From an uncultured Candidatus Micrarchaeota archaeon (GTDB lineage Archaea; Micrarchaeota; Micrarchaeia; Anstonellales; Bilamarchaeaceae), in contig OY970229.1 of the NCBI GenBank assembly GCA_963714085.1, positions 864,001 through 928,000 of the forward strand: a stretch of 64,000 nt of DNA, read 5' to 3'. The position numbers and the translations under genes are program-made. Positions 1 to 64,000 of this stretch are shown one piece after another; position 1 is the stretch's first letter, and each line of letters begins with the position of its first letter. The notes beneath the pieces are model-generated. The model was not told the DNA's origin, searched no databases, and saw only the letters and a program-made list of their open reading frames with translations.

Positions 1-94
1 CATGGAGAAGGAGGATATAAAGGAGCTGGACCTGAACCCTGTGGTGTTCGACGAGGACGGCGGCGACATAGTTGACGTGAGGTTCACGAGGTAA
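1..94 (+). CDS. ADP-forming acetyl-CoA synthetase beta subunit (ATP-grasp), C-terminal fragment
   Basis: Own translation from position 2: MEKEDIKELDLNPVVFDEDGGDIVDVRFTR*. Carries the ELDLNP...VD.R motif and lies directly upstream of the alpha subunit. Confidence 0.85.
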   Translation, partial: MEKEDIKELDLNPVVFDEDGGDIVDVRFTR

Positions 95-104
95 GGTGAC
101 TGCG

Positions 105-1499
105 ATGGACGAACGCCTCAGGAAACTGGCATATGTGTTCAGGCCCAGGAGCGTGGCTGTGGTGGGAGGCTCCAGCGTGCCCAACAAGATAGGCACCGTG
201 CTCATGAAGAATCTCATAGAAGGCAGGTTCATGGGCGAGATCTTCGCCGTGAACCCGAAGTACACGGACGTGCTCGGCAAGCCCTGCTACCCCAAGGTGA
301 GCGCCATACCAAAACCCGTGGACTGCGTAATAATCGCGACCCCGGCCGAGACCGTGCCGGACATCGTAGAAGATTGCGGCATGAAGGGTGTGAAGGGAGT
401 CATCGTGCTTAGTGGCGGTTTCGAGGAGGTTTCGAGGAACGATTTGGCGGACAAGGTTATAGCGAGCTCGAAGAAGTACAAGCTCCCTGTGATCGGTCCG
501 AACTGCCTCGGCGTCTTCGATCCGTATACCCGGATCGATAGCATATTCCTCCCAGCGTACAAGCTGGAGCGGCCGGGCCCTGGCAACATCGCGTTCGTGA
601 CCCAGTCCGGGGCTGTCGGCTCCACGGTCTTGGACCTGGCCGCGCACTACGGCATGGGGATATCCAAGTTCATCTCATACGGCAATGGCACGGTGCTCAA
701 CGAATGCGACATGCTCGAGTTCCTGGAGAAGGACAAGGAGACTGAGATGATAATACTGTATCTGGAGGGTGTGAAGGACGGCAGGCGGCTCCTGGAATGG
801 ATGAAGAGGGTGAATCCGAAGAAGCCCATCATCGCGATGAAAGCCGGCAAGTACGGGAAGGCGATGGCCGCAGCGCGCTCGCACACCGGTAACCTGGCCG
901 GCAATTATATGGCTTACAAGGCCGCATTCCGACAGGCCAAGGTGACCGAGGCAGACGACCTGCAGGAGCTTTTCGATTTCGTCAAGATATTCAATCAGCC
1001 CCTGCCCAAAGGGAACCGCGTCGGTGTGATAACCAACGGCGGCGGCATGGGCGTGCTGACCGCGGACGCGATAAACTCGGAAAATATGGAGATCGCGGAT
1101 TTCAGCGACGATTCCAAGGTTGCGCTGAAGAAGATACTGCCGTCCTACGGCAATGTGGGCAACCCACTCGACCTGGTGGCCGACGCGGGGGTCGAGGCCT
1201 ATGACAAGGCCATCGAGGTATTGATGGCGGACCCGAATGTGGATTCTTTAGCTATCGTCCTGCTCACACAGACCCCACCAATAGATGAGCGCATAATAGG
1301 GGTGCTCACCCGCGCATCCGACGACAAGAGGAAGGCTGTGGTTACCATTTCTGTCGGCGGAACTTACACCGAGGCGTACCAGAGGGCGCTCGAGAGCAAA
1401 GGTGTGCCGTCGTACAATTCGCCGGTTTCCGCGGTGAAGGCCCTGCACATGCTCACCAACTACTCGGCATGGAAGGGGAAGACGGCCAAAAAGGCCTGA
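105..1499 (+). CDS. acdA: ADP-forming acetyl-CoA synthetase alpha subunit
   Basis: PRSVAVVG, GPNCLG, TQSGA, SHTG phospho-His, TNGGG and NPLDL motifs. GGTGA at 95-99 precedes ATG 105. Confidence 0.93.
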   Translation: MDERLRKLAYVFRPRSVAVVGGSSVPNKIGTVLMKNLIEGRFMGEIFAVNPKYTDVLGKPCYPKVSAIPKPVDCVIIATPAETVPDIVEDCGMKGVKGVIVLSGGFEEVSRNDLADKVIASSKKYKLPVIGPNCLGVFDPYTRIDSIFLPAYKLERPGPGNIAFVTQSGAVGSTVLDLAAHYGMGISKFISYGNGTVLNECDMLEFLEKDKETEMIILYLEGVKDGRRLLEWMKRVNPKKPIIAMKAGKYGKAMAAARSHTGNLAGNYMAYKAAFRQAKVTEADDLQELFDFVKIFNQPLPKGNRVGVITNGGGMGVLTADAINSENMEIADFSDDSKVALKKILPSYGNVGNPLDLVADAGVEAYDKAIEVLMADPNVDSLAIVLLTQTPPIDERIIGVLTRASDDKRKAVVTISVGGTYTEAYQRALESKGVPSYNSPVSAVKALHMLTNYSAWKGKTAKKA

Positions 1500-1572
1500 T
1501 TTTTAAAAAAAACAGAGGGGGAGGGGACCCTATAGTTCCACTAATAAGTCAACCTATCAAAATAAAAATATT

Positions 1573-1590
1573 TTGTATCTATAGATACAA
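1573..1590. promoter_or_regulatory. Perfect 18-bp palindrome, candidate protein binding site
   Basis: ttgtatctatagatacaa is its own reverse complement and lies in AT-rich intergenic DNA. Confidence 0.45.
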
Positions 1591-1672
1591 TAACTGCGTC
1601 GAACAAAAGTAAAACTCCTATGTTTTAGGGCGGAACGTTTCGGCGCCGTAGAAGGTTTAAGAGCTGAGGAAT

Positions 1673-1903
1673 ATGGCAAAAGAAAACAAAACAGGGAAAG
1701 GACAGTGGATATGGGGAAATGGTATGGACAAATGGCTCTCAACATACACCCAGATCACAATACTCGAGCTCGTTCTGAGCGTGGTCTTTCTTTCGCTCTC
1801 ATATGTTTTCGGGAGCCTCTATTTCCGTGGTGTGGGTGTCGGGCTCGTGATCTCTTGGGTGACTGGGGCGATAGCATATTTCGTCGTCAGGAGGAGGACT
1901 TGA
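1673..1903 (+). CDS. Small membrane protein (2 predicted TM segments)
   Basis: 76 aa with two hydrophobic stretches and a basic C-terminus. GAGGA precedes the ATG. Confidence 0.6.
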   Translation: MAKENKTGKGQWIWGNGMDKWLSTYTQITILELVLSVVFLSLSYVFGSLYFRGVGVGLVISWVTGAIAYFVVRRRT

Positions 1904-2002
1904 ATCGTGGAAAGCAAACACTTGAAAGAGAAAAAGGGATAATCACGGAAGAACAAAGAGTGTCGGTTTCACTCCGACCAAATCAATAAAAAAGGTGATC
2001 TT

Positions 2003-2242
2003 TTGCCGTTCCTCTACATCTACGATGTCCATGCGAAAGACAAGAAGAGATTCAACCGCGTCAAAAGGAGGTTCTACTACAGGCTGAACCAACTATTCCC
2101 TGATCGCAGCGTATGGAAAACCAAATCCGCGATTCTCGTGACTGGAAGGCACACCCGCGTACTGGACGACTTCTTCCGTTCCTTCAAGGGCTCGGTCATC
2201 ACTTACAAGGTCGACCTGAATTCGATCGAGGAGCTTGAATAA
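2003..2242 (+). CDS. Cas2/VapD-like small ferredoxin-fold protein
   Basis: N-terminal hydrophobic strand ending in YDV, then a basic helix (KRFNRVKRRF), then KSAIL resembling the Cas2 QxSVF segment. GGTGA precedes the TTG start. Confidence 0.55.
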   Translation: MPFLYIYDVHAKDKKRFNRVKRRFYYRLNQLFPDRSVWKTKSAILVTGRHTRVLDDFFRSFKGSVITYKVDLNSIEELE

Positions 2243-2292
2243 AAGGATCACAAGAACACAAAGCCCAATAGTGGAAGTATGGGGGGCCCCTC

Positions 2293-3894
2293 CTACTGAG
2301 AGATCAGCGCTTCAGCGTCGAGCTCGCAGGCGTAGACCTCGAACTCCAGCCGTTGCTGCTTCAATATCTCGTCCTTGATCTTGCCGAATACTCCTATCTT
2401 TTTGTTCCCGATGAAAACCGCGCCGGCACGCGCCGGGTCGAAAGCAGGGTGGGTGGTCTTCCCGAGCGAGAGCTCTTTCCCACATTCCCCTATCAGGGAC
2501 TGCAAATGCCCCTTCGCGGCCGAGTACTCCACCTTCCTGTCCATGATGCCGAAAACGAGCCTCTTCTTGGTCTCTTCCGCCTCGTAGACGACCCCGAGCT
2601 CGTAGAGCCTCTGGGGCAGGCCCTTGTTCTTATTGGTCTCGAACACGGCCAGCAGGTCGGCTAGCAAGGTTGGCCGTAAGCAGGTGTACTCCTCCCCAGA
2701 CGGGTTGACTATTTCCTTCACCTCGCCCACATAGCCAATCCGCGCCAGCCTTTCCTTGTTCGTCAGTATGAACGTTGTAATCTCCAGGAACCCCATGCCG
2801 CGCATGGCCGCGTCCACCGCGTTGTATTCCATGTTCCGCCTGCCTGGCGTGAAGAAGTCCGGCAGCTTCGGCACGAACTTGTTGTAGCCGTAGGCTATGG
2901 CGATGTCCTCTATCACGTCCACCTCGTGGATGACGTCCGCGCGGTAGGGCGGGGCCAGCGCGCAGCTGCCTTCCATCACGTAGCCCATCCGGCCGGCCAG
3001 CAGGATGAGGTCCTTGGCAGAGAGCTTCAGGCCGAGCAGCCTGTTCACGTGCTTCAGGTCGACCTTCATCCTCTTCGGCTTCAGGTCCGGCGTCGCTATC
3101 TTCCTGTGCGGGTACCTGACCTCCACGGAATAGACTATTCCCCCCATGTCCGCGAACATCGTGACGAGTATGTTGAGCGCGGCCGTGATGGAATTGCCGT
3201 CTATGCCGCTGACCTCTATGAAGATGTCGTTCGTCCCCAACCCGACCTGCCCGGTCTCCGCCGAGTTGACGACAGGGAGCAGCGCCATCACCTTCCCTTT
3301 CGCGTCCACGAACACGGGCCACCTGGCGAAATCCTTGATTATGTGCCCGTGCTCCAGCCCCTTGGGGTGCTTCTCCAATATCTCCGGTCCGGACGCCTCT
3401 TTCTCCCAGCCCAGCGGCCGGTAAACTATGCTTTCGGGCTTCATGGTGGTGTAACCCACGGGGAACGCGATCTTGTCCAGCGGGTAGATGCCGATGCCGA
3501 ACTTCTTCGCCCGCCTCCCGAGCGTGGCGACGAGCTTCTCCTGGACCTGCACCATGTCGATTATGCGCTCGTCCGTGAACCGCAGGCCCTTCACCACTGC
3601 GCACACGGTGTACGGCCTCACCTTCTCCACGGACGCGTCCACGTCGACGGCGTAGTCGCCCTTCTTCGCCGCGTAATGCGTTATCTCGTTCCTGTAATAC
3701 GATTTCAGCGAGCGCGAGAGGCCCTCCAGCGCGAACCAGTCCGGGCGGTTCGGCGTGAGCTCCACGAGCAGTTTCTTCGTCTCCTTCTCCTCTTCGCAGG
3801 GCGCGCCGATCTCTGTCAGCCCCTCGATTATCCTCTCCTTGGGGAACCCGCAGAGCTTTTCGAAATCCGCTATCGAGAACTCAACGACCGCCAT
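2293..3894 (-). CDS. pheT: Phenylalanyl-tRNA synthetase beta subunit (archaeal type)
   Basis: TPNRPD, PPYRADVIHEVDVIEDIAIAYGY and LRPTLL motifs. Confidence 0.95.
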   Translation of the reverse strand: MAVVEFSIADFEKLCGFPKERIIEGLTEIGAPCEEEKETKKLLVELTPNRPDWFALEGLSRSLKSYYRNEITHYAAKKGDYAVDVDASVEKVRPYTVCAVVKGLRFTDERIIDMVQVQEKLVATLGRRAKKFGIGIYPLDKIAFPVGYTTMKPESIVYRPLGWEKEASGPEILEKHPKGLEHGHIIKDFARWPVFVDAKGKVMALLPVVNSAETGQVGLGTNDIFIEVSGIDGNSITAALNILVTMFADMGGIVYSVEVRYPHRKIATPDLKPKRMKVDLKHVNRLLGLKLSAKDLILLAGRMGYVMEGSCALAPPYRADVIHEVDVIEDIAIAYGYNKFVPKLPDFFTPGRRNMEYNAVDAAMRGMGFLEITTFILTNKERLARIGYVGEVKEIVNPSGEEYTCLRPTLLADLLAVFETNKNKGLPQRLYELGVVYEAEETKKRLVFGIMDRKVEYSAAKGHLQSLIGECGKELSLGKTTHPAFDPARAGAVFIGNKKIGVFGKIKDEILKQQRLEFEVYACELDAEALISQ

Positions 3895-4704
3895 CTAAAC
3901 ACCCGTGCAGGCCGCGTCGGTGAAATAGTCATCGTACACGCTGCAGACGTATGCCTGTTGCTGCGGACTGTTTTTATAGTCTTTCGAAAGGTCCAGGAAG
4001 CAGGTCCGCGCCGCATCGATGCTCGCCGCGTTCGTGCAACCGAGGATCTTCGCGTTGAGCTGGTCCGAAAGGTAGTAAGCCCCGAACCCGATGGCGACCA
4101 CCAGGGACAGCGCTATCGGTATCGCCAGCGCCTTCCAGAACTCCATCTGAGGCTTCGGCGGCCAGCTCGCCTTTCCCTCCATGGCTGCTATCGCGAGCCC
4201 TCCGAAGAACCCGACGATGTGCGCGGAATGCGCTATGGAATCCGCGCTGCCAAGGTAGAAGAGCTCTATGAGCACGTATATCACCCCGACCACGTACATG
4301 GGCATGGGTATGAAGTAGAAATACACCGTGACGTTCGGCTCCAGGAGCACCAGCGCGCCTATCACGCCGTATATCGCCCCGGATGCGCCGAGCGCTCCGC
4401 TGAAAGGCGAGCTGAAGAGCATGAAACCAACGGAGCCGAGCACCCCGGACACGAAATAGATGAACAGGAACTTGGTCGTGCCCACCCGGTTCTCGAGCAT
4501 GGTCCCGAAAAAGAACAGCGCGATCATGTTGAACAGTATGTGCAGGAAATCCTCATGGCCGAACATCGAGGTGATCACGGTCCATGGGGCGTAGAGCAGG
4601 TTTATCGGGCTGAGCGTCACCAGAGGGTACACGGTGTCGGGCGCCGCCTGCTGCAGGATGAAGACAAGGACGCAGAGTATGATGAGGACGTAAGTCGCTT
4701 TCAT
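3895..4704 (-). CDS. Rhomboid intramembrane serine protease with a C-terminal TM plus Cys-rich extension
   Basis: HILFNM, GASGA (catalytic Ser) and AHSAHIVG (catalytic His). Confidence 0.93.
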   Translation of the reverse strand: MKATYVLIILCVLVFILQQAAPDTVYPLVTLSPINLLYAPWTVITSMFGHEDFLHILFNMIALFFFGTMLENRVGTTKFLFIYFVSGVLGSVGFMLFSSPFSGALGASGAIYGVIGALVLLEPNVTVYFYFIPMPMYVVGVIYVLIELFYLGSADSIAHSAHIVGFFGGLAIAAMEGKASWPPKPQMEFWKALAIPIALSLVVAIGFGAYYLSDQLNAKILGCTNAASIDAARTCFLDLSKDYKNSPQQQAYVCSVYDDYFTDAACTGV

Positions 4705-4717
4705 CGATCCGCACCGC

Positions 4718-6100
4718 TCATCCGCACTGGCTCGGCCATTTCCTCTCCTTGGCCAGCTGCTTGGCCATTTCGGTCGGGTAGTCCTCGTTCAGGCAGCCGG
4801 TGCACAGCGGGATCCCGAGCGTCTTCTTCAGCCCCTCGATGGAGAGGTAGCCGAGGCTGTTGGCGCCGAGATAGGTCTTTATCTCGCTTACGCTCTTCTC
4901 GTTGGCTATGAGCTCCGAGTACGTGGACATGTCCACGCCGTAGAAGCAGGGCGCCTTTATGGGCGGGCAGGTTATCCGCAGATGGACCTCCTTCGCGCCT
5001 GCGGCCCGCACCAGGCTCACTATGCCGCGCAGCGTGGTGCCCCTCACTATGCTGTCGTCGATAAGCACGACTCTTTTTCCTTCCAGCACCTCCCTGACCG
5101 GGTTGAGCTTCAGCCTGACCGCCGCGCTCCTGGCCTGCTGGTTGGGCATTATGAACGTCCTTCCGATGTACCGGTTCTTTATGAGCCCCTCCTCCACCGG
5201 AAGCCCGAACGCCTCCGCGAACGACGCGGCCGCCTGACGCGACGTGTCCGGCACCGGGACCACCACGTCCGCCTTCACCGGGTGCTCCTTCGCGAGCTCG
5301 GCGCCGAGCCTCTTGCGCGCGTCGTACACCGAGAGGCCGTTTATGATGGAATCCGGCCTGGAGAAATAGACGTACTCGAACATGCAGTGGTGCGGCTCCT
5401 TCGGCATGATCTTCTTCCTGATGAATCTCTCGCCGTCGAGCAGCGCCATCTCGCCGCCGTCGAGCACGCCCTTGTACGGGATGTCGTTTATGTCCAGGGC
5501 CACGGTCTCGGACGCGAACATGACGAAATCCTCGCTTTCGCCCCACACCAGCGGCCTGATGGCGTGCGGGTCCCTGAAGACCAGCAGCTTGGACTCGAAT
5601 ATCGCGGTGTTGGAATAAGCGCCATCCAACATCTTCATAACATGGCGCACCGCGCTCTCCGCGCCTTCGTTCCTCTTCTCGTCGAGTAGCATGGCAATGG
5701 GCTCGGTGTCCACGGTGCTCATGTAGTTCCTGCCCATCTTGGCGAACCTCTTCTTGAGCGCCACGTAATTGGCGAGGTGGCCGTTGTGCGCCACCGCGAT
5801 GCCCGCATAGAGCGTGGGCTGGACGTCGCACAGCTCGCACTTCCCGCTGGTCGGATACCGCGTGTGCCCGATGCCGACCCTGCCCTCTATCTCGAGGTCC
5901 TCCTCCTTGAACACCTCGCGCACCAATCCCAGGCCCTTGCGCACCTCTATCTTCCCGTCCGGGGCGACCACCGCGAAGCCTGCCGCGTCCTGGCCCCTGT
6001 GCTGGAGCGCCATCAGCGCGTTGTAGAGCAGAGGGGCGACGCTCAGCCCTTTTTTGGATACTACGCCTACCATCCCGCATTCTTCCTTGGTATCTTCCAC
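4718..6100 (-). CDS. purF: Amidophosphoribosyltransferase
   Basis: EECGMVG propeptide and Cys, LQHRGQD, GHTRY, HNG, VLIDDSIVRGTT, CFYGVD. Start placed at GTG 6100. Confidence 0.96.
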   Translation of the reverse strand: MEDTKEECGMVGVVSKKGLSVAPLLYNALMALQHRGQDAAGFAVVAPDGKIEVRKGLGLVREVFKEEDLEIEGRVGIGHTRYPTSGKCELCDVQPTLYAGIAVAHNGHLANYVALKKRFAKMGRNYMSTVDTEPIAMLLDEKRNEGAESAVRHVMKMLDGAYSNTAIFESKLLVFRDPHAIRPLVWGESEDFVMFASETVALDINDIPYKGVLDGGEMALLDGERFIRKKIMPKEPHHCMFEYVYFSRPDSIINGLSVYDARKRLGAELAKEHPVKADVVVPVPDTSRQAAASFAEAFGLPVEEGLIKNRYIGRTFIMPNQQARSAAVRLKLNPVREVLEGKRVVLIDDSIVRGTTLRGIVSLVRAAGAKEVHLRITCPPIKAPCFYGVDMSTYSELIANEKSVSEIKTYLGANSLGYLSIEGLKKTLGIPLCTGCLNEDYPTEMAKQLAKERKWPSQCG

Positions 6101-6258
6101 AGATTCACCGCCGATAAGGCTAATTAGCCGCAACCCTTTTTTAAAATGCCACGGGAACCGGAAAACGCGAAGCAGCGCGATAAGCCGCAGCGTCGTTGGA
6201 ATCCCCTCCAATGCCAGCTTATTTAAACATTCGTTACCATAGTATATATGGTGAAAAG

Positions 6259-6924
6259 ATGATTGGTGTGTTTAAAGAGATGTCGCCCCAGGAATCCGCG
6301 CTTGGATTCTATTCCAAGATGTCTACGGAACAGATAAACCAGATCCAAGCCAAGGTGACCCAGGTCTTGAACACGTACGGCTTCAATATGACGATGCCGA
6401 TGAAGCCCGGCGTGGCGGACCCGAACATGGTCGCGAACGTGCAGTCGGCCCAGGTCGCCCTCGGCGTGCAGAAGCTGGACGGCAAATGGGGTAAAAGCAC
6501 CGATGCCCGGAACGACAAGTTCGTCCAGGGGCAGACGATTGCGCAGAAAAGCCTCGAAAGCGTGAAAGCCATCGGCGTTGGCAGCCGCGAGTACGCGACT
6601 GGGCGCATCGCCGGCGTGGTGCCTGAACCTACGGCCATAGCGGCCCGCGAAGCCAGCCAAAAGCCGAAAACCACGGAGCAGGTGGCGTACAAGATCACCC
6701 TGAGCGTGAGCGAGACTGGCATGAGCCCGACAGAGATTACCCTTAGGAGCGCCAAGCCATACGACGCCCTGAAACCTGCGGAACAGCGGGAACTCGCTAC
6801 CCGTGCCTTGAAAATGGCGCACGAGAAGCAATTCGGTGTCGCGGCGGCAGCCCACGATTTCATGAACCCCGACGCAACAGCCGCCGAGATACGCCACATC
6901 AAGACCGAAAAAATAAGCGGTTGA
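6259..6924 (+). CDS. Hypothetical protein with a peptidoglycan-binding (PG_binding_1)-like segment
   Basis: GGTGA precedes ATG 6259. Segment QVLNTYG...VQSAQVALGVQKLDGKWGKST. Confidence 0.55.
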   Translation: MIGVFKEMSPQESALGFYSKMSTEQINQIQAKVTQVLNTYGFNMTMPMKPGVADPNMVANVQSAQVALGVQKLDGKWGKSTDARNDKFVQGQTIAQKSLESVKAIGVGSREYATGRIAGVVPEPTAIAAREASQKPKTTEQVAYKITLSVSETGMSPTEITLRSAKPYDALKPAEQRELATRALKMAHEKQFGVAAAAHDFMNPDATAAEIRHIKTEKISG

Positions 6925-6971
6925 GCGTGCTTGTTTCCTGGACTGTCTTTTTCCTTTCTTCCTGAACAAAC

Positions 6972-7799
6972 CTATCTGATTTTTTTCGTCACCGGAGTCT
7001 CCTGCTCCGGCAGGCAGCGGATTAGCAGCGCATCGACGGATTCCCCGTCCTTGTCGAGTCCCGCGCATACGTCTTCCTGCCTCTTCGTGTTTTTAGTCCG
7101 CCCGCATTCGATCGAGACGGCGCCGCCGTTCAGCTTATCCTCCATCACAGTGGGCTTACCGCGGCAGTCGTTGAATGAAAGCGTAACGCGGCCGGTCTGG
7201 GGGAAAAGCACGTACGTATACGGTCCGCTCCTTCCGATGGCGGCCTGGGTCATGGGGGTTGCTTCCGGAGGCCTTTGAGAGGTCCATTTCCTCACGGTGC
7301 CGTCGTCATCGAAATCAAAGGACGCCGTGCGCCCGTCCGTGAAAGCCGCTTCCGCTTCCCTGCCTCCATCGAAAAACGCGACCCCTATCGCCAGCCTGTC
7401 AAAATCCACGGTGCTCGGGATGGCACCGTCCTTGAACGAGGCCGGAGGGCCATAAACATCTATGCCGCCCGGGTAGGCGATCCGCACCCAGCCCTGGGAA
7501 CAGGACAACTCTATCGGGGCAACCCCCGAAGCCCCGGCCCCTGTTTTCGGCAGCTGGCTTGCCCTGGCCTCCGCGTTTGTTTTTACGACCAGCTTGCCTT
7601 TATCGATCTCGCACGTGCCGCCCTCCCATTTGGAAGATAGCTTGCGGCCGCCCGTTTTTCCGATCTTGCCATCCACCATCGGGGTTCCGGATATCGCCGC
7701 GCTCGCTGAAATCTTCATCCCGCCGGACGGCACGGCCGCTGAGGGCTTTGAGGATAAGAGAAGCAATCCTAATGTAGCAATAGCCAGTTTCCTCTGCAT
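6972..7799 (-). CDS. Hypothetical secreted protein
   Basis: Signal peptide MQRKLAIATLGLLLLSSKPSAA followed by a beta-rich, Cys-containing body. Confidence 0.6.
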   Translation of the reverse strand: MQRKLAIATLGLLLLSSKPSAAVPSGGMKISASAAISGTPMVDGKIGKTGGRKLSSKWEGGTCEIDKGKLVVKTNAEARASQLPKTGAGASGVAPIELSCSQGWVRIAYPGGIDVYGPPASFKDGAIPSTVDFDRLAIGVAFFDGGREAEAAFTDGRTASFDFDDDGTVRKWTSQRPPEATPMTQAAIGRSGPYTYVLFPQTGRVTLSFNDCRGKPTVMEDKLNGGAVSIECGRTKNTKRQEDVCAGLDKDGESVDALLIRCLPEQETPVTKKIR

Positions 7800-7903
7800 C
7801 GAACCATCCGAACCCTGCGATTAGTATACTTAGTGTGGTTATATTTAAAAAGATATGTTCCAACGACCGCGCATTCCGCCGTCCGTCCAAAATCCGCGCC
7901 TTG

Positions 7904-8209
7904 TCAGCCAGTCTCCGGCTCCTTTTTCGGAACCGTGTTCGTGAGCAGGTATATGACGACTGCAACCAGGACCGTTATCACGAGCGCAACCACGATCTCG
8001 TAGCTCCAGGCGCCGCTGATCGGTATGAGCGTCTTTATCGTGTCTGTTATCGCCGTCTGCCAGAAAAGCGCCGCCACCAGCGCCAGCGCGGTCGTTATCA
8101 CGGTTATCATCCGGGTCTTCACCTCGTCCCGGACTTCGCGTGCCATCTCATGCCTCTCGACTTTCTTCTCTATCTTCTCTTCCGGTTCCTTTGTTGTCTT
8201 GCCTGCCAT
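7904..8209 (-). CDS. Small membrane protein (DUF5654-like)
   Basis: ITTALALVAALFWQTAI motif and two TM segments. Confidence 0.7.
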   Translation of the reverse strand: MAGKTTKEPEEKIEKKVERHEMAREVRDEVKTRMITVITTALALVAALFWQTAITDTIKTLIPISGAWSYEIVVALVITVLVAVVIYLLTNTVPKKEPETG

Positions 8210-8293
8210 GCAAACGATTGCCTAGCCATGGTTTTAAATTACATCGGACGATAATCTTCCACATAGACGAATCTACCACTCAAAGGTATCCAC

Positions 8294-9457
8294 ATGAGAA
8301 AAGTCGCGATAATAGGCTGCGGGATGACGAAGTTCGGGGAGCACTGGGACGTCGGCCTGAGGGACATGGTCGTCGAGGCCGGCCTCAGGGCGCTTCAGGA
8401 CGCAAGCCTCCCGGGCGAGAAGATAGACGCCGGCTACATCGGCACAATGGCATCAGGCTCGTTCATAGGCCAGGAGCATATAGGCGCGCTAATCGCGGAC
8501 TACATGGGGCTCAACCCCATCCCGATCACCCGCGTGGAGGGCGCCTGCGCTTCCGGCTCCCTCGCCCTGCGCCAGGGCTTCATGGCAGTGGCCTCCGGGC
8601 TCCATGACATCGTGGTCGTGGGCGGCGTCGAGAAGATGACCGACCTGGACGCAAGCATGGTCACCGACGTGCTCGGCGGCGCCGGGGACCAGGAGTGGGA
8701 GCTTTTCATGGGCGCCACCTTCCCGGGCATATACGCGCTCATGGCCAGGAGGCACATGTACGAGTTCGGCACCACCGAGGAGATGATGGCCTCAGTCGCG
8801 GTGAAGAACCACAAAAATGGCTCGAAGAACAAATACGCCCAGTACCAGAACGAGATCACGATGGAGACAGTGCTGAAATCCAAGACCGTCGCCTCGCCTC
8901 TCAAGGTTTTCGACTGCTCCCCTGTGACCGACGGCGCCGCGGCGCTCGTGCTCGCACCGCTGGAGATTGCCTCGAGCTTCACGAAGAAGCCGGTGGAGAT
9001 CCTCGCATCCGCCCAGGCTTCGGACACCATCGCGCTGCATTCCCGCCAGACCCTGACCGGCATAAACGCCACGAAAATCGCGGCGGACAAGGCGTACAAG
9101 ATGGCGAACGTTTCCACGAAGGACATAGACGTGGTCGAGGTCCACGACTGCTTCACCATCGCTGAGATAATGGCCATAGAGGACCTTGGGTTCTTCAAGA
9201 AGGGCGAGGGCGGCAGGGCGTCGCTCGAAGGCAGGACCGCGATCGGCGCCGAGATCCCTGTAAACACCTCCGGCGGCCTCAAGGCGTGCGGCCATCCGGT
9301 CGGAGCGACCGGAGTGAAGCAGGCGATAGAAGTGACCTGGCAGCTGCGCAACGAGGCCGAGGGAAGGCAGGTCAAGGACGCGGAGATCGGCATGACGCAC
9401 AACGTCGGCGGCTCGGGTGCCACGGCGGTCGTGCACATATTCGGGAAGGGGAACTGA
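8294..9457 (+). CDS. Archaeal thiolase (acetyl-CoA C-acetyltransferase)
   Basis: [45 protein letters not shown]. Confidence 0.94.
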
Positions 9458-9487
9458 TCCGGTCAAATCGAATATCCTGGTGATTCC

Positions 9488-9697
9488 ATGGCAACGGTCT
9501 TACAAAAAACATTAGACGTGAAAAAACCGCCGGCTCCGGAAGGTTCTTCGACACCCCGGCGGCGCAGCAGCTTTCACAGCGATGACATCCGAGAGCACAT
9601 CGCAGATGAAACAAGCCGGGGTTGCTTCGGCAGGACGACCTGGGGCATGCACATCTGCCTCGAAACCATAGAACGAGGGCAATTCAGGCGCCCCTAG
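9488..9697 (+). CDS. Small hypothetical protein
   Basis: 69-aa ORF with GGTGA just upstream of the ATG. No recognisable motif. Confidence 0.35.
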   Translation: MATVLQKTLDVKKPPAPEGSSTPRRRSSFHSDDIREHIADETSRGCFGRTTWGMHICLETIERGQFRRP

Positions 9698-9819
9698 CAA
9701 CCGAGAGATCGTGGCAGCGGGCCGATGATGGAACCAAACGAGCCCAGCTTTTCCCAGGGCCCCGAAGCAGCGCCCCGCATATCCCTTTATAACCTCTTTT
9801 CTATACAATCAAATCACAC

Positions 9820-9912
9820 GTGAGGAGGAGCAATAAGTTTCCAGCTCCCAGCAAGGCCCTGGTTTTCACAAGACGTAACAAAGACGCAGGGCTTCTGGGT
9901 TTGGGGGACTGA
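9820..9912 (+). ncRNA. Candidate structured leader RNA / C/D-box-like RNA upstream of rpe
   Basis: TATA-like TTTATAA near 9786. GTGAGGA (C-box-like) at 9820, a long stem 9838-9861 pairing with 9887-9907, CTGA (D-box-like) at 9909-9912. Confidence 0.35.
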
Positions 9913-9916
9913 GCGT

Positions 9917-10552
9917 ATGCCTTTAGAGGTAATTCCAGCCATCCTTGTGAAAGACCGCAGCGAAATGCTGCGCAGGATAGCTGCCGTCTCGCCTCACGTG
10001 AAAACCGTCCACATCGACGTCATGGACAACGTGTTCGTGCCGAACAAGACCGTGGGCCTCGAATCCTTCTTCGATTTGCCCTCTGGCGTCCATTACGAGT
10101 TCCACTGGATGGTCGAGCACCCCGAATCCTACATCGTGAAACTCCCGGGCCCTTACCTCCACATCGTCCACTACGAGGCGGTGAAGGACTGGAAGGCCGT
10201 CGAGGAGGCGGTGCGCAGGTCAGGGGGCACGCTCGGCATCGCGTTCAGCCCCGCGACCCCTACGGAGGGTATAATCAAGCTCGCGCCAAAGGCCAAGCGG
10301 CTTCTCGTGATGGCAGTGATACCCGGGTTCGACGGCCAGAAGTACATGACCGAGGTAGAAAGCAAGATAAGCGAGCTGCGCTCCAGGTTCCCGGACATGG
10401 AGATCGAGGTCGACGGCGGCATAACCCCGGAGACCGCGCCGAGAGCGGTCAGGGCCGGGGCGGACAAGCTCGCTGCGTCCTCGGCGATATTCAAGAACGA
10501 GGACAAGAAGCTCGCGATCGCGATGATATTGAAGGGCTGCAAGGGTGGTTGA
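9917..10552 (+). CDS. rpe: Ribulose-phosphate 3-epimerase
   Basis: HIDVMD..FVPN, HWMV, MAVIPGFDGQ, EVDGGI. Confidence 0.93.
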   Translation: MPLEVIPAILVKDRSEMLRRIAAVSPHVKTVHIDVMDNVFVPNKTVGLESFFDLPSGVHYEFHWMVEHPESYIVKLPGPYLHIVHYEAVKDWKAVEEAVRRSGGTLGIAFSPATPTEGIIKLAPKAKRLLVMAVIPGFDGQKYMTEVESKISELRSRFPDMEIEVDGGITPETAPRAVRAGADKLAASSAIFKNEDKKLAIAMILKGCKGG

Positions 10553-11416
10553 ATGCCGGACCGGTTCAGGATAACGAGCATGAAGAAGCTGAAGCTCATC
10601 GCGAACACCATAAGGCAGGACGTGGTGCGCATGCTTTTCGAGGCCAAATCAGGCCATTCAGCCGGCTCCATCGGCCTGGCCGACATATTCACGGCGCTCT
10701 ACTTCAACGTGCTCTACCATGACCCGAAGAATCCGAACTGGCCTGAGCGGGATAGGATGATCCTCAGCAACGGACACGTCTGCCCGGTCCTGTACGCCGC
10801 GCTCGCGAACGCGGGCTATTTCCCGAAGGAGGAGCTGCTCACCCTGAGGAAGCTCGGCTCCAGGCTGCAGGGCCACCCGCACAGGGGCATGCTCCCTGGC
10901 ATAGAGAACACATCTGGCCCGCTCGGCCAGGGCCTCTCCCAGGCAGTCGGCATGGCGCTCGTCTCCAGGTCCGAGCGCAGGAAGTGGCGCGTCTACTGCG
11001 TGTGCTCGGACGGCGAGCACCAGGAGGGCCAGATTTGGGAGGCGGCCATGCTCGCGGGCAAGTACCGGCTGGGCAACCTCACGGCCATCCTCGACCGGAA
11101 CAACATCCAGATAGACGGCTACACCGAGGAGGTGTGCCCGCTCGAGCCGCTCGCGGAGAAATACCGCTCGTTCGGCTGGCACGTGATAGACGTGGACGGC
11201 CATAACATCAAGAAGATCATAGACGCCTGCGAGGAGTCGCGCGCGGTGTACGAGAAGCCAACCATGATAATCGCGCACACCATCCCGGGCAAGGCGATAT
11301 CGTTCATGGAATTCCTGGCAGAGTGGCACGGCAAGTCCCCCAAGAAGGAGGAGCTCGACACCGCTTTGGCAGAGCTGCAGAAGCAGAGGGACGCGGTGGA
11401 GACCGAGGATTACTGA
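10553..11416 (+). CDS. Transketolase N-terminal subunit
   Basis: RDRMILSNGH, LQGHP, SGPLGQGLS and the TPP motif SDGE...DRNN. Confidence 0.94.
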   Translation: MPDRFRITSMKKLKLIANTIRQDVVRMLFEAKSGHSAGSIGLADIFTALYFNVLYHDPKNPNWPERDRMILSNGHVCPVLYAALANAGYFPKEELLTLRKLGSRLQGHPHRGMLPGIENTSGPLGQGLSQAVGMALVSRSERRKWRVYCVCSDGEHQEGQIWEAAMLAGKYRLGNLTAILDRNNIQIDGYTEEVCPLEPLAEKYRSFGWHVIDVDGHNIKKIIDACEESRAVYEKPTMIIAHTIPGKAISFMEFLAEWHGKSPKKEELDTALAELQKQRDAVETEDY

Positions 11417-11420
11417 GCTG

Positions 11421-12419
11421 ATGAGCATGGCAATACGCGCTGACATGAACCTGGTCGACCCGCTTTTCGAGCCTGCGCCCAAGGCAGCCCCGAGCCGCGA
11501 CGGTTTCGGCAAGGCGCTCGTGGAGCTCGGAGAGAAGGACCCGAACGTCTGGGTGGCAACCGCGGACGTCTCGGAATCCACGCGCACCCACTGGTTCGCG
11601 GAGAAATTCCCGAAAAGGTTCGTCCAGACCGGAGTCGCGGAGCAGAACCTCGCAGGTGTGGCAGCAGGCATCGCGGCCTGCGGCAAGACCGTCTTCATGT
11701 CCGCCTACGCCGTCTTCTCGCCAGGGCGCAACTGGGACCAGGTGCGCGTCTCGATATGCTACAACGACGTGCCAGTGAAGATCCACGGCTCGCACAGCGG
11801 CCTCACCGTGGGCCCGGACGGCGCGTCCCACCAGGCGCTGGAGGACATAGCCATCACCCGCGTGCTGCCGAACATGGTCGTGCTCGCCCCGGCAGACGCT
11901 GAGGAGGCGCGCAAGGCGGCGCTCGCGGCCGCGAAGCTGCCAGGCCCTGTGTACGTCCGCACATGCAGGGAGAAGATGCCGGTCTTCACGACGGATAAGA
12001 CGCCTTTCGAGGTCGGGAAGGCGAACGTCTACCGCGACGGCGCCGACGTCGCGATATTCGCCTGCGGCGCAGAGGTCTACGAGGCGCTCAAGGCTGCGGA
12101 GGAGCTCTCCAAAGAAGGCATAGACGCCGCCGTGATAGACCTTCACACCATAAAGCCCATAGATTCGGCCGCGATAGAGGAATGGGCGAGGAAGACGGGC
12201 CTGCTCGTCAGCGTGGAGGACCACCAGGTGAACGGGGGCATGGGGAGCGCGGTGGCCGAGGTCGTGTCATCGACGTATCCCGTCCCGGTCGTACGCCACG
12301 GAATCTACGACCGGTTCTGCGAGTCCGGCGAGCCTCTCGAGCTGCTCAAGAAATACAAGCTCGATAGCGCCGGGATAGCCGAAGTCGTCAGGAAGGCGAT
12401 GGAGAGAAAAAAACAGTAG
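11421..12419 (+). CDS. Transketolase C-terminal subunit
   Basis: GVAEQN, GPDGASHQALED, GPVYVR, TIKPID, VEDH. Confidence 0.94.
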   Translation: MSMAIRADMNLVDPLFEPAPKAAPSRDGFGKALVELGEKDPNVWVATADVSESTRTHWFAEKFPKRFVQTGVAEQNLAGVAAGIAACGKTVFMSAYAVFSPGRNWDQVRVSICYNDVPVKIHGSHSGLTVGPDGASHQALEDIAITRVLPNMVVLAPADAEEARKAALAAAKLPGPVYVRTCREKMPVFTTDKTPFEVGKANVYRDGADVAIFACGAEVYEALKAAEELSKEGIDAAVIDLHTIKPIDSAAIEEWARKTGLLVSVEDHQVNGGMGSAVAEVVSSTYPVPVVRHGIYDRFCESGEPLELLKKYKLDSAGIAEVVRKAMERKKQ

Positions 12420-12429
12420 GGGTGATTTT

Positions 12430-12735
12430 TTGGGTGTGATGCAGGAGTTCAAGGAGTTCCTCGAGGAGTACAAGGTCATGGGGCTCGCGATCGCGTTCAT
12501 AATCGGAGCGGCCACGACCACGCTGGTGCAGTCTCTGGTGAACAGCATAATCATGCCTTTCGTTGGCGTCCTCATACCCAACGGAAACTGGCAGACCGCG
12601 GTCTATTCGCTGGGCCCGGTGAAACTGCTCCTCGGCGCGTTCCTGTCCGCGGTGCTCAACTTCGTGATAATCGCGTTAGTGGTCTTCATGATGGCCAAGA
12701 TTGTGATGAAGGAGGACAAGGTCACGAAGAAATAG
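12430..12735 (+). CDS. mscL: Large-conductance mechanosensitive channel family protein
   Basis: EFKEFL...LAIAFIIGAA...LVQSLVNSIIMP...GAFLSAVLNFVIIA. Confidence 0.9.
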   Translation: MGVMQEFKEFLEEYKVMGLAIAFIIGAATTTLVQSLVNSIIMPFVGVLIPNGNWQTAVYSLGPVKLLLGAFLSAVLNFVIIALVVFMMAKIVMKEDKVTKK

Positions 12736-12822
12736 GGGCTCATCCGCTTCATCCGCAGTTCGCGACGCGGTAGGAGCGGTTTTTAGCTTTATTCCTTCAT
12801 TAATGAATACGCGGGTGTTTGC

Positions 12823-13473
12823 ATGAAATTCTTCCTTGATACAGCCAATGTCGAAGAGATAAAGAAGGCGGTGGAGCTCGGCGTGTGCGACGGGGTCACG
12901 ACCAACCCCACGCTCATCATGAAGTCCGGCAGGGACCAGAAGACCGTGATAAAAGAGATAGCAAAGGTCGTCCACGGCCCCATAAGCGTGGAGGGCATCG
13001 CCGATGACGCAGAGGGCATGGCCAGGGAGGGCGAGGAGTTCGCGAAATGGGCCCCGAACATAGTGGTGAAGGTGCCCATGACCAAAGAGGGGCTCAAGGC
13101 CGTCCGCCTCCTCGAGGCAAAGGGCATAAAGACCAACGTCACGCTCGTGTTCTCCGCGGCCCAGGCGCTCCTGGCGGCCAAGGCCGGCGCGTCCTACGTG
13201 TCACCGTTCGTCGGCAGGCTGGATGACGTTTCCGAGGACGGGATGCGGCTGGTGGAGGAGATAATCTCCATGTACCTGAACTTCAACTTCAAGACCGAGA
13301 TAATAGTCGCATCGATTAGGCACCCGTTGCACGTGACCACCGCGGCAGCCGCCGGCGCGCACATCGCGACCATACCAGCCGAGGTGCTGGAGAAGATGTG
13401 GAAGCACCCGCTCACGGACAAGGGGATCATGCAGTTCAAGGAGGACTACAAGAAGACCGCTGCAAACAAGTGA
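12823..13473 (+). CDS. tal: Transaldolase / fructose-6-phosphate aldolase family
   Basis: FFLDTAN, GVTTNP, VVKVP (Schiff-base Lys), [18 protein letters not shown]. Confidence 0.92.
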
Positions 13474-13478
13474 TTGCC

Positions 13479-13877
13479 ATGAAGGAATCCATACCGCTGA
13501 CCTGGCGCAAGATACCCGCACGCTACAGGCTGCTCGGGGTGAAATGCACCACCTGCAACACGTATTATTTCCCGAAGCGCTCGATCTGCCCCAAATGCAG
13601 GCGCAGGGGCAAGATAGAAGAGGTGCGCTATTCGGGCAAGGGCAAGGTGTGCTCGTTCACCGAGATCGCCTCGCCGCCGATCGCCTTCGAGGACCAGGCC
13701 CCCTACGTGCTAGCCATAATAGAGCTGGACGAAGGAGCGAAGATCACGGGCCAGATAGTGGACGCCCGCGCCTCGGACGTCAAGATAGGCTCGCGCGTGG
13801 ACCAGGTGTTCCGCATAATCCAGCGCGACGACCCGGAAGGGCTGATACACTACGGGTTCAAGTTCAAGCTAGTCTGA
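13479..13877 (+). CDS. DUF35 Zn-ribbon/OB-fold protein (thiolase/HMG-CoA synthase partner)
   Basis: CTTC...YFPKRSICPKC, PYVLAIIEL, GLIHYGFKF. ATG 13479 follows tal. Confidence 0.9.
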   Translation: MKESIPLTWRKIPARYRLLGVKCTTCNTYYFPKRSICPKCRRRGKIEEVRYSGKGKVCSFTEIASPPIAFEDQAPYVLAIIELDEGAKITGQIVDARASDVKIGSRVDQVFRIIQRDDPEGLIHYGFKFKLV

Positions 13878-14333
13878 TTTCTTCTGTTTCCCGTAGAAGA
13901 ACATGGTCGCGGCCAGGAGCACGAAGCTGGCCGGCGCGTTTATGCAGGGCACCTTGTCCCCGCAGTCCGCCGCCGCCTTAGCCACGCACAAGTCGGCGTC
14001 TTTGAAGCATTGGGTCATGACGCCTCCCTGGCAGTCCTCGGAGTCATTGCCGGAAGCTATTGCCGCCTTGCACGTCTGGAGCGTGTCCGCGCACGTCTGT
14101 ATGCCCGGGCATTTTCCCGCAGCGAACGCAGCCGAGGCGACGGGATACTGCGCGCTGACGCACGCGGTCCCTGACTCCTGGTATTGCTGGGAACACGTCT
14201 GGTTGATCTTCCCCTGCGCGTCGAAGTTGCATAAAGTGCACGCCTGCTGATAAGCAGTAGTCGCGCAGCCTGCGGATGATAGCGAAGCCATCACAATAAG
14301 AGCCAAAACCGCGAATATTATCGTGCGTGCCAT
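13869..14333 (-). CDS. Cys-rich secreted protein with a C-terminal anchor
   Basis: Signal peptide, 13 Cys, C-terminus CINAPASFVLLAATMFFYGKQKK. Confidence 0.75.
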   Translation of the reverse strand: MARTIIFAVLALIVMASLSSAGCATTAYQQACTLCNFDAQGKINQTCSQQYQESGTACVSAQYPVASAAFAAGKCPGIQTCADTLQTCKAAIASGNDSEDCQGGVMTQCFKDADLCVAKAAADCGDKVPCINAPASFVLLAATMFFYGKQKKSD

Positions 14334-14367
14334 GGCATGGCATTCGAAGACAAGTAATAAAATGGTT

Positions 14368-15666
14368 TCACTGCCGCTTCTGGGCCGGTTTTCTCTGAGC
14401 AGGCGGCGGCATCGCCATAAGCAGGGCGTCCAGCCTTTTCGGGCTATTTGTTACGAATGGGTTCCGGCCAAGTTCATCCAGTGCTGCGCTCGCGGCGTCC
14501 GTCCCCTGCCTCTCGAATTCAGCCAGTTTGCCGATCGCCGTGACGGCTTTCCTGTCATCAGGTCCGGATGCGATGTTTTTCAACGCCGTTATGCGGCACG
14601 GTTCCTGGCACGTGGCGCCGGCATCGCGGGGGACCGCAGTCCTTCCAGCGTCCGGGCTCGCGACAGGTCCAAGAAGCCCGAACAACGAATCCACATCCTC
14701 CTGATTGGATGCGCCTATGATCGCAGCCGCGATCCTCTCAGCTTCCTGGTCTACAACACCTTCGTCAGCCCTGGCTGTTGAAACCGGTGCCGGCGGGTTC
14801 GTTGTATTCAAGGCATTGAAGGGAGTCGCAGCCGCCGGCTTCCTCGGGCTTTTAGCGGCCTTCTGCCTCGGTTTTACATGAAGAACAGTCTCGCGGGCAG
14901 CTGCGCCATCCTGCGGTGCAAGCCCCGCATCACGCTCTTGCGGCGAAGCATCCGGCGCGGCAACAGCTGCGGCCGGTTCCGCGGCTTCGGGTTTCGTGTC
15001 CTTATATTTCGGTCTTGAAAGACCATACACCGTCAACCCTAGCGCCAAAACGACCCCAGCGGCGATCGCAAACCCCTTCCACGCCTTTCTCCCCGCGGTT
15101 TTCTCGGTTGCCGGATCACGCGTTAGGGGCGCTGGTTCCACAATCAGTCCATCAGGCGGCAGGCTCCTCGTGCTCGCCATCGCCTGCACGGCCTGCAGCC
15201 TCTTCATTACCGGTTCCGGCAGCGTGACCGGCGGTTCCAATAATTTTTTTAACGCAGACTTCGCGGTGTCGACATACCAAGGGTTCGTAACGGCCTTCTC
15301 GAGGCCTGTGGTGACATCGTCCGCGAGCTTCCTCCTGAGCGAAGGGATGGACAAAGCCGCTGCTTCCAATAATTCGGCTGCCTGGGGGCTATACTGCATC
15401 TTGCCGTATGTCTGGAAAATGATCCGCACGCCTGCCTCTTCCTTCGAATAATCCATGCCCGGGGTCTTCCTGTCGTTCACCTGCCTGAGTATGGCAAGAA
15501 CTTCAGCAACCGGCTTTTGGCCAATCTCCATACTTCTGAATGCGACGGAGAACTCCGAACTCGCGGCCCGCCTTGCGAATTCCGCTCTTTTGCGCGGGTC
15601 TCTCCTCTGCTCGCGCCCGTCGGGTATGGTGGCGTTGCCAGGACCGCTTCCCTGTGTCTGTGCCAT
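14368..15666 (-). CDS. Hypothetical single-pass membrane protein
   Basis: 432 aa with a central TM (GFAIAAGVVLALGLTVYGL), a Pro/Ala linker and a helical C-terminus. Confidence 0.65.
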   Translation of the reverse strand: MAQTQGSGPGNATIPDGREQRRDPRKRAEFARRAASSEFSVAFRSMEIGQKPVAEVLAILRQVNDRKTPGMDYSKEEAGVRIIFQTYGKMQYSPQAAELLEAAALSIPSLRRKLADDVTTGLEKAVTNPWYVDTAKSALKKLLEPPVTLPEPVMKRLQAVQAMASTRSLPPDGLIVEPAPLTRDPATEKTAGRKAWKGFAIAAGVVLALGLTVYGLSRPKYKDTKPEAAEPAAAVAAPDASPQERDAGLAPQDGAAARETVLHVKPRQKAAKSPRKPAAATPFNALNTTNPPAPVSTARADEGVVDQEAERIAAAIIGASNQEDVDSLFGLLGPVASPDAGRTAVPRDAGATCQEPCRITALKNIASGPDDRKAVTAIGKLAEFERQGTDAASAALDELGRNPFVTNSPKRLDALLMAMPPPAQRKPAQKRQ

Positions 15667-15671
15667 GGTCG

Positions 15672-17333
15672 CTACTCCCTTGGTCCGGTGCTGGGCGGTT
15701 CGTGGTATGCACGACCTGCTGCGGCCTTAACCTCTGCGTCTGCGTGGTCCTGGGAAATCCCATACAGGACGTCTCCTGCCATCTGCGTAATGGGTTCCGC
15801 GTAGGGGCCATTTTTGACCGCTGCGAGAGTGCCTACGACATCGAGTCCCTCTTTTTGCCCCTTCGAGCCGTAGGTGGCCAGCTGTGCAAACACAGACCCC
15901 TCCCTTAGGTCCCCATACTCCCTGAAATGATCCAGGGCAGCGTCCGTGGTTCCCTTGCTTATCGCCTCAAGGCAGCGCCCCAAGCTCAAAGCCTCGTCGA
16001 TTTCCAATGGCTTGATGCTTCCGGCTTCGGCCGCAGCGAAGTCCGGGAATGCTTGGCTCACCTTGGCGACGACCACCTCGACTCCGCAGTTCTGGTAAAT
16101 CCTGCGCGAAAACTCCAGCGCGGCAACGCAGACTGATGTTGGGCATTCGCTGTCCGCCGCAAGCCTCGCAAGCGTTCCAACCAGTTCCTGCGCCTCTATT
16201 TCGCTTTTCAAGCCGTAGTTCTCCAGGCAACCAAACACCGCCTTCGCGTTCTGGTCCCCGTGCACCTTGAAATATTCCACAGCCGCATCAGGGTTCCGAT
16301 TCTCTATCCCAGCTAAGCAGCTCTCCAAGGGGGTCTTCTGCGCAGTTCCCGGAGCTTGGGTGCTCGTCGCTCCACCGGCGCTTGCGCCACCAGATGCAGG
16401 CCCGGTGCCTCCTCCTGCCGGATCGGGCCCCTTGGTCTCTTCTGGTTCTTCCATGGAAAACACTCCTGCGCCTTTCGGGTCTAGCGCCCTGGCGTACGCC
16501 TCTCCCATGCAATCCCTCATGGTCCGGAGCACGTCGGTTATGGCTTCATCAATCTTGCTGCCGAGCCCGGCAAGCAATCCCTTTTCTGCTTCCATGTCAT
16601 TCACAATCGCGCTGATGCCGGCCTTCGCGCTTGTCAACCGGGGCATTTTATCGCCGCCCTCTATGGAATCGCGGATACCAGCATAGTTCAATCTCGCTTT
16701 CTCCAGCATCGTCGAGGCAAACCCAAGGCGTTGCCTGGCGTGAGCCGCGTACTCGCCGCTTTCTTCGAGCAGGCTGACCGCAACCTTCAACGGCTCCATG
16801 TCCGTATCCAATCCAGATCCCATCGGCGCGTCTGAGGCTTCGTGCACGACAATCGGCTTCAGCGTGAGTTCCGGAACAACGACTTCCGCTTCCGGCTCAT
16901 CGAATCTCAGATCGATGCGGTATGAACCGGCCGGCGCCTTGCGCTTCTGCAATGCATCTCCAAAAACGGTTTCGACCATGCTTATGGAATGCGCCCTCAG
17001 GTCACCCAGCACAGCGTCGCTGCGGTTTTTATATCCTGAAACACGTTCCCTGGCCAGCCGCAGCTCTTTGACATCCCTCTTGATACCCTCTATGCACTCC
17101 TGCAACATGTCTTTAGCTTGTTTGAACCCTCCCAGGCCAGCGATCCTGGTGTTAAGAGTTGCCAGCGTCAGATACGCATTGTCGAAGTTCTGTTCGGCCT
17201 CGTACATGAACGCATGCGAGCTACTGCAATGAATAAGGCCTTCTTTCAGCGTCTTCTTAGTCTGTGCCAGTCTCTGCCCGGCACTTGCGACCGCGTTTTC
17301 TATCGGTGATTCCTTTTTCATCGTTTCAGCCAT
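15672..17333 (-). CDS. Hypothetical coiled-coil protein with a duplicated C-terminal domain
   Basis: 553 aa. GAGGTG precedes the start. Internal repeats LESCLAGI...LVGTLA and LGRCLEAI...VVGTLA. Confidence 0.7.
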   Translation of the reverse strand: MAETMKKESPIENAVASAGQRLAQTKKTLKEGLIHCSSSHAFMYEAEQNFDNAYLTLATLNTRIAGLGGFKQAKDMLQECIEGIKRDVKELRLARERVSGYKNRSDAVLGDLRAHSISMVETVFGDALQKRKAPAGSYRIDLRFDEPEAEVVVPELTLKPIVVHEASDAPMGSGLDTDMEPLKVAVSLLEESGEYAAHARQRLGFASTMLEKARLNYAGIRDSIEGGDKMPRLTSAKAGISAIVNDMEAEKGLLAGLGSKIDEAITDVLRTMRDCMGEAYARALDPKGAGVFSMEEPEETKGPDPAGGGTGPASGGASAGGATSTQAPGTAQKTPLESCLAGIENRNPDAAVEYFKVHGDQNAKAVFGCLENYGLKSEIEAQELVGTLARLAADSECPTSVCVAALEFSRRIYQNCGVEVVVAKVSQAFPDFAAAEAGSIKPLEIDEALSLGRCLEAISKGTTDAALDHFREYGDLREGSVFAQLATYGSKGQKEGLDVVGTLAAVKNGPYAEPITQMAGDVLYGISQDHADAEVKAAAGRAYHEPPSTGPRE

Positions 17334-17432
17334 ATCTACACCTCTCCATTTTTCATTAAGATAATTTGTCCCGTGCTGTCATATTATGTAAGAAGGGTTT
17401 AAATACCATACGGACGGCAATTCCCACACTCA

Positions 17433-17858
17433 TCAGACGGGCTTCCCGCTGCGCAGCCATGCCGCGGTCCTGGATAGCCGCTGCCCCTTCGCGTCCTCCA
17501 GGGACAGCCACCTGAAGCCCGAGAACTCCGGGGACGGCTTCGCCCTCATGCTTTTGGCCGTCACCTTGAACACCAGGCACGGCACCATGACCCTGCGCTT
17601 CCTTGATCCGGCGTTGTACCTCCCTTCCAGGACTATCTCGTGCACTTCGCCGTCTATGCCCGTCAGCCTGGGGAACGCCTCCTTTATGTCAGCGAACGGG
17701 CTCCTGCCTGATAGGACCAGCACGCAGGGCATCTCCAGCCACTCGGCCCCGTTGTCATCCCTGCGGAACAGGAAAAGCACCCTGCCGTTGTCCTCGAGCA
17801 TCCCGCAGGCGAGCGCCTTCGGAAGCCTCGTCCCGGTCTGGACCCTCCTCCTGCTCAT
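17433..17858 (-). CDS. NUDIX-fold-like protein with a degenerate Nudix box
   Basis: GRVLFL..R...WLEMP...IKEAFPRLTGI...EFSGFRWLS. ATGA overlap with the upstream gene. Confidence 0.6.
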   Translation of the reverse strand: MSRRRVQTGTRLPKALACGMLEDNGRVLFLFRRDDNGAEWLEMPCVLVLSGRSPFADIKEAFPRLTGIDGEVHEIVLEGRYNAGSRKRRVMVPCLVFKVTAKSMRAKPSPEFSGFRWLSLEDAKGQRLSRTAAWLRSGKPV

Positions 17859-18313
17859 CGTCCGAACTCCCCGTCAAGCTCGGCCTGCGCGACGACGTGC
17901 CCGGTCATCGCCTTGTCGAGCTGTTCCGAATCCGCCCCTGGCTCGAGCTTGAGCAGAGTGCCGAGCGCGTAGAGCTTGAACCTGTACGTGTGCGTGTTCC
18001 CCCTCGGCGGGCATGGGGGCGTGTAGCCTATCTCGCCCGCGCTCGTCACGCCCTCGACACCGATTCCCATCGCCCCTTCCTTCATCTCCTTGGTTTTCGG
18101 CGCGATATTCCAGACGAGCCAGTGGATGAACGTGCCCGAGGGCGCATCCGGGTCGTCTACGACAAGCGCAAGGCTCTTCGCACTGGCAGGGACGCCTTTG
18201 ATCTCCAGAGGCGGATTGATTCCGTCGCCGCCGCACGCGTATCTCTCCGGTATCATCTCCCCGTTCCTGAACGCCCGGCTCGAAATCTCCATCCTTACCG
18301 GTTTTTCATTCAT
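17855..18313 (-). CDS. YbhB/YbcL (PEBP) family protein
   Basis: DDPDAP, FIHWLVWNI, GYTPPCPP, HTYRFKLYAL. Confidence 0.92.
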   Translation of the reverse strand: MNEKPVRMEISSRAFRNGEMIPERYACGGDGINPPLEIKGVPASAKSLALVVDDPDAPSGTFIHWLVWNIAPKTKEMKEGAMGIGVEGVTSAGEIGYTPPCPPRGNTHTYRFKLYALGTLLKLEPGADSEQLDKAMTGHVVAQAELDGEFGR

Positions 18314-19451
18314 AGGTCCTCGCCCACATCTCCTTCGCGAGCTTCCCCTTGTACATGAACGTGTCGACGTCCTTCTCCGCCTTCTTCTTTTTCTCGCGGA
18401 AATCCGATAGGAACGCGTTTATCCTCTCTATGAGGAGCATCTTCATCTCTCCGGTCAGCAGCTTCCCGGAGCGGTAATCGTCGTGGATCCGTTTCAGCTT
18501 CGCGTCGTCCGGCTCGAACATGATGGAGAGCCACTGGTAGGGCACGTCTATGTCCGGGTTTCCGCCCAGCTTCCTGTGCTCCTCCACGGTGGGCTGCCCG
18601 CCAGAGAACGCGTACTTGTTTATCTTGTTCTTCACGGTTTTCTCGTCGTCCGTGAGCAGTACCGCGGTCTCCTGCCCCGCGCTGGAGCTCATCTTGCCGC
18701 TCACGCCCTGGAGCGGCGGCAGGAACTTGGTGTGGATTGCCGCGGTCTTGTAGTAGCCCAGCCCCTCCGCCACGTCCCGCTGCACCCTCCAGTACGGGTC
18801 TTGGTCTATGGCGCAGGGGATCAGGCACCTCTTCTTCTCGAAGAAGGATGGCACGACCTGGTATGCCGGATAGAACGACATGCCGATGTTCGTGGAGTCG
18901 TCGAAGCCGAAGACCGCCTTCACCGTGGAGCCGGTTATCTTTCGTGCGGTCTTCATGAGCAGCGGGTATACGTTCCGCACGTACTCACTGTCCTTGAATA
19001 TGAACGTGCGCTCCGGGTCGAAGCCCACGGCGATGATGTCGGATATGTTGTCCCTGGCGTTCTTCTGCACCTCGCTCCACTCATATTCGCGGCGGTAGAG
19101 GAATTTCTCGTCATCGGTTATCTCGATGTAGAGGTTGCACTTGAACCGCTCCTGGAGCCATTTCGTGAACACCAGCGGGACCAGGTGCCCGATGTGCATG
19201 CTCTTGCTCGGCCCGCGACCCGTATAAAGGAAGAAGCCCTTGCCCTGCTCGTGGTCCTTCAGCACGAGGTCCAGGTCGCGGTGCGAGAACACGAAATCGC
19301 GGCGTAGCATGTGGTGGATCCCGCCATCGTGCTGCAGCCGCTCCTTGAGCTCCGGCGTTATCCTGCTGGTCCCGAACTGCCTGATGAGCTTCTCGTAGTC
19401 TATCGCCCCGGAGACCTCCCACGGGGTCACCCTGAACTTTTCCTCTGCCAT
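18306..19451 (-). CDS. trpS: Tryptophanyl-tRNA synthetase (archaeal/eukaryal type)
   Basis: VTPWEV, YTGRGPS, HIGH, IPCAIDQDPY, KMSSS. Confidence 0.97.
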   Translation of the reverse strand: MAEEKFRVTPWEVSGAIDYEKLIRQFGTSRITPELKERLQHDGGIHHMLRRDFVFSHRDLDLVLKDHEQGKGFFLYTGRGPSKSMHIGHLVPLVFTKWLQERFKCNLYIEITDDEKFLYRREYEWSEVQKNARDNISDIIAVGFDPERTFIFKDSEYVRNVYPLLMKTARKITGSTVKAVFGFDDSTNIGMSFYPAYQVVPSFFEKKRCLIPCAIDQDPYWRVQRDVAEGLGYYKTAAIHTKFLPPLQGVSGKMSSSAGQETAVLLTDDEKTVKNKINKYAFSGGQPTVEEHRKLGGNPDIDVPYQWLSIMFEPDDAKLKRIHDDYRSGKLLTGEMKMLLIERINAFLSDFREKKKKAEKDVDTFMYKGKLAKEMWARTYE

Positions 19452-19484
19452 GGCAGGAATAACACTGAATGAGATTAAAAAGGT

Positions 19485-19811
19485 TCAGAAAAGCAGGACG
19501 CCGGCCAGGAATGACGCCGCGTTGCACAGGAAGCTGACCCTGAGCGCATCGGACCATCCTATCCCGGGGAACAGCATGCGATAAACCCCTGCCTCGGCAA
19601 GAAAAGCGAAAATCTCCGCGAGCGCGGTCTGCAATGCCCAGGACCCGAGACCCAGGGCTGGAAACAGGAACCAAACGAACGGAAGCGTGAGCGTGTTCGC
19701 TATCAGCGAGTTGCGGACAATGAGCGAGATTCCGTATCTTCTCCTCAGCAGGATGAAAAGCAAGGCTGTCTCTATGGATATGGTAAGGCACCATGCGGGC
19801 AGGAAATCCAT
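19485..19811 (-). CDS. 4-TM membrane protein with intramembrane Glu/Asn residues
   Basis: LTISIE...ANTLTLP...AEIFAFLAE...SFLCNAASFLAG. Confidence 0.75.
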   Translation of the reverse strand: MDFLPAWCLTISIETALLFILLRRRYGISLIVRNSLIANTLTLPFVWFLFPALGLGSWALQTALAEIFAFLAEAGVYRMLFPGIGWSDALRVSFLCNAASFLAGVLLF

Positions 19812-19812
19812 C

Positions 19813-20286
19813 CTACTTCCTCGTTGCGATGACGGAAAATGCGAGCACTGGCAGGAGGAAAGCCGGCAGGCATCCCGGTCCAGGCGGATTGTGCTGGTCC
19901 TGCATGTTCCCGGTCTCCACATCCACCGTTATGGAATGGGTTCCGGTGTCGGTCAAATCCACAGTACCCGTCTCCATCATCCTGCCTTCGTATTCATATG
20001 AGAAAAAGCCGCTGGACAGGTAGCACGGATTGAACTTGTAGAACCAGTTGCTGTTATCGCACACTCCGGCTGTGCATGAGAGGTTAATCAGTTTCTGGGT
20101 CACGGAGCCATTGTCCGTGCTGTTGCTTCCGTCGCAATGGTAGGTTATCGAATCCATGGATGTGTACGGGGCTCCGTTCTTCTGCATGTAAACGAGCACC
20201 GTCGCATGGCTTGGCGGCGGGCCGACGTCAGCGAACGCGAGTGAAACGAACAGGATGCAAACCAGCAAAAAACATGCCTGCCTCAT
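19813..20286 (-). CDS. Secreted protein with a Cys-containing C-terminal anchor
   Basis: Signal peptide ending AFA-DVGPPP. C-terminus PGPGCLPAFLLPVLAFSVIATRK. Confidence 0.75.
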   Translation of the reverse strand: MRQACFLLVCILFVSLAFADVGPPPSHATVLVYMQKNGAPYTSMDSITYHCDGSNSTDNGSVTQKLINLSCTAGVCDNSNWFYKFNPCYLSSGFFSYEYEGRMMETGTVDLTDTGTHSITVDVETGNMQDQHNPPGPGCLPAFLLPVLAFSVIATRK

Positions 20287-20295
20287 AGTCGCGCC

Positions 20296-20418
20296 TCATG
20301 AATCCGTGCAGTCCCTCTTATGGCCGCATCTCGGGCAGCTGACGCTGCAGACGTTCTTCGGCAGCTCTTCGCCGCAATTCTCGCAAAGCGCCTTGTCAGC
20401 GCAACAGCCCGATGCCAT
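20296..20418 (-). CDS. 40-aa CxxC zinc-finger microprotein (not in ORF track)
   Basis: Own translation: MASGCCADKALCENCGEELPKNVCSVSCPRCGHKRDCTDS*. Confidence 0.7.
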   Translation of the reverse strand: MASGCCADKALCENCGEELPKNVCSVSCPRCGHKRDCTDS

Positions 20419-20435
20419 AATCATCAACTAGTATA

Positions 20436-21323
20436 TTAGCGCTTGAAAATATATAAAGCCAGCCGCTTGCTCACCGTGATCGATAGGGCTATGCCCGCGG
20501 CGAGTATCGCGCACGAGACGACGAGGCCCTGCCCGAGTATCTTCCATTCGCCCAGGACCGTCTTCATCACGGACTCGTGGAACAGGAATATCTCGAACGT
20601 GTTCGCGGCGATGACGACTAGGACGTTCGGCAGCGAAACGATGTCGGCGCCCAGTTTCTCGATAAGAATGAATGCCACGAACGGGAGCACCATCACCGGG
20701 TTGATGAGCGCCGGCAACAGCGTGGCGCAGAGCACCAGCGGCCTTTTTTCGCCCTGGGCGAGCGCGATGCCGAAGCAGAATTCCCCGAGGAAGAATACCG
20801 GCGAGAAGTCGACCCACCCCGGATAGAGCACGTACCTGTTCGCGATCGTCAGGATGAACGCGAGGAGCAGGAACCAGGGGCTCTTCCTGATGAACCGGTT
20901 CAGGATGGGGAACAGGATGTATAGCCCCATCAAGGGCACGAGGAACCAGGCCGGGCTTATTATGGAATACGAGAGACTAGGCACCATCCAGTTCAGGAAA
21001 AGGAAATGCAGGACCAGGTCCTTCACCCTGCTGTAGATGTCCTCGCTCACGAATAATAGCGATACGCAGATAAGCGCCGGATAGTAAAGCGTCGCAATCC
21101 GCAGCCATCTCTTCTTCAGCCAGTTGAGGTCGAAGCTGATCAGCTCCTTGTACTTCATGGCGAGCATGTAGCCGCTCGCTATGAAGAAAAGCGAGACCCC
21201 AAAGAACCCGATAACACGTAGGTCGTTGTTCAGGGTGAACTCATAGGCCACGTGGAAGCCGACGATAAGGATTATAGCAATTATCCTCGCGATATCCACC
21301 CATGCGATGCGCCCTTCCGCCAT
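20436..21323 (-). CDS. Acyltransferase family 3 membrane protein
   Basis: WVDIARIIAI..VGFH, GVSLFFIASG, KKRWLRI, WFL, IFLFH. Confidence 0.88.
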   Translation of the reverse strand: MAEGRIAWVDIARIIAIILIVGFHVAYEFTLNNDLRVIGFFGVSLFFIASGYMLAMKYKELISFDLNWLKKRWLRIATLYYPALICVSLLFVSEDIYSRVKDLVLHFLFLNWMVPSLSYSIISPAWFLVPLMGLYILFPILNRFIRKSPWFLLLAFILTIANRYVLYPGWVDFSPVFFLGEFCFGIALAQGEKRPLVLCATLLPALINPVMVLPFVAFILIEKLGADIVSLPNVLVVIAANTFEIFLFHESVMKTVLGEWKILGQGLVVSCAILAAGIALSITVSKRLALYIFKR

Positions 21324-21416
21324 GCGGTGGAAATGGCAGCAAGGCAATAAAAAGACAGGCACAGACCCAAAATCAGATCCATACGCTAATAAAAAATATG
21401 AAAAAAAGAGACACGC

Positions 21417-22385
21417 TCAGTCGCATATCCCTTCCTTCCTGACCCTGAACACGCATTCGCCCTCGGGCAGGTTCGGCGAGTCCACGAGCCGTGCGATGCG
21501 CTTGTCATCCTTCGACTTGCGCAGATAGACTCTGTACGTCGAGGAATGGGCCACTACGTTCCCACCGATTGGTTTGGTCGGGTCCCCGAACAGCATGCCA
21601 GGATCATCCATCACCTGGTTCGTCAGGTAGACCGCGATGTTGTAGCTGTCCGCCAGCCTCTGCAGGGTGTGCACATGCTTGTTCAGCTTCTGCTGCCTCT
21701 CGCCTAGCGCGCCTCTCCCCAAATAATCCGAGCGGAAGTGCGATGTGAGCGAGTCCACCACAATGAGCCCGATGTTCTTCTCCTTTATCAGGTCCTCGCA
21801 TTTCTCTATCAGAATTATCTGGTGGTCGGAGTTCTCCGCCCTTGCGACGTGGATGTTCTTCAGCACCTCCAACGCATCCATGCCCTGGGCCTCGGCCAGC
21901 TGCGCGATGCGGTCCGGCCTGAAGGTGTGCTCAGTGTCCACGAAGATGACTCCCTTCCCGAGCCCGCCCTGTTCCACAGGCTTCTGGACGTTCACGCAGA
22001 GCTGGAACCCCAGTTGGCTTTTTCCGGAACTGAACCTCGCGTATGCTTCGGTGATGGCCTGCGTCTCCACTCCACCGCCCAGTAGCTCGTCTAAAGCTTT
22101 GGAGCTCGTTGCGATTCTGCCAATCACTTTCCTGCGCTCTAAGACCATGTCGCCGCTCTCGAACCCGATTTCCACCATGGATTTGGCGGCCTCGATTGCT
22201 TTTTTCGAGGCTTCCACGCCTATCCCGCTTATCTCGGAGAGGTCCTGCGGAGACATCGTCGCCAGCTTCGGGAACTCGCTGTAACCCGCGGCCCTTATCT
22301 TCTCCGCTGACACCTCGCCTATCCCGGGAAGGTCCTCGAGGTCCTTGTAGAATTTCTTCTTTTTGTCGTTTTTATCTTCCGTCAT
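21417..22385 (-). CDS. radA: DNA repair and recombination protein RadA
   Basis: Hh[53 protein letters not shown]. Start placed at ATG 22385. Confidence 0.96.
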
Positions 22386-22390
22386 ATCAA

Positions 22391-22708
22391 TCACTGTTCG
22401 GTCTGCTTGGTCTCGAACTTGCTCGCGTTCGGGAACACAAGGAGCTTGAGCTGCCCTATCTTGAGCGTGTAGAATTCGTTGCCCTGCTTGGAGACATTCT
22501 TCCACATGCCGCCCACATTCACATATACTGATTTTCCGTCCTTGTCGCGGTCGGTCTGCACCACGCGGAAATCCGGCCTGTTGCCGCTTGAAGCCGGGCC
22601 GCCCACGTTCGGCTTGGAGCCCGTGCTCACGGGCGCGGTCTCGGTTTTCTCATCCCCCGTAATCTCCTCGAATCCCTCATCGCCTAAATTCACTTCAGTT
22701 TCTTTCAT
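22391..22708 (-). CDS. DUF736-like putative ssDNA-binding protein
   Basis: RPDFRV...[20 protein letters not shown] with an acidic N-terminus. Ends 5 bp before radA. Confidence 0.6.
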
Positions 22709-22724
22709 ACCAATCGCCTGAGTA

Positions 22725-22747
22725 TATACTTATACACTATAAGTATA
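22725..22747. promoter_or_regulatory. Palindromic operator candidate for the radA operon
   Basis: tatacttata-cac-tataagtata (10-bp arms) between a minus-strand TATA-like element (about 22775-22782) and ATG 22708. Confidence 0.55.
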
Positions 22748-22866
22748 CATACTAAGGGGTTAGGGGAAAACCTGGTATAAAAGCGTTTCGGGGGTGGATT
22801 TCCGCGGTTCCGCGGTGAACAAAATCCCCCAATCCATCCCTGTGAAACAATCCCTTTCAATGGTTA

Positions 22867-24246
22867 TCAGCTTTTGAAATACGCCTCGTACAGCGCCCTC
22901 GCGGCCTTCTGGCCGTCGCCGTTCCTCAGCCAGAGAATGAAGCTCACTCCCTGGTGCGAATGGAACGGCACATCGATTCCCGCATCATAGAGCGCATCGA
23001 ATATGCCCTTTGCCAGGCTCGGGGCCCCGCTGGCCTCTTCCCCTACAATCGCGACCTCGCTGAGCTCGCGCACCCTTATCTCCCGCGGGGAGGTCGCGTT
23101 CCTTATCTTAGCCACCACCTCGCCGATGCCCATGCCAGCGTTTTCCATGCTTTGTCTCCTTACTATCACCGAGATGTCGTTTACCGATGACGGAGCGTGC
23201 TCCACCGAGATACCCGCATCGCGGAACGGTCTTAGCAGGCTGTCGAAGAATCCTACAGCATTAGCAATCCCGTATTTCACGACATCGAAAGCCAGGATCT
23301 CGCCCCTGTGGACTATGCCGGTTATACCGTGCTCGCTCCTGTCCACCTCCGGCAGTATGTGGGTCCCCTCCGACGATTCTTCAAAAGTGCTGAGCACCTG
23401 AGTCGGTATGCCATATATGGAAATCGGCTCAGCCGCCTCATACTGGAAAACCCCGAACTTCCCGCCCTGCGTCAGTTCTATGAGATTGCGGTGCGTCATC
23501 CTCCTTATCACCGGCGCGTCTGGATCTATGGAAGGCTCCACCACGCGTATGCCGTTCGTGTCAGTGAAATTCTGGTATAACCGAGCGTGCAATGCCGATG
23601 CGAGCACCGCTCCGGTATAGTCGCTCCCGCCCCTCGCGAACGTCCTTATCGCTCCTCCGGAATCATAGCCGTAGAAACCGGGGAACACGATGCGTCCGCC
23701 GTTACCAAGCACGTCTTGGACCCTGCTCCTGATTGCGGGGTAATCTTCGTCCCGCACGTAATTCTGGTTGCCGGTGCGGCTGACGATGAATGCCGCATCC
23801 GCGGGGTCCAGATAGCACGCTTTCACCCCTATCATGTTCAGGTAATCCGCCATTAGGCGCGCATTGAGCTCTTCGCCTAAGGCCGCGACTGGGGCGTCGT
23901 CATCTGCAAGCATCTTCACCCTTCCAAGCACAGTCTCCTTTATCCTGCCGCTGATTTTGGCGCCCATGCCAAGCCCGCCCTCGATGTCCCGGTAAACCCT
24001 CTCAACACCAGCTATATCGTCTTCAAGGGGTTGTTTTTTACGCGCTTTTTCGACGATGTGGAGAAGCCTGTCCGTCACCTTTATGTCATTCGCCTGCCCG
24101 CTGTTCGATCCCTTTGTTTTGCCCGGGGCTGAGACCACGACGATCCTCATATCCGTATTCTTTGTAACCCTCATCCCCACAGTTTTGAAGCAATCCGCAT
24201 TAGCCAGAGAGCTACCGCCGAATTTCGCGACAATCAAACTTGACAT
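22867..24246 (-). CDS. lysC: Aspartate kinase with two ACT domains
   Basis: VAKFGGSSLA, VVVSAPG, PGFYG, TFARGGSDYTG, NFTD. Confidence 0.92.
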   Translation of the reverse strand: MSSLIVAKFGGSSLANADCFKTVGMRVTKNTDMRIVVVSAPGKTKGSNSGQANDIKVTDRLLHIVEKARKKQPLEDDIAGVERVYRDIEGGLGMGAKISGRIKETVLGRVKMLADDDAPVAALGEELNARLMADYLNMIGVKACYLDPADAAFIVSRTGNQNYVRDEDYPAIRSRVQDVLGNGGRIVFPGFYGYDSGGAIRTFARGGSDYTGAVLASALHARLYQNFTDTNGIRVVEPSIDPDAPVIRRMTHRNLIELTQGGKFGVFQYEAAEPISIYGIPTQVLSTFEESSEGTHILPEVDRSEHGITGIVHRGEILAFDVVKYGIANAVGFFDSLLRPFRDAGISVEHAPSSVNDISVIVRRQSMENAGMGIGEVVAKIRNATSPREIRVRELSEVAIVGEEASGAPSLAKGIFDALYDAGIDVPFHSHQGVSFILWLRNGDGQKAARALYEAYFKS

Positions 24247-24369
24247 ATCATGGCACCTCGAAGTTTTTGTATGTGGCTATTGGTAAATGTTCATATATAT
24301 TAATCGAATGTCTGAAAAAGAACAAAAAATGAAGATAATGTTTTAAAATGAACCAAACACAGGTTCCAC

Positions 24370-25020
24370 ATGGTCACCATAGCCAAAGTCGTCGAGAAAC
24401 TCGTGAAGCAGAACCCTTCGCTCGAGATCTCCCTTTCCAAGGACATCGTCAGCTACTCGAAGCTCGCGCGCTACGTGCACAACGAGGTGGAGAGGGAGTT
24501 CGGCAAGAAGGTCAACGATGCGGCGATAACCGTGGCGCTCAAGCGGCTGAAAGAACGCTCCGGACGCCTATACGAGGCGAAGAAGGGCGAGTACTACGCG
24601 CTCGAGCTAAACACCAGCTCCAATCTCATGGAGCTCACAATCGGCAGGAGCGGCCGCCTGCCGCAGATAATGAAGTCCATATACGAGTTCCCGGAGCTCG
24701 AGGAAGGCTGCATCATGCACGCCGTGCACGGGAACAACCAGACTACGTTCGTTTTCAGCAGCCGTCTCGAGAAGCGGATGAAGGCATTGGTCTCGAGCGA
24801 GAAGGCGATCTTCGACATGAAGGGCCTGGCCCAGCTCTCCATAAAGTTCGACGAGAAGATGTTCCAGACCCCGGGTTTTATCGTCTACGTGCTCAAGGAG
24901 CTGGCCTGGAACAATATCGGAATAGTCGAGATCATCTCCACCTATACGGAGCTTATCGTGATAGTGAAGGAGGAGGACCTGCTGAATACGCACAGGATCG
25001 TGCAGGAGCTGCTTTTCTGA
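24370..25020 (+). CDS. ACT-domain protein with N-terminal helical (possible DNA-binding) region
   Basis: VSYSKLAR...AITVALKR at the N-terminus and an ACT-like TPG...LAWNNIGIVEIISTYTE. Confidence 0.8.
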   Translation: MVTIAKVVEKLVKQNPSLEISLSKDIVSYSKLARYVHNEVEREFGKKVNDAAITVALKRLKERSGRLYEAKKGEYYALELNTSSNLMELTIGRSGRLPQIMKSIYEFPELEEGCIMHAVHGNNQTTFVFSSRLEKRMKALVSSEKAIFDMKGLAQLSIKFDEKMFQTPGFIVYVLKELAWNNIGIVEIISTYTELIVIVKEEDLLNTHRIVQELLF

Positions 25021-25091
25021 GTAAGAACCACATTCTCCCATATTGCAAAACCTTTTAAACTGCGACTGGCATATCATACCAAGTGAAATGC

Positions 25092-25718
25092 ATGGCATCA
25101 GAAGACGGACTCATGGTTGAACGGAAAAGCCGATACAGAATCCTCGTGGTGGAAGACAACCCCGAATTCATGGAAAACGCCCTCAGAGCAATCGCCGGAA
25201 AAGGGCACGACGCGCTCCCTGCCACCAACCTCGAAGAGGTTCTTCATCTCGAGAGGCTCAAGCTGGATTTCATACTCAGCGACGTGCATTTCCCAAATGA
25301 GCTCGGCGGGGAACCGGTCGAGAACATAGTCCCGCTCATGCACGCAGCCCTTGAAGCCAACGTGCCAATCTGCTTCGTGACGCAGGCCGACCATCACGGC
25401 CTGACTGAAAGCGATCAAGGGTATATCTCCATCAAGCCGCTTACCATAAGCGACCTCCTGCAGACGCTCATGACGCTCAGACAGCCGAACGCGGACAAGA
25501 CGAAGAAAGCGTTCTCCAGCGTTCAGTCGACAGATTCCATGGTCATCGAGGCCGGTGCCAAGACGCGTGAGATATGGGAGACGGCCTTTGAAAGGCTTCA
25601 GAACGTATGCGCGCAGAAACCGCGCCCCATTGAGCTCGTGATACGGACGGTCAGAGAGACCGCAGGAGTGAAAGTCGGGGTCGAAAATGGGCTGCTGGTT
25701 CTGAGACCGCGTTCCTGA
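25092..25718 (+). CDS. Response-regulator receiver domain protein
   Basis: RILVVED, DFILSDVHFP (phospho-Asp), ICFVT, IKP. Start uncertain. Confidence 0.75.
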   Translation: MASEDGLMVERKSRYRILVVEDNPEFMENALRAIAGKGHDALPATNLEEVLHLERLKLDFILSDVHFPNELGGEPVENIVPLMHAALEANVPICFVTQADHHGLTESDQGYISIKPLTISDLLQTLMTLRQPNADKTKKAFSSVQSTDSMVIEAGAKTREIWETAFERLQNVCAQKPRPIELVIRTVRETAGVKVGVENGLLVLRPRS

Positions 25719-25720
25719 TC

Positions 25721-25990
25721 CTATCTCAGCAAGCCGCCATTCGTCTGCTGAACAAAGCTCGCCGCGCCGCTGACCGCAGCGGCTGCGAGGACGATCACTA
25801 CGAACGCAAATCCTATCGCGCCCGCCGGGGCCATCAAAAATGCAATTCTTTCCAATCTAGTTTTTTCGTCTGAGAGCCGTTTTCCTGCTAATAGGTAAGT
25901 TATCGCAGCGAACGCGAGAAGGGCGAGCGCCAGTAAAAACACTATGGGCGTGAACATCGAGAGAACCGCGACTATGGCCTCGATCATCAT
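25721..25990 (-). CDS. 2-TM membrane protein, VirB2/TrbC pilin-like
   Basis: Two hydrophobic segments separated by a charged loop. ATGA overlap with the upstream gene. Confidence 0.5.
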   Translation of the reverse strand: MMIEAIVAVLSMFTPIVFLLALALLAFAAITYLLAGKRLSDEKTRLERIAFLMAPAGAIGFAFVVIVLAAAAVSGAASFVQQTNGGLLR

Positions 25991-26235
25991 TTCAGCAGCC
26001 CTGCGCTCCATTGCTGTATCAGCGTCGCGGCGCCGGCTATCGCGCCTACGATGATGGCGCCGATTATCATGGATATCGCGGTCGTCTGCCATTTGCCCCT
26101 TATCTCAGGGGGCTGAGTCTGAGCAAGTCCGTAGACGATGCCTCCGAGCAGGAACAGTATGAGCGATATCACCGGAGCGATGTTCGTGAGAAAAGCCGCT
26201 ATGTTGATCGCAGTCGTTTCAAGCCCTATTGCCAT
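25987..26235 (-). CDS. VirB2/TrbC-like pilin family membrane protein
   Basis: ILFLLGGIVYG...RGKWQTTAISMIIGAIIV hairpin pattern. Confidence 0.6.
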   Translation of the reverse strand: MAIGLETTAINIAAFLTNIAPVISLILFLLGGIVYGLAQTQPPEIRGKWQTTAISMIIGAIIVGAIAGAATLIQQWSAGLLK

Positions 26236-26303
26236 GGATTGGTAAGGCGAAAAAGAGTTTTTAAACCGCTTGTTGCGCTTTCATGCCTCCGGAAACAGAT
26301 GGT

Positions 26304-27314
26304 TCACGGGTTGGTTTTCGCCACTTTCCTGCAAAAATCCACCAATCTGCAGGAATAGCCGTATTCGTTGTCATACCAGGCCGATATCTTCACGAGGTTG
26401 CCCACTGCCTTGGTGAGCTTGGAATCGACTATCGCCGACTCGCTGGTCCCTATTATGTCGCAGGACACCAGCGGCTCCTCGGTGTACCCGAGTACGCCCT
26501 TGAGCTCCTCACGCGAAGCGCGCTCCAGCTCCTTGTTCAGCTCCTTGGCGTCTGCTTCCTTATCCAGCAGGAGCGTCATGTCGTTCATGGAGCCGTCCGG
26601 CACCGGCACGCGGAACGCGAGGCCGTCCAGCTTCCCCTTGAGCTCGGGCATCACGAGGCCGATCGCCTTCGCTGCGCCGGTCTTGGTCGGTATTATGGAC
26701 ACCGCGCCCGCCCTCGCCCGCCTCCAGTCCTTGTGCGAGCCGTCCAGCATGCGCTGGTCGTTGGTGTAGGCGTGTATCGTGCTCAGGAAGCCCCTCTGCA
26801 CCCCGTATTTGGCATGGATGACCTTGAGCACCGGCGCGAGGCAATTCGTGGTGCAGGAGGCCATGGACACTATCCTCATGTCCTTGTTGTAGGTGTGGTC
26901 GTTCACCCCCATGACTATGGTCGCGTCGCATTCGTCCCCCGGGGCCGATATGAGCACCTTCTTCGCCCCGGCGCTTATATGCTTCTCCGCTTCGGCGCGC
27001 GAGGTGAATTCGCCCGAGCTCTCCAGCACGAGGTCGATCTCCATCTCCTTCCACGGAAGTTTTAGCGGGTCGGCCTCCTGTATCCATTTTATCTCGTGGC
27101 CGTTCACGCAGAAGTTCCCGTTCTTGGCCGCCACCTCTCCCTTGAACCTGCCGAAGGCTGAATCATATTTGAAAAGATGGAGGTGCATGTCCATGTTGCT
27201 TCTCGTGTTTATGGCGACGACATCGAAATCCTTGCCCAGCGCCCCGCTCGCCACGGCTGCGCGGAGGAAGTTCTTCCCTATCCTGCCGAACCCTGATATG
27301 GCTACCCTCAGCAT
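26304..27314 (-). CDS. gap: Glyceraldehyde-3-phosphate dehydrogenase, class I (bacterial type)
   Basis: GFGRIG, ASCTTNCLAP, HAYT, TGAAKA, RVP, WYDNEYGYS. Confidence 0.96.
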   Translation of the reverse strand: MLRVAISGFGRIGKNFLRAAVASGALGKDFDVVAINTRSNMDMHLHLFKYDSAFGRFKGEVAAKNGNFCVNGHEIKWIQEADPLKLPWKEMEIDLVLESSGEFTSRAEAEKHISAGAKKVLISAPGDECDATIVMGVNDHTYNKDMRIVSMASCTTNCLAPVLKVIHAKYGVQRGFLSTIHAYTNDQRMLDGSHKDWRRARAGAVSIIPTKTGAAKAIGLVMPELKGKLDGLAFRVPVPDGSMNDMTLLLDKEADAKELNKELERASREELKGVLGYTEEPLVSCDIIGTSESAIVDSKLTKAVGNLVKISAWYDNEYGYSCRLVDFCRKVAKTNP

Positions 27315-27416
27315 AACTCCCACCTGATTAGTTGATGCCATATGGACAAGAAAAAGTTATAACCCTTCTTCCCTTGGGGTCGGGAGCTGATTCGCATCTC
27401 CCTGGTCGATCAGGTC

Positions 27417-27815
27417 TCATATCAGTTCCGAATATTGTCTCCTGAGGTCGGCAAGCTCCGGGTTTTGCGTTGCAGCCTTTGCAATGTCTTTTTTGAATCC
27501 GACTATCTGTTCCGGAGTCGCTTCTCTCACACTCATATTCCTGGGCGGGCCCATGTTCAGAACCACGATACCCCCGATCTTTTCGACATTAACGCACCGG
27601 AGGAACAGAAAACCCCTTCTCGGCAACCAAGCGAGGTTCTCGCTGCCGCTTTCTGTTCTAGTGTCAAAAGTTCTATACGTTTTCGTGATCAGCGGCTGCC
27701 CAGTCCGTGTGTGAGACAATATTACCGGGCGCTCCCCTGCACGTTCGAATTCTTTTCTCCTTTGTCCTTCGGTTTGCCCGCTCTTCTGTTCCTTGGGATG
27801 TGTTAAGAGGCTCAT
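27417..27815 (-). CDS. Hypothetical protein
   Basis: 132-aa ORF filling the gap with an AT-rich upstream region. No motif recognised. Confidence 0.5.
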   Translation of the reverse strand: MSLLTHPKEQKSGQTEGQRRKEFERAGERPVILSHTRTGQPLITKTYRTFDTRTESGSENLAWLPRRGFLFLRCVNVEKIGGIVVLNMGPPRNMSVREATPEQIVGFKKDIAKAATQNPELADLRRQYSELI

Positions 27816-27938
27816 GATATCACTTGAGTTAACGTATGCGTCATAGTATTTTAAATGTTTTCTATCACTTATAACAACATAAACTTTTTGGTTGGCGCAG
27901 AACCGATTAATCCCGCCGTGGCATCCATGCAGATGCTA

Positions 27939-28709
27939 TCAATCGAAGGCGGATGCCCTATATGACAGGTCCCAAGGCGTGAAATCCTCTCCCCTCGCCA
28001 CTGCGCTAATGATTTTCGCCACCATTTTTTCTGCGATGGATTCGAATCTCGGGGCAGCCATCGACTTTCCGTTAACTTTGCCGTTAATCAGGACCTGGTT
28101 GATTCTCGCCTGACCGTCCGCATCGATAACGAGCCATTCCGTTCTTCCGGCGCCCGCGACCACGCATTGCATCTCGAGCAATACGACATCCCCTGTTCCA
28201 TAATGCACAATGCTATATTCAAAGGTCATCTCCCTGCCGCTCTCGGTTGCGTACTCTTTCCTGATTCGGTTGTATACGCTCAGCCGACCCGTGTCCGCGT
28301 CCAGGTGTTTAAGCATGAATCCGTTCCCCAGGATCGCGTTCTGGGTGATCTTCGCCATCCTCGTGACCGGGTTATAGATCACCCTGGCACCGTCAACAAG
28401 CCGCGGGACTATGCCGGAGTATTCATGCGCATCGTAAATCAGACCACCGTCGGGATCATGTATCGTGGCGGTCACAAGCCCGTTCGTGAGGTTATGCGCT
28501 TCCAAGTGCACTGTCATGCCGTTAATGCGCGCCTTTATCCCGTCCGGGTCGGCGTACGTTTTGCGAATCATGCACTCCTTTTCATATCTGGCGACCCTTG
28601 CCAGGTCCCTTTCATGCACCGACATCCAGGAAACGTGCGGAAGCCTGACCGTTGATTCGACCGCCATGCCTTTGAGAAGTCCGATTCTCTTCAGAGTGCC
28701 CGCTTTCAT
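27939..28709 (-). CDS. Hypothetical protein
   Basis: Long ORF with no recognised motif. Start uncertain. Confidence 0.55.
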   Translation of the reverse strand: MKAGTLKRIGLLKGMAVESTVRLPHVSWMSVHERDLARVARYEKECMIRKTYADPDGIKARINGMTVHLEAHNLTNGLVTATIHDPDGGLIYDAHEYSGIVPRLVDGARVIYNPVTRMAKITQNAILGNGFMLKHLDADTGRLSVYNRIRKEYATESGREMTFEYSIVHYGTGDVVLLEMQCVVAGAGRTEWLVIDADGQARINQVLINGKVNGKSMAAPRFESIAEKMVAKIISAVARGEDFTPWDLSYRASAFD

Positions 28710-28815
28710 AATGTTGATATGCAACAATACGTTTTAAAACATGCCCATGCACCAAAACCCACCGCCGCCGGCGCGCCCGGCCCGCATTAAAAACCTGCGA
28801 GTCCATATGAGGGCT

Positions 28816-29424
28816 ATGCGCGGTTTTATTCTGACGGTCCTGCTGCTCGCATGCGTCCTCATCGCCGGGTGCGCCACCCAAAACCCCCAAGCGCAGGCGG
28901 AGAACAGCACGATGCCGACCGCCCCAATTGCCAACGTTTCGCCAAACATTGCCCCGAACGCAAGCACCCCGGCAGCCAGCCCGGCGCCCGGCATCGCCCA
29001 GAACGCGAGCGCGCCGCCCGCGAACCCGGCGCCGAACATCACCCGGAACCTGAGCGTCCAGACAACGCCTGCGGATTCCTCAGGGCAGAACCTTTCCACG
29101 GACTTCGACAAGGTCTATTCCGGTGACGGCAAGCTCATGGTGTACTTCTTCTATTCCAGCACCTGCGAGAAATGCAAAATCATAGCCCCGTTCGTGGCCG
29201 GGATCGCGGAGCAGTACGGGAACGTAACCGAATGGCAGGACTACGACATAAACGGAGCGCAAGGCAGGTCCGCCTATTTCAGTTTTTTCAAACAGATGAA
29301 CCTGGACCAGGACCGCTCCGGGGTGCCGACCATCCTGGTGAACGACACCGTGCTTGTCGGAATATACGAGATAAACGATTCTCTGGAGCAGATAATCAAC
29401 GGATCGATCATCACGCCGCAATGA
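28816..29424 (+). CDS. Thioredoxin-fold lipoprotein
   Basis: Lipobox-like LIAGC, Pro/Ala/Asn linker, FFYSSTCEKC, GVPTI. Confidence 0.85.
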   Translation: MRGFILTVLLLACVLIAGCATQNPQAQAENSTMPTAPIANVSPNIAPNASTPAASPAPGIAQNASAPPANPAPNITRNLSVQTTPADSSGQNLSTDFDKVYSGDGKLMVYFFYSSTCEKCKIIAPFVAGIAEQYGNVTEWQDYDINGAQGRSAYFSFFKQMNLDQDRSGVPTILVNDTVLVGIYEINDSLEQIINGSIITPQ

Positions 29425-29477
29425 GCGGTGGGCGCGCGTTCACTTGTTTTAAATCATTTGCCTCCGATTAGCCATCC

Positions 29478-30509
29478 ATGAAGGTCATCCACTTCGATCC
29501 CAAGACCGGCGAGCTCAAGGTGGCAGCCGATACAGTGGACGACCTCTGGCACCTGGACAAGGTCCTTGGCGCCGGCTCCCGCGTGGAGGCTCACACCACC
29601 AGGACGTACAAGGTCGGGAACAAGGAGGAGAAGAAGCACGTCTTCATCACCATAGAGGTCGAGCGGGTGGAGTTCAGCAAGTCCCTGAACCGGCTCAGGC
29701 TATTAGGGAAGATAGTGGCCGGGGACCCCGAGGAGTTCGTGCAGATGGGCAAGCACCATACCATAGAGGTTTCCCCGGGCGACAAGATAAAGATCATCCA
29801 GCAGTGGAAGTCCCACCAGCTCAACCGGCTCAAGGAGGCGGAGAAGGAGTCCAAGAAGCCCAAGATACGCATAATCGTGCTGGACGACGAGAAGGCGCTC
29901 ACGGCCATGGTGCGCGCCTACGGCATCGAGTACGGGCCGGAGCTGTACTCCTCCGCCAGCAAGAGGGACGAGAAGCACGACGAGAGCGTGCGCTCCTATT
30001 TCGGCGCCGTCGCGGCCGAGATAGAGCGACACCCTGAGAAATACGTGGTCGCGGGCCCGGGCTTCACCAAGGACAACCTGAAGAAATTCATATCGCAGAA
30101 ATACCCGGACCTCCTCAAGCGCATCTCCTGGGAGTCCTGCTCCTATGCCGAGCGCGCGGGCGTCAACGAGCTGATGAAGCAGGGCGTGCTGGAGAAGATC
30201 ATGGGCGAGGAGCGCATCGAGCGCGAGACCAAACTTGTCGAAGAGCTCATCACTGAAATCCACAAGGACAGCGGGCTGGCCGCTTATGGAATCAAAGAGG
30301 TCGCGAAGTCGGTCGACGCCTCAGCGGTGAAGCAGGTCCTCGTCCTCGACGAATACCTCCGGACGGACAAGGAAGCCGAGGATCTGGTGGAGAGGGCGGA
30401 CAAATCCAAGGCCGCAATAATCATAATCTCTTCGGAAGAGGAGCCGGGCATGAAGCTCAAAGGCTTCGGCAAGATTGCAGCACTGCTCAAGTTCAAGATG
30501 CGTGAGTGA
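29478..30509 (+). CDS. pelA: mRNA surveillance protein pelota
   Basis: DDLWHL, RLRLLGKI, HHTIEV, AGPGFTK, LKGFGKIAALLKF. Confidence 0.95.
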   Translation: MKVIHFDPKTGELKVAADTVDDLWHLDKVLGAGSRVEAHTTRTYKVGNKEEKKHVFITIEVERVEFSKSLNRLRLLGKIVAGDPEEFVQMGKHHTIEVSPGDKIKIIQQWKSHQLNRLKEAEKESKKPKIRIIVLDDEKALTAMVRAYGIEYGPELYSSASKRDEKHDESVRSYFGAVAAEIERHPEKYVVAGPGFTKDNLKKFISQKYPDLLKRISWESCSYAERAGVNELMKQGVLEKIMGEERIERETKLVEELITEIHKDSGLAAYGIKEVAKSVDASAVKQVLVLDEYLRTDKEAEDLVERADKSKAAIIIISSEEEPGMKLKGFGKIAALLKFKMRE

Positions 30510-30608
30510 ACGTTGCGCCTCTCGCAGACAAGGCCTGAAAAGCGCAACTTATTGTTTTTGGTGTCAAAAAATGAAGTTATTTAAAATACGTCTTTCTATA
30601 ATGTCCTT

Positions 30609-31676
30609 ATGGGCGGGACCACCTTCAGCTCTATCAAGCCAGCACTCACATCCATACTGAGCGGCAAGGATGTTAACCCGATGCGGGATTTCAGGCTCCT
30701 GGAGCATAGTCATTTCGACAACGTCAGCATGGGCACAAAGCCGAGCGGCACGCTGCACATGGGCAATCTTTTCGTCCTGGCATCGTGCATGCACTATCTG
30801 CGCGTCAACAGCAGCGCCACGGTCCATGTCGACATCATGGACCTTGATTTCAACAGCCATGGCGGCGCGCTGTTCATCCCGTTCATAAATCTGCCAGGCA
30901 CCAAAGAATTCATAACGCAGTTGGATGCTGCGGTGGGCATCCTCTCCCGCGAGCTGGTTGTTGGGCCGGAACGCGTCAAAATACGGTATTTCTCCGATAA
31001 GCTCAAAGAAAGCGATTCCAAGCTCAGGAGGATGTTTCTCGGGCTGGCCAAGGATAAGGAAACGGCAGACGCACTCAAATACTGCATCTCAGACGGGCCG
31101 GGCCGCCGCCACGCCTACCCGCCAGGCTGTCATGCCGCAGTGCCGATATCCATGATATGCCCTGGCTGCGGCCAGTCCAACAGTAATTTCGCACATTACA
31201 ATCCAACCCGCGCCCGGTTCACCGCGCAATGCTACAATCCGGGCTGCGCCGTAGGTGAATACGCCTCAGATCTTTCATCCGAACTCTTCAATGTGTACTA
31301 CCTGTCTCAGACCGTAAGAGACCTGCTCTTGCCGTCCCGCACTATCCATATCTACGGAGGCGACTATGACATGTCCCATGGCAAAAGTAATGCATCGAGG
31401 TTCATGCGTGCAGCAGCGATTGTGGAAGCAACGAAGCTGAATCTCGGGTTGGCAACCGGGATGCCATCTTTCTTCATAACCCCCATGATAACTAACCGCG
31501 ATGGCACGAAGATATCAAAGAGCGCGTGCAACAGGGGGCCGGCGTGCGGGAACCTGGTCTCCCACCTGCGGGACGAGATAGCGCACGTTGTCAAGCTGAT
31601 GCAATCATGCGTAGATGGCACGTTTGCGGGTCCCATTCTTACGGCTTCTGGAGATAACGCATCTTGTGCTGAATGA
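30609..31676 (+). CDS. Class I lysyl-tRNA synthetase-like protein, catalytic domain only
   Basis: KPSGTLHMGN (HIGH), CPGCG..CYNPGC Zn knuckle, GGDY, KISKS. Ends about 48 aa after KISKS. Confidence 0.65.
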   Translation: MGGTTFSSIKPALTSILSGKDVNPMRDFRLLEHSHFDNVSMGTKPSGTLHMGNLFVLASCMHYLRVNSSATVHVDIMDLDFNSHGGALFIPFINLPGTKEFITQLDAAVGILSRELVVGPERVKIRYFSDKLKESDSKLRRMFLGLAKDKETADALKYCISDGPGRRHAYPPGCHAAVPISMICPGCGQSNSNFAHYNPTRARFTAQCYNPGCAVGEYASDLSSELFNVYYLSQTVRDLLLPSRTIHIYGGDYDMSHGKSNASRFMRAAAIVEATKLNLGLATGMPSFFITPMITNRDGTKISKSACNRGPACGNLVSHLRDEIAHVVKLMQSCVDGTFAGPILTASGDNASCAE

Positions 31677-31718
31677 AACCGTGTAGCACCTGACAACTTT
31701 GATAGAAATCGCCCATCC

Positions 31719-32303
31719 TCAGGCCTTGGCGTTTTTTCTCCGTCCCGGCCAATAAACGAAAGCGGTTATGACGCCGCTGAGCAGGACGTCATAGACCGGG
31801 TAGAGCGCGATCGTGAAGTTCCACTGGGTTATTGCGAGGAGGTTGAGCGTGTTGGCCACTACGAATATCGGCCATGCGAGATTGGCCTCCTCCTCCGGCT
31901 TGTCCCATGCCTTCTTTATCGTCGGCATGAAACCCATGGCATCCACAGCCGTGGTGAGGTAGTAGGCCAGGACAGGGTCTTTCGTGATCGCCCAGAGGGC
32001 CAACCCCGCACCGGCTCCGACAAGGCAGCATTTCTCGAGCGTGGTCCAGCCTTCCTCCCCGTACTTCAACGAAAGGATGGCGATTATCGTCATTCCTATG
32101 GCGTAGGAGATGGGGACCCAGGCCGTTTCCCTGGCTCCGGAAGCGTAATAGCTCGCCGCGATTGTCAGGCCGACCGCGGCCCATACTATCCAGGTCGCTT
32201 TACTAGGCTTGGTGGTGCGATTCAGGGTCCCGATTATGTACGGGATGAAGGCGATGAAGCCGATCACGCCCGCGGCAAGGCCCACGGTAGAAGCGAACGT
32301 CAT
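31719..32303 (-). CDS. Multi-pass membrane protein (PQ-loop-like repeat)
   Basis: FIPYI...KPSKATW and [13 protein letters not shown] halves. ATGA overlap with gyrA. Confidence 0.7.
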
Positions 32304-34723
32304 GGCGCTGCCGCCTGCTCGGCCTTGGGCACCACCGCGAAGCTGGCCACCTTCTCGCCTTCCTCCTCCTGCAGGCGTATGATGCGCACGCCCTGGGTGT
32401 TCCTGCCTATCACGGATATGCCCGTGACAGGGGAGCGGATGGTCTGGCCCTTGGAGCTCACCACTATGATCTCGTCGCTGTCCAGCACGCCCCTGACGCC
32501 GACGACCGCGCCGTTCCTGCCCTCGGTCTTCATGTTTATGACTCCGGAGCCGCCGCGGCCCTGCAGCCTGTACTCGCTGGTCGCGGTCCTCTTGCCGTAG
32601 CCGTTCTCTGTTATCGTCAGGATGCTCGGGTACTTCTTGCACGATGCCACTCCGACAACGGCGTCGTCCTTGTCCTTGAGCCTTATGCCTATGACACCCA
32701 TGCCCGCCCTGCCTATCTCGCGCGCCTCGTTCTCGTCGAACCTGATCGCCTGTCCCTGCTTTGTAGCGATGACAAGCTCCTCCTTGCCGTCGGTCTTTAT
32801 CACTTCGACCAGCTGGTCCGCATCACGCAGGGTGATGGCCATTATGCCGGTCTTCCTCGGATGGGAGAAGTTGTCCAGCGACGTGCGCTTGACAATGCCG
32901 TTCTTCGTGACCATAACAAGGTATTCCTCGGGCTTGAACTCCGGGACCGGGATCCATGAACTCACCTTCTCCTCCTTGAGGTCCAGCAGGTTCACGAGCG
33001 ACTTGCCTGCCGCGTACCTTCCGGCCTCCGGTATCTGGTACGCCTTGAGCCAGAACACGCGCCCCTTGTCCGTGAAGAAGAGGATGTGATTATGGTTCCT
33101 GACGACGATGACGTCCTGCACGAAGTCCTGTTCCTTGGTCTCTGAGCCCACCACACCCTTGCCGCCGCGGTGCTGCGTGCGGTATTCGTCCAACCCGACG
33201 CGCTTCACGTAGCCCCGGCCGGATATCGTGACGACCACCTGGTCGTTGGGTATGAGCTCCTCTGCGGTTATCTCGCCTTCCACGTCGACTATGGCTGTGC
33301 GCCGTTCGTCCCCATATTTCGCCTTGACCTCCAGCAGCTCGTCCTTGATTATCTTGAGTATCTTGTTGACGTCCGCGAGCACGTCTTTGAGCCAGGCGAT
33401 GGTCTTCACCAGCTGCGCGTACTCGTCCTCTATCTTCTGCCTTTCGAGTGCTACCAAGCGGGATATCTTCATGTCCAGTATGGCGTTCGCCTGCTTCTCT
33501 GAAAGCGTGTAATTCCTCATCAAGCCAGCCCGCGCATCCGCGATGTCCTTGGTCTTTTTGAGGAACGTGACTATCTCGTCTATGCGCTCCAGAGCGATCC
33601 TTAGACCTTCGAGTATGTGCGCCCGCTCCTCCGCCTCTTTGAGCTCGAACACGCAGCGCCTGCGCACGACCTCCTTCCTGAACTCTATGAACTCGTTGAG
33701 TAGCGGGTAGAGCCCGAGCACCCGCGGCTGCTTGCCAACGAGCACCAGGTTTATGATGCCGAACGTGCCCTCCAGGGGCGTGTGCGCGTATATCTGGTTG
33801 AGCACCACCTCTCCGATGGCGCCCCTCTTGAGGTCTATGAGGACCTCGATGCCGTCCTTGTCCGAGCGGTCGTGCACCCCGGATATGCCCTCTATCTTCT
33901 TCACCTTGACGGCTTCGGCTATGGCCTCTATGATGGCGGTCTTCGTGACCTGGTAGGGGATCTCGGTTATCACTATCGCATTGCGTTTCGTGTCCACATG
34001 CGCCTTGCCCCTCACCCGGATTATGCCCCTGCCGGTCTTGTACGCTTGGAGAATCCCTGCGCGTCCGACGATTTCTCCTCCAGTGGGGAAATCCGGACCG
34101 CTCACTATCATCAGGAGTTTGTCCTCGTCCGCGCCGTCTATGACTGCAATCGCGCCATCCACTATCTCGGTGAGGTTATGGGGCGGGATGTTCGTGGCCA
34201 TGCCGACCGCGATACCCGAGGAGCCGTTCACGAGCAGGTTCGGTATCCTTGATGGCATCACCACCGGCTCCTTGAGCGTGCCATCGAAGTTGTCCGTCCA
34301 GTCTACGGTCTCCTTGTTTATGTCCGAGAGCACATCGTCAGCGATTTTGGCGAGACGCACCTCGGTGTAGCGCATGGCAGCCGGGCTATCCCCGTCGATG
34401 CTGCCCAAGTTGCCTTGACCGTCTACAAGCGGATAACGCAACGAGAACCACTGCGCCATGCGGACCAACGAATCATAAACTGCCAGGTCCCCGTGCGGGT
34501 GGTACTTACCTAGGATTTCACCGACAATACGCGCGCTTTTCTTGTGGGGCTTGTCATGGTGGTTCGCAAGCTCGCTCATGCCGAAGAGTATCCTTCTGTG
34601 TACGGGCTTGAGTCCGTCCCGTACGTCCGGAATTGCCCTCCCGACTATCACGCTCATGGCGTAATCGAGGTAGCTCTCGCGCATGTCGTCCTCGATCGTC
34701 CGCGGTAATATGGTTTCGGGCAT
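32300..34723 (-). CDS. gyrA: DNA gyrase subunit A
   Basis: [26 protein letters not shown], GyrA box QHRGGKG and pinwheel repeats. Confidence 0.97.
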
Positions 34724-34732
34724 GTGATCATC

Positions 34733-36622
34733 TCAGATGTCGAGGTTCTTCACCTGCTTGGCGTACTGCACGATGAACTCCTTCCTGGGCTCCACTTCCT
34801 CTCCCATGAGCACGGAGAAGAGCGCGTCCGCCTCCATGCCGTCCTCTATATTCACCCTCTTGAGCGTGCGCCTCTCCGGATCCATGGTGGTCTCCCAGAG
34901 CTGCTCAGGGTTCATCTCTCCCAAGCCCTTGTATCTTTGGATGTCGGACTTCTCCCCCACCTGCTTCAGCACTTCCTGGAGCTCCTGGTCCGAATAGGCG
35001 TAGCGGATGGCCTTGCCAGTTTTTATCCGGTAGAGCGGGGGCGTCGCGATGTAGAGGTATCCTTTTTCGATAAGCGGCTTGAAGTGTCTGTAGAACAGCG
35101 TTAGGATAAGGGTCCTGATATGGCTTCCGTCCACATCAGCATCGCTTGCGATTATTATCTTGTGGTACCTGCATTTGGCGAGGTCAAAATCGTCACCGAA
35201 TCCTGCGCCTACCGAAAGCACGATGGCCCTTATCTCCTCGGATGTCAGCACCTTGTGCAGCGGTGCCTTCTCGACATTCAGTATCTTCCCCTTCAGCGGG
35301 AGAATTGCCTGGTGTCGCCGATCCCTTGATTGTTTGCTTGAGCCCCCGGCCGAATCGCCTTCCACGAGGAAGATTTCGCTTTTCGCAGGGTCCTTCTCCT
35401 CGCAGTCGGCAAGCTTGCCCGGCAGTATGCTGGACTCGAACACGCTCTTGCGCCGGATGAGGTCCTTGGCCTTCTGAGCCGCCTCCCTCGCCTCCATAGA
35501 GCTCATTATCTTCTGCATGATTACCTTGGAGTCCGAGGGGTTCTCCTCCATGTAGGTCTTGAGCGAGTCGTAGGCAAGTGAATCCACTATGCCCTTGACC
35601 TCTGCGTTACCAAGCTTGGTCTTGGTCTGGCCCTCGAACTGGGGCTCCGGTATCTTGATGCTTATTATGGCGGTTAAACCCTCAAGCACGTCGTCTCCTG
35701 AGATATGCTTCTCCTCCTTCAGGCTCTTGTGGCCCTTCACGTAATCGTTCATCACCCTGGTCAGGGCGCTCTTGAAACCACTGACATGCGTTCCGCCCTC
35801 TATTGTCTTGATGTCGTTGACGAAGGAGTAGATGTTCTCGGAATAGCCGTCCGTGTACTGCATGCCCAGCTGGATCTCCACGTTGTCCGTGGTCTTCTCG
35901 ATATAGAACGGCGGGTGGAGCCTCGCCCTGGACTTGTTCAGGTATTCCACGAACTGCTTTATCCCGCCCTCGTAGTGGAATTCCTCCTGCTGGTCCGTCC
36001 TCTCGTCTTTTATCACTATCTTCAGGCCCGCGTTCAGGAACGCAAGCTCCATGATGCGCTCCCGCAGGTAGTTATAATCGAAATCCGCGACCTGGAAAAT
36101 CTTCGGGTCTGGCTTGAACCTCACCGTGGTCCCGGTCCTGTCCGTCTCCCCTATGGGCTTGACCTCGCACTGCGGTATCCCCTTAGCGTACTTCTGGATC
36201 CAGATCTTCCCGTCCCTGTGCACTTCGACGGTCATCTCTTCGCTCAGCGCGTTGACCACCGAGACACCCACGCCGTGGAGTCCTCCGGACACCTTGTAGG
36301 CCTTCTTCTCGAACTTGCCGCCTGCGTGGAGTATGGTCATCACGACCTCCAACGCCGACTTCCCGCTGGCGTGCTTCTCCACGGGCACGCCCCTGCCTTC
36401 GTCCATCACGGACACTGAGCCGTCGTTGTGTATGGTGACGTTGATGTTCTTCCCGTAGCCGGCAAGGTGCTCGTCGATAGAGTTATCTAGCACCTCGTAG
36501 ACCAGGTGGTGGAACCCCCGTTTGCCAGTGTCCCCGATGTACATGGCCGGCCTTTTCCGGACCGCTTCCAGGCCTTCCAGGATCTGTATGGATTCGGCTG
36601 TGTACCCGCTCTTATCTGCCAT
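34733..36622 (-). CDS. gyrB: DNA gyrase subunit B
   Basis: VRKRPAMYIG, SGGLHGVG, EGDSAGG, PLKGK, DADVDG, RYKGLGEM. Confidence 0.97.
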   Translation of the reverse strand: MADKSGYTAESIQILEGLEAVRKRPAMYIGDTGKRGFHHLVYEVLDNSIDEHLAGYGKNINVTIHNDGSVSVMDEGRGVPVEKHASGKSALEVVMTILHAGGKFEKKAYKVSGGLHGVGVSVVNALSEEMTVEVHRDGKIWIQKYAKGIPQCEVKPIGETDRTGTTVRFKPDPKIFQVADFDYNYLRERIMELAFLNAGLKIVIKDERTDQQEEFHYEGGIKQFVEYLNKSRARLHPPFYIEKTTDNVEIQLGMQYTDGYSENIYSFVNDIKTIEGGTHVSGFKSALTRVMNDYVKGHKSLKEEKHISGDDVLEGLTAIISIKIPEPQFEGQTKTKLGNAEVKGIVDSLAYDSLKTYMEENPSDSKVIMQKIMSSMEAREAAQKAKDLIRRKSVFESSILPGKLADCEEKDPAKSEIFLVEGDSAGGSSKQSRDRRHQAILPLKGKILNVEKAPLHKVLTSEEIRAIVLSVGAGFGDDFDLAKCRYHKIIIASDADVDGSHIRTLILTLFYRHFKPLIEKGYLYIATPPLYRIKTGKAIRYAYSDQELQEVLKQVGEKSDIQRYKGLGEMNPEQLWETTMDPERRTLKRVNIEDGMEADALFSVLMGEEVEPRKEFIVQYAKQVKNLDI

Positions 36623-36814
36623 AAAATTACCATGGATTTTTTGTACTATTTCACGACGTAGAATCTGCGGCCATTTCCGTCGCGTTGGTATATCGCAGAC
36701 AGGCTTTAAATAGCTGCCGAAAAAGCCCTCTTTTGCGGACGCTAAAAGTAGCCAAAGATGTACGAATACGGTAACTTTTTAAACCTTCAGCGCGTAATCA
36801 TATTTGGTGATATA

Positions 36815-37303
36815 TTGCCTTCTCATAAAAATGATGGAAAAGACGGAGCGGGTCGCAAGTGCCAGATCACTCCAGTATCGAAACTTCTCGGTCGATATCC
36901 TTGGCGAATCGCAAGTAAATCGGATGAAAAGCCGCCCTTAGCCCCAGACCCGGCGCACAGAACTGTTCCTCCGGAAGAGTTGGCACAACGCCGGGAAGGG
37001 CAACTGCCGTCGCCCAGAGAACTGGTTCGTGAGTTGGCGCAACGCCGTTCAGCGTCTGGCTCTTCCGAAACTGGCCCCGTTCCCCGGGCGCCGTCTGTGT
37101 CGAGGTTCTTCGGAAATACAGTTCCTCCCTCGTTGGAATACAATCCGCAAACCGGAAAACCAAGGCATAAGGCGCCGTCTGTGTCGAGATTCTTCGGCAT
37201 GGGATCCCCATCTGTTCCTTATGGGAGTGGGATGCAGGTGGGCGATAACGACAGACGCCAGGAACCCCGCGCCCCGTCCACTGCGAAAGAGCCGGGCAAG
37301 TAA
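36815..37303 (+). CDS. Hypothetical low-complexity protein with short repeats
   Basis: GGTGA then TTG 36815. ELAQRR occurs twice and APSVSRFFG occurs twice. Confidence 0.45.
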   Translation: MPSHKNDGKDGAGRKCQITPVSKLLGRYPWRIASKSDEKPPLAPDPAHRTVPPEELAQRREGQLPSPRELVRELAQRRSASGSSETGPVPRAPSVSRFFGNTVPPSLEYNPQTGKPRHKAPSVSRFFGMGSPSVPYGSGMQVGDNDRRQEPRAPSTAKEPGK

Positions 37304-37402
37304 AATCTCTTCCAATCCGCTGATTTTTGGTTTTTCAATCAAGCAGCGCCAGCCATGCGAAATCCTTAAAATCCTCGTTGCCAATCTCCATTGGGTCATT
37401 CA

Positions 37403-38716
37403 ATGTACTCAAAGCAGATACTCTCATTATTGAAAAAGAAGGGGATAGACATCGGCGACGAGGTCAGGCTCGACTCCCCTAAAGGGACTTTCACAGGCCT
37501 TCTCATGCCCAGGCCGGAAGGCGCAGAGGACACCTTCGTGATAAAGCTGGGCAACGGCTACAACCTGGGCATAGATGCGAAAGGGGCCGAGCTCAGCCTG
37601 GTGAAGAAAACCCAGCCAGCCAAACCTCATGGAGCCGAGCCAAAGGACAGGGGCGAAATCGCCATAATCGGCTGCGGCGGGACGATCGCATCCAAGGTCG
37701 AATACCGGACCGGCGCGGTCTATCCGGCCATATCCCCGCGCGAGATGCGTAACGCGTTCCCGGACGTGGACTCCATCGCCACCATACACACGCGGCAGCT
37801 GTTCGAGCTCTTCTCCGATGACATGGCGGTTCCGCACTGGAGCATCCTGGCAAAGGCAATAGCCGAGGAGGTGAAAGACGGCGCCAAAGGGGTGGTCGTC
37901 ATGCACGGCACGGACACCATGTCCTACACATCCGCAGCGATCTCATTTATGCTCCAGGACCTTCCGGTCCCAGTGGTCATCACAGGTGCCCAGCGCAGCT
38001 CGGACAGGCCATCCTCAGACAACCGGCTCAACCTCCTGAACGCGGTCTTCGCAGCGAAGCAGGATGTCGGCGAGGTCGGCGTTTGCATGCACGCAGGCCC
38101 GTCTGACGACATATGTCACTTACACCGCGGCACCAAGGTGCGCAAGATGCACAGCTCCAGAAGGGACGCGTTCAGGTCCATAAACTCGCCGCCTATAGCA
38201 GAACTGGATTACCGCGCATCCAGCTTCAAGCCGCTAACGGAGTACAAGAAGCGCTCCGTTCCGGGTTCGCTCAAGCTCGACGCCAAGATGTCGGACAACG
38301 TGGCCCTTATCCAGGTCCATCCCAGCATAAAGCCCAAATTCATCTCTTCGCTCAGCTCCTATGACGGAGTAGTGCTCATGGCCACGGGGCTCGGGCATGT
38401 GCCGACCAACCCGACCAACGAGAAGCACGCGACCCCTATTTTCCCGGAGGTCCGCGGGCTCGTGGAATCCGGAATCCCGGTCGTGCTCGCGCCCCAGACC
38501 ATCTACGGCAGGCTGAACCTCAAGGTCTATACCAACGGCAGGCTGCTCCTGGACGCAGGCGTCATAGGGGACGGCATGGACTGGACCCCTGAATGCGCCT
38601 ATGTGAAGTTATCCTGGGTCCTGGGCCAGACCAAGGACATGAAGAAGGTCAGGCAGCTCATGGAGACGAACATGGCCGGCGAGTTCAGCAGCCGCAGCCC
38701 CCTGGAGGTGGACTAG
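37403..38716 (+). CDS. gatD: Glu-tRNA(Gln) amidotransferase subunit D
   Basis: KLGNGYNLG, GGTIAS, HGTDT, QRSSDRPSSD, RKMHSSRRDAF. Confidence 0.96.
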   Translation: MYSKQILSLLKKKGIDIGDEVRLDSPKGTFTGLLMPRPEGAEDTFVIKLGNGYNLGIDAKGAELSLVKKTQPAKPHGAEPKDRGEIAIIGCGGTIASKVEYRTGAVYPAISPREMRNAFPDVDSIATIHTRQLFELFSDDMAVPHWSILAKAIAEEVKDGAKGVVVMHGTDTMSYTSAAISFMLQDLPVPVVITGAQRSSDRPSSDNRLNLLNAVFAAKQDVGEVGVCMHAGPSDDICHLHRGTKVRKMHSSRRDAFRSINSPPIAELDYRASSFKPLTEYKKRSVPGSLKLDAKMSDNVALIQVHPSIKPKFISSLSSYDGVVLMATGLGHVPTNPTNEKHATPIFPEVRGLVESGIPVVLAPQTIYGRLNLKVYTNGRLLLDAGVIGDGMDWTPECAYVKLSWVLGQTKDMKKVRQLMETNMAGEFSSRSPLEVD

Positions 38717-40492
38717 ATGGTCAAGATGGGCCTGGAAATCCACCAGCGGCTCGCGTGCGGCAAGCTTTTCTGTTCCTGTCCCTCAGAGCTCGCGGAGCCC
38801 GAGGCGAAGCCAGACCTGGTCCTCAAGCGCAGGCTCCATCCCGTGCTGAGCGAGATGGGCGAGATAGACGAGGCGTCGAAAGCCGAGTTCGGCAAAGGCA
38901 GGACGTTCTCCTACCATGCTTTCAATAAGTCCAACTGCCTCGTGGAGATAGACGAGGAGCCGCCCCACGCGCTGAACCCCGAGGCGCTCGCGATAGCGCT
39001 GGAGCTGGCGCAGCACCTGAACATGAAGACCGTGGACGAGCTCCATATCATGCGCAAGATGGTGATAGACGGCTCCAACACGTCCGGGTTCCAGAGGACG
39101 GCGATAGCCGCGTTCGACGGGACGCTCGAGACCTCCAAAGGCTTGATCGGCATCCCCCTGCTCGCGGTGGAGGAGGAGAGCGCCGGGATAATGGGGACCG
39201 AAGGCAGCGAGGCCGCCTTCAGGCTCGACCGCCTGGGCATACCGCTCGTGGAGGTGAGCACCACGCCGGACATAAAAAGTCCGGAGCATTTGCTGGAAGT
39301 CGCCGAGAAGCTCGGCATGATCATGCGCGCGACCGGCAAGGTCGCCCGCGGCCTGGGCACCATAAGGCAGGACGTGAACATCTCCACAGAGCGTGGCGCG
39401 CGCGTGGAGATAAAAGGGGCGCAGGACCTGAAGATGCTGCCCCTGCTGGCGCAGAACGAGGTCAGGCGCCAGGACGCGCTTGTCGCCATCATGGACGAGC
39501 TGAAGACGCGTTTCGGCGCCAAGATCGTCCTCAACTGCAAGGCGGTGGACGTGACCGACGCGTTCGCCTCGACCAAATCACAGCTCGTATCCAAAGGGCT
39601 CGCTTCCGGGGCTTCGGTCCTCGGGGTCGTCCTTGAAAAACACGCCGGATTGATAGGCAGGGAGACACAGCCCAACAGGCGCTACGGCACCGAGCTCTCC
39701 GACTACGCGAAGTCCGCGGGCGTGAAGGGGATCATCCATTCGGACGAGGACATGGGGAAATATTCCATAAGCGCTGACGAACTGGCTGCACTGAAGCAGT
39801 CGCTCGGCATGAAGCAGGGCGACGCGTTCGTCCTGGTCGTCGCCCCTGCCGAACAGGCGAGGGCCGCGCTGGCAAGGGTGCTCGAGCGCGCCAGGATGGA
39901 CTTCATCCCTCCGGAGACCAGGAGGGCCAACCAGGACGGGACCACCAGCTACATGCGCCCGCTCCCGGGCAAGGCGAGGTTGTACCCGGAGACGGACGTG
40001 CCTCCGGTCAGGATAACCAAGGAGCTCCTCAGTTCCGTCTCGAAAGGCGAGGCGCTGGAGGACAAGAAGGCGCGGCTCCTGAAGCTTTTGGGCAACGCCG
40101 AGATGGCTGAGAGGATGCTGCGCTCGCGGAACCTCGCGCTTTTCGAGCGGCTGGTCAAGGACGGCGCGGAGCCTACGCTGGCCGCAAGCACGCTGGAGAG
40201 CACCCTTGTTTCATTGCGAAGGGAAGGCGTGGTGCTGGAGCCGGACAAGGCCCTGCCCGAGCTCTTCGCGCTCTACAACAAGGGCGCTTTCGTGAAGGCC
40301 GCGATCCCTGACATACTGAAAGATGTCGCCAAGGGCAGGCCGCTCTCCGATGCCGCGAAGGACTATTCGGTAATCAGCGGAAAGGAACTGGAGAAGATAG
40401 TCAAGGAACTCGGCTCTGACATGAAGGCGATAATGTCCAAGTACAGAACCAGGGTTGACCCTAAGGAACTGGATAAGCTAATCAAGAAGTAG
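38717..40492 (+). CDS. gatE: Glu-tRNA(Gln) amidotransferase subunit E
   Basis: GLEIHQ, IDGSNTSGFQRT, LDRLGIPLVE, RQDVN, ARLYPETD. Confidence 0.96.
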   Translation: MVKMGLEIHQRLACGKLFCSCPSELAEPEAKPDLVLKRRLHPVLSEMGEIDEASKAEFGKGRTFSYHAFNKSNCLVEIDEEPPHALNPEALAIALELAQHLNMKTVDELHIMRKMVIDGSNTSGFQRTAIAAFDGTLETSKGLIGIPLLAVEEESAGIMGTEGSEAAFRLDRLGIPLVEVSTTPDIKSPEHLLEVAEKLGMIMRATGKVARGLGTIRQDVNISTERGARVEIKGAQDLKMLPLLAQNEVRRQDALVAIMDELKTRFGAKIVLNCKAVDVTDAFASTKSQLVSKGLASGASVLGVVLEKHAGLIGRETQPNRRYGTELSDYAKSAGVKGIIHSDEDMGKYSISADELAALKQSLGMKQGDAFVLVVAPAEQARAALARVLERARMDFIPPETRRANQDGTTSYMRPLPGKARLYPETDVPPVRITKELLSSVSKGEALEDKKARLLKLLGNAEMAERMLRSRNLALFERLVKDGAEPTLAASTLESTLVSLRREGVVLEPDKALPELFALYNKGAFVKAAIPDILKDVAKGRPLSDAAKDYSVISGKELEKIVKELGSDMKAIMSKYRTRVDPKELDKLIKK

Positions 40493-40551
40493 CCTGTCGG
40501 AATAGGAAAATAAGGAATGAAAGAAAAAAAGATTGGCTGGTTTAATCATGC

Positions 40552-41013
40552 CTATGGGTTTGAGCACGATCCGACCATGTCCTTCGCTCCATTCTGGTGG
40601 AGGTCGCTAATCCCGCCCTGGTCATATACTATCACGACATTGGCGAAATCGAACGTGCCGCTGCACCCAGTGGTTGCCGTGGCTGTCACGGTCCCGACCT
40701 GGCCCACTGCGTACGTGGTTGCGTTCATAGCAGTGTTGAAAGCGTTGGCACCACCGCTGCTTGTTATGGACTTCAGCGTGACCTGCTGTCCAGCCTGGTT
40801 CTGGACCGTCATCGTAAGCGTAGTACCGCTGAACTTCCACGCGGTTATCGCAAACGGAGACACCCCTGCCCAATAATTCGCGCTCTGACTTGCGCTCACC
40901 CCGGTACTCAATGGCGACATGCCGCTGACCAGCGCCACAACGACGAGGGCAACGACTAGCACGACCGCCAGAATAACGAGATATTCTGTCGAAACCTGTC
41001 CTTTCCTAAACAT
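40552..41013 (-). CDS. Type IV pilin with class III signal peptide
   Basis: MFRKG|QVSTEYLVILAVVLVVALVVV. Confidence 0.88.
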   Translation of the reverse strand: MFRKGQVSTEYLVILAVVLVVALVVVALVSGMSPLSTGVSASQSANYWAGVSPFAITAWKFSGTTLTMTVQNQAGQQVTLKSITSSGGANAFNTAMNATTYAVGQVGTVTATATTGCSGTFDFANVVIVYDQGGISDLHQNGAKDMVGSCSNP

Positions 41014-41138
41014 TACATCACCAAGGTTACTCCAACAAGTACATTTAAATATTTTTCCAGCAGGTCGCAAAACCCGATTGCCGTGAAAAAAGCAGAATCC
41101 GCAGGGCGCCAGATAGAAAAAGGGAATGCGCCCGGACT

Positions 41139-41594
41139 TCAACTGCACGCGCCGACTATGTCCTTGGCCCCGTCCTCATGGAGGTCCGGCAGCCCGCCCT
41201 GGTCGTAGACTATCACGACATTGGAGAAGTCGAACGCCCCGCTGCACGGGCTGGTAGTGGTTATCGTCACGGTCTGTGTCTGCCCTATGGATAATATAGT
41301 GGCGTTCAGGGTGGCGTTGAACGCGCTGCTACCGCCTGTGCTGGATATGGACTTCAGCGTGGCCATCTTGCCCCCCTCGTTCTGGAACGTCAGTTCAAGC
41401 GTAGTCCCGCTGAACCTCCACGCTGTCAAGGCTAATGGCGATGCTCCGGCCCAATAATCGGCGCTTTGGCTCTCGCTTATCCCGCTGCTCATGGGTGATA
41501 TGCCGCCGACCAGCGCCACGACCACGAGGGCGACAGCCAGCACTACCGCAAGAATAACCAGGTACTCTGTCGAAACCTGCCCTTTCCGGACCAT
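41139..41594 (-). CDS. Type IV pilin with class III signal peptide (paralog of the adjacent pilin)
   Basis: MVRKG|QVSTEYLVILAVVLAVALVVV. Colinear with its neighbour along the whole length. Confidence 0.88.
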   Translation of the reverse strand: MVRKGQVSTEYLVILAVVLAVALVVVALVGGISPMSSGISESQSADYWAGASPLALTAWRFSGTTLELTFQNEGGKMATLKSISSTGGSSAFNATLNATILSIGQTQTVTITTTSPCSGAFDFSNVVIVYDQGGLPDLHEDGAKDIVGACS

Positions 41595-41641
41595 CCTATC
41601 ACCAATCCTATTTAGGAGCGGACTATTTAAAAGTGTGACTT

Positions 41642-42655
41642 TCAGGAGAAAGATGAGAGCATCCCGCCTATCAGCACCCTGGACACCATGAACATGAGTA
41701 TGGACATGATGATGAACACCGGGGCGTATTTCACCCCGTCCAATGCTCTCCCGGACATTATCACGCCCGCCAGGCAGGACACCAGGATGCTGGTCATCAC
41801 GAGCGAGACGTAACCGAGGTTCGTCATGTCCGTGGTCGTGACCAGGATGTCGCCGCTGAACATGGGGATGGCGTGGGAGACCGAGATTCCGGCTGTCGCC
41901 GTCTGCGCCTTCACCTGCAGGAACATGGCCACGAACTGGCCGGACAGGGCGAGCAGGAATGGCATTATGATTATGATTATGAAACCGAGGAATATCGCGT
42001 AGGTGCGGGTCGAGATGACGAGTTCCGACTGCAGGTCGTGTATCCTCCTTATGTCCTCGGCAGAGGACACCAGCAGGGAGGCGAGCTTCCCGCCTGAGCG
42101 GACCCCCTTCTTGAACACGACTACTACCCTCCGGAGGATGGTGGAATCGAAGCGCTTGGAGAGCTCGTCGAGTGCGTCGTTGAGCGATGCGGTCGAGCTC
42201 AGGTTCGATGCCGCATGGGTGACCTCCACGGATAATTCGCCGAACTCAGGCCTGGCCGCCCTCGTGAACGCCACGAACGGAGTCATTCCTGCCCTTAGGT
42301 TGGACGCCACAAGCAGCAGGAAGTCAGGAAGAACGGACTCCATCTTACTCGCCCTGCCCCTTATGGAATAATACGTGCTCATTTCAAGGACGATCGCACA
42401 GGCGACCAGTCCCGCGAGGAAGATATCGAACAGCATGATGTAATCTGACATGCTCCAGGGGCCCGCCCTGTGGACCAGGACCGCATACGCCCCGGCAGTC
42501 ACCAGGCCGTAGAGCAGGTAGAGCAGCAGCCAGCCGCCCGCCACGTCTATCGGGTCCGCGTGCACTCCTGCCAGCATCTGCTCCTTCCTTATGTGGCTGA
42601 CGAGGCCTTTCGGAGCGATTGAAGCGATTCTTCTGTAAACGTGTGAGAAGTCCAT
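41642..42655 (-). CDS. Type II secretion F-family (TadC-like) pilus platform protein
   Basis: LPDFLLLVASNLRAGMTP, FGELS.E, SGGKLA..L and C-terminal TM segments. Confidence 0.9.
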   Translation of the reverse strand: MDFSHVYRRIASIAPKGLVSHIRKEQMLAGVHADPIDVAGGWLLLYLLYGLVTAGAYAVLVHRAGPWSMSDYIMLFDIFLAGLVACAIVLEMSTYYSIRGRASKMESVLPDFLLLVASNLRAGMTPFVAFTRAARPEFGELSVEVTHAASNLSSTASLNDALDELSKRFDSTILRRVVVVFKKGVRSGGKLASLLVSSAEDIRRIHDLQSELVISTRTYAIFLGFIIIIIMPFLLALSGQFVAMFLQVKAQTATAGISVSHAIPMFSGDILVTTTDMTNLGYVSLVMTSILVSCLAGVIMSGRALDGVKYAPVFIIMSILMFMVSRVLIGGMLSSFS

Positions 42656-43561
42656 CTAACCACCGAAAACATCGGGCCTGGAGCTTGCCATGTAGCCGAT
42701 GAGCACTATCTGCCCTATGGCCGAGCCGATTATCAGTACCAGTATCTTTTCCACCGTCATGCCTATGCCCGAGAACGCGGAGAGCAGCACGAGGAAAGTC
42801 ACGCCGAGCGACGGCAGGGCAGCGGCTATGAGCATGTATATGAGCATGAGGAAGTTCAGGTTGGAGGTGTAAGTCCTTATGTTCCTGTAGGCGTAGAGCT
42901 CCAAAGCATCCACTATGCCGGGAAGCGCGGTCGTCATGCTCGAGCCGGTCTCCAGCACGTTTATCATCTGCCAGAGCACCCTCTTGAAATAATCCGATTC
43001 CGTGTGCAGCGCCAGGGTCCGCAGGGCCTCCTTCTCCGATACGCCGCTCTCTATCTGCTGCACGACATGGGCGAAATCCTCCGACACCTGGCCGTAGCTG
43101 CCCAGGGATACGTTCTTTAGCGCATAGAACACCGGTATCCCGCTGTTTATGCTGAGCATGATTTCCCGGAGCGCGAAGAGCAGGTCCTTGTCCGACCTGG
43201 CGGCGACGTTCATGACCAGCATCCTCGGGTAGTAAAGATGCAGGCTGAAGAATATCAGGAAGAAGAGGAAGCTCGTGAGGAAGCTGATGTATATCTTCTG
43301 TTGCATGGTCATGGTGTGGGCGCCCATGAGCAGCGCCATCACGAGGCCGAACGCCAAAAGCCCGTAGACCATCGCGGAGAAGAAACAGCCGACCCGGTAG
43401 TAGTCTGGTTTTATGCGTATGCCCAGGGCATCGAACTCAGCGCCGAGCCGCGGCCGGAACGTCTTGAGGACGTTCGCCAGGCCGCTCATCCTCCTGCCGA
43501 TCTCCTCCATGGAGCCGTAACTAAGTAGGACGAAAGGAACCCTGATCTGCGCTTCGGCCAC
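42656..43561 (-). CDS. Type II secretion F-family (TadB-like) pilus platform protein
   Basis: LLFALREI...SGIP...YGQVSEDF...SG...AL. Start placed at GTG directly after the ATPase stop. Confidence 0.88.
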   Translation of the reverse strand: MAEAQIRVPFVLLSYGSMEEIGRRMSGLANVLKTFRPRLGAEFDALGIRIKPDYYRVGCFFSAMVYGLLAFGLVMALLMGAHTMTMQQKIYISFLTSFLFFLIFFSLHLYYPRMLVMNVAARSDKDLLFALREIMLSINSGIPVFYALKNVSLGSYGQVSEDFAHVVQQIESGVSEKEALRTLALHTESDYFKRVLWQMINVLETGSSMTTALPGIVDALELYAYRNIRTYTSNLNFLMLIYMLIAAALPSLGVTFLVLLSAFSGIGMTVEKILVLIIGSAIGQIVLIGYMASSRPDVFGG

Positions 43562-43562
43562 T

Positions 43563-45305
43563 TCAGTCCCCTCCAAGCAGTTTTCCCGGTTTCTGTCCCT
43601 TCCTAATCCCATCTAGCAGGGTGGATCCGTCCGCGTAGTAGGCCTCCATGATCCTCCCCACGTCGTCCACGTAGATGACCTTGTTATCCTTCATCCATGA
43701 GAGGATCTCCTGCTTCTCCGCCTGGTCCTCCACGATTTCGTTCTCCGTCATGCCGGTATGGAGGTTCATTATCTCGACGTAGCGGTGCGGGGGCCTCACC
43801 TTCTCGAAGGTGTCCGTGCGCGGCCTCCACTTGAAGAGGTAATTGAGCTCCGGGCCCTTCACGCCGGGTATCACCTCGGAAAGCTCCAGGGTGCGCCTCA
43901 GGTTCTTCCTCCTGTCGCGGTACTGCACCAGTATGAGATGGATATCGTCTATTTCTCCGGGCGGGACCTCGATTGGCGGCTCGATGAGCCTTTTTATCAC
44001 CTGCTCGCCAGTGTCTGCGTGCAGCGTCCCGTAGACCGAGTGGCCGGTGTGCATGGCCTCGAAGAGCACCTCGGCCTCCTTCTTCCTCCTTATCTCGCCC
44101 ATGACTATGCGGTCCGGCCTCATACGCAGGGAGTTCACCACCAGGTCGAGCATGGACACTTCGCCCAGGCCCTCGGGATTCGGTTCCCTGGTGGCCAGGG
44201 GCACCCAGTTCCACTGGTAGCTGGGCAGCACCAGCTCCCTGGTATCCTCTATCGTGATTATCCTCTGGTGCGGGGGTATGAGCGCGACGAGCGAATTCAG
44301 GGCCGAGGTCTTTCCCGATGCGGTGCCGCCCGCGACTATGACGTTCATCTCGTAGTGGAGCGCCTGCCAGAGCATGGCCGCCATCTCCAGGGACATGGCT
44401 TTCACTTCGTCGCTCACCAGGCTGCCTATGGTCCACGGGTTCCTCGCGAAAAGCCTCAGGGTGATGGTGTTGCCTGCCGTGGATATCGGGCAGAGCGTCG
44501 CGTTTACCCTGTCCCCTGTGACCAGGTGCGCGTCAAGCACGGGTTCCAGGACGGTTATCTGCCTCCCCACCTCCCGGGCTATCTGTGAGGAATAGTTCTC
44601 TATGCCGACCTCGTCCTTGATGACGATATTGGTCTTCAGCCAGCCGTATCTCCTGTGGTATACTGCCACCGGCACCTTGGAGGAGTTTATTATTATCTCC
44701 TCGAGCCCCTTGTCCGCGACCAGGGTCTCCAGGTCCCCGAGCCCGTACATCTCGTTCACGGCGATGTTGGCCAGCATCCGTACGACCTCTTCATCGCCGC
44801 CGATCTCCTGGCTGATCCTCTCCTGGATGGTTTTCGTGCGCTCCTGCATGTCCTTGCGCAGCTCCTCCTTTGTTTTCTCCAGCCCGGAGATGGAGAGCGC
44901 GCGGGTTATCTCGTTCTTGATATGCTCAAGGAACGCGCGGGAGAAGGGCGTGAGCCTGGGAAGCCGCACGAAGTACTTGTTCCTTTTCTCCTCCGAAGAG
45001 AAATACACCTCCGCATCCGCGATGTCGTAATCCTCTGAGGGCTCCTTTATCTTGTAGGCCTCCACGGTCTTGCCCGGGGGCCGCTGCTCCTCCTTCTCGG
45101 TTTCTGTCTTTTTCACGGTTATCCAGGGCTTGACCAGCGGATTGAGCGGGTAGTGTATCTGGAAAAGGCCTGCGCTCTCCAATATCCTGGCCAGCCTCTC
45201 CATGGCTTGCGGGGAGAGCTTTAGCTTCTCGCCAAGCTCCTCGAAGCTTATCTTGTTGTTCCTGCGGATCAGCTCTACCATCTTGTCTATTTTGGTGAGC
45301 AACAT
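43563..45305 (-). CDS. Pilus assembly ATPase (TadA/CpaF/VirB11 family)
   Basis: GGTASGKTS, TIEDTREL, LRMRPDRIVMGEIR, MHTGH, TLHAD. Confidence 0.95.
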   Translation of the reverse strand: MLLTKIDKMVELIRRNNKISFEELGEKLKLSPQAMERLARILESAGLFQIHYPLNPLVKPWITVKKTETEKEEQRPPGKTVEAYKIKEPSEDYDIADAEVYFSSEEKRNKYFVRLPRLTPFSRAFLEHIKNEITRALSISGLEKTKEELRKDMQERTKTIQERISQEIGGDEEVVRMLANIAVNEMYGLGDLETLVADKGLEEIIINSSKVPVAVYHRRYGWLKTNIVIKDEVGIENYSSQIAREVGRQITVLEPVLDAHLVTGDRVNATLCPISTAGNTITLRLFARNPWTIGSLVSDEVKAMSLEMAAMLWQALHYEMNVIVAGGTASGKTSALNSLVALIPPHQRIITIEDTRELVLPSYQWNWVPLATREPNPEGLGEVSMLDLVVNSLRMRPDRIVMGEIRRKKEAEVLFEAMHTGHSVYGTLHADTGEQVIKRLIEPPIEVPPGEIDDIHLILVQYRDRRKNLRRTLELSEVIPGVKGPELNYLFKWRPRTDTFEKVRPPHRYVEIMNLHTGMTENEIVEDQAEKQEILSWMKDNKVIYVDDVGRIMEAYYADGSTLLDGIRKGQKPGKLLGGD

Positions 45306-45425
45306 GGCGGGATATCGCGGATTGCATTTATAAATCAATTTGGTCTAACGCCGTGTGCGCCGGTGGCGGCCTCCGAAAAGACAGTCATTATATATTTTCA
45401 GTTTGAGATAACCGCGCGATGCGGT

Positions 45426-47726
45426 ATGGCTGGAAAAAAAGGGCAGACGAGCGTGGAGTTCCTCATCATCCTGGCCGTGGCCCTCCTGGTGCTCACAGCC
45501 ACGATCGCCATCGCCCTCCAGAACATCGACAGCATCAACGCCCAGAAAGACCAGGATTCCGCGAGCAACGCGGTCATGGACCTTGGCAGCGCAGCGAAAG
45601 ACGTGTACGCCCAGGGGGTCGGCGCGAGGAAGGACGTCTACATCGTAATCCCGAGCAGCTATAACCCGGCCAACTCCTTCGTAGGCAACCAGGCGATAAA
45701 GATGAGCGCCGGGAGCGACTACGTAGACATCGAGAACTTCAACCTGCGCGGCTCGCTGCCAAAGACCTACGGGCCGCAATGGGTGTGGGTGGTCTCGGAA
45801 GGCAACGACGTGCTCATCGGCAACGGCATGCTGGAGTTCAATCCCGCCCAGGTCTATGTGGTGATGAACAGCAACAGCACCGCCTCGGCCCAGTTCAATG
45901 TCATCAACATGTGGGGCCAGGGCCTGAACGTCACCGCGGCCAGCGTCTGGACATACACCGGCGTGGGCATGAGCGGCGTGCCGTCCCAGTTCGCCCTGAG
46001 CGCGAACGCTACCCGTACCGTCACGTTGGGATTCACGTCAGGCTCGAATTCCACGGGCTTCTACTCCGGCCAGGTGGATTTCACCGCCACGGACGCAGCG
46101 GGGAACACCGAGGTCGACTGGATACCCGTCACCGTGGAGGTGATTCCGAGCGGCCAGAACCTCTATCCATCATGGGACATCCAGGGCCCTCTCGTCACCA
46201 GCATATCCCAGGTGCCGGCGCCTGCCATAAAATACCAGCCACTGGCTATTTTCGCGAATGCCAGCGACGTGACGACCGGCAACAGCTCCATAACCGGCTG
46301 CCAGGTCGATGCGGACAACCAGTTCAACTGGAACAACATGCTGCCCGTGGACGGCGCCTTCAATACTCCGACCGAAACCGCGATGTTCAATTTCACGAGC
46401 GGCTTCTCCCTGGGCCCCCACTTCGTGGCCGTGAAATGCACGGATTCCAAGGGCAATGTCGGCCCCCCGTCGTACTACTACTTCCAGGTGAACGAATCCG
46501 ACACGCTCGGGCCCATCGTAATACAGATGACGCACCCTGATTATCCGACGACGCTGTCCAATCTCACGTTCACCGGCATAGCGACGGACGCATACACCGG
46601 CGGCAGCAACGTGGCGGCCTGCAATGTCAAGGTGGGCGCTTCGGGCACCTGGCACAGCGCGAGCGCAGTCAACGGCACGTGGAACACCAGCATCACCCAG
46701 AATTTCAACTACACCATCGCCCCTCTGGTTGTGGGCTCCTACACCGTGTACTACCAGTGCGAGGACTCAGTGGGCAACTGGGGCGGTATATACAACGACA
46801 GTTTCGGGGTCGTGGATGTCGACCTGATGCTGGTCCTCGACATATCCGGCTCCATGGCGGAAGACGTGACCAACTCCACCAGCTCCAGCGTCGTCTCGGC
46901 TTCGAGCACGGGCTGGTCGAACGTCAAGAACATAAGCGTATGGTACGAGAACGGCAATACCGCCAATCTCACGACCCAGCTGGAGGCCACGAAATCCAGC
47001 TGCACGGCGTTCTACAATGCGACGATAAACAATGTCCAGGTGGCTACCGGGAACACGACCTCGACCTCGTACGTTACCCTGAACGCGACCCTGAACCTCT
47101 CAGGCATCTCGGCGCCTTTCACGCTGGTGCTCAGCGTCAAGACCAACGGCACCTCGCAGTGCTCTGCCTCGAACCAGATACTCTCGCTGGTGCAGGCTCC
47201 GCCCAAAATAAGCGCGGCCGAGACCGGGGCCGACACGTTCCTCAATATCTCCGGGAACAACATCCAGGCGGGCCTGGTCTCATTCTCCACGACCGCGACC
47301 ACGAACACGCAGTTGGCGCTCATGGGCGCCTCGAACCAGAGTGCGCTGATCAGCACGATAAACAGCCTGGCCCCCGCGGCATCCACATGCATCCAGTGCG
47401 GGCTCGTGAACGCCTGCGCAGAACTCAACTCAAGCCGCTCCAGGCCCTCGGCCAGCAAGGTGGTGATCCTGCTGACAGACGGCCAGTCCAACTATTGCAC
47501 GGGCTCGGTCTCGTGCACCCAGGGCGGCAGCGCGTGCATAGGCTGCGACACGGAAGGGGCTGCCGGATGCCGGGCCGACAACGTCACGGTCTACACGATA
47601 GGCTTCGGCAGCGACGTGGATGACACCGAGCTCACGAACATCGCCTACATCACGAATGGCGCCTACTACTTCGCGCCGAACGTCGCGACGCTCACCTCCA
47701 TTTTCCAGAGCATCGGAAGGCACTGA
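45426..47726 (+). CDS. Large pilin-like adhesin: class III signal, Ig-like repeats, vWA domain
   Basis: KKG|QTSVEFLIIL, two D..GP.V repeat modules, MIDAS LVLDISGSM, VILLTDGQ, VYTIGFG. Confidence 0.85.
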   Translation: MAGKKGQTSVEFLIILAVALLVLTATIAIALQNIDSINAQKDQDSASNAVMDLGSAAKDVYAQGVGARKDVYIVIPSSYNPANSFVGNQAIKMSAGSDYVDIENFNLRGSLPKTYGPQWVWVVSEGNDVLIGNGMLEFNPAQVYVVMNSNSTASAQFNVINMWGQGLNVTAASVWTYTGVGMSGVPSQFALSANATRTVTLGFTSGSNSTGFYSGQVDFTATDAAGNTEVDWIPVTVEVIPSGQNLYPSWDIQGPLVTSISQVPAPAIKYQPLAIFANASDVTTGNSSITGCQVDADNQFNWNNMLPVDGAFNTPTETAMFNFTSGFSLGPHFVAVKCTDSKGNVGPPSYYYFQVNESDTLGPIVIQMTHPDYPTTLSNLTFTGIATDAYTGGSNVAACNVKVGASGTWHSASAVNGTWNTSITQNFNYTIAPLVVGSYTVYYQCEDSVGNWGGIYNDSFGVVDVDLMLVLDISGSMAEDVTNSTSSSVVSASSTGWSNVKNISVWYENGNTANLTTQLEATKSSCTAFYNATINNVQVATGNTTSTSYVTLNATLNLSGISAPFTLVLSVKTNGTSQCSASNQILSLVQAPPKISAAETGADTFLNISGNNIQAGLVSFSTTATTNTQLALMGASNQSALISTINSLAPAASTCIQCGLVNACAELNSSRSRPSASKVVILLTDGQSNYCTGSVSCTQGGSACIGCDTEGAAGCRADNVTVYTIGFGSDVDDTELTNIAYITNGAYYFAPNVATLTSIFQSIGRH

Positions 47727-47738
47727 CGCCCGAAGGGT

Positions 47739-48602
47739 TCATCTGCTGGCATTGGCTGTTTTTTGCACCCCGTCCTGGGCGTATGTCATCTGCACCGGGA
47801 ACACGATCAGGCTGGATTCGCTCGGCGGCTGGGCAGGCAACCGCGCGCTGAAGGAGTAGGCCGCGGTCTCGTTCGTGAGGCTGATGGAGAGCGCGCCGTT
47901 GTAATTGGAGCCGTTCTGGCTCACCCTCCCGATGACGATGTCGGCGTATCCCCCGGACATATAATTTATGAAAAAATAGTTCGCCGCGGAGGGATTCAGG
48001 GAGACAGTGTCCACGACGGTCCCGTTCCTGTCGCTGTAGCTCAGCGTGGCATTGACCGTCCCGCTTGGATCGTTGGTGAACTCTGTGATGCTACTATCGT
48101 AATCGTCTACGTAAATCGTCACGTTGTAGCCCGTCGCGTTCGTGGAGCTTCCGTTCGCCATGCTCCGGAAGACCATAGCCGGGCTGTTGTTGATCGTGCT
48201 CTGGAGCGCGAAATTGTCCATGATGCGCAAATCAAGCGAGCCGTTCTCCACCTGCGACGTGTTCACGGTTATGTTGGCGTGCTGTGAATCAGCCAGCTCG
48301 CCTTCAGCGTAGTACTGGAGGCCGGAAAGCTGGGCCTGGCTGACCTGCCGGGGCAGGGCGTCGGAGACCGACACCGTCGCGCCGCTGTCGTCCTCGGCTA
48401 CTGAGGCCGACGGGAGCAGCAGGTCCGCCGTGAGCCGCCCTACGTTATCCAGGCTCGCGGATGCGAACGAGTTGGGCACGGGCGCGGCCTCCACGCGCTG
48501 GCTCTCGGCGTACTCGTTCGCCATGGTTGCCGCCATCAGGACGAGCAGCATCACGAACAGCACCGCGACGAGGGAGAGCACGAACCCCTTTCGGGCATTC
48601 AT
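47739..48602 (-). CDS. Minor pilin-like protein
   Basis: MNARKG|FVLSLVAVLFVMLL. Confidence 0.75.
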   Translation of the reverse strand: MNARKGFVLSLVAVLFVMLLVLMAATMANEYAESQRVEAAPVPNSFASASLDNVGRLTADLLLPSASVAEDDSGATVSVSDALPRQVSQAQLSGLQYYAEGELADSQHANITVNTSQVENGSLDLRIMDNFALQSTINNSPAMVFRSMANGSSTNATGYNVTIYVDDYDSSITEFTNDPSGTVNATLSYSDRNGTVVDTVSLNPSAANYFFINYMSGGYADIVIGRVSQNGSNYNGALSISLTNETAAYSFSARLPAQPPSESSLIVFPVQMTYAQDGVQKTANASR

Positions 48603-49015
48603 GCGGGCACCTCCTGGCTGTACCAGCTCTGCAGCGTCGTGCCGAACATCACCCCTCCGGAACTGAACGTCCCATACACGACCTGGGATTCCGTGACCGG
48701 CTGCCCGCATCCGGGCTTGCCTATCGTGGCCACCACGCTCCCGTTCGCCTGGGTGACGCTGAGCTCCATGCAGACCTGCGGCGGGGTCGCGAGCAGCACC
48801 TCGCTCGCCGATGTGCCGTTGACGAAAAAGATGTCGTCGAGCCGTCCGGATTTCTCCAGCACGCTCATGGTGTCCAGCGATATCTGCTTCAGGGCGGTCC
48901 CCTTGAGCATCACCGGGTTGAAGCTCGTGGACTGCACGAAATAGAGCGAGATCAGCAGCAGTGAGAGCGCTGCTATGGAGTCTAGCGTTATCACGAAGCC
49001 CCGCCGCGCGTTCAC
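48599..49015 (-). CDS. Minor pilin-like protein
   Basis: GTG start, NARRG|FVITLDSIAALSLLL. Confidence 0.75.
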   Translation of the reverse strand: MNARRGFVITLDSIAALSLLLISLYFVQSTSFNPVMLKGTALKQISLDTMSVLEKSGRLDDIFFVNGTSASEVLLATPPQVCMELSVTQANGSVVATIGKPGCGQPVTESQVVYGTFSSGGVMFGTTLQSWYSQEVPA

Positions 49016-49527
49016 TGCCACACCTCCAGCGTGGCTTCGGCGACGGTCGTGCCATTGAGCAGGACGAACCTGTCGACCACCGCGGAATTGTTCAATCCCG
49101 ACGGGTAGCCGTAATCGTAATACGTGGCGTTGTCGTGTATGTCGCTGATGACCAGGTGCATCTGGCATCCGGAGAGGCCGATCTTCGATAGCACGAGGCT
49201 GTAATCCTGGCTGCCGTTCATGGCCATCAGCTTCTCCAGCTTCTCCTCGTCCAGCGAATTGCGCGTGTCTGCCAGGCCTATGGAATGGGTGTTGTTGGCG
49301 CTGAGGTTGGCGGTCCGTTCCCATCCCGGAGGGTCCCCGGGCGTGGTGAACAGGGCATCGGAGGCGAACAGGGCCTTGCCCAGCAGCTCGCTGTAGGTCG
49401 CGGAGCCGTTCCACCGGAGCGCGAGCGTGTTCCATTCCAATACGAACACGAGCACGAGGATCGACATGATGGTTATGCCGGACATCATATCCATGCTCCA
49501 TATCTGGCCTTTGCGGGTGCTATCCAA
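49012..49527 (-). CDS. Minor pilin-like protein
   Basis: RKG|QIWSMDMMSGITIMSILVLVF and TPGDPPGWE. Confidence 0.78.
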   Translation of the reverse strand: MDSTRKGQIWSMDMMSGITIMSILVLVFVLEWNTLALRWNGSATYSELLGKALFASDALFTTPGDPPGWERTANLSANNTHSIGLADTRNSLDEEKLEKLMAMNGSQDYSLVLSKIGLSGCQMHLVISDIHDNATYYDYGYPSGLNNSAVVDRFVLLNGTTVAEATLEVWQ

Positions 49528-49894
49528 TCGATATCACCCCGCCGCTGTTCCTGACGATCATGTTCCCGGTGCTTATGTTCGTCGCATTGACATTGTCTGT
49601 GAGAAGGGGCAGGTATGCGGCCCCGTAGACGGAGCTCGCCTCGACCACCCCATTCGCTATCGTGACGTTGGTCCCGCTGGTCTCTATCGTGGTGTTGTAC
49701 ACCGTCCCGTCCCCGGCGAGATAGACGTAGTCTATCGCGGATTGGACCGCGGAGGCTACGCGCATGGTGACGATATTGCTGTTCGCCTGCTGCGAATTGA
49801 CCAACTGGCTGCTATAAATCATGTAAAGCATGAAGAAAAGCACTAGGATGACGCTGACCACGACCATGAACTCCGCGGCGACCTGCGCCCGCAT
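49520..49894 (-). CDS. Minor pilin-like protein
   Basis: MRA|QVAAEFMVVVSVILVLF. Confidence 0.78.
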   Translation of the reverse strand: MRAQVAAEFMVVVSVILVLFFMLYMIYSSQLVNSQQANSNIVTMRVASAVQSAIDYVYLAGDGTVYNTTIETSGTNVTIANGVVEASSVYGAAYLPLLTDNVNATNISTGNMIVRNSGGVISIG

Positions 49895-49920
49895 CAGAAG
49901 GCGCGGACGGGCTGCACCGG

Positions 49921-51357
49921 TCAGAAATTCGACTGGTGCCTGTCCCCGTAGTCGTCTTCCTTCCTCCAACAGAATCCTCTCCTTATTTCAATCCCCTTCT
50001 TGGTGATGTTGAAGCTGCACAGCTCCGTGGTGTGGTTTGTGTTCCTCATCTTCACGATCTCTATGGCCCTGGTCCTCTTGTTGCCGCGCCTCAGGTTGTA
50101 GAGGTGTATTATGCCGTCCGTGAGGAAGCCCATCCTGCCCTGGGGCGCGGAGCTGGGGGTGAGGGGATCTTCGGAGGTCACCAGGGTGGTGCAGTTCAGG
50201 CCGTGCAGCATTTCGAACAGCTCCAGTATCGAGCGGTTCGCCTCGTACTCGGTGTTGAATAGCAGGAAATACGCGCTCAGCGAGTCTATCACTAGCCGCT
50301 GCGTGCCGCTGGACTCTATCATGTCCTTTATGGAGCCGCCGCCCGCGCTTATGATATCCTTTATCTCGTGGGGCTCGTACCTGGCGAAGATGAACTTCTT
50401 ATCCTTCTCCAGCTTCTCGAAGTCCCAGCCGAAGAGCATGCCCCGCTTGAATATGGCCTCGCGCGACTCCGCGAATGACAGGTACATGCCCGGCTCGTTG
50501 TACTTCGTGGCCCCGTACCAGAGGTACTGGAGCGCCAAGATGGTCTTACCGACACCAGAAGTGCCCTTGACGACTATGGAGTTGTTGCGCTCCAGGCCCC
50601 CCTGGATCATCTCGTTAAGTCCTGGCACGCCTGTTTTAACGCGGTCGCTGCGGGCTGATTTCGGCTTCGCCTTCTTTGCGGTTGCCTCTGCTTCCTGCTC
50701 ACGGACCGGTTCATCCACTGTTTCAAACTGCAGTTTCGGCTTCTTGGCGATGACTTCTGCTTCCTGTTTCCGGACCGGGATATCAGCCTCAGGCTGCATC
50801 TCCGGCTTCTTCGCCACGGTTTCTATTTCTTGGCCCTGGATTGCGACCTCAGCTTTGGTTTCAGGCTGCAGCTTCGGTTTCTGCTTTTTGACCATTGTTT
50901 CTGCTTCCTGTTTCCGGACCGGGATGTCAGCCTCAGGCTGCGTCTTAGGCTTCGCCTTCTTTGCGGTTGCCTCTGCTTCCTGCTCACGGACCGGCTCAGC
51001 CACTGTTTCAGGCTGCGTCTTCGGCTTCTTGGCAATAACCTCTGTTTCCTGCTCACGTACCGGAACCTCAGCCACTGTTTCAGGCTGCAGTTTCGGCTTC
51101 TTGGCGATGACTTCTGCCTCCTGTTTCCGGACCGGGGCATCAGCCTCAGGCTGCATCTTCGGTTTCGCCTTCCTTGCCATAAATCGCGGATGCGGCTTCG
51201 GTTTCTTGGTCACGTATCGATATCTCAGCTTCGGTTTCTGCTTCTTAGACATAGAGTGCCAGAAGTCCTGGATCGCCAAGATGGTCTTGCCCACTCCGAA
51301 GGTCGACTTCTTGGCCCTGGATCGAGATCGGTGCTTCGGTTTCGCCTTCTTGGCCAT
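49921..51357 (-). CDS. KaiC/RecA-superfamily ATPase with a long N-terminal repeat region
   Basis: VKTGVPGL..GG, GTSGVGKT, SFAES, LVIDSLS, RAIEIVKMR. Confidence 0.88.
   Translation of the reverse strand: MAKKAKPKHRSRSRAKKSTFGVGKTILAIQDFWHSMSKKQKPKLRYRYVTKKPKPHPRFMARKAKPKMQPEADAPVRKQEAEVIAKKPKLQPETVAEVPVREQETEVIAKKPKTQPETVAEPVREQEAEATAKKAKPKTQPEADIPVRKQEAETMVKKQKPKLQPETKAEVAIQGQEIETVAKKPEMQPEADIPVRKQEAEVIAKKPKLQFETVDEPVREQEAEATAKKAKPKSARSDRVKTGVPGLNEMIQGGLERNNSIVVKGTSGVGKTILALQYLWYGATKYNEPGMYLSFAESREAIFKRGMLFGWDFEKLEKDKKFIFARYEPHEIKDIISAGGGSIKDMIESSGTQRLVIDSLSAYFLLFNTEYEANRSILELFEMLHGLNCTTLVTSEDPLTPSSAPQGRMGFLTDGIIHLYNLRRGNKRTRAIEIVKMRNTNHTTELCSFNITKKGIEIRRGFCWRKEDDYGDRHQSNF
50660..51180 (-). 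repeat. In-frame tandem repeats (about 7 units of 23-26 aa)
   Basis: Unit approximately AKK(AK)PK.QPE....PVR.QEAE. Visible as DNA repeats. Confidence 0.9.
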
Positions 51358-51407
51358 GGATTCAAATGATAAGTTAACCTATATAAAGATGACTCGCGGC
51401 CACCCGC

Positions 51408-52925
51408 TCAGATTGCCGCCGTAATCTCCTTCCCGAGCCCCTCGAACTGCCTCAGCCAGGCGCGCCTGTTCTCCCGCAACTCCGCGGTCATCCGCTTGTA
51501 CTCCTTTTCGCCGTAGTAAACCGAAGGATCGAACACGCCCAGGTCCACGTCTTCTGCCCTGATCGCGACCTCGTACCCCCAGTCCGGGTCTTTCTTCCAG
51601 ACCAAGGTGCCCCGTGCCGCGTCCGCGAGCAGCCGCGCGGAATCGTAGACAGTTATCTTCTTCCCGTGTATGCTCCCGCTCGCGCCGAAGTATCCGGTGT
51701 CCAGCAGGTAGCATTCGATGTGAGGGTTCTGCCTCAGTATCTCGAGGAACCTGTTGCCCTCCTCGTCCTGCGGCCCGATGATGAACGGGTTCGTGCCGAC
51801 GACGTTGAGCGGCTTCCCGGCCTGGGTCGGGTCTCCTGCGGAGGACTCCACGGACTCGCCGAGCATGAAGAACGCCGCGGCCTGCTCCTGCGTCAGCCTC
51901 GCGATCGGAGGCACGATCGTCTTCTTCCTCGTGATGAAGACCATCATGTCCACGCGCTTGAGGTCTATGGAATCGTCTGTGAAGTCCAGCTCCTTTCTTA
52001 TCACGACCCCCCTCCCGTTGGACGTGATGCTGGAATCGAAGAAGTCCACCTTGCCCGTATCATCCACCTTCACGTTCTCCAGTATGGCATTGGACGAGAT
52101 CGCGCCCTTGTATAGAAGAGGCTGGGAGTCCGGCTCCAGCCCGTCGGTCTTTATGTAAAAGTTGTCCTCGGTCCCTATGGCCGAGCTGTCCTTGTTCAGC
52201 ATCACCACGTCGTCCTGCCTTATGATCACACCCTCGCCTTCGGAGGCGTCCAGCCAGTGGTGGTGGCAGGTGAGCGTGGTCTTGCCGGTGGCGCTCAGCC
52301 CGAAGAGTAGCATCCCTTTCTCCACGATGCTGCCGTCCTTGCGCCTGGCCCGGAGCAGCTTGGAGCCGGCGTGCAGGCCGAGTCCGCCCCTCTTCGTCTT
52401 GTGGTGGTACATCATCATGCGCAGGCCGGCCTTCTTTATCTCGCCGCAGTAATCGGAGCCGAGTATGAAGGTCGTGAACGAGACCGGGTCCACGAGTACC
52501 TTCCGCTCCGGCCATTCCGGGACGTCCACGATTACGAAATCGGGCTTCCTGTCCTTGGTTTCCGGCATGAAGAGCATCTGCCCCCACATGTACGCCAATC
52601 GCGCGTATCTCTCTGTCACGTACAATCGTATGAGCGTCCTGTAGCCCTTGTGCATGCACATCACGCGGTCCACCGCGATGAGCTTCCTGCCTTTGAGATA
52701 AGCGGAGACCTTGGCCAGTGCTTCACTCTGTTGCGCATTCGCTTCAAAGACTATCTCTGTGAATTTCGCGCTCCTGGAGCGCACTGCGCTTATGTAGCTC
52801 GCGCTCCCGTACTCGGTCGTGCGCTCGTCCGGCTTCGCTAATTTCCGGAGCTCGTCAGGGCTCGCGTCCCAGAGCGCGTCCTTCTTTGCGATCGAGCCGA
52901 CCGCCTCCAGGAAGGGATTCGCCAT
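51408..52925 (-). CDS. pckA: Phosphoenolpyruvate carboxykinase (ATP)
   Basis: YCGEIKK, LHAG, FGLSATGKTTL, QDD, FYIKT, ENV, NGR. Confidence 0.9.
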   Translation of the reverse strand: MANPFLEAVGSIAKKDALWDASPDELRKLAKPDERTTEYGSASYISAVRSRSAKFTEIVFEANAQQSEALAKVSAYLKGRKLIAVDRVMCMHKGYRTLIRLYVTERYARLAYMWGQMLFMPETKDRKPDFVIVDVPEWPERKVLVDPVSFTTFILGSDYCGEIKKAGLRMMMYHHKTKRGGLGLHAGSKLLRARRKDGSIVEKGMLLFGLSATGKTTLTCHHHWLDASEGEGVIIRQDDVVMLNKDSSAIGTEDNFYIKTDGLEPDSQPLLYKGAISSNAILENVKVDDTGKVDFFDSSITSNGRGVVIRKELDFTDDSIDLKRVDMMVFITRKKTIVPPIARLTQEQAAAFFMLGESVESSAGDPTQAGKPLNVVGTNPFIIGPQDEEGNRFLEILRQNPHIECYLLDTGYFGASGSIHGKKITVYDSARLLADAARGTLVWKKDPDWGYEVAIRAEDVDLGVFDPSVYYGEKEYKRMTAELRENRRAWLRQFEGLGKEITAAI

Positions 52926-52978
52926 GATCCGTTGATTCCAAGTTAATGTTTTAATTATGCGACGCCCAGAATCATCAT

Positions 52979-53611
52979 ATGGAAAAGGAACTGCTCGGAT
53001 CCGTGGAAGCGCTCAAACGCGGGAGAACAGGCTCGCTAGTGCGAAGGCGCATGAAGGAATTCAGGCAGGCCGGGAAGGGATCAGGGAGCCGCCTGTTCAG
53101 CGAGCTCTGCTTCTGCATACTCACGGCCAACTACACTGCCGAGGGCGGCATAAGGATACAGAAGGACATGGGCAACGATTTCTGCACCCTGGATGAAAAG
53201 GAACTCGCGAAAAGGCTCAAATCCCTGGGCCACCGCTTCCCGAACACCAGGGCGAGGTACATCTCCGAGGCCAGGAGGCACAGGGTGGACGTGGAGAGCA
53301 TGTGGAGCACCTGCTCGAGCAGCGAACTCCGCGAGTGGCTGGTCCGGAACGTCAAGGGATTGGGGTACAAGGAGGCGAGCCATTTCCTGCGGAACACAGG
53401 AGCCACGGACCTGGCGATAATCGATTTCCACATAATAGACGTGCTCGCGCGCAACGGGCTAATCAAGAAGCCGAAGTCCAAATCCCTCTCAAGGAAGAGG
53501 TACCTGGAGATCGAGAAGGTCCTCGCCCGTCTCGCGGCTAAAGCCAACGTCAGCCTCGCGGAGCTGGACCTCCACCTCTGGTACCTCGAGACCGGGAAGA
53601 TACTGAAATAA
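52979..53611 (+). CDS. ogg: 8-oxoguanine DNA glycosylase/AP lyase
   Basis: ELCFCILTAN, HRFPN, KGLGYKEASHFLRN, AIIDFH, and C-terminal GKILK. Confidence 0.93.
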   Translation: MEKELLGSVEALKRGRTGSLVRRRMKEFRQAGKGSGSRLFSELCFCILTANYTAEGGIRIQKDMGNDFCTLDEKELAKRLKSLGHRFPNTRARYISEARRHRVDVESMWSTCSSSELREWLVRNVKGLGYKEASHFLRNTGATDLAIIDFHIIDVLARNGLIKKPKSKSLSRKRYLEIEKVLARLAAKANVSLAELDLHLWYLETGKILK

Positions 53612-53613
53612 CA

Positions 53614-53647
53614 TATAAGCTTATAAATATATAAGTGCATACTTATA
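53614..53647. promoter_or_regulatory. ArsR-type operator overlapping the promoter
   Basis: tataagcttata palindrome (53614-53625) and tataagt-gcat-acttata (53630-53647) directly before the arsR ATG. Confidence 0.65.
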
Positions 53648-53649
53648 AT

Positions 53650-53898
53650 ATGAATAACGAAGTTTTGCGGGCCGTGGCGGACGTCACCCGCCTGAAGCTC
53701 CTGGAAAAGATATCCGGGGGCGAGGTATGCGCATGCGAGCTCCCCAGCACGGTCAAAACGAGCCAGCCCGCCGTATCACAGCACCTCAAGGTCCTTTTGG
53801 GCGCAGGGCTCGTGTCGGTGAGGAAAGAAGGGGCCAAGCGCCTATATTCCGTTTCGGATACTGGCAGGCGCGTCCTGCGCGACATCCACGGGTGGTAA
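53650..53898 (+). CDS. arsR: ArsR/SmtB family transcriptional repressor
   Basis: ADVTRLKLL, EVCACEL, SQPAVSQHLKVL..AGLV. Confidence 0.9.
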   Translation: MNNEVLRAVADVTRLKLLEKISGGEVCACELPSTVKTSQPAVSQHLKVLLGAGLVSVRKEGAKRLYSVSDTGRRVLRDIHGW

Positions 53899-53899
53899 T

Positions 53900-54127
53900 A
53901 TGAAAATCGAGATTCTCGGCGGCGGCTGCGCGAACTGCGCGAAGCTCTACGAAAACGCGAGGAAGGCGGTTTCGGAATCCGGCAGGAAAGCAACAATCGT
54001 AAAAATCACTGATTACGCAAAAATCGCTTCACACGGAGTCATGCGCACTCCGGCGCTCGTGATTGACGGCGAGATAAAATCCGAAGGAAGGGTCCCGAGT
54101 GCCGACGAGATACGGAAACTGCTGTGA
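53900..54127 (+). CDS. Small thioredoxin-family redox protein (MTH895-like)
   Basis: ILGGGCANC, GVMRTPALVIDG, GRVP. Confidence 0.9.
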   Translation: MKIEILGGGCANCAKLYENARKAVSESGRKATIVKITDYAKIASHGVMRTPALVIDGEIKSEGRVPSADEIRKLL

Positions 54128-54133
54128 TGGGCC

Positions 54134-55090
54134 ATGGACATCTTCGAACAATTCGCGTCCTGGCTGATAAACGGCGCCATGGGAATCGCCGCGGGCAGCC
54201 GGCTCAGCGACGTGGCAGTCTATTTCGTTGCGGACATAACCAAGATATTCATACTCCTGGGAGTCATGATTTTCCTTGTTTCCGTCCTCCGCACCTTCAT
54301 CACGCCGCAAAAGGTCAAGAAATGGCTCGGCGGAAGAAAGGAAGGGATCGGCAACGTGCTTGCGGCCCTGCTCGGGGTCCCGACGCCATTCTGCTCGTGC
54401 TCGGCAGTGCCGCTGTTCATCGGCTTCGTGGAAGCTGGTGTCCCACTTGGCGTGACATTCTCGTTCCTGGTATCCGCTCCGCTGGTGAACGAAGTGGCGG
54501 CCGCGCTCCTGCTCGGCCTTTTCGGCTGGAAGATCGCGGCGCTGTACATTGGCACAGGGCTTTTCATAGCGATTTTCGCAGGCATAGCGATTGGAAGGAT
54601 GAACATGGAAGGCGAAGTGGAGGATTTCGTTTACGAAATCCGCTCGAAGCAGCTGAAAGAGAATAAGATGACCTGGAACGGGCGCATCGATTTCGCGAAA
54701 AGCGAGACCGTGGACATAACCAAGCGCGTGGCGCCTTACCTCGTATTGGGGGTCGTGCTGGGGGCATTCATCCATGGATTCGTGCCGGTCGGATTCCTGG
54801 TCGGTATCGCGGGCCCTGGCAACCCTCTGGCAGTGCCCGTCGCAGTGCTCATCGGAGTCCCGCTCTATTCCAATGCCGCCGGAACAATCCCCATAGTGCA
54901 GGCGCTCATGGCCAAGGGCATGGCGCTCGGCACCGCGCTGGCATTCATGATGAGCGTCACGGGGCTATCGCTGCCTGAGATGATAATCCTGAGGAAAGTC
55001 CTCAAGCCGAAACTGCTCGCGCTTTTCGCGCTCATCCTGGCGGTCTCGTTCGTGGTCGTGGGGCTGCTCTTCAACGCAATCATGGCTTAG
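54134..55090 (+). CDS. ArsP/DUF318 family permease
   Basis: TPFCSCSAVP, GVPLYSN, GLSLPE. Confidence 0.9.
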   Translation: MDIFEQFASWLINGAMGIAAGSRLSDVAVYFVADITKIFILLGVMIFLVSVLRTFITPQKVKKWLGGRKEGIGNVLAALLGVPTPFCSCSAVPLFIGFVEAGVPLGVTFSFLVSAPLVNEVAAALLLGLFGWKIAALYIGTGLFIAIFAGIAIGRMNMEGEVEDFVYEIRSKQLKENKMTWNGRIDFAKSETVDITKRVAPYLVLGVVLGAFIHGFVPVGFLVGIAGPGNPLAVPVAVLIGVPLYSNAAGTIPIVQALMAKGMALGTALAFMMSVTGLSLPEMIILRKVLKPKLLALFALILAVSFVVVGLLFNAIMA

Positions 55091-55092
55091 GT

Positions 55093-55449
55093 CTATTGCA
55101 CGATTACGGTCCCGGTCATGCTCGTATGTATCGCGCAGTGGTACTGGTAAGTCCCAGCCTTGTCGAACACGTGGCTGTAGCTCTGCCCGGGTTCGATCGC
55201 TCCGGAGTCGAAATCCGTACCGGTCACCGTATGCGCGACCGGATCCTGGTTCGTCCACGTCACCGTCGCGCCTTTTGCGACCGTGATGGTGGCGGGCTGG
55301 AACGCGAAGCTGGTTATCATGACGGACGCCGGCGTTGCGCCGGTTGCGTTCGTCATTCCCGTATGGTTCTGCTGCGGCGCAACAGTCTGCGTGCAGCCCG
55401 CGGCCATGAATATCAACGCGAGCAATGCGGCGAAAATCATTTTTTTCAT
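55093..55449 (-). CDS. Cupredoxin (blue copper) lipoprotein
   Basis: Lipobox-like AAGC, WTNQD..AHTV, and YHCAIHTSM carrying type-1 Cu ligands. Confidence 0.9.
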   Translation of the reverse strand: MKKMIFAALLALIFMAAGCTQTVAPQQNHTGMTNATGATPASVMITSFAFQPATITVAKGATVTWTNQDPVAHTVTGTDFDSGAIEPGQSYSHVFDKAGTYQYHCAIHTSMTGTVIVQ

Positions 55450-55466
55450 ATTCTCAATCCCTCTGT

Positions 55467-55715
55467 TCAGAACGGTATCCCGAAAGTCATAATCGCGACC
55501 GCGGCATGTATGATGACCGAGAGGAAGAAAAGCCTCCAGTACCAGCAGTGGTGGTCGAACACCCACCTGTACCATGGCTTTTTCAGCATCTCGTTCACGA
55601 ACTTCAGGCCCACCAGGCACCTGCAGGTGAAGAACACCGCGAGCATGCAGATCACATTCGTGATGCCGAGCAGCACCACCAGCTTTATCCCCAGGACCGG
55701 ATCTATGAGCGGCAT
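55467..55715 (-). CDS. Small 2-TM protein with His/Cys motifs
   Basis: FFTCRC and DHHCWYW...SVIIHA. Confidence 0.7.
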   Translation of the reverse strand: MPLIDPVLGIKLVVLLGITNVICMLAVFFTCRCLVGLKFVNEMLKKPWYRWVFDHHCWYWRLFFLSVIIHAAVAIMTFGIPF

Positions 55716-55719
55716 CCCA

Positions 55720-56013
55720 TCACTCCTTCGCCCGCACGAAAAGCGAGCACCAGCATTCCCCCTTCTCCCGCCAGGTCTTCTGGACCTTGAAGTTGCACGG
55801 GCAGACGAGCTTCAAATCCTCTTCCCTGTTCTTGGTGGTCATCCTGCACGGGCAGTACTTGAGGCCGTGGTTCTTTTCGTTGTTCAGGACTCCCCTCGCG
55901 AGCATCTCGACCCGTCCCCTGTCCGGGTTTAGCATGAACCTGTCGTCCTGGGACTGGCGCGCCACGAAATCCTCCCAGATGGCGATGAGCCCCTTCACTT
56001 CCCGGTCGCCCAT
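55720..56013 (-). CDS. Ferredoxin:thioredoxin reductase catalytic beta-like subunit
   Basis: LNPD, YCPCR, VCPC, ECWCSLF. Confidence 0.9.
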   Translation of the reverse strand: MGDREVKGLIAIWEDFVARQSQDDRFMLNPDRGRVEMLARGVLNNEKNHGLKYCPCRMTTKNREEDLKLVCPCNFKVQKTWREKGECWCSLFVRAKE

Positions 56014-56273
56014 GCCTTCAGCTCCTCGTATGGCACTTCCCCGCAAAGCGCCTTCTTGCCCTTCTCGTCTATGAAAGCCGGAGTTCCTAGAATACCGCCG
56101 CTAGCCTCCATTATGATCTTCCCGTATTTGCGCATCCTGTCAGCGTTCCTCTCGTTGTGCCATACCTCCAGCTTCTCGATCTTGACCCCCTCCTCCTTCT
56201 CAAGGCGCTCGACAAGCGGCATCATGGCGTTGCAGTGCGGGCATTCCGCCCCGTAGAACATGGTTATCTTCAT
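55995..56273 (-). CDS. Glutaredoxin/thioredoxin-like protein
   Basis: FYGAECPHC, EVWHN, GTPAF. Confidence 0.88.
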   Translation of the reverse strand: MKITMFYGAECPHCNAMMPLVERLEKEEGVKIEKLEVWHNERNADRMRKYGKIIMEASGGILGTPAFIDEKGKKALCGEVPYEELKAWATGK

Positions 56274-56527
56274 AGTCCGATCACTGTCTTGAACTCCTGC
56301 AGGCTTATCTCGACATAGGAGTCCGGTGTCATGCAGGTCGGGCACGTCTCCGGCGGCTCTGAATTGAGGTGCAGATCGTTGCACACGTTGCAGCGCCAGA
56401 GCTTTCTCTCCCCCATCTTGGCGAGCGCCTTCTCCACGTCCGCCTTTCCGCACGGCGCGAAGCCGTCCGGCGCGTTGATGCCGAAGTGGATATTACCTGC
56501 CTTGTCCTTGAAGAGTTTCTTGTCCAT
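56270..56527 (-). CDS. Rubredoxin-like domain protein
   Basis: WRCNVCNDLH...PPETCPTC. Confidence 0.8.
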   Translation of the reverse strand: MDKKLFKDKAGNIHFGINAPDGFAPCGKADVEKALAKMGERKLWRCNVCNDLHLNSEPPETCPTCMTPDSYVEISLQEFKTVIGL

Positions 56528-56530
56528 GGG

Positions 56531-57052
56531 TCACGCCTTCTTCATGTGCTTGGCGAGGTCGTCCAGGAACACCTTCGCCCTATCCCGCCATGCCGGATCG
56601 ACCGGTTCTCCCTTCTGGTCGAAGATGCCGCTCACTCCGCTGAAATAGAGCGCCTCCCTTATATTGGCCATACGCAGCTCCACGGATACGAGCCGCAGCT
56701 GCTCCACTACCCTGGCGCCTCCCAGCGGACCGCCGGAGACTCCGCATATGCCAAGCGGCTTGCCCCAGTACTGCTGGTACAGGAGGTCGAGCATCATCTT
56801 CAGCTCGCCGGGATAGCCGTGGTTGTACTCCGGTGACACGATTATGATGCCATCAGCCTTCGTTATCTTGGGCGCGAGTTTTTTCGCCATCAATCCGGCC
56901 TGGGTGTTGTCAGTCGCCGGAACCCGATAATCCCGCACGTCTAAAATCTCGCTCTCTAATCCGTAACTCCTCGCTTCCCCAAGCATGAACCTGGCGACTT
57001 TCTCGGATTCCCTGCCTTCCCGGGCGGTGCCTAGCATTATTGGTACGTACAT
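56531..57052 (-). CDS. NADPH-dependent FMN reductase
   Basis: GTAREGRES, VSPEYNHGYPGELK, GVSGGPLGGAR. Confidence 0.92.
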   Translation of the reverse strand: MYVPIMLGTAREGRESEKVARFMLGEARSYGLESEILDVRDYRVPATDNTQAGLMAKKLAPKITKADGIIIVSPEYNHGYPGELKMMLDLLYQQYWGKPLGICGVSGGPLGGARVVEQLRLVSVELRMANIREALYFSGVSGIFDQKGEPVDPAWRDRAKVFLDDLAKHMKKA

Positions 57053-57062
57053 CGCAGCGCAC

Positions 57063-57662
57063 CTACTTGCATTCCTCGCACTCGCAGCCGGCGCACATCG
57101 CGTATCTCTGCCCGATGCTGTCCCAGTCGATGGCCTTGAAGAACGCGTCTATGTAATCCGCCTTCTTCAGGCCGTAGTCTACCATATACGCGTGCTCGAA
57201 CACATCCATGACCAGCAGCGGCTCGGCGCCGGCAAGGTGGCCCACATCGTGCTCGTTCACCCATATGTTGAACGTCTTTTTCGCATGCAGGTCGTAGACG
57301 AGCAGCACCCATCCTATGCCGCGCATCGCGCCTGTCGCCCTGAAGTCCTTCTCCCAATTCTCCAGCGAGCCGAAATCCTCAGCGATCTTCTTGGCGAGTT
57401 TGGAGTTCTTGTCTAGCGCCTTCCCCCCTTTCACCATGCTCCAGAAATAGAGCTCGTGCAGCCTCATGCCGTTGAACTCCCACCCGAAGCGCCGCTTAAG
57501 CTCGGAATATTCCGGAGTCCCAGGCGGCGTTTTCTCCAGGTCGATGAGCTTGTTCACGTTGGCCACGTACCCCTGGTATAGCGTGAAATGGTTCTTCAGC
57601 AGCGTGTCGCTGAATCCGGCTGTTCCGAGCAACCCCTCGAAATTCTTCGCTTCATAAGCCAT
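57063..57662 (-). CDS. sod: Fe/Mn superoxide dismutase with a Cys-rich C-terminal tail
   Basis: HFTLYQGYV, NGMRLHELYF, DVFEHAY, tail CAGCECEECK. Confidence 0.9.
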   Translation of the reverse strand: MAYEAKNFEGLLGTAGFSDTLLKNHFTLYQGYVANVNKLIDLEKTPPGTPEYSELKRRFGWEFNGMRLHELYFWSMVKGGKALDKNSKLAKKIAEDFGSLENWEKDFRATGAMRGIGWVLLVYDLHAKKTFNIWVNEHDVGHLAGAEPLLVMDVFEHAYMVDYGLKKADYIDAFFKAIDWDSIGQRYAMCAGCECEECK

Positions 57663-57722
57663 GATACCACCTAGGCAATCATGACTTGCAATCATTAAAA
57701 ATGCGCTGCCCCAGTGGAAAAA

Positions 57723-58721
57723 TCAGGCATGGTCCTGGAACTGCTGTGTGAACTTTCGCAGTGCCTCCAGCTTGGCCATCGCAGCACCGGAATCGATGGA
57801 TTTGCATGCAAGCCTAAGTCCCTTGCCGACGCTCTCCACCATACCGGCCACATAGATGGCGGCAGCGGCATTGAGCACGGATATATCCCTGGCGGCGCCC
57901 TTCTCTCCATTGAGCACGCCCATGGTTATGCGGGAGCTCTCCTGCTTCGAGCCCGCCTTCGGGATTTCCCTCCGGGAGATGCCGAAATCCGAGGCACGCA
58001 TGTCCCGCGTCCACATCTTACCGTCCCGGACCTCGCTGATCCTCGTGCGTCCCAGCCCAATCTCATCCATGCCATCGGAATGCACGACCAATGCCCTTTT
58101 CGTACCAAGGTCCAGCAGTACCCGGGCAATAATTTCGGTCAGCTCGGAGTCGAAAACGCCGAGTACCTGGGCGCTCGCTCCGGCTGGGTTGGCGAGCGGG
58201 CCGAGGATGTTGAAGACCGTGCGGGCGTTAAGCTCCTTCCTGACACCAGCCACGTTCTTCATGGCGGGATGGAAATAAGGTGCGAACATGAATCCTATGC
58301 CAATATCATTGATGCATCCGGCCACTTCTTCAGGCTGCAGCATCTTGACGCCCAGCTCCTCGAGCACGTCGGCCGAACCGCAGCTGCTGGACACCGCCCT
58401 GTTGCCGTGCTTGGCGATCGCCACGCCGGCCCCTGCCGCTATCAGCGCCGCGGTGGTGGAGATGTTGAACGTGCCGGACGAATCTCCTCCGGTTCCGCAT
58501 GTGTCAACGAGCGGCTCTCTCAAGGGTCGGATGGTCCTGGCATGGCTTCTCATTGCTTCGGCCAAGGCAGTGATCTCATCTTTGGTCGGTCCTTTCGTCT
58601 GCAGCGCGACAAGGAAGATTGCTTTCTTCAGGGGCTCTGAATCCGGGCTCATGAGCATGTCCATGGCGGCCCTGGCCTCATCCCGAGTGAGGTTCTTCCT
58701 CTGCATGAGTTTGCGATGCAT
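57723..58721 (-). CDS. trpD: Anthranilate phosphoribosyltransferase
   Basis: DTCGTGGD, FNIST, KHGNR, GSADVLE, FNILGPLANP, DGMDE. Confidence 0.96.
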   Translation of the reverse strand: MHRKLMQRKNLTRDEARAAMDMLMSPDSEPLKKAIFLVALQTKGPTKDEITALAEAMRSHARTIRPLREPLVDTCGTGGDSSGTFNISTTAALIAAGAGVAIAKHGNRAVSSSCGSADVLEELGVKMLQPEEVAGCINDIGIGFMFAPYFHPAMKNVAGVRKELNARTVFNILGPLANPAGASAQVLGVFDSELTEIIARVLLDLGTKRALVVHSDGMDEIGLGRTRISEVRDGKMWTRDMRASDFGISRREIPKAGSKQESSRITMGVLNGEKGAARDISVLNAAAAIYVAGMVESVGKGLRLACKSIDSGAAMAKLEALRKFTQQFQDHA

Positions 58722-58783
58722 ATTTCATCCCTGCCATACACATACATTGAAGTCCTTATAAATCCACGGTGCGTTCCTATCCC

Positions 58784-59263
58784 ATGGCAAAACCAGGCAT
58801 TTGGGTGCTTATCGGTTTCATCGTGCTTTCTCTTCTCGCTGGCGCCATCGGCTCGCTCTTCACGTTCCAATCCATACCTGGCTGGTACGCCTCGCTCCAG
58901 AAGCCCTGGTTCAATCCGCCAAATTGGGTGTTCGGTCCGGTGTGGACACTTCTTTATATCCTCATGGGCTCGGCCGCATACCTGGTCTATGAAAAAGGGC
59001 TGAAAAACAAGGAAGTTCGCTCCGCGCTCGAGGTCTTCGGTATACAGCTCGCGTTCAATGCTGCATGGTCCATAGCGTTCTTCGGGCTGCGCTCTATCTC
59101 AGGCGGCCTGGTCATCATAGCCCTGCTCTGGCTCTCCATAGTTTGGACGATGATTCTTTTCTGGAAACTCTCCCGCAACGCTGCCTGGTTGTTATCGCCC
59201 TACATCCTTTGGACTAGCTTCGCAGCTCTGCTCAACCTCTCGCTCCTTTTCCTGAACCGCTGA
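58784..59263 (+). CDS. tspO: TspO/MBR tryptophan-rich sensory protein
   Basis: WYASLQKPWFNPPNWVFGPVWTLLY, PYILW.SFA..LN. Confidence 0.93.
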   Translation: MAKPGIWVLIGFIVLSLLAGAIGSLFTFQSIPGWYASLQKPWFNPPNWVFGPVWTLLYILMGSAAYLVYEKGLKNKEVRSALEVFGIQLAFNAAWSIAFFGLRSISGGLVIIALLWLSIVWTMILFWKLSRNAAWLLSPYILWTSFAALLNLSLLFLNR

Positions 59264-59265
59264 AT

Positions 59266-59298
59266 AAAAAAAAAGCCGGCCCCTTTCAGGGCCGGCTT
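59266..59298 (-). terminator. Hairpin plus U-tract terminator downstream of leuA
   Basis: 10-bp stem aagccggccc/gggccggctt with a 6-nt loop and an adjacent A-run (T-run on the minus strand). Confidence 0.75.
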
Positions 59299-59303
59299 GG
59301 CAT

Positions 59304-61103
59304 TCATTCCGATACGGCGGGGTATTGCGCCCTTAATTCTTCCAGCGCGTGGATCGCGTTGTAGCCCTTCACAAAGGCCTCGATGGATGCTCTGACCGTG
59401 TCCGTGCCGACAACTGAAGACTCGACCTCCGATTCTCCCTTTTTGACGCTCATGGTGATTCTTCCCCGGGCGTCGCTTCCCCCGCCTATCCCGTGGGATT
59501 CGTAGGACGAGATTTCCACGCCCGTGCCATTGCCTATGGCAGCCCGGATCGCTTTTACTCCCGCATCCACAGGACCGTCTCCGCTGCTGTCCTCGCCAAC
59601 GACGTCTTCTCCATTGACCCTGACCCTCACGCGCGCATAACGCCCCGCATCTCCGGTCCTGACCTCCTCGACGCGGACGTCATCGACCAGGCTGCACGGC
59701 TTGTCCATCACCGCGGCGTAAGTCATGAGGAGGAAGTCCGCGTCGCTCACCGCGCTGGCCGCGGCCATCTCCTTCACTGCAGCCAGGATGACCGGCACCG
59801 TATCCTGCGGGACGCTGATGCCGAATTCATCCAGCTTGAGGACGATGCTCTTGTTCCCGGCGAGCCCACCTACTTCGACAGTCTCCTTTCTGCCTATTAT
59901 CTCCGGGGCGTAAGCTATGTACACACTTCCTCTGTCCCTTCTGTCAGACTCTGCGTTCTGCGTGACGGTCTTTTTGCTTTTGAAAACCCCGTCGGCGTGG
60001 ACGCCCGCCGTGTGCGACCCCGCCTTTATCCCGACGTACGACGCGTTCGGCGCAGGTCCGACCCCGAACCGTTCTGTCACGAAAGCGGACATCCTGGCCA
60101 GTTGGCTCACGTCAAAGTACTCAATGCCGTAGTTGAGGTACATATACATTGCCACCTGCTCCATCGACGCGTTCCCCGTCCTCTCGCCCACCCCGTGCAT
60201 CGTGACCTGCGCCACGTCCACTCCGGCGAGCATGGCCGCGATCGTGTTCTGCACCGCCATGCCCATGTCGTTATGGCAGTGCACCTGGAGAGGCAGTTCG
60301 GGGATTTCCGAGCGGATATACGATATGAGGCCGTACATGTAGGCCGGGTCGCACACTCCGATGGTGTCCGGGATGTTGTACTGGATGCCATGGCCACCGG
60401 CTGCTTCGTATACCCTCTTCCCTACCTCCACGATATGGGCCGGGTCCGCCCTCGCCGCGTCCTCGAGCGACACTATGATGTTGCCGAACTCCCTTTGCCC
60501 GGGGTCGAAGCCCTTCCCCCTGGCGTATCTCACGCATTCCACGATATGCTCTATGAGCTCTTCCGGCATCTTGTCGAATTTCACCCATGCGTGCGGGATG
60601 GAGCCAGAGGAGTAGATGTGCATAGTGTGCGCCTCCGCTTCTATCGCGGCGTCTATGTCCCTCTGCACCATGCGGCCGAGGCTGACGATTTCGGTCTTCA
60701 TGCCGGCTTCCCGCACCATCCGCCTCACCGTCCTTATGGCCTCGATCTCGCCCGGGTTGCTCACTGCATTGCCGACCTCTATTATAGGTATGCCGCAGCG
60801 GGCCAGCATCATGCAGATGTCGACCTTGTTCTCGACCACCGACCTTCCGGTCTGCTCGGTGATGAAGGCCTCCCTGGTCTGCATGCCGTCCCTGGCCGTG
60901 GTCTCGAATAACTTCTTTCTTCTGAGCCTTGCTACGGTCTCCCCGTCCCGTGCGACCATGGCACGGCCATATCCGTCGGCATAAGGCCCTATCACCTCGA
61001 GATACTTGTTCTTTCTCTCTTCCCACCACCCGAATTTCCTCACCGCATCCGGCATCGCCCTGATTGCCGGGCGCGCCATAACAATCCTTTGTCCGTTTTG
61101 CAT
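59304..61103 (-). CDS. leuA: 2-isopropylmalate synthase family (LeuA/CimA) with C-terminal regulatory domain
   Basis: ETTARDGMQ, EDA.R, PDTIG, HCHND.GMA, GERTGNA, GDGPVDA. GAGGTG precedes ATG 61103. Confidence 0.8.
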   Translation of the reverse strand: MQNGQRIVMARPAIRAMPDAVRKFGWWEERKNKYLEVIGPYADGYGRAMVARDGETVARLRRKKLFETTARDGMQTREAFITEQTGRSVVENKVDICMMLARCGIPIIEVGNAVSNPGEIEAIRTVRRMVREAGMKTEIVSLGRMVQRDIDAAIEAEAHTMHIYSSGSIPHAWVKFDKMPEELIEHIVECVRYARGKGFDPGQREFGNIIVSLEDAARADPAHIVEVGKRVYEAAGGHGIQYNIPDTIGVCDPAYMYGLISYIRSEIPELPLQVHCHNDMGMAVQNTIAAMLAGVDVAQVTMHGVGERTGNASMEQVAMYMYLNYGIEYFDVSQLARMSAFVTERFGVGPAPNASYVGIKAGSHTAGVHADGVFKSKKTVTQNAESDRRDRGSVYIAYAPEIIGRKETVEVGGLAGNKSIVLKLDEFGISVPQDTVPVILAAVKEMAAASAVSDADFLLMTYAAVMDKPCSLVDDVRVEEVRTGDAGRYARVRVRVNGEDVVGEDSSGDGPVDAGVKAIRAAIGNGTGVEISSYESHGIGGGSDARGRITMSVKKGESEVESSVVGTDTVRASIEAFVKGYNAIHALEELRAQYPAVSE

Positions 61104-61200
61104 GAACCACACCTCTTTTTTTGTTTTTCACGACGCAGGAAAAAAGCAAGGCTAAGGGTATTTTTTCTATAAATCCGGGGTTCTAAGTGTGGTGTGGCCG

Positions 61201-61269
61201 CTAGGCCAGCAAAAGGAGCAGGCTGAGCGTGATGGAATTAGAGCTGATTTTTCCGCTCATGGCTTGCAT
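61201..61269 (-). CDS. Leu-rich leader peptide (candidate attenuator uORF)
   Basis: Own translation: (MQA)MSGKISSNSITLSLLLLLA*, codons ctc agc ctg ctc ctt ttg ctg. TATA-like TTTAAAAA at 61301-61294. Confidence 0.7.
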   Translation of the reverse strand: MQAMSGKISSNSITLSLLLLLA

Positions 61270-61316
61270 ACTGGTTCTTTGTGTAAGCAAGATTTTTTAA
61301 AGGCTACCTGCCGCGC

Positions 61317-61592
61317 CTAATCCGATTTTATCCACGTCTGGTAGTCCTTCATGCTCATCTCTATGGGCATGCCGCTGTAGCCGCATTTCGGGCAGTTGAT
61401 CTTGCTCGCCATGGAAGTCGTGCCCATGAGGGAGAGTGAGTCCATCTCGTAGTCCCCTTCGCTCACCGGTCGCTTGCACTTCGGGCAGACAAGGACGTCG
61501 TGGCTCTCGTCGCCTTTCTCGGCCTTCTCTATCTCCTTGTCCTCCTCATCGATTTCCTTGTCGAGCTCCTCTTCTTCGGTTTTCTTGGCCAT
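61317..61592 (-). CDS. Zn-ribbon protein with an acidic N-terminus
   Basis: CPKC...CPKCGY. Confidence 0.75.
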   Translation of the reverse strand: MAKKTEEEELDKEIDEEDKEIEKAEKGDESHDVLVCPKCKRPVSEGDYEMDSLSLMGTTSMASKINCPKCGYSGMPIEMSMKDYQTWIKSD

Positions 61593-61659
61593 GTGATCAT
61601 CTTCATTTGTTTCTTCGGGGAAGTTAATAAAGATTGCCTGAGACTCATGTCCGAGGTCT

Positions 61660-64000
61660 ATGAGGCGCATCGTCCTCCTGTTGTTATTGGTATCCATCGC
61701 GTTCGCGTCCAATGTCACCACCAGTCCGCAGGATGCTGCGTATAACACTGCCAATGTCACTGGACCGTCCCATGATTATTACATCGTCAGCTTCAACGGG
61801 CCCATAACCGACGCGCAAAGGGCCAGCGTGGAATCCTCGGGATTGGAAATCGTTGGCTATGCCGGGGACTACTCCTATGTCGCGAGGACGCCCATCGGAG
61901 CCGTCCCCACAGCCTCGGGTTTCAGCATCGAGAAGATGGGGAACAAACCGATGAAAGCCATGTCAAGCATGGCCTTGGCGACAAACAGCACGCTTTTGGA
62001 AAACATAATCGTGGTTCTCTACCCTGGCGAGGATGCCGACGGGATGGTGAACGCGATAAGCGCCATAGCGCCCGCGGAAAAGTACGATGAAAAGACTGTA
62101 GTCGTCCCATCCGCCACCGAGGACCAGCTTTCGGAGATACGTTCCATTCCCGGGGTCATAGGAGCCGATCCCAAGATGCCAAATCAAGTCTTCAATAATT
62201 ACGCGGCACCGGTACTTGGTGTGAGCGATGTCTGGTCACGGCTCGGTCTGAACGGGAACAGCACGATTGTGGCGATTGGGGATACTGGCCTCGACACCGG
62301 AAACCTATCCACGATGCATATTGATTTCCGTGGGAGGGTCAACATAAGCGCATGGTGCGACGGGGCAGGGCATGGCTATACATGTTCTGGTAATCCGACT
62401 GGCAAGGACCTGATGGGTCACGGAACGCACGTTTGCGGTTCGGTTCTCGGGGGCGGGAACGCGAGTGGCGGTGTAATCAAAGGCATGGCGTTTGGGGCCA
62501 AGCTGTTCATGCAAAGCCTTAATCCTGACGGGACCGATAGCATTTACACGCCAGACAACCTGGAGCTGTTATTCAATGAATCGTACAATGCCAATGCTAG
62601 TTTGCACTCGGATTCCTGGGGTGATAATTACTATCACTATGATAGCTCTAGCTCATATTTCATAGATGATTTTTCATACCAACATCCAGATTTCCTAATC
62701 CTTTTCGCAGCAAGCAACAATGGATCGGCTGGTGCAGACACAATATCCTCTGAGGGCCAAGCTAAGAACGACATAACCGTAGGTGCTGTCGGAACTACAC
62801 GAACGACTCCCTCAGACCCATATTCTACTGGTCCTGGCGTCGTTTCATCATTCTCATCAATAGGTCCGACATCTGATGGTAGGTACAAGCCAGACCTCAT
62901 GGCTCCGGGAGACAACATACTTTCCACCAAGTCATCTGCCACGGGGGTCTGGGCCTGCAATACGGCATGCGGTAGCGCATGTAATTCCTCATATGCGTCT
63001 TCCTATGCGTTTTGCTCAGGCACTTCCATGGCGACCCCGTTGTCAACCGGAAGCGCAACGCTGGTCCGGGATTATCTGATAAAAAACATGTCCATGGTAG
63101 ATCCTCCGTCCGCCCTGATTAAAGCTATTCTCATCGCCGGGGCCGAAGACCTGCCTTCCTATGGCGCTTCCCCGAATTTCAACTCCGGTTTTGGAAGGAT
63201 CAACCTTTCGGAATCGCTTCCACAAGGAAAGCAGGTAATGAACTTCACTTTGGGGAACATAAGCACCAATACTTCGATCTCTCTGCAGTACCATTTCAGG
63301 ACCAGCAACAGAACAAGATTCGCGCTTGTTTGGACGGACCCTGCTTGCATAAGCAGTTGTGACGCCAAGGCGCTGGTGAACGACCTTGACCTCGCCGTGA
63401 CGCTTCCGAACGGGACTCTCTTCTACGGTAACAGCAGGGGAAACAGTTCCGCAGGGCCTGACAGGAAGAACAATGTGGAAATGGTGGAGCTCAACCCGGT
63501 GCCCGGGCGGTATACCGTGAACGTCTCAGGGTATAGTGTGCCGATTGGACCGCAGGCATTCTCTTTGGTTGTAATTGGCGGAATCGACCCGGATGCGCCG
63601 AGCATCAGCATCTCCAGCCCGGCGAATACGACCTATTTCGTTAACACTGTCAACCTAACTTTCCAGGTCAACGACAGCGACCTGAATTCCTGCTGGTATT
63701 CTCTCAACGGAGCGGGCCCTACCGCGCTGCCTAACTGTTCCAATACGACCATCGGCCCCGTAGTGGACAATAGTTACAATCTCTCCGTATTCGCCAACGA
63801 CTCGGGAGGGAATGTGAACAGCTCGAACGTAACGTTCGTCATAGCCGCAGCACCGAACGTAATCATCAACTCCCCGGTCAACACGACGTACAATTACGCT
63901 TCCATCCCTATCGACATCAACGTGACCGCTCCCACGAACGTCAGCGCGACATGGTTCTTCAACGGCACAGTGAACGAAACCTACAACGGAACGGTGAACC
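61660..64000 (+). CDS. Secreted S8 subtilase (KP-43-like) with C-terminal Ig-like repeats; runs off the window end
   Basis: Own translation: signal MRRIVLLLLLVSIAFA, triad GDTG / GHGTHVCG / SGTSMATP, LVWTDP..LVNDLDL, repeated SP.NTTY. Confidence 0.92.
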   Translation, partial: MRRIVLLLLLVSIAFASNVTTSPQDAAYNTANVTGPSHDYYIVSFNGPITDAQRASVESSGLEIVGYAGDYSYVARTPIGAVPTASGFSIEKMGNKPMKAMSSMALATNSTLLENIIVVLYPGEDADGMVNAISAIAPAEKYDEKTVVVPSATEDQLSEIRSIPGVIGADPKMPNQVFNNYAAPVLGVSDVWSRLGLNGNSTIVAIGDTGLDTGNLSTMHIDFRGRVNISAWCDGAGHGYTCSGNPTGKDLMGHGTHVCGSVLGGGNASGGVIKGMAFGAKLFMQSLNPDGTDSIYTPDNLELLFNESYNANASLHSDSWGDNYYHYDSSSSYFIDDFSYQHPDFLILFAASNNGSAGADTISSEGQAKNDITVGAVGTTRTTPSDPYSTGPGVVSSFSSIGPTSDGRYKPDLMAPGDNILSTKSSATGVWACNTACGSACNSSYASSYAFCSGTSMATPLSTGSATLVRDYLIKNMSMVDPPSALIKAILIAGAEDLPSYGASPNFNSGFGRINLSESLPQGKQVMNFTLGNISTNTSISLQYHFRTSNRTRFALVWTDPACISSCDAKALVNDLDLAVTLPNGTLFYGNSRGNSSAGPDRKNNVEMVELNPVPGRYTVNVSGYSVPIGPQAFSLVVIGGIDPDAPSISISSPANTTYFVNTVNLTFQVNDSDLNSCWYSLNGAGPTALPNCSNTTIGPVVDNSYNLSVFANDSGGNVNSSNVTFVIAAAPNVIINSPVNTTYNYASIPIDINVTAPTNVSATWFFNGTVNETYNGTVN

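Follow-up and report, generated by a model that had tools for sequence, protein, structure and literature searches.

The leader and its gene

The window analysed here is a 64,000-nt stretch of contig OY970229.1 (864,001-928,000) from assembly GCA_963714085.1, the single-contig genome, 88% complete by markers, of an uncultured Candidatus Micrarchaeota archaeon (Bilamarchaeaceae); all positions are relative to the window. On the minus strand, an isopropylmalate-synthase (IPMS)-type gene starts at 61103, preceded across a gap of 100 nt by a 22-codon upstream open reading frame (uORF, 61269-61201) that has five Leu codons at its end and its stop within a hairpin. A sequence-only reading of this DNA had described a TATA-like box at 61301-61294, an ATG at 61269, a second in-frame ATG at 61260 and an unbroken run of five Leu codons of four different kinds; the box and both ATGs lie exactly there, and the Leu codons are present at 61221-61207. 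Not noticed in that reading were the helix formed by the 5' end, the U-tract, the larger family of leaders and the absence of the remainder of the leucine pathway. The features of the locus, from promoter to gene end, are as follows.

61294..61301, minus strand: TATA box of the leader promoter, 31-32 nt 5' of the uORF ATG in 10/10 complete Leu leaders despite differing upstream genes
61201..61269, minus strand: leader peptide uORF, 22 codons; ATG invariant, net indels frame-preserving, stop exchanging between TAG and TGA
61254..61259, minus strand: 5' arm of helix H1, pairing with the beginning of the sensing region (RNAalifold consensus)
61224..61229, minus strand: 3' arm of helix H1, the Leu-Ser codons directly ahead of the run (RNAalifold consensus)
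61207..61221, minus strand: five-Leu-codon run (sensing codons), with four kinds of Leu codon
61195..61208, minus strand: helix H2, a 5-bp hairpin with the uORF stop codon (61203-61201) in its loop
61185..61199, minus strand: C/A-rich boxes (proposed anti-Shine-Dalgarno), able to pair with the Shine-Dalgarno (SD) box only in this subclade
61167..61173, minus strand: internal TATA-like box, intact in 2/10 aligned leaders and probably incidental
61138..61150, minus strand: U-tract about 54 nt 3' of the stop, a candidate aCPSF1/FttA termination signal; SD pairing also possible
61110..61128, minus strand: A-rich stretch and SD box of the downstream gene; SD core invariant in 10/10 leaders
59304..61103, minus strand: divergent 2-isopropylmalate-synthase-type gene with a regulatory domain and an N-terminal extension of about 60 aa; monocistronic, next gene convergent
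59266..59298, minus strand: GC hairpin then nine U, directly 3' of the gene's stop; from sequence, a probable terminator

Genome-wide, the TATA-ATG spacing of genes peaks at 28-31 nt, and judged by this spacing alone the uORF would be leaderless or nearly so. The SD (61115-61110) is complementary to the 3' end of the host 16S rRNA (C1:1510792). The earlier reading had also considered that transcripts might start only at the internal TATA-like box and bypass the uORF; the low number of leaders in which this box is intact argues against it, and an internal promoter as the main start is a weak candidate.

Conservation of the Leu codons

The genome has 14,376 frames that are bounded by a stop and have an ATG 8-45 codons before it, and the single one that ends in at least five Leu codons precedes the genome's only LeuA-family gene. 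The Leu uORF is kept at 12/12 assessable orthologous loci, whose upstream genes differ (locus L130, where the sequence ends 52 nt upstream, lies outside this set), and the last eight codons hold 5-6 Leu in 12 of 13 Leu leaders and three in the remaining one. Conservation of the leader exceeds that of neutral DNA, across downstream proteins that are just 38-75% identical. Across the 91 codons counted, the second position is T in 75/91 and the third is G in 34/91, indicating that conservation is at the level of codons and not of a pyrimidine tract; this periodicity, together with Val, Cys, Ile and Lys variants of the leader, ruled out an accidental Leu reading of such a tract. A loose IUPAC pattern matched 94 of 99 genomes, with a reversed control behaving alike, and was discarded.

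A family of leaders with exchanged codon runs

The same leader scaffold occurs in 51 copies in 35 genomes and 2 contigs, with the sensing codons exchanged; model matches lacking the leader anatomy were removed after inspection (3/15, 9/15, 10/32 and 4/4 in successive rounds). By plain counts taken from the translations, the matching residue lies near the stop in 10/10 non-Leu copies ahead of amino-acid-pathway genes. An Ile leader precedes a cimA-type gene, Cys leaders precede cysE, cysK and SerK-like genes, Pro leaders precede proB and proC, and leaders with aromatic codons precede pheA and a DAHP synthase gene; a Val variant also belongs to the family. The match is weak for the Lys leaders, two of which precede a glutamate-cysteine-ligase-like protein (48 bits vs a cut-off of 409) with no evident match. 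In a tree of LeuA/CimA-type proteins from a quick search, Leu leaders precede an IPMS-type clade and the Ile leader a CimA-type paralogue. The scaffold has repeatedly been copied and tuned anew, with five copies each in two genomes (G426 and G058). Some two dozen targets are uncharacterised proteins; those without annotation had no Pfam match at cut-off, and an Atlas look-up of one uncharacterised target gave scores all under 0.9.

The single frame among 14,376, the retention at 12/12 loci, the codon periodicity, the 10/10 matched non-Leu leaders and the IPMS/CimA split lead us to regard the leader, as a sensor alone, as very probably a ribosome-stalling leucine gauge. The earlier suggestion of a translated, Leu-sensing uORF for the leuA-like gene is upheld at the sequence level by retention at every assessable locus, in-frame indels, synonymous Leu codons and pathway-matched swaps.

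The signal could instead be the nascent peptide, which together with abundant free amino acid would halt translation at the stop hairpin and repress the gene, TnaC and the fungal AAP being models of such arrest. Arrest would fit the conserved uORF length (20-30 codons, or a truncated copy, in 50/51 family members), the Ser-rich stretch ahead of the run, the small residue before the stop and the location of the stop within a hairpin. We consider it unlikely, given that the run is freely exchanged to fit pathways, which suits a readout of tRNA charging, and that the pre-run motif is still present, but in a different frame, in L003, L266 and L265, so that peptide conservation is partly at the nucleotide level. 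A product acting in trans, either a small peptide (a membrane micropeptide) or a short terminated RNA (sRNA), with cis control secondary, would agree with the hydrophobic C-terminus of the Leu and aromatic types and the conserved 5' half; such a product is very unlikely, as the hydrophobic stretch spans about 8 residues, hydrophobicity is absent from the Cys, Pro and Lys types, and what immediately follows every retained copy is either a gene on the same strand or the end of the contig.

RNA structure and pairing of the Shine-Dalgarno box

Covariation across the family was limited to the stop hairpin H2 and the helix H1 between the 5' end and the run (66 segment pairs, 26 non-redundant leaders). 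H1 is 95.6% paired, with double changes at 2 pairs (family-wide z -3.3), and the arms of H2 co-vary across the family (z -5.5), these z-scores being overstated because the family members are related. The hairpin that had been noticed spanning the uORF stop is real in this respect: its 5 bp (61208-61195) are conserved and invariant in 9/9 Leu leaders, and hairpins of the H2 type occur at the stop in 40/51 leaders vs 269/1101 gene stops. The whole-leader fold was no better than shuffles (z -0.68). Neither a covarying alternative (2:3) helix nor an antiterminator helix was found among the 66 segment pairs in 26 leaders, in which no pair involving the U-tract stood out with useful energy, and consensus and single-sequence folds gave no conserved stable hairpin ahead of the U-tract.

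The sequence-only reading had proposed that the two boxes after the stop (61199-61185) pair over about 9 bp with the SD, and that the position of the ribosome on the run sets SD availability. In this sequence the pairing is strong (-13.4 kcal/mol; 9 bp in the MFE), and the modelled cost of opening the SD has the proposed direction, at 13.0 kcal/mol without a ribosome vs 7.6-8.9 with a ribosome on the run. That part of the proposal does not extend to other leaders: the three closest relatives (L128, L002, L031) shift the opposite way in the same model, the mean opening cost over 25 leaders is flat (5.9-6.4 kcal/mol) at all A-site positions, and equilibrium folding with a masked ribosome footprint showed no position-dependent switch. 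As a general mechanism the anti-SD boxes were rejected, since pairing in 9 Leu leaders showed 0 double changes (78% of cells paired), native boxes did no better than swapped partners in 25 leaders (-6.58 vs -6.85 kcal/mol) and z was -0.3 in 26 non-redundant leaders, in a covariation test that is weak because the invariant SD allows little covariation. Two further candidate partners of the SD emerged, namely the U-tract box, which is 96% pairable in the Leu clade and part of the consensus fold, with no covariation, and the Leu run, its best partner (z -1.9, p 0.03 uncorrected, one of 66 tests).

These results bear on a translational output, in which the SD would be paired by the Leu run, the U-tract box or the anti-SD boxes until a ribosome stalled on the run frees it. 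The strong SD of all leaders, its cheaper opening here and the two further partners are consistent with this, and the mycobacterial poly-Cys leaders (10.1101/834739) provide a precedent. Against it stand the opposite shifts in the relatives and the flat mean, the failure of either box to beat swapped or shuffled partners, the single nominal run:SD result among the many tests, and a U-tract that stays close to the stop in long leaders. We view translational output as a possible but doubtful explanation.

The U-tract and possible premature termination

A U-tract (at least 7 U in 10 nt) is present in 11/11 leaders found by protein homology, and in 44/51 leaders overall vs 32/213 SD-led genes of this genome, a comparison in which the 44/51 is partly circular, 39/51 copies having been found by models containing the U-tract, and the background derives from a more GC-rich genome. 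In long leaders, whose start codon is 120-220 nt away, the U-richest stretch lies 37-64 nt from the stop in 6/8 (ties resolved toward 52 nt) and follows the start codon instead in 2/8. At convergent gene ends of this genome the enrichment of U-tracts is only modest (38/150). The genome encodes aCPSF1. According to PMC11616081, a paper on the structure of FttA, this factor favours RNA that is rich in U and lies 23-36 nt from the polymerase; its steric exclusion by the ribosome is raised there as a hypothesis.

Because of the U-tract enrichment, its tie to the stop, the presence of aCPSF1, the U preference of FttA and the lack of convincing SD covariation, we put at about even the chance that the leucine gauge has its output in premature transcription termination at the U-tract via aCPSF1/FttA; as an output, aCPSF1 termination there appears more likely than SD occlusion. 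The sequence evidence itself covers the conservation of the uORF, two helices, the U-tract and the pathway-matched codon swaps.

Under termination control, the transcript would begin 1-3 nt 5' of the uORF AUG, as the spacing suggests, and a ribosome loading at the 5' end would, from the geometry, reach the Leu run as the stop hairpin meets the mRNA entry channel. When Leu-tRNA is plentiful, the ribosome would finish and depart, H1 and H2 would refold, the C/A-rich spacer and U-tract would be left bare, and aCPSF1/FttA would end the transcript ahead of the enzyme gene; the position of H1 over the uORF start would suit such a one-shot decision. When Leu-tRNA is scarce, the ribosome would stall on the run without leaving the nascent transcript and, by way of Spt5 competition or a changed fold, would hold aCPSF1 away; transcription would then continue into the enzyme gene, whose own SD would serve its translation. 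Several points speak against termination as the output. The stalled ribosome would sit over 50 nt away from the U-tract, too far to cover it, and uncoupling ought to promote termination; to these add the failure to find an antiterminator helix, the two long leaders whose U-tract follows the start codon and the only modest enrichment at convergent gene ends.

A probably leucine-regulated enzyme and its missing pathway partners

The regulated protein falls in the IPMS-type half of the tree, carries PF08502 as its C-terminal regulatory domain, keeps the active-site (DRE-TIM) motifs on comparison with PDB 3rmj and has an IPMS-type substrate loop; its NCBIfam PRK00915 match (313 bits) is under the 517 cut-off for LeuA. 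In this genome, at 88% marker completeness, leuB, leuC, leuD, ilvB, ilvC and ilvD were not found; where LeuB, LeuC and LeuD were sought, the genome offers only an aconitase of the AcnA type and a dehydrogenase of the IDH type, beside ATP-citrate-lyase-like genes. IlvD had no match in 9 other leader-bearing genomes searched, and the aconitase and Iso_dh families had none in 6 of those 9.

These gaps, and the internal TATA-like box of this sequence, would suit a relic, that is, a now useless leader of a former full leucine pathway whose gene is constitutive, perhaps via that box. A relic is quite unlikely in view of conservation beyond neutral DNA, the preserved active site, the rarity of intact internal boxes and the repeated duplication and retuning of the scaffold. 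Tentatively, the family could represent an archaeal kind of transcription attenuation: aCPSF1/FttA termination at a U-tract would be gated by the ribosome on a leaderless uORF, with a single scaffold whose codons have been changed to read Leu, Ile, Val, Cys, Pro, aromatic residues or Lys. In reduced, apparently auxotrophic symbionts it might drive orphan enzymes and uncharacterised proteins as a starvation response. As an example within the same tentative reading, isopropylmalate might be a leucine-starvation signal and not a biosynthetic intermediate, yeast Leu3 being a precedent for isopropylmalate as a signal. The question raised is why symbionts without the pathway retain a leucine-regulated first enzyme.

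The codon run provides a functional clue for many unannotated DPANN proteins downstream, and it distinguishes LeuA-type from CimA-type paralogues. At 200 nt the leader is small enough to serve as a convenient test substrate, and the family supplies its own controls, the scaffold staying the same while sensing codons and matched target genes vary. It bears on whether translation is used in archaea to set termination or initiation at individual genes.

Comparison with known systems

To our knowledge, ribosome-read amino-acid gauges, well known in bacteria, have not yet been tested in archaea. Archaeal ribosome-profiling papers catalogue uORFs without assigning regulation to them. Our literature search found no leader-peptide attenuators for Micrarchaeota, nor such an archaeal family, although subscription papers beyond its reach may bear on novelty. 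An Rfam scan of the window, including Leu_leader, gave no match at the leader (E up to 10), and 11 family loci gave only a tRNA.

The leuL, trpL, hisL and pheL leaders of E. coli are enterobacterial leader-peptide transcription attenuators, and the Micrarchaeota leader resembles them in its short uORF, its cognate codon run before a biosynthetic gene, the pairing of the 5' part of the uORF with the sensing region and the U-tract downstream. It differs in that the U-tract is not directly preceded by a GC terminator hairpin, that the search for a 2:3 antiterminator found none, that the start is apparently leaderless behind a TATA box, that the stop lies within its own hairpin, and that one homologous scaffold serves at least six amino-acid classes. 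Within archaea, Rfam RF03001 (leuA-Halobacteria) is likewise a conserved RNA assigned upstream of leuA, and is reportedly described with Leu-codon ORFs nearby; unlike the present leader it is a 53-nt purine-rich consensus from another lineage, with no multi-amino-acid family, and it did not match here (best match elsewhere, 22.7 bits vs 47.9). The Methanothermobacter trpY/trp leader, on which Xie and Reeve reported in 2005, is said to carry a tiny leaderless two-codon ORF whose cognate codon tunes a repressor. Like our leader, it is said to link archaeal amino-acid regulation to a very small ORF of this kind, but it is not known to have a codon run, stop hairpin or family.

The actinobacterial LEU element of Seliverstov et al. 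2005 (PMC1262725) also has a Leu-run uORF before leuA, with Leu codons possibly pairing with the SD, there at the base of a pseudoknot; here the folding, which covered nested helices, predicts no pseudoknot, and run:SD support is marginal. According to the same paper, Leu-codon mutations departed from classical attenuation behaviour, which advises caution for the Micrarchaeota leader too. The mycobacterial poly-Cys sORF attenuators of Canestrari et al. (10.1101/834739) are similar in their leaderless uORFs, cognate runs, several loci per genome, and monocistronic or operonic targets. Their SD sequestration was shown by mutation and their loci were described as independently evolved, whereas the leaders described here lack SD-pairing covariation, are copies of common ancestry and read many amino acids. 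What is new here is one scaffold carried across genomes with swapped sensing codons.

The Leu leader and its conservation

The elements proposed in the sequence-only reading lie exactly where it had placed them; they and other features of the window are as follows.

61269-61201, minus strand: 22-codon uORF of the Leu leader, five Leu codons near the stop
61199-61185, minus strand: C/A-rich boxes
61150-61138, minus strand: U-tract
59304-61103, minus strand: leuA-like gene
59266-59298, minus strand: bacterial-style GC hairpin with nine U, the probable terminator of the leuA-like gene, before a convergent gene (58769-59263)
57723-58721, minus strand: trpD (above the TIGR01245 cut-off), away from other trp genes and beside a superoxide-dismutase-like gene; also close to the leuA-like gene of three relatives
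49921-51357, minus strand: ATPase, which we take to be KaiC/RadA-like; imperfect repeats rich in Lys, Pro and Glu make up its long N-terminal region

The source genome is a single contig of 1.57 Mb, and the nearest relatives of its leuA-like protein are Micrarchaeota MAGs. Of the 14,376 stop-bounded frames in it that have an ATG 8-45 codons upstream of their stop, the Leu leader is the only one ending in at least five Leu codons, and it stands upstream of the genome's sole HMGL-like/LeuA-dimer gene, whose Shine-Dalgarno sequence (SD) is complementary to the 16S 3' end of the same genome. The TATA-to-ATG spacing of 32 nt, set against a peak of 28-31 nt for genes of this genome, implies that the uORF would be leaderless or near-leaderless.

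Protein searches of 101 relatives, 401 phylum genomes, all 99 family genomes, the GTDB collection and metagenome contigs recovered a long-branch LeuA-family clade (11 rows, support 100 in a quick tree). The leader was present at all 12 assessable distinct loci, representing ten genomes and two contigs (locus L130 was too short and was left out); in genome G426 it precedes the operon's uncharacterised first gene and not the enzyme gene directly. The genes upstream of the leader vary (zinc-ribbon protein, Drg-like GTPase, tRNA, LeuA paralogue), indicating that the promoter and the uORF accompany the enzyme gene. The ATG-TATA distance is 31-32 nt in 10/10 complete leaders, and in the aligned leaders net indels preserve the uORF frame and the stop is exchanged between TAG and TGA. 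Among the 91 last codons counted in 13 Leu leaders, 75 have T at the second position but 34 have G at the third, so selection is for leucine codons and not for pyrimidines. One exceptional Leu leader has just three Leu in its last eight codons.

A leader family with exchanged sensing codons

A sequence-only model built from nine Leu leaders matched 37 of the 99 family genomes (E <=0.05). A second model, from 28 leaders, matched 43 of 99 (E <=0.01) and, beyond the family, 33/151 order genomes and 12/151 class genomes (E <=0.001). Matches were inspected individually and those lacking leader anatomy removed, leaving 51 copies in 35 genomes and two contigs, nearly all in the source genome's family and three elsewhere in the order. 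Their common anatomy comprises a TATA box, a uORF (20-30 codons, save one of 34 codons and one truncated), usually a stop hairpin, a C/A-rich spacer, a U-tract, an A-rich stretch and the SD. The Leu leader noted in the sequence-only reading is real, and it is more general than that reading described, with codons for further amino acids in other copies.

Non-Leu leader types: sensing codons; targets
Ile: 3 of last 7; paralogue in the CimA-type half of the tree (L286)
Cys: 3-5 near stop; serine acetyltransferase (L289 above the cysE cut-off, L284 slightly below), cysteine synthase A (L275, above cut-off, gene start apparently frameshifted), SerK-like protein (L335, score far under cut-off)
Pro: 1-2 in last 7; proB (L326 above cut-off, L316 partial), proC (L317, slightly under cut-off, ~275 nt downstream)
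Phe: 5 of last 11; prephenate dehydratase (L318, above cut-off)
Aromatic: 10 of last 15; DAHP synthase (L328, above cut-off, ~360 nt downstream)
Lys: 3 of last 8; AblB-like acetyltransferase (L329, weak match)

In a by-eye count of copies that are not independent of each other, the residue matched the pathway in 10/10 non-Leu copies with an amino-acid-pathway target. Judged from sequence, the sensing codons follow the downstream gene's pathway across the family. A protein with a weak glutamate-cysteine-ligase-like match lies behind two more Lys-containing leaders, and roughly two dozen copies of the Val/Pro, aromatic and Leu types stand upstream of proteins without a family match or of a contig end. 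Rfam searches at 11 leader-family loci returned nothing except a tRNA. A degenerate Leu leader precedes the canonical leuA of G037 (above the TIGR00973 cut-off), and the leader is absent from the canonical leuA of G026 and G053. At the G037 locus (L270, contig C12) the usual uORF stop is a Trp codon, and the uORF extends to 34 codons, the last three being Ile.

Proteins of 80-250 aa behind Leu-, Val/Pro- and aromatic-type leaders had no Pfam match at cut-off, and some form small families (L260 in G052, L262 in G426, L263, L264, L209:2877, L285, L265, L268-L272, L308-L313, L319, L324, L339-L341). The source genome carries a second, aromatic-type copy (G000 C1:250,079-251,330; L320:1553-2752, plus strand), with an SD-led, Phe/Tyr-rich uORF of 25 codons and a stop hairpin; the gene behind it lacks a family match and is apparently in two pieces, a frame of 79 codons and a longer one in a different phase.

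Two distinct arrangements were also observed. In five g19 genomes (L211, L213, L214, L215, L011) the sole SD-led ATG at the CimA-type paralogue opens a conserved 8-9-codon frame (5/5) ending Glu-Ile-Gln; the enzyme frame, mostly without an SD-led start of its own, is reached via a +1 shift at the Glu-Ile codons, making these loci candidates for an isoleucine-hungry +1 frameshift or termination-reinitiation. Methanomassiliicoccales-like leuA loci (L034-L040, L131, L132), several within bacterial MAG records, encode IPMS-type enzymes (by tree) behind an SD-led uORF of 11-14 codons with a Met-Ile start and Ile/Leu codons at its end. A 7-bp helix surrounds this uORF and has its 3' arm next to the gene's SD.

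RNA structure and proposed mechanism

The consensus fold of nine Leu leaders has three helices: H1, joining the 5' part of the uORF to the start of the sensing region; H2, the hairpin around the uORF stop; and a U-tract box with the SD. Together H1 and H2 reach 97.8% pairing and include two double changes (5/500 shuffles). When native and swapped partners were compared for 66 segment pairs in 26 leaders of <80% identity, H2 (z -5.5) and H1 (-3.3) stood out from the SD pairings (sensing run -1.9, C/A-rich box -0.3, U-tract +1.0). Stop hairpins of <= -5 kcal/mol occur in 40/51 leaders versus 269/1101 gene stops; Cys-type leaders mostly lack one.

The C/A-rich boxes had been proposed to sequester the SD, and four close relatives show strong pairing (-12 to -13 kcal/mol), which is not maintained across 25 leaders, where native, swapped and shuffled partners gave -6.58, -6.85 and -6.2 kcal/mol, with no double changes in the Leu alignment. 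Within the Leu clade the SD does not vary, and the 96% pairability of the U-tract box with it comes from changes on one side only. With a ribosome footprint masked codon by codon along the uORF, mean SD opening energy stayed flat at 5.9-6.4 kcal/mol (7.4 without ribosome); in the window sequence it fell from 13.0 to 7.6-8.9 kcal/mol, with no drop in the three closest relatives. The SD-box mechanism as proposed is unsupported by the family-wide pairing tests.

At least seven U in 10, 20-70 nt past the stop, occur in 44/51 copies, and in 11/11 leaders recovered by protein homology alone, as against 32/213 SD-led genes of the source genome; in long leaders the U-tract keeps its place near the stop in 6/8 and shifts with the start codon in 2/8.

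Sequence comparison shows a conserved uORF with selection at the codon level, codon swaps that match the pathways, both helices and the U-tract, and very probably a ribosome stalling at uncharged-tRNA codons would turn the gene on. As output we favour, at about even probability, termination at the U-tract by aCPSF1/FttA. The U-tract is conserved and in most cases keeps to the uORF, the source genome encodes aCPSF1, whose preferred substrate (PMC11616081) fits the U-tract, H1 would suit a decision taken once, and none of the anti-SD segments covaries; these points speak for termination. Counting against termination, no antiterminator helix was found among the 66 segment pairs in 26 leaders, and a stalled ribosome cannot physically cover the U-tract. 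SD occlusion as the output instead has direct precedent in mycobacteria (10.1101/834739), and we regard it as the less probable alternative.

The enzyme behind the Leu leader

The leuA-like protein scores under every curated cut-off, but retains the regulatory domain and the motifs that Neisseria IPMS (3rmj) has in its catalytic site and substrate loop, and clusters with IPMS-type sequences (support 89, quick tree). IlvE is encoded in the source genome; IlvB, IlvC, IlvD, LeuB, LeuC and LeuD were not found there. The sole homologues are an AcnA-type aconitase and IDH beside ATP-citrate-lyase-like subunit genes (G000 C1:1,425,113-1,436,645), the only candidates for isopropylmalate processing. 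IlvD had no match in nine other, leader-bearing clade genomes, nor aconitase or Iso_dh in six of these (completeness 56-95%). With the rest of the leucine pathway not found, the proposed leucine gauge would control an apparently orphan enzyme, whose product may pass to broad-specificity enzymes or to a host, or serve as a signal.

Relation to known systems

The Leu leader has no Rfam match, including to RF03001 (leuA-Halobacteria). Since RF03001 has reportedly been described together with neighbouring Leu ORFs, we do not claim a first archaeal Leu leader. RF03001 does not appear in the main text of PMC5737381. No published report of a multi-amino-acid leader family was found in the literature searched. 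The term 'attenuat' is absent from PMC8116511 and PMC13675443, and PMC13158618 and PMC1854888 yielded bacterial attenuation or citations only. Archaeal uORFs have been described in PMC7261190, PMC10117724 and PMC11456600, in which regulation was not tested. The Leu leader has no Rfam match to a leuL-type or LEU element, no conserved stable GC hairpin was found directly before its U-tract as in the leuL type, and the pairing of Leu codons with the SD that is described for the LEU element (PMC1262725) is marginal here (z -1.9), yet the leader probably functions like the bacterial leader-peptide attenuators.
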